Below, piece by piece: positions 1-19,476 of a DNA stretch of 19,476 bases. The notes beneath the pieces are model-generated. The model searched no databases. It was not told the DNA's origin and saw only the letters and a list, made by a program, of their open reading frames with translations. A program made the position numbers and the translations under genes. Position 1 is the first letter of the stretch. Every line of letters starts with the position of its first letter. Source of the DNA: Myxococcota bacterium (GTDB taxonomy: Bacteria; Myxococcota_A; UBA796; GCA-2862545); assembly GCA_039208735.1 (NCBI GenBank), contig JBCCQY010000175.1, positions 1-19,476 of the forward strand. Direction: 5' to 3'.

Positions 1-1
1 G

Positions 2-841
2 GTAGGTGCCGGACTCCGGCCGAATGGAGAACCGCCCGGTGACGACACGGCCGTTCTCGATGATCTGCGCCTCGAGGGCCTCGCCATATGCGAGTAGACC
101 TGCGGCCTCGACGGGGCGGGCGGAACGTGCACTGATCTCGACGCGGGTTCCCGGCGGACCTTGAACATCCCCCGTCGAGTTGCTGACCGTCTTCGGTTCG
201 AGTCCCGTGTAGTCCGGGTAGGTGTAGCGAATCACGATGTCGCCGACCCGCGCGACGTCTTCAGGACGTGCGACGTCGGGACCGATGACGGCAGCTTGGG
301 CGGTGCCTTCAGAAAAGAAGTAGCCGCCAACCGATGAAAATCCGTCGCTTAGCTGCCACAGGAGCGGGAGCCCAAACAGCCAGAGCAAGCCCACCACTTG
401 CAGGGCCTGAAACGTCCGATGGGCCGGCAGGAGATCGGTGACCGACAGGCGGGTCAAGCGCTGTCGGGCTCGACGGACCACCAGGCCCGCGAGCGGGCCC
501 GCCTGATCCGGGTCGAGATCGAGAGCCGTGACGAGGCGTCCTCGAAAGTCGGGATGTTGGGCTTCGACGTGGCGAGCTTGGCGAAGCGGGTCTGCGACGT
601 CGCGCCAGGTTGTCAGCAGGGGCCATGCGATGGCGAACCACCCGCCGATGCCCATGACAAGCAGGAGCCCAAACGTCGTCCAGGCGCGGTCAAGGCGCAA
701 TGCAACGGCGGCAACGGCCAATCCAAGGGCCAACAACAGCAACACCGCGGTGGATGCTGCCACGCGAAGGGCGACAAGTGCGCGTTCCCGCCGGACAAGC
801 CGCTCGACGAAGGCGCGGATCCACTGAAGCTCATCGGCCAC
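2..841 (-). CDS. DUF4175-like membrane-anchored protein, N-terminal part only (runs off the window start)
   Basis: Not in the ORF track because it has no stop in the window. Manual translation from GTG at 841 is open to position 2: MADELQWIRAFVERLVRRERALVALRVAASTAVLLLLALGLAVAAVAL...ARHVEAQHPDFRGRLVTALDL...VGDIVIRYTYPDYTGLEPKTVSNSTGDVQGPPGTRVEISA. Two N-terminal TM helices, a third TM, and the 'RLVTALDL' and 'YTYPDYTG' motifs resemble large DUF4175-type proteins (recalled, not searched). Confidence 0.7.
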   Translation of the reverse strand, partial: MADELQWIRAFVERLVRRERALVALRVAASTAVLLLLALGLAVAAVALRLDRAWTTFGLLLVMGIGGWFAIAWPLLTTWRDVADPLRQARHVEAQHPDFRGRLVTALDLDPDQAGPLAGLVVRRARQRLTRLSVTDLLPAHRTFQALQVVGLLWLFGLPLLWQLSDGFSSVGGYFFSEGTAQAAVIGPDVARPEDVARVGDIVIRYTYPDYTGLEPKTVSNSTGDVQGPPGTRVEISARSARPVEAAGLLAYGEALEAQIIENGRVVTGRFSIRPESGTY

Positions 842-977
842 GAAACTCGTCCCGGTCTTGGTCCACCGTGGAGGCTAACCCCGGCGGTGGGGCGCTTACG
901 GGCGCCGTGACGGAGCATGACACCGCGTCACCGACGGACGATGGTGCGAAACTGGCCGATTTGATCCAGCCGCGCTA

Positions 978-1031
978 CTGCACGATTGTTCTCCGACACG
1001 TTTGTTTGGCAAACGCTTGTCCAGTGTCGGA
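978..1031 (+). promoter_or_regulatory. Putative LexA operator array (Myxococcus-type SOS boxes) upstream of lexA
   Basis: ACGnTTGTYY occurs at 982-991, 998-1007 and 1013-1022. It matches the core of the M. xanthus LexA consensus CTRHAMRYBYGTTCAGS with mismatches and lies directly 5' of lexA. Confidence 0.6.
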
Positions 1032-1051
1032 CCATCCGAGTGAGGCTTTCG

Positions 1052-1690
1052 TTGGAAGATCTGTCGCCCCGTCAGCGGGAAATGTTGAACTTCATCGTGT
1101 CGGCTGTCGAGCAGACGGGCATCGTGCCGACCTACCGCGAGATCGGAGCGGGTCTCGGCATTGGGTCGACCAACGCGGTGAGTGACCATATCAAGGCCCT
1201 GGTTCGCAAAGGCTATGTCGAGCGGGTCGGCAAACCTGGGCGCCCACGCAGTTTGCGACTGACCGAAGCTGCCACGGGGTTCATCGAGCAAACGACGATT
1301 GCGTCCATCCCGATTCTCGGGCGCATCGCAGCCGGCGTGCCATTGCTCGCTGAAGAAAACTACGAGGGTACGGTTCGGGTCGACCGGAGCATGCTGCCTC
1401 CGGGGGGCAAGGTGTTCGCCTTGTTGGTCACTGGCGATTCCATGATCGAAGATGGCATCTTCGATGGCGATACGCTGTTCGTGCGTCAGAAAAACGAAGC
1501 GCGAGATGGGGAAATCACGGTGGTGATGGTCGACGGTGAAGCCACTGTCAAGCGTCTGTATCGTGAAGGCGAGCGGCTACGGTTGCAGCCCGGCAACTCC
1601 GCGATGGACCCCATCTTCGTCGATGCCGCCAGCGGTGATGTCGATGTCATCGGGGTGGCGGTTGGGGTCTACCGACGAATCCAGCTGTAG
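1052..1690 (+). CDS. lexA: SOS response repressor LexA
   Basis: wHTH N-terminus (LSPRQREML...PTYREIG...STNAVSDHIKALVRKGY), Ala-Gly cleavage site (GRIAAGVP), catalytic Ser (GDSM) and Lys (TVKR). Start placed at TTG 1052 after GAGG; 212 aa. Confidence 0.97.
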   Translation: MEDLSPRQREMLNFIVSAVEQTGIVPTYREIGAGLGIGSTNAVSDHIKALVRKGYVERVGKPGRPRSLRLTEAATGFIEQTTIASIPILGRIAAGVPLLAEENYEGTVRVDRSMLPPGGKVFALLVTGDSMIEDGIFDGDTLFVRQKNEARDGEITVVMVDGEATVKRLYREGERLRLQPGNSAMDPIFVDAASGDVDVIGVAVGVYRRIQL

Positions 1691-1697
1691 AGATTGT

Positions 1698-3515
1698 CTA
1701 TTCAGGAGGCGGCAGCGGAAGGAATTCGTTCAGGGCGGGCGGAATGACGTTGGGGTCGCGGTAGGTGATGCGCGCCCGAATGACCTTTATGCCTCGGCCC
1801 GACTGTGTGGTCTCCACGACGGCTCGAACGTTGAGGCCTTCGATTTGACTGGGGTTCGCGTCGCGGACCCCTGTGCCCACGAACGAGTAGTTCATCTTGA
1901 ACAGTCGTTGAGGCTCGTCCGCACAGCCGGAGTCCTCGACTTCGAGGAAGGTGAAGGGGAAGAACGTCTCCCATCCTTCGCTGCTGAAATCTTCCACCTT
2001 GACGCGAATCTCGGCACAGCCGGGAGGGTCGAACCGATACTGTCCCGCGGCCAGCAGGTCGTAGGTTGCCGAGCGGGGGGCGGGGCGGGTGTTTGAGTCG
2101 AGTTCGATGAGCTGACGAGGCTCCTTCGCCACCTCTCTTCGATCGGGAAGGGGGTTCGTGACATCGATGCCGAAGTCCGATGAGGCGGCCTCGAGCTTCA
2201 CCCCACCGCGATGCGGACCCGGATCGACACGAAGGTGGGCGAGCTGCGTGGCGCGGACCCCAGGGAGGAAGAGCCCGTCGGGGTTGCCGCCGAAGAACGT
2301 CGTGAGATCGTCGAGGAGTGCTTGGCGGCCCGCTTCCGAGGTGGCGAACGCCACGGGGCGCCCCCGCAACCCATCGAGGCGAACCTGATTGATGCAGCCT
2401 CGCGACATCTTTTGGACCGTGCCATCGCTCAAGAGGACCTGAGCCGTGAGTTCGGCGGGAAAGGCCGTCTCACAAATGACGTAGTGAACGGCTGACGTGA
2501 TACCGCGATCTACGAGAAAGCTGCCCAAATTGATGGGATCGCCAAGCGTGAACCGACCCACGTTCAGGGGCGAATCGGTGTCCCATTCGATCGAAGAGGG
2601 CTCTTCCTCGTCCTTGGGGTCCTCTTCCGCGTGCTCTTCCGCTTCACCCATTCCACCCAAGAGCGAGGTCTTTTCGCCCTGGTAGAAGACGACGATCCCG
2701 TCTTCGGAGAAGATCTCGTAGGTGCCGGTGCGACCCGACATGGTCCAGTTCGTGCCGTTGCAGAAGACTTCGGGGAAGAATTCTCCACGGACTTGGTTCT
2801 GGGAAAAACTACTGGGGAACGAGCACTTCGAGGGAAATTCGCCCAGAACCTTCCAGTCGTCGAGCGACTCACCGAAGGTCACGACGGCTTCTCCCTTGCC
2901 GCGAAGCACGAGCCAAAGCTCGGATACGCCGTTCTTGTCGTAGTCGGAGACTTCCTTGATGCTCACGTCAGGGACGGAGAGCCCTCGCTCGCGAAGGAAC
3001 GACGTGGGCACATCGACACAGCTGGTCCGTTCGGTGCCCATGTCGATGCGTTCAGCCCTTCGGGGCACGAGGCACGGGGCGCCGCCCCGGGTCGAGACGG
3101 CGGCCATGCCCACGAACACGAGAAACGCGAACAACAACATGCCGGCCGAGATGGCGGCGACGACCTGCATCCACGGTTGTACCCGATTGGAGGGCACGAT
3201 CTCGAGGGTCGTGCTGCCGAATCGGAGGACCGTCCCTACGCCGATGGGCCGGGACTCCCCCTTGATGCACTCTTCATCGACCCACGTCCCGGTCGCGGAC
3301 TCGAGATCTTCGATCACGTAGCCGCGGCGTATGTTGTAGCTGATTCGCGCGTGGTGGATGCTCACGAGCGGATCAGGAATTTGCAGGCCTTGGGAAGCCC
3401 GCCCAATGGGCAACGGACGGTCGGGGGGAACCGGAAACTCGGTCCCCGCATCGATGTCACCGTCGATCGCGATCAGCACGATCTGCTTTTGAGGGGGCAG
3501 CGGTGAAGAATTCAT
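1698..3515 (-). CDS. FHA domain-containing single-pass membrane protein with large C-terminal extracytoplasmic region
   Basis: N-terminal FHA motifs (IGR...DPLVSIHHARI...IEDLESATGTWVD...LRFGST), one hydrophobic helix (VVAAISAGMLLFAFLVFVGMAAV), then ~460 aa with several Cys; 605 aa. Confidence 0.85.
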   Translation of the reverse strand: MNSSPLPPQKQIVLIAIDGDIDAGTEFPVPPDRPLPIGRASQGLQIPDPLVSIHHARISYNIRRGYVIEDLESATGTWVDEECIKGESRPIGVGTVLRFGSTTLEIVPSNRVQPWMQVVAAISAGMLLFAFLVFVGMAAVSTRGGAPCLVPRRAERIDMGTERTSCVDVPTSFLRERGLSVPDVSIKEVSDYDKNGVSELWLVLRGKGEAVVTFGESLDDWKVLGEFPSKCSFPSSFSQNQVRGEFFPEVFCNGTNWTMSGRTGTYEIFSEDGIVVFYQGEKTSLLGGMGEAEEHAEEDPKDEEEPSSIEWDTDSPLNVGRFTLGDPINLGSFLVDRGITSAVHYVICETAFPAELTAQVLLSDGTVQKMSRGCINQVRLDGLRGRPVAFATSEAGRQALLDDLTTFFGGNPDGLFLPGVRATQLAHLRVDPGPHRGGVKLEAASSDFGIDVTNPLPDRREVAKEPRQLIELDSNTRPAPRSATYDLLAAGQYRFDPPGCAEIRVKVEDFSSEGWETFFPFTFLEVEDSGCADEPQRLFKMNYSFVGTGVRDANPSQIEGLNVRAVVETTQSGRGIKVIRARITYRDPNVIPPALNEFLPLPPPE

Positions 3516-3716
3516 CTTGAGCTACGGGGAGGGTGAGTTCTCGCCATCTCCCTTCAACTTGCTGCGACGAACGCGGCACTTGGGGGTCGGTGACGCTGAC
3601 CACGTGTAACGGTACCCGACCGGCCAGGCAACGGCGCGGCACGTCGACTCGTGAAGGCTGAGGCTCTGCTTGCGGCTCCTTCTGACCCGTCGTTACCCTG
3701 CCCAAGAGGACGTGGC

Positions 3717-4463
3717 ATGCAGAGTACCGGCCCGAACCTACAGTTTGCATTTCCCCGCCCCGAGGGGTGGCAGCGCAACCTGCTCATCCTTCTCTTGGCG
3801 CTGTACGTGGTCGAGCTGGTGGTCGCTTACGCGAACATCGGGGTTGATCTAGGTACATTCGTCTGGCAGCCATTGGGGCTCGCCGAGCAAGAGGGCTTTC
3901 GATTCTGGCAGTTGGTGAGCCGATTCTTCGTGCACACCACCGCCACCGGCGTGTTCTCGGTCGTGTTCTCCATGATCGTGCTGTGGTTCTTCCTACCGGC
4001 GGTGGGCGAAGTCCTGGATTGGGACTCGGTCGGGCAGGCGATCATCGCGGCGGCCGTGGTCGGAACGGTGTTGCCGTTCGGGCTCGACGTTGCGGGCGTG
4101 CTCGATGGCCGGACGCCGGCTGGAGGATGGGAAAACCTGGTGCTCACGTTGCCGATCCTCTTCGGCTTGGCTCGACCCGATCGGCAAATCCTGATCTTTG
4201 TGCTTCCTGCACCGGCGAAGGTCTTTGTGTGGGGGAGTCTCGCGCTTGCAGCATTGGGCTTTATCGGTGGGCAGACGCTCGGTACGGCAGAGATGCTTGG
4301 TGTGTGGCTCGGCACCTTTGGCTGGTGGCACCTCGTGGGACCCGGTCAAAAAAGGCGCGAGTGGCGTCGTAAGGGAGCCTCGATCGAGCGGGAAATCCGC
4401 CTCACCGTGCTGGAAGGGGGCCGAGCCAACGATGGTGACAACCACGACGACACGGTTCACTGA
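3717..4463 (+). CDS. Rhomboid-superfamily membrane protein, probably catalytically inactive
   Basis: About 6 TM segments and the L1-loop motif FWQLVSRFFVH. The C-terminal tail is basic, followed by LTVLEGG...DDTVH. Start ATG 3717 after GAGGA; 248 aa. Confidence 0.75.
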   Translation: MQSTGPNLQFAFPRPEGWQRNLLILLLALYVVELVVAYANIGVDLGTFVWQPLGLAEQEGFRFWQLVSRFFVHTTATGVFSVVFSMIVLWFFLPAVGEVLDWDSVGQAIIAAAVVGTVLPFGLDVAGVLDGRTPAGGWENLVLTLPILFGLARPDRQILIFVLPAPAKVFVWGSLALAALGFIGGQTLGTAEMLGVWLGTFGWWHLVGPGQKRREWRRKGASIEREIRLTVLEGGRANDGDNHDDTVH

Positions 4464-4533
4464 GAGTTACAGGCCCGGGACGTGTGGGTTTGTTTGATCC
4501 CACCCTCGCACACCGGACTACCGAGCGACGCGC

Positions 4534-5157
4534 ATGACCAAACACCTTTCCGAAGCCGAGCGCCGCAGCCAGATCCTTCGCGCCGCACGCGGGGTGTTCA
4601 TCGAAAAGGGGTACCTCGCCGCCCGGGTCGATGACGTCGCCAAGCGCGCTGGACTCTCGAAGGGTGCGGTCTACTTCTACTTTGCCTCAAAACGCGACCT
4701 GTTTTTGGCCTTGGTTCAGGAAGAACACGAGGCAACCTACAGTTTCCTTGAAGAGGCCGAAGAAGATGCGCGTCCCGCTAGTGTGAAGCTCATCGATCTT
4801 GGCCAGAAGTACCTCGACTATTTCGCGGGGTTGAAGTCTCCTCCTCGATTCTTTCTGATGATGCGGGAACAGGGAATCCGCGACGATGAGATTCGGGAGG
4901 AGTGTCAAGCGGTTCACGAACGCTTCGTGGACGCCGCCGCGCGGATCCTTGCGGAAGGAATGGCCGAGGGATCGTTTCGGGAAGCGGACCCCCACACTCT
5001 TGCTCAGATGCTCAAGGCGATGATCGACGGATTGGCGGGTCAAAGCGCCATCGGCCTTCGTCCCGACAAAGATCGACTCGTTTCCGACGGACTTCAGATG
5101 TTGTTGCACGGCATCCTTGCCGATCCTCCTGCACGTCGCGCCGAGGCCACGGGTTGA
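4534..5157 (+). CDS. TetR/AcrR family transcriptional regulator
   Basis: HTH: RRSQILRAARGVFIEKGY...VDDVAKRAGLSKGAVYFYFASKRDLF; helical C-terminal domain; 207 aa. Confidence 0.96.
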   Translation: MTKHLSEAERRSQILRAARGVFIEKGYLAARVDDVAKRAGLSKGAVYFYFASKRDLFLALVQEEHEATYSFLEEAEEDARPASVKLIDLGQKYLDYFAGLKSPPRFFLMMREQGIRDDEIREECQAVHERFVDAAARILAEGMAEGSFREADPHTLAQMLKAMIDGLAGQSAIGLRPDKDRLVSDGLQMLLHGILADPPARRAEATG

Positions 5158-6341
5158 CTCTCGATTCTCCATTGGTCTTTGTCGACGGCAACCGTCAGGT
5201 CATGGTGGCTGATTCCAAGGGCGTTCATCCCCAGCTGGGAGGTTCCGACCTGCTGTGGGCGACCTGGGGGCAACGGCAGCCTGCCTTCGTGCACTCCTGG
5301 TCGGCTTGGGGGCCTGATCAACGGCGCATCGCTTCGTTTCGCATCGCCAAGACTGGCCAAGACAGTCGCGTTTGGGTCACCGACGTCGCCGGCGTATCGG
5401 GGGCCGAGGTCGGCTCGATGGGCAGTCGGGTTCCGATTTACCTGCAATGGTCGCCGAGCGGACAGCGATTGGCGGTGCTTTCGCAGGACGACCAAGAGTT
5501 GGTTCTCGCGGAAGCCGACCCCACCGGACGCATGGCGGATCGCGAACTGTTGCGTGGATCGCCGTTGTTCTTCACCTGGCTCCCTGGGGATCGTCTGGCC
5601 GCCTTTGTGGGCGAAGGGGTTCCCACGCACCCCCGCATGGCGATTCTTTCGCCTGACGGGCAGCGCCGTGATCTTCCCGGAGCGCCAGGGAACTTCTGTG
5701 CACCGGTCGTGATCGACGGAGGTCTCGCCTATGTGGCCCATCATCACAATCAGGTGGTGATCCTGGCGTCGACCCCCGATGGCCACCACGTACGGGAACT
5801 CGAGCTTGTGGATGGCTTGGTGGCGCTTCTCGCGGCTCCACACGGGCCCTGGCTCGCTCGCGCCATCTCGCCGGACGGCACGGGGGCACCCTATCGCCAG
5901 CTCGACCTGTTGAACTTGCAGACGGCCGAGATCCAACCCGTCACCGACGCACCTTCCATCGCATTCTTCTGGCTGCCCCAGGGAAATGGTTTCGTGATCG
6001 CGAACCGGGTGTCCGATCAGGCTGTGGTCCACTGGTCACGGGTCGACTTGCAGGGCCACGCCACGCCGCTCATCGACCTCGTACCGAGCCGAGACTCTCG
6101 CGTGTACCTGCGATTCTTCGAGCAGTATTCCCCGTCGCATCCTGTCGTCGATCCCACCGGGCGCAACCTCGTGCTTTGTGGTAGTCCCGCCGACGAACCC
6201 GACGCTCCTTCGCGGGTCTGGCTTGTGCCTCTGGATGGCGGGCCCCCAGAGGAGATTGGAGAAGGGCTGTTCGCGTCCTTCGCGCCCCATTCCCCCCGGA
6301 GCCCTGATGGCCGTTCGCGAGACCCTGTGGTCGTTGCTTGA
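5154..6341 (+). CDS. TolB-like (PD40/WD40-like) beta-propeller protein
   Basis: Repeated blade motifs AWGPDQRRIA, QWSPSGQRLA, TWLPGDRLA, FWLPQGNGF and VDPTGRNLV. Start inferred at TTG 5154, overlapping the TetR stop (TTGA); no signal peptide. Confidence 0.8.
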   Translation: MTLDSPLVFVDGNRQVMVADSKGVHPQLGGSDLLWATWGQRQPAFVHSWSAWGPDQRRIASFRIAKTGQDSRVWVTDVAGVSGAEVGSMGSRVPIYLQWSPSGQRLAVLSQDDQELVLAEADPTGRMADRELLRGSPLFFTWLPGDRLAAFVGEGVPTHPRMAILSPDGQRRDLPGAPGNFCAPVVIDGGLAYVAHHHNQVVILASTPDGHHVRELELVDGLVALLAAPHGPWLARAISPDGTGAPYRQLDLLNLQTAEIQPVTDAPSIAFFWLPQGNGFVIANRVSDQAVVHWSRVDLQGHATPLIDLVPSRDSRVYLRFFEQYSPSHPVVDPTGRNLVLCGSPADEPDAPSRVWLVPLDGGPPEEIGEGLFASFAPHSPRSPDGRSRDPVVVA

Positions 6342-6777
6342 ATCCACCCTGGACGCCGTGGCGGAAGCCAGCCGGTCGGCGACGGGCGGTGCCCGCGACG
6401 CAGAGGCGGTGCGGACCCAAGACGCGCTCATGGATCGGTTGCGAGAGCGGATCGAGGCTCTGGAGCAACAGATCGATGGCATTGCCTCGCTGGAGACGCG
6501 GGTGGGGTCTCTCGAGTCCGCCGAAACCCCTGCCGTCCCAGAGGGTGGGGGAGATTTTGAAGCTCGCATCACCAAGGTCGACAAGCGCCTGCAAATGGCC
6601 ATGGCGGCGATTCAAGCCGCGACGACTCAGCTCATGGAAGTCAAGGACGCCGCTGCGATGGCGAAGAACCAGGCGCAGCAGGCCAACCAGCGGGCCACGT
6701 CAGCCCAAACCACCGCCGAGACGGCGGCGGATGGCGTGAGTTCGGTCGAGGAACGCCTTGCGGCCCTCGAACAGAAG

Positions 6778-10475
<3,698 letters not shown>

Positions 10476-10510
10476 AGCTGTACGTCCGAGGTCGAGCGCC
10501 TTTCACCCGA

Positions 10511-10821
10511 CGCGTGGATTTGCGGAACTCCTGGCACCCTACGCGAACCCATCAGGGCTTTTTCGTTCACGAAGCGAGCGAAGGAACTCGGATGGGCGAT
10601 GGATCGTGGAATCGGGCTGGCCGTTGGTGTGTCTCACTTGCAGATCCAACACACGGCTGGCGTGTTGTCGGATCGCACTTGGAAGCGTCGGCAGGACCAT
10701 GATCGCATTGGTGAGATCCACATCTGGGGGACCGACGCATCAAGACGGGATCCCGTTCGGACCTCTGCAGGCAAGCGATTACGTTGATAGCGAGGCGACC
10801 GCGAACGCGGCTTCGTGCCTC
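10511..10821 (+). other. Structured intergenic region / putative 5' leader of the rho homologue
   Basis: Several hand-identified stems: 10511-17/10539-45, 10548-53/10591-96, 10616-24/10653-61, 10685-91/10732-38 and 10792-96/10817-21, plus palindrome ACGGGATCCCGT at 10745-56. No known RNA family recognised. Confidence 0.35.
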
Positions 10822-10835
10822 CCCGGATTGCTTTG

Positions 10836-12077
10836 ATGCCCGTTGACTTTCCTGAGCTGCATGAACGTTCGACTGCCGAGCTGCGCCAACAGGCGAAACA
10901 ACTTGGCATGGAGCGTGTGGCTGACCTGCATAAGCTCGAATTGGTCTTCGCCATTGGGCAGCGGCTCGGTGAGCGGGAAGGGCAGGACTACGGTCGAGGC
11001 GTGCTTGAGGTGCACGCCGAAGGGTTTGGATTCCTTCGGGCGGCGGACGACAATTTTCTCCCCGGCCCGGGCGACATCTATGTGTCGCAAAGCCAGATTC
11101 GCCGGTTCAAGCTGCAGACAGGCGATACCGTAATTGGCCTGGTGCGGCCTCCAAAAGAGGGAGAGCGCTACACCGCCTTATTGCGGGTGGAAAGCGTGAA
11201 CGGAGAGCCCCCGGGAACGGTGGGTCCCACCTTCGATTCGCTCACCGCGATCTATCCGGACGAACGCATTGCGTTGGGCCGGGAACCCTACCTGCGCGCC
11301 ATCGACTTGGCTGCGCCGATCGGCCTCGGTCAGCGCGGGATTGTGGTGGCGCCGGCGCGTACGGGACAAGCCGATCTGCTGCGGCAGTTGGCGCATGTCT
11401 TTGCGAGCGACGAGGAGCTTCACGTCACGGTGCTGCTCTTGGGCGAACGACCCGAAGAGATCCGGGATTGGCGCGAATCCTGTCGGGCCGAGATCATTGC
11501 GACACCCTTTGATGAGCTGCCGTCTCGGCACGTTCAAGTGGCCGACATCGTCTTTGAACGAGCGCGGCGCATGGTTGAACGAGGCGACGATGCGGTGGTC
11601 CTCGTGGACAGCTTCTCGCGGATGCTTCGCTTCTGCCTGGCCGAGACTCCGCCTTCGGGGCGGACCATTGGTGGGGTTGACACTGCTGCGCTGCATCGGA
11701 TTCGGCGCTACCTTGGTGCGGCGCGGGCCCTCGAAGAGGGCGGGTCGCTCACGATGCTCGGAGTTTTGCAGGACGATGACTCGGAGATGAGTCGGGCCCT
11801 CCTCGACGACGTTCGTGACGGAGTGAACTGGGAACTGACGCTCACCCGGGACATCGCAGCCCGAGGTATTCGTCCGCCCATCGACCTGCATCGCTCAGGG
11901 ACCCGTCGCGAAGAACGCCTCATTGGAGCTGCTGAAGCAGAGACCCGTGACACTTGGCGCCTCGGATTGACGGGAGACCGCGTTTCCGATGCGGAGCGTC
12001 TCGTTGAACTCGCCAAGGCGGAGCCTCTCGAGCGTGCGTCCAAGAGTCGCAAGGCGAAAGGCCGCGCCGTCAAGTAG
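10836..12077 (+). CDS. rho: Transcription termination factor Rho homologue with degenerate ATPase motifs
   Basis: Rho N-terminal helical bundle, RNA-binding OB domain (GVLEV..EGFGFLR, DIYVSQSQIRRFKL.TGD, RPPKEGERY.ALL), PIGLGQRG, ERPEE, GAARALEEGGSLT and SGTRREE. Walker A reads APARTGQA. Start ATG 10836 (alternative GTG 10815); 413 aa. Confidence 0.93.
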   Translation: MPVDFPELHERSTAELRQQAKQLGMERVADLHKLELVFAIGQRLGEREGQDYGRGVLEVHAEGFGFLRAADDNFLPGPGDIYVSQSQIRRFKLQTGDTVIGLVRPPKEGERYTALLRVESVNGEPPGTVGPTFDSLTAIYPDERIALGREPYLRAIDLAAPIGLGQRGIVVAPARTGQADLLRQLAHVFASDEELHVTVLLLGERPEEIRDWRESCRAEIIATPFDELPSRHVQVADIVFERARRMVERGDDAVVLVDSFSRMLRFCLAETPPSGRTIGGVDTAALHRIRRYLGAARALEEGGSLTMLGVLQDDDSEMSRALLDDVRDGVNWELTLTRDIAARGIRPPIDLHRSGTRREERLIGAAEAETRDTWRLGLTGDRVSDAERLVELAKAEPLERASKSRKAKGRAVK

Positions 12078-12142
12078 GCGGGCGACTGGCTCCATGAACG
12101 GCTAGGCTGGCAAGGGTCTTGTCCCCCCAGGAGGAACCAAAC

Positions 12143-13066
12143 ATGCGCGCAGTCGCCGCGTTGATCGTCGGCAGCGTCCTAACGGGATGCAGCTCGATCG
12201 GTACGCTCGAGTTCACCGACGACAACAACTACGCTTACATGAGCAACATCGGCATTCAGTCCATTCCGATTGCTGCGGGCCAGAATCCATGCTTCGACTG
12301 GTCGGGACTCACCACCGACATTCGAGGTCGGGCGTTCGATGGCGTGGTCGACGAGGCGTACTTCACCCTCATGGAGCAGTCTCAGGAAGAGACCGTCGCG
12401 AGCTTCGAGGACAACACGTTCATCCAGGCCGACGTGAAGGAGCCGTTCGCGGACAATCCGCCGGACGAGGCTCGTGATGGGTGTGGCGAGGACTTCAGCG
12501 TCATCGGCAACGACTTCATGGCCGAGGACTTTGAGGCGGGTGGCGATTGGCTCATCACGCTGATGAAGTTCCGCGACTCGCCCGCCGGCGGTCTCGATCC
12601 GATCATGAGCCTGTTCGTGGTGCCGGATGACACGGTCGAAACGACGACGGTGTCGGTGTCGGATGACAGCATGGATCTCGAGATCACAGGCCTCGACATT
12701 GCAGGCGCCCCGCGGATTGCCGTGAGCACGGGCACCAATCGGGCAGATTGGACCGCCGTGACGGTCGACGTGTACGGCAACAACTACTCGAATCAGGACG
12801 GCAACGACCTGTTCATCGCGCGGTTCGACGTCGAGAGCGTCGAGGAGATCGAGGCCACGTTCCTGACGCTCGACACTTCGGCAGCCGAGATCTACCGCCG
12901 TGAGGTGTTCGGCTTCAACACGCTTGAGGATCTCTCCTCGGCGGTGTCGACGACGGGCGAGAACTTCCCCGGATTCACGACCGAAGGCATCTGGGTGTTC
13001 GGCATCGCCTGCTCGATCTGCAACAATCCGGCCCCCTTGCTCCTCAGCGTGCTCGAGGTGCAATAG
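12143..13066 (+). CDS. Acidic lipoprotein of unknown function
   Basis: Strong RBS AGGAGG at 12129-12134 and lipobox MRAVAALIVGSVLTG-C. Very D/E-rich mature region with C-terminal CSICNNPAP; 307 aa. Confidence 0.88.
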   Translation: MRAVAALIVGSVLTGCSSIGTLEFTDDNNYAYMSNIGIQSIPIAAGQNPCFDWSGLTTDIRGRAFDGVVDEAYFTLMEQSQEETVASFEDNTFIQADVKEPFADNPPDEARDGCGEDFSVIGNDFMAEDFEAGGDWLITLMKFRDSPAGGLDPIMSLFVVPDDTVETTTVSVSDDSMDLEITGLDIAGAPRIAVSTGTNRADWTAVTVDVYGNNYSNQDGNDLFIARFDVESVEEIEATFLTLDTSAAEIYRREVFGFNTLEDLSSAVSTTGENFPGFTTEGIWVFGIACSICNNPAPLLLSVLEVQ

Positions 13067-13204
13067 AGGGTTTTTGAACCCCTGCGATCCTCCGATTGCG
13101 GCCGCCGGCTTGACGCTGGTGGCTCGCCACGTCATGGTTGCGGGTCGACCGGGCTGGTCCCCCATCTTCGGATGGCGTGTGGATGCCCGAAGGAGTCCCT
13201 GTTC

Positions 13205-13537
13205 ATGAAGGCCGACATCCATCCGGAGTACCGTTTTGTCGTGTTCCGCGACATCAACAACGGTGACGAATTCATCACCCGTTCCTGCGCCTCGGCTCGC
13301 GACACGACCGAGATCAATGGCGAGGAATATCCGCTGATTGTCCTCGATGTTTCGAGCACGTCGCACCCCTTCTACACCGGTACCCAGCGCATCATGGATA
13401 CCGAAGGTCGTGTCGAGCGCTTCATGCGCAAGTACGGCTTCAAGGGCGACGAAGACGCCGAAGCACCGGCCTCGGATGACGCAGCGGCAGAGACCCCTGC
13501 CGCCCCCGAGGCGCCCGAGGGGTCGGCCGAAGGCTGA
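13205..13537 (+). CDS. rpmE2: 50S ribosomal protein L31 type B (Zn-independent)
   Basis: [16 protein letters not shown]...[31 protein letters not shown]; no CxC/CxxC; RBS AAGGAG; acidic Ala-rich tail. Confidence 0.96.
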
Positions 13538-13540
13538 GCC

Positions 13541-14643
<1,103 letters not shown>

Positions 14644-14647
<4 letters not shown>

Positions 14648-15501
14648 TTCGACTCGTCGACGTCTTGATGCGCACGGAAACTTGGTTTCGGCGCAAGGGC
14701 ATCGCTTCGCCCCGTTTGGAGGCCGAGCTGCTGCTGGGCCATGTATTGGGGGTCAAGCGTCTGCAGCTCTACCTCATGCACGACCGACCGTTGGGCGAAG
14801 GGGAACTCGAAAAGCTGCGGCCATTGGTCCAGCGTCGAGGAAGTCGTGAACCGCTTTCGTGGATTCTTGGACACCGCGAATTTCATGCGATTGACCTCGA
14901 GATCCGACCTGGGGTGCTCGATCCTCGTCCCGACACCGAGACCCTTGTGGACGCCGTGCTTGCCAAGATCCCAGAGCAACGAGAAGAGCCTGTGTACGTG
15001 GCCGACATCGGGTGTGGGTCGGGGGCGATTGGGCTCGCCTTGGCCCACGCGCGACCCTGTGTGAGGCTCTACGCGGTGGACGTTGATGAAACGGCCCTTG
15101 CCCTGACCAAGGCGAACATCGAACGGCTCGGGCTGTCGCAGCGGGCCGGGGTGCTGCGGGGCGATCTTCTCGATGCGGTTCCCGTGAAGCGACCGGTGGA
15201 CTGGGTGGTCAGCAATCCGCCTTACATCCCGACAGGTGAGATTGACGGCTTGATGCCGGAGGTCGCGCAGCACGAGCCACGTCGGGCCCTCGATGGGGGG
15301 CGAGACGGGCTGGATGTGTACCGGCGTCTCGTGCCGATGGCGGGAGCCCGGGCGCGGGTGGGACTGGCCGTCGAGGTCGGTCACGACCAAGCGGCCCGCG
15401 TGATGGACCTCTTTCGACGAAGTGGCCTTCAAGAACTGCAAACCGCAGCCGACCTCGGTGGCATTGACCGCGTCGTCCTGGGTCGCGTAGCGTCGTCCTG
15501 A
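14644..15501 (+). CDS. prmC: Release factor glutamine methyltransferase (HemK/PrmC)
   Basis: [12 protein letters not shown] motif [16 protein letters not shown] and [18 protein letters not shown] overlap with prfA. Confidence 0.97.
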
Positions 15502-15584
15502 CAAGGCGGCGGCCCCTCGACCTGGCGGGTGTCGTGGTTGCCTTGCGCTCACGACGCGGGTAGAAGGCCCGTTCTGGAGGTTGG

Positions 15585-17240
15585 ATGTCCGTTCGTTCGC
15601 TCTTGATGGGGCTCGCTGTGGCGGCGTTGGCCGGTTGTGTCGGTGGCACGCCTCAGCCGACAAGCACGCCTGCCAAGACGCGCGACACCCTGGTCGCAGC
15701 GACGCTCGCCGACGCCAACACCATGCTGCCCATCGTCGTCGAGACAGCGTTCACGGACGAAGTCCTGACCAACATGACGCTGCCCATGGTTCAGACCGAG
15801 TTCGATTGCTCGCTCAAGAAGAAGCCCGGCTACGCCACATCTTGGGAGTGGAACGACGACGGAACGGTCATCCGCATGAAACTGCGCGACGATCTCACGT
15901 GGGAAGACGGCACGCCGGTCAGCGTCGAAGACATCCAGTTCACGTATGAACTCATCGCCGATCCGGACGTCCAGAGCCCGCGGTTTGCCTTCATTGAGCG
16001 CCTGAAGCCCGACGCGCGGCCCAAGAAGATCGATGCCACGACCATCGAGTGGCATTTCACCGAGGCGTACGATCGCGACACGCAGATTGCCCACGTTTCG
16101 CTCGGCTTGGTGCCGAAGCACCGGCTTGAGGGGGCAGACCGCGGCTCGCTTCGGAGCCACCCCCTGGCCAATGAGCCTCTGTCGTATGGACCCTTCAAGG
16201 TCGCGAAATGGGAACGCAACGAACGCCTCGTCCTCGAACCCAACCCAAACTTCCCCGGTACTGATTCGGACAAGGCGAAGTTGAACCGGGTGATTTTCCG
16301 GATCATCCCCGAGTACTCCACCCGCCTCATCGAACTCGAGGCCGGCAGCATCGACATGATGTCGGGCCTCCTCCTGGAAGATGCCGATCGTCTGCGCAAG
16401 TCGCACCCAGAAATCCAGCTCGTTCGCCGTGGTTGGCGGACGCAGGACTACATCGGGTGGAACCTCAAGGACCCGCTGTTTGCGGATCTGCGGGTTCGCA
16501 AGGCTCTGGCCTATGGAGCCGATGTCGATGCGATGATCGCACGCCTGCTCACGAGCGAAACCGGTGAGAAATATGCCAAGCGTGCGGTGAGCACGCTGAC
16601 ACCCGCCCTCTGCGGCATCGTTCCCGACGTCAAGCCCATTCCAACGGATCAGGCCAAGGCGAAGGCGCTATTTGCCGAGGCCGGATGGTCGGATTCCGAC
16701 GGAGATGGCGTGCTCGACAAGGGCGGCAAGAAGTTCTCGTTCACGCTGTCGACGAACACGGGCAACAAGCGTCGGGCCGACATCGCGGTGCTGCTGCAGG
16801 CCCAGCTGAAGGAGATTGGGGTCGAGGTCAACATCGAGAAACTCGAGTCCAACACCTTCTTCGAGCGACTGCGTAAGCACGACTTCCAGGCCGGATTGGC
16901 AGGTTGGGCCGCGGGCCTCTTTGTTGACCCGTCCTCGATGTGGCTGTGTTCGACCGACGAGGAACCGCGAGAGTTCAACTTCACCCAGTACTGCAATCCC
17001 GAAGTCGACGAACTCATCAAGACGGGCCTGAAGACGCCGAATCCGGCCGAAGCGGCACCGATTTGGAAAGACATGCAGGCGAAGATCTTCGAGGATCAGC
17101 CTTACTTGTTCCTGTGGTGGATGGACGAGATTGTGGCCATCCACGATCGGTTCGAGAACATCTCTCCCGACATTCTCTCGCGCTTCCATCGCTTGGAGAA
17201 CTGGGACGTCCCGCCGGACAAGGTCAAGTACCGCCGGTAG
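15585..17240 (+). CDS. Peptide/nickel ABC transporter substrate-binding lipoprotein (family 5)
   Basis: Lipobox LAGC; ATSWEW...KLRDDLTWEDGTPVSVEDIQFTY; GPFKV; PLFADLRVRKAL; NFTQYCNPEVDELI. Confidence 0.95.
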   Translation: MSVRSLLMGLAVAALAGCVGGTPQPTSTPAKTRDTLVAATLADANTMLPIVVETAFTDEVLTNMTLPMVQTEFDCSLKKKPGYATSWEWNDDGTVIRMKLRDDLTWEDGTPVSVEDIQFTYELIADPDVQSPRFAFIERLKPDARPKKIDATTIEWHFTEAYDRDTQIAHVSLGLVPKHRLEGADRGSLRSHPLANEPLSYGPFKVAKWERNERLVLEPNPNFPGTDSDKAKLNRVIFRIIPEYSTRLIELEAGSIDMMSGLLLEDADRLRKSHPEIQLVRRGWRTQDYIGWNLKDPLFADLRVRKALAYGADVDAMIARLLTSETGEKYAKRAVSTLTPALCGIVPDVKPIPTDQAKAKALFAEAGWSDSDGDGVLDKGGKKFSFTLSTNTGNKRRADIAVLLQAQLKEIGVEVNIEKLESNTFFERLRKHDFQAGLAGWAAGLFVDPSSMWLCSTDEEPREFNFTQYCNPEVDELIKTGLKTPNPAEAAPIWKDMQAKIFEDQPYLFLWWMDEIVAIHDRFENISPDILSRFHRLENWDVPPDKVKYRR

Positions 17241-17276
17241 GCGCTCCCCCTCTGCTCTGAAAAAGGACGCGTCCCC

Positions 17277-18305
17277 ATGCTCCGCTATGTGGCCCGAAAG
17301 CTCTTGCTGGCGGTCCCGCTCGTCATCTGCATCGTCACGCTGATCTTCACGTTGGTGGAGCTGTCGCCCGGCGACATTTCGAGCAAGTACATCAATCCCG
17401 ACATGCCGCCTGAAGTGGCGCAGATGATCATCGACAAGTACCAGCTCGACCGTCCGGCGTACGTTCGGTACTTCGCGATGATGCGAAACCTGGCGATGTT
17501 CGACTTCGGCAATTCCATGGCCGAAGACGTGCCGGTGTTCGAGATCATCCTTCGCTACTTACCGAACACCATCTTGCTGTCGTTCGTCACGTTGCTCGTG
17601 GCATATCCGATGGGTGTGCTGCTCGGGACCATCCAGGCCGTGCGTCAGAACCAGGCCATCGACACCGGGGTGAGCGTCACGAGCCTGCTCCTCTACTCGA
17701 TGCCCTCGTTCTGGCTTGCCTTGATGCTGCAGCTGCTGTTCGGCATCTACTGGACAGGATGGCTGCAGGGCCTCGTCCAAGCTGGGTCATTGTCTGCGGC
17801 TTCGGCAGATTTTCTGTCGCTTCCGTTATCGGGCATGAAAGATCCCATCCTCTACGACATGCTGTCGCCGGGTGAGCAACTCCTCGACCGGTTCAAACAC
17901 CTGCTCCTGCCGGGGTTTGCGATGGGACTCGCGGCGGCCGCGTCGAGCGCTCGGTACATGCGCTCGTCCCTGCTCGAGGTCATCCGCCAGGACTACATCC
18001 GAACCGCTCGTGCGAAAGGCTTGCCCGAACGACTGGTCATCATCAAGCATGGGCTTCGCAATGCTCTTTTGCCCATCGTGACCTTACTCGGGCTGTCGTT
18101 GCCCTACTTGTTTTCGGGCAGCGTCCTGGTCGAGATGGTGTTTTCTTGGCCCGGCATGGGCCGCATGATCGTGAACGCCATCTACTCCCAAGACACCCCG
18201 TTGATCATTGCGAGCTTCTTCATCTTCACGCTGCTCGTGGTGGCGGGGAACTTGATCGCAGACATTCTCTATGCGTGGGTCGACCCCCGCATTCGACTGG
18301 ACTGA
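17277..18305 (+). CDS. Peptide ABC transporter permease (OppB/DppB family)
   Basis: MLRYVARKLL...LSPGD; EAA loop QDYIRTARAKGL...KHGLRNALLP; VEMVFSWPGMG; DPRIR. Confidence 0.96.
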   Translation: MLRYVARKLLLAVPLVICIVTLIFTLVELSPGDISSKYINPDMPPEVAQMIIDKYQLDRPAYVRYFAMMRNLAMFDFGNSMAEDVPVFEIILRYLPNTILLSFVTLLVAYPMGVLLGTIQAVRQNQAIDTGVSVTSLLLYSMPSFWLALMLQLLFGIYWTGWLQGLVQAGSLSAASADFLSLPLSGMKDPILYDMLSPGEQLLDRFKHLLLPGFAMGLAAAASSARYMRSSLLEVIRQDYIRTARAKGLPERLVIIKHGLRNALLPIVTLLGLSLPYLFSGSVLVEMVFSWPGMGRMIVNAIYSQDTPLIIASFFIFTLLVVAGNLIADILYAWVDPRIRLD

Positions 18306-18309
18306 CCGC

Positions 18310-19470
18310 ATGACCGCCATCGTCAAGACCCGAGAGTTCACGGCGCCGCCACGCACCCGCGTGGGAATGGTGGTGCCTGGTCTTGGGCATTTCCTGATGG
18401 GCGAGTGGATCGTCGGCGGGGGCCTGCTGGCTCTCGATGCGTTGTGGCTTTTGGCCGCCGTTCGAGGACTGCCCCGTATCGGCTCGATGTTCTCGGGCCA
18501 GGAATGGCTGCACCCCGTCATCGCGCTCGTGTCGTTTGTTGGGCTCACCGCAGGATTGGGGTGGGCGGGGTACCGACGCGCGTACCCCCGAGCCCTGACC
18601 GAGGTGGAATACAACAGCAACCACCAGATTTTTCTGCGGACGCTGGGCCGACACCGGACCGGCATGATGGGGCTCTTCGGCGTCCTCTTCCTCGTCATGA
18701 TGACGCTCATGACACCGATGCTCGCTCCGTTTCCACCAGACATCACAGATGTGGGCGCGCCGAACCTGGCCCCCGATGCGGTCTATTGGTTTGGCACCGA
18801 CAAGTTCGGCCGGGACGTGTTTTCACGCCTCCTGTACGGCGGGCGAATCAGCCTTTCCATCGGTTTGGTGGCCGTGTTCCTCGCCGCCTCACTGGGCACG
18901 TCGCTTGGGGCCACCGCGGGATTCCTCGGTGGTTGGCCCGATCGCTTCATCATGTTCATCACCGATCTGCTCCTGTCGATGCCCCGTCTCGTCCTGCTCC
19001 TCACCATTGTGGGGCTCTACCGGTTGCCGGGGGTTTGGGGCATTTTCCTCATCGTGGTGATTTTGGGTCTCACCGCCTGGATGGCCATTGCGCGCCTGGT
19101 TCGGGGCGAGGTCCTTTCGCTCCGGCAGCGCGAGTTCATCCAGGCCGCACAGGCCCTGGGGTACTCCCAGACCCGTCTGCTGTTCGGCCATCTGATTCCC
19201 AATGCGCTTGCACCGGTCATCGTGTTCTGCTCGCTGGCGATGGGTGCGACGATGCTGGCCGAAGCCGGCCTTTCGTTCCTTGGCCTCGGGGTGCCAGAAC
19301 CCACGTCGACGTGGGGGACCATGGTGAGCGATGGCCGTGATTACTTGCGCCATTCCCCTTGGGTGTCCATCTTTCCGGGGTTAGCGATCATGATGGCGGT
19401 GCTGTCGTTCAACCTTCTTGGTGATGGACTGCGCGACGCCACCGATCCGAAGCTCCGAGGTACCGATTGA
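18310..19470 (+). CDS. Peptide ABC transporter permease (OppC/DppC family) with N-terminal membrane extension
   Basis: FGTDKFGRDVFSRLLYGGRISL; ARLVRGEVLSLRQREFIQAAQALG; EAGLSFLGLG; FNLLGDGLRDATDP. Start ATG 18310; 386 aa. Confidence 0.95.
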   Translation: MTAIVKTREFTAPPRTRVGMVVPGLGHFLMGEWIVGGGLLALDALWLLAAVRGLPRIGSMFSGQEWLHPVIALVSFVGLTAGLGWAGYRRAYPRALTEVEYNSNHQIFLRTLGRHRTGMMGLFGVLFLVMMTLMTPMLAPFPPDITDVGAPNLAPDAVYWFGTDKFGRDVFSRLLYGGRISLSIGLVAVFLAASLGTSLGATAGFLGGWPDRFIMFITDLLLSMPRLVLLLTIVGLYRLPGVWGIFLIVVILGLTAWMAIARLVRGEVLSLRQREFIQAAQALGYSQTRLLFGHLIPNALAPVIVFCSLAMGATMLAEAGLSFLGLGVPEPTSTWGTMVSDGRDYLRHSPWVSIFPGLAIMMAVLSFNLLGDGLRDATDPKLRGTD

Positions 19471-19476
19471 CCTTCA

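What the first reader, a model, noticed from the sequence alone, without database searches (positions are those of the whole stretch)
10836..12077. Full-length Rho with an intact RNA-binding domain but a dead-looking ATPase (candidate pseudo-Rho regulator)
Seen: Walker A at 11349-11375 reads APARTGQAD (GGA CAA GCC GAT), whereas canonical Rho has APPK/RxGKT, so both the Lys and the Mg-binding Thr are lost. The near-invariant segment TGSKMDEVIYEEFKGTGN reads DDDSEMSRALLDDVRDGVN (~11770-11830). DSITRLARAYN is DSFSRMLRFCL, LIDERPEE is LLGERPEE, and the adenine-pocket FPAI is RPPI. The primary RNA-binding motifs (GFGFLR, DIYVSQSQIRRF, RPPKEGERY), GAAR..EEGGSLT and the arginine finger (SGTRREE) are retained, and the ORF has no stops or frameshifts. 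Known: Rho is a hexameric ATPase whose sites form in trans, with the Arg finger coming from the neighbouring subunit, and Walker A Lys substitutions strongly impair activity. Inference: loss concentrated in the cis ATP site and secondary RNA loop suggests a repurposed protein rather than random decay. It could be a rut-site competitor (antiterminator), or a subunit that poisons or tunes hetero-hexamers with an active Rho paralogue.
Basis: partly seen in the sequence, partly recalled or inferred. Interest (0 to 1): 0.85.

Follow-up and report, generated by a model that had tools for sequence, protein, structure and literature searches.

The report
Sole Rho without its ATP motor
This bacterium's only detectable copy of the transcription terminator Rho keeps its RNA-binding end but has replaced the core ATP-binding residues of its motor, as have most members of a whole uncultured bacterial order, so it is predicted not to burn ATP and likely works as a motor-less RNA- and polymerase-binding factor.

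Summary
Observation confirmed. The ORF (10836-12077, 413 aa) folds like Rho, keeps its primary RNA-binding residues, and reads GQA for Walker A GKT (6 of 11 catalytic residues kept). It is not a paralogue. It is the only rho found in this 93%-complete genome and sits at the ancestral ligA-rho-rpmE-prfA locus. In the order, 144 of 152 genomes have a rho match and none shows a second full copy. Only 12 of 106 examined keep GK[T/S], against 20 of 20 in sister orders. The RNA-binding domain evolves at the sister-order rate, the motor domain 6-13 times faster yet under purifying selection. No compensating U-tract terminators were found. Best reading (0.5): a motor-less Rho that binds nascent RNA and the elongation complex through its N-terminal face; untested. 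One relative lost the gene. A 2024 supplement notes a similar Rho in two Actinomycetota, and this scan found motor-dead Rho on other DNA before (unchecked notes). I found no paper on this order.

The parts
10836..12077 (+). rho orthologue with degenerate ATPase (413 aa)
   Evidence: model pLDDT 93, best structural match E. coli Rho 1pv4_B Z 43.5, rmsd 1.9 over 345 residues
10854..10979 (+). Rho N-terminal helix bundle (aa 7-48)
   Evidence: PF07498 E 1.2e-6
10995..11213 (+). OB-fold primary RNA-binding domain, intact, including the extended primary site
   Evidence: PF07497 E 5e-31; residue tables
11349..11375 (+). degenerate Walker A, APARTGQAD (K184>Q, T185>A)
11442..11459 (+). [quoted passage not shown]
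11598..11639 (+). Walker B region: D265 and R269 kept, Y274>C
11772..11828 (+). remodelled R-loop and following helix (K326>E, E334>D, K336>R, G337>D)
11871..11882 (+). adenine-pocket motif RPPI (F355>R)
11895..11915 (+). SGTRREE with arginine finger R366, kept here but variable in relatives
   Evidence: 22 of 44 in family f1
8295..10475 (+). ligA, upstream synteny marker (longest ORF; true start probably later)
12143..13066 (+). unknown ORF inserted between rho and rpmE; found only here and in G014 among the loci tested
   Evidence: no Pfam match
13205..13540 (+). rpmE (L31), downstream synteny marker
13541..14647 (+). prfA, synteny marker and rate control
14644..15501 (+). prmC, synteny marker

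Best explanation
This gene is the cell's own syntenic rho and the only one found; its ATP-binding and RNA-threading residues are replaced while its N-terminal RNA-binding face is conserved, so it is predicted to be ATPase-dead and likely works without a motor, gripping untranslated nascent RNA and docking on the NusA/NusG elongation complex. In that role it would stall or allosterically inactivate RNA polymerase and shield the RNA, leaving any final release to another motor such as Mfd. Shown: orthology, single copy, motif loss, fold, selection pattern. Inferred: no ATP hydrolysis (from general P-loop rules), RNA binding, ring assembly, polymerase docking, any effect on termination, and the hand-over to Mfd.
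For: Single copy at the ancestral locus. [quoted passage not shown] Of positions invariant in sister-order Rho, degenerate relatives keep 30 of 39 in the OB domain, 29 of 158 in the RecA core and 0 of 13 in the C-terminal helices. Extended primary-site residues (F62, Q85, R87, R88, F89, R102, K105) are kept in 92-98 of 98 degenerate rows; PMC10491184 states that this surface is a main contact to NusA/NusG elongation complexes (passages). PMC7819879 section 6 describes Rho inactivating polymerase while its ring is still open, with helicase activity needed only afterwards. The genome has NusA, NusG, an RpoB aligned without gaps across the SI2 insert (28 of 103 identical) and Mfd. OB rate relative to prfA is unchanged (0.48-0.84 against 0.64) while the core runs at 1.17-2.50 against 0.19. 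U-tract terminators have not taken over: 11 of 500 gene ends (shuffles 6) against 16 of 40 in an E. coli control.
Against: No biochemical or expression data. The same conserved surface binds RNA, so it cannot distinguish polymerase docking from plain RNA binding. In Thermus, RNA release needed ATP and N-terminal docking was judged non-productive (10.1101/2022.09.02.506315, part 1 of 4). U-tract terminators are equally rare in canonical sister orders (6 of 199), so their scarcity is a lineage trait, not a response. G033 (97% complete) has lost the gene cleanly, so the function is dispensable there. E211, R212, D265 and R269 are largely kept, and many relatives have Arg for Lys, which leaves room for nucleotide binding or weak turnover.
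Confidence: 0.5

Rival explanations
1. ATPase-dead RNA-binding protein acting after transcription (RNA chaperone, stabiliser or nuclease adaptor), uncoupled from RNA polymerase; termination is done by something not yet identified.
For: Only the RNA-binding domain is under unchanged constraint. The C-terminal helices, on the side that faces polymerase in the Thermus complex, keep 0 of 13 invariants. An RNase E/G gene is present.
Against: The kept surface coincides with the reported elongation-complex contact surface. No replacement terminator was found: U-tract hairpins are rare and RNase J does not track the trait.
Confidence: 0.2
2. Slow decline toward loss: Rho became non-essential at the base of the order, and the motor domain is kept only as a folding and assembly scaffold for a minor RNA-binding role.
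For: G033 has ligA and rpmE 166 nt apart with no Rho RNA-binding domain in the genome. 33 of 161 phylum genomes sampled have no match. Even intact-motif members of the order are only 64-69% identical to a sister Rho. dN/dS reaches 0.37-0.52 in family f4.
Against: 144 of 152 order genomes keep it. OB constraint is not relaxed. Family f1 fixed new near-invariant residues in the core, such as M219>W 46 of 46, M341>W 42 of 43 and E334>D 43 of 43.
Confidence: 0.13
3. Still a slow or atypical NTPase terminator, or a nucleotide sensor: Arg replaces Lys and the remaining catalytic residues suffice for weak turnover or binding.
For: E211, R212, D265, R269 are kept in 41-45 of 46 f1 rows; K184>R is the commonest change (37 of 46); families f3 and f6 keep 9 of 11 catalytic residues. 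M. tuberculosis Rho is essential despite poor NTPase activity (PMC8828861 abstract).
Against: This protein has Gln and Ala at K184 and T185. f1 rows keep 2-7 of 11 residues, K336 0 of 44, G337 0 of 44, F355 2 of 43; the R-loop is variable in length and sequence.
Confidence: 0.13
4. One reading: a poison or tuning subunit, or a rut-site competitor, for an active Rho paralogue.
For: Arg finger and catalytic Glu are present in this sequence. The genome is 92.7% complete, so a second gene could be unassembled. Earlier scan notes describe such pairs in other phyla (unchecked).
Against: No second full rho in 152 order genomes, including a one-contig and a two-contig assembly; the query detects second copies elsewhere. 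The gene occupies the orthologous locus. Arg finger 22 of 44 in f1.
Confidence: 0.03

Closest known systems
Canonical transcription termination factor Rho (E. coli; TIGR00767 / NF006886; PDB 1pv4, 3ice, 6xas)
   Same: Three-domain architecture, fold (Z 43.5, rmsd 1.9), primary RNA site, genomic locus, passes NF006886
   Different: Walker A Lys and Thr, K336, G337, F355 and the R-loop replaced; below the TIGR00767 cut-off; motor domain evolves 6-13 times faster than in sister orders
Rho-like proteins of Conexibacter woesei and Baekduia soli (Moreira et al. 2024, PMC11347177 supplement)
   Same: Species counted as lacking functional Rho that keep a full-length protein with conserved RNA-binding domains and a predicted non-functional motor
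   Different: Those lack the catalytic Glu and the Q- and R-loops; here the Glu is mostly kept and Walker A is the main lesion. Different phylum; relationship not tested, convergence presumed
Group B / short-form Rho paralogues (NF041509) and ATPase-only Rho-like proteins of Myxococcales (PMC11347177)
   Same: Divergent Rho homologues; the ATPase-only kind occurs in the same phylum sample
   Different: They keep the catalytic residues and are second copies; this one is a sole orthologue with the opposite lesion; score 260 against cut-off 628
Open-ring, elongation-complex-bound state of E. coli Rho (Said et al., seen only through PMC7819879 and PMC10491184)
   Same: Uses the N-terminal extended primary site, which is what is conserved here
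   Different: A transient state of an active ATPase; here it would be the permanent form. A works-like comparison, not membership

Membership tests
Canonical Rho terminator | N-terminal bundle + OB RNA-binding domain + RecA-type domain | tested here: met
Canonical Rho terminator | Primary RNA-binding residues | tested here: met
Canonical Rho terminator | Walker A GK[T/S] | tested here: not met
   GQA; 0 of 46 in the family
Canonical Rho terminator | Walker B Asp, catalytic Glu, Arg valve, Arg switch, Arg finger | tested here: met
   All five present in this protein; finger only 22 of 44 in the family
Canonical Rho terminator | Secondary RNA site and coupling helix (R-loop K326, K336, G337) and adenine pocket F355 | tested here: not met
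   K326>E, K336>R, G337>D, F355>R
Canonical Rho terminator | TIGR00767 curated cut-off | tested here: not met
   367 against 509; NF006886 is passed, 381 against 315
Canonical Rho terminator | Hexameric ring | tested here: inconclusive
   Not shown; see Tried and rejected
Canonical Rho terminator | RNA-dependent ATPase and termination activity | not testable with these tools
   needs biochemistry
rho orthologue (by descent) | Same locus as canonical rho of sister orders, single copy | tested here: met
   rpmE or prfA in the flank of 92 of 99 order loci and 14 of 15 sister loci with enough flank
Group B / short-form Rho paralogue (NF041509) | Second copy lacking the N-terminal domain, catalytic residues kept | tested here: not met
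   Has Rho_N, sole copy, score 260 against 628
Thermoleophilia/Rubrobacteria Rho-like proteins | Catalytic Glu replaced and Q-/R-loops absent | tested here: not met
   E211 kept, Q-loop present with a one-residue gap
Thermoleophilia/Rubrobacteria Rho-like proteins | Common ancestry with those proteins | not tested
   their sequences were not fetched
Pseudogene | Broken frame or neutral evolution | tested here: not met
   Open frame; same-genus dN/dS 0.03-0.15 in 9 of 9 family pairs

The most novel reading that the evidence does not exclude
An ATP-independent, factor-dependent transcription terminator: most of a bacterial order has replaced Rho's motor with a purely allosteric Rho that shuts down RNA polymerase by binding nascent RNA and NusA/NusG, and the order preserves a natural series (GKT, GRT, GRV, GQA, gene loss) that arose more than once.
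Probability: 0.25. Interest if true: 0.9.

Novelty: new variant of a known kind. Interest (0 to 1): 0.72.

Why it matters
Whether Rho terminates by ATP-driven translocation or by allosteric inactivation of polymerase is still argued. A sole Rho that kept only the N-terminal face gives a natural protein to test the allosteric route, with close intact-motif relatives as matched controls. It also leaves large (3-12 Mb) genomes with no predicted Rho motor and few U-tract terminators, so their termination mechanism is open. And these proteins pass an NCBI Rho model, so presence/absence surveys will count them as working Rho.

Tried and rejected
Second active Rho or ATPase-only partner: not found in the genome (the three weak tblastn hits carry GK[S/T] motifs of other RecA-type ATPases) or order. 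Assembly error: rejected. Intrinsic-terminator compensation: not seen (my own gene caller and detector, E. coli control only 40 ends; samples of 0.4-0.7 Mb for other groups). RNase J torpedo as replacement: present in G000 and 11 of 20 other f1 genomes but 0 of 37 in f2, f4-f7, and in 8 of 11 canonical f12 genomes; rejected as a general answer. Beta-CASP (FttA-like) family not found in G000. Homodimer prediction: no verdict, score 0.00, no evidence either way. No RNA holder listed. Tree-based omega could not be read from the codon runs; only tree lengths were used. Distant-pair dN/dS reached about 1.1; I attribute that to dS saturation and used same-genus pairs. The AU test of a single origin did not finish. 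Named-genome scan returned only 1 partial, weak locus, so the order was not named. Search for shorter homologues gave mostly partial sequences and was uninformative. No promoter-like site found at 10400-13600. The Said et al. paper was not held.

Full report
Observation. The ORF 10836-12077 encodes 413 aa without breaks. Pfam finds Rho_N, Rho_RNA_bind and the ATP-synthase-type nucleotide-binding domain. Mapped on E. coli Rho from NC_000913.3, Walker A reads GQA for GKT, and D210, Y274, K326, E334, K336, G337, R353 and F355 are replaced. E211, R212, D265, R269 and R366 are kept: 6 of an 11-residue catalytic set that I defined. Residue roles for E211, R212, R269, G337, K326, K184, T185, R353 and R366 come from passages read; K336 and F355 roles are recalled. 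The AlphaFold2 model (pLDDT 93) matches Rho best (Z 43.5, rmsd 1.9 over 345 residues).

Not an artefact. None of the 120 best homologues (62-100% identity, query included) has GK[T/S]; 104 have Arg at the Lys position and 93 have Val at the Thr position. A contig from a second study covers 11115-11571 without a listed change in the GQAD codons. The 15 listed in-frame differences that I assign to that run's four long contigs are all synonymous; a 16th (11139, non-synonymous) belongs to short divergent contigs, a few further differences on the long contigs were not listed, and depth is mostly under 5.

It is the orthologue and the only copy found. tblastn with this protein, E. coli Rho and a sister-order Rho, and family searches with PF07497 and PF07498, find one rho in G000 (92.7% complete). 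The gene lies in ligA-rho-(ORF)-rpmE-prfA-prmC. rpmE or prfA lies in the fetched flank of 92 of 99 order loci and 14 of 15 sister-order loci with at least 900 downstream bases. Searching 152 order genomes with a canonical sister Rho gave matches in 144: 137 with one, 7 with two partial matches on different contigs that look like halves of one gene (at most 11 candidates scored per genome, one match row not listed). The same query found the second, ATPase-only Rho-like gene in 15 of 15 genomes of family f17, and the two I extracted keep GKT, so the search can see such partners. G024 (one contig) and G009 (two contigs) have one Rho RNA-binding domain each. NCBI labels on homologues say Myxococcota, Myxococcales, Deltaproteobacteria or Alphaproteobacteria MAG; the tools gave no name for the order.

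Extent. I extracted Rho from 106 of the 144 order genomes with a match and from 20 sister-order genomes. GK[T/S] counts: f1 0 of 46, f2 9 of 13, f3 0 of 2, f4 0 of 7, f5 3 of 21, f6 0 of 11, f7 0 of 6, sisters 20 of 20. All 11 catalytic residues are present in 6 of 87 fully aligned order rows (all f2) and 15 of 16 sister rows. Families differ in their lesions: f3 and f6 keep 9 of 11, f1 mostly 5-6, f4 2-5. On a prfA tree of 51 rows the degenerate label needs 4 changes, at least 2 on well-supported branches, with intact f2 lineages interleaved among degenerate ones (quick search; one search agrees). Several origins are likely; the AU test did not finish. Two genomes outside the class (G243, G291) also have a single degenerate rho upstream of rpmE. 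G033 (97% complete, 2522 bases withheld) has ligA and rpmE 166 nt apart and no Rho domain found. G049 has rpmE at a contig start, so its blank may be a gap. 33 of 161 phylum genomes sampled have no rho match.

Selection. Of positions invariant in sister Rho, 100 degenerate rows (7 intact f2 rows and one mis-framed row left out) keep 30 of 39 in the OB domain, 29 of 158 in the RecA core and 0 of 13 in the C-terminal helices. Relative to prfA, the OB domain diverges at 0.48-0.84 (sisters 0.64) and the core at 1.17-2.50 (sisters 0.19, intact f2 0.37). Codon tree lengths show the same reversal (f1 core 39.9 against OB 22.5, 21 of the f1 rows; sisters 8.7 against 17.2). dN/dS of the core in 20 hand-picked same-genus degenerate pairs is 0.01-0.52 (19 with a value; f1 0.03-0.15) against 0.01-0.06 in 7 intact pairs. 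More distant pairs gave values up to about 1.1, which I attribute to dS saturation in GC-rich genes. The core is relaxed, not neutral, and f1 has fixed new residues (M219>W 46 of 46, M341>W 42 of 43, E334>D 43 of 43). The arginine finger is not among the kept residues (f1 22 of 44, f5 0 of 19).

Mechanism. Loss of both the Walker A Lys and the Mg-binding Thr predicts no productive ATP hydrolysis (passages; inference). What is kept is the core and extended primary site, which binds rut RNA and, per PMC10491184, is also the main contact with NusA/NusG elongation complexes. PMC7819879 describes polymerase inactivation by open-ring Rho before any helicase step, and PMC1950744 found primary-site contacts mandatory while some secondary-site mutants could be rescued, though with high ATP or NusG (abstract and section titles). 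G000 has NusA, NusG, the RpoB SI2 region and Mfd. I therefore favour a motor-less Rho acting on nascent RNA and the elongation complex (0.5). Against it: the Thermus structure paper found release ATP-dependent and N-terminal docking non-productive; the gene is lost in G033; ring formation, RNA binding and expression are not shown. Classical intrinsic terminators have not replaced Rho (G000 11 of 500 ends, shuffles 6; other degenerate 1 of 103; intact f2 3 of 132; sisters 6 of 199; E. coli 16 of 40), but they are as rare in sisters, so this only removes one alternative. RNase J does not follow the trait.

Comparison with what is known. By descent it is rho; as a functional family member it fails Walker A, the secondary site and the TIGR00767 cut-off while passing NF006886. 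Moreira et al. 2024 (PMC11347177; abstract, passages, sections 27, 32, part 1 of 5 of section 19, supplement parts 25-26 of 174 and a term search) call the ATPase domain highly conserved among functional Rho, list 12 Myxococcota, and note Rho-like proteins without catalytic Glu and Q/R loops in Conexibacter and Baekduia. That is a published precedent for the kind, in another phylum. The unread supplement tables and D'Heygere 2013 (not read) may hold more. Searches and 85 of an open-access library found no paper on motor-dead Rho in this lineage. Other papers seen: 10.1101/069559, 10.1101/2022.06.23.497301, PMC11829017, PMC8828861, PMC13323073, PMC10491184 (passages); PMC7819879 (passages, section 6); 10.1101/2022.09.02.506315 (part 1 of 4); PMC1950744 (abstract, outline). 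This scan's notes list motor-dead Rho in several other lineages; they are unchecked leads and suggest convergence, not support.

Verdict. Real, conserved and broader than reported: a new variant of a known kind. Interest 0.72, because an order-wide series of sole Rho proteins from intact to motor-less to deleted makes the allosteric-versus-motor question testable, tempered by the published and in-scan precedents and by the lack of functional data.

Noticed in passing
L220 / L222 (G033:C1): rho is cleanly absent: ligA stop and rpmE start are 166 nt apart, and no Rho RNA-binding domain is found in this 97%-complete family member.
   Followed up: yes
L132 (G243:C216) and L133 (G291:C77): Single, independently degenerate rho genes upstream of rpmE in two other families of the phylum (one GRT with altered R-loop helix; one GKS with the catalytic Glu position altered).
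   Followed up: partly
L134 (G268), L135 (G185): Family f17 carries a second, ATPase-only Rho-like gene with intact GKT in 15 of 15 genomes, the mirror image of this protein.
   Followed up: partly
phylum sample: Several families lack a rho match despite near-complete genomes (f23 0 of 10, f13 2 of 12, f33 1 of 6).
   Followed up: no
window 12143-13066 (+): 307-aa acidic ORF with a lipoprotein-like N-terminus (by eye) inserted between rho and rpmE; no Pfam or NCBIfam match; shared only with G014 among the loci tested.
   Followed up: partly
L216 (G000:C10:43556-44848): RNase J-like gene matching only profile positions 2-435 of 546, under the cut-off; similarly short in most f1 relatives, longer in several f12 genomes.
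   Followed up: no
window 986-1690 (+), 1698-3515 (-), 4534-5157 (+), 15585-19470 (+): LexA, an FHA-domain protein, a TetR regulator and an Opp/Dpp-type ABC transporter; ordinary neighbours.
   Followed up: no
genome-wide: Hairpin-plus-U-tract terminators are near chance level at gene ends across this class, in canonical-Rho orders too.
   Followed up: partly
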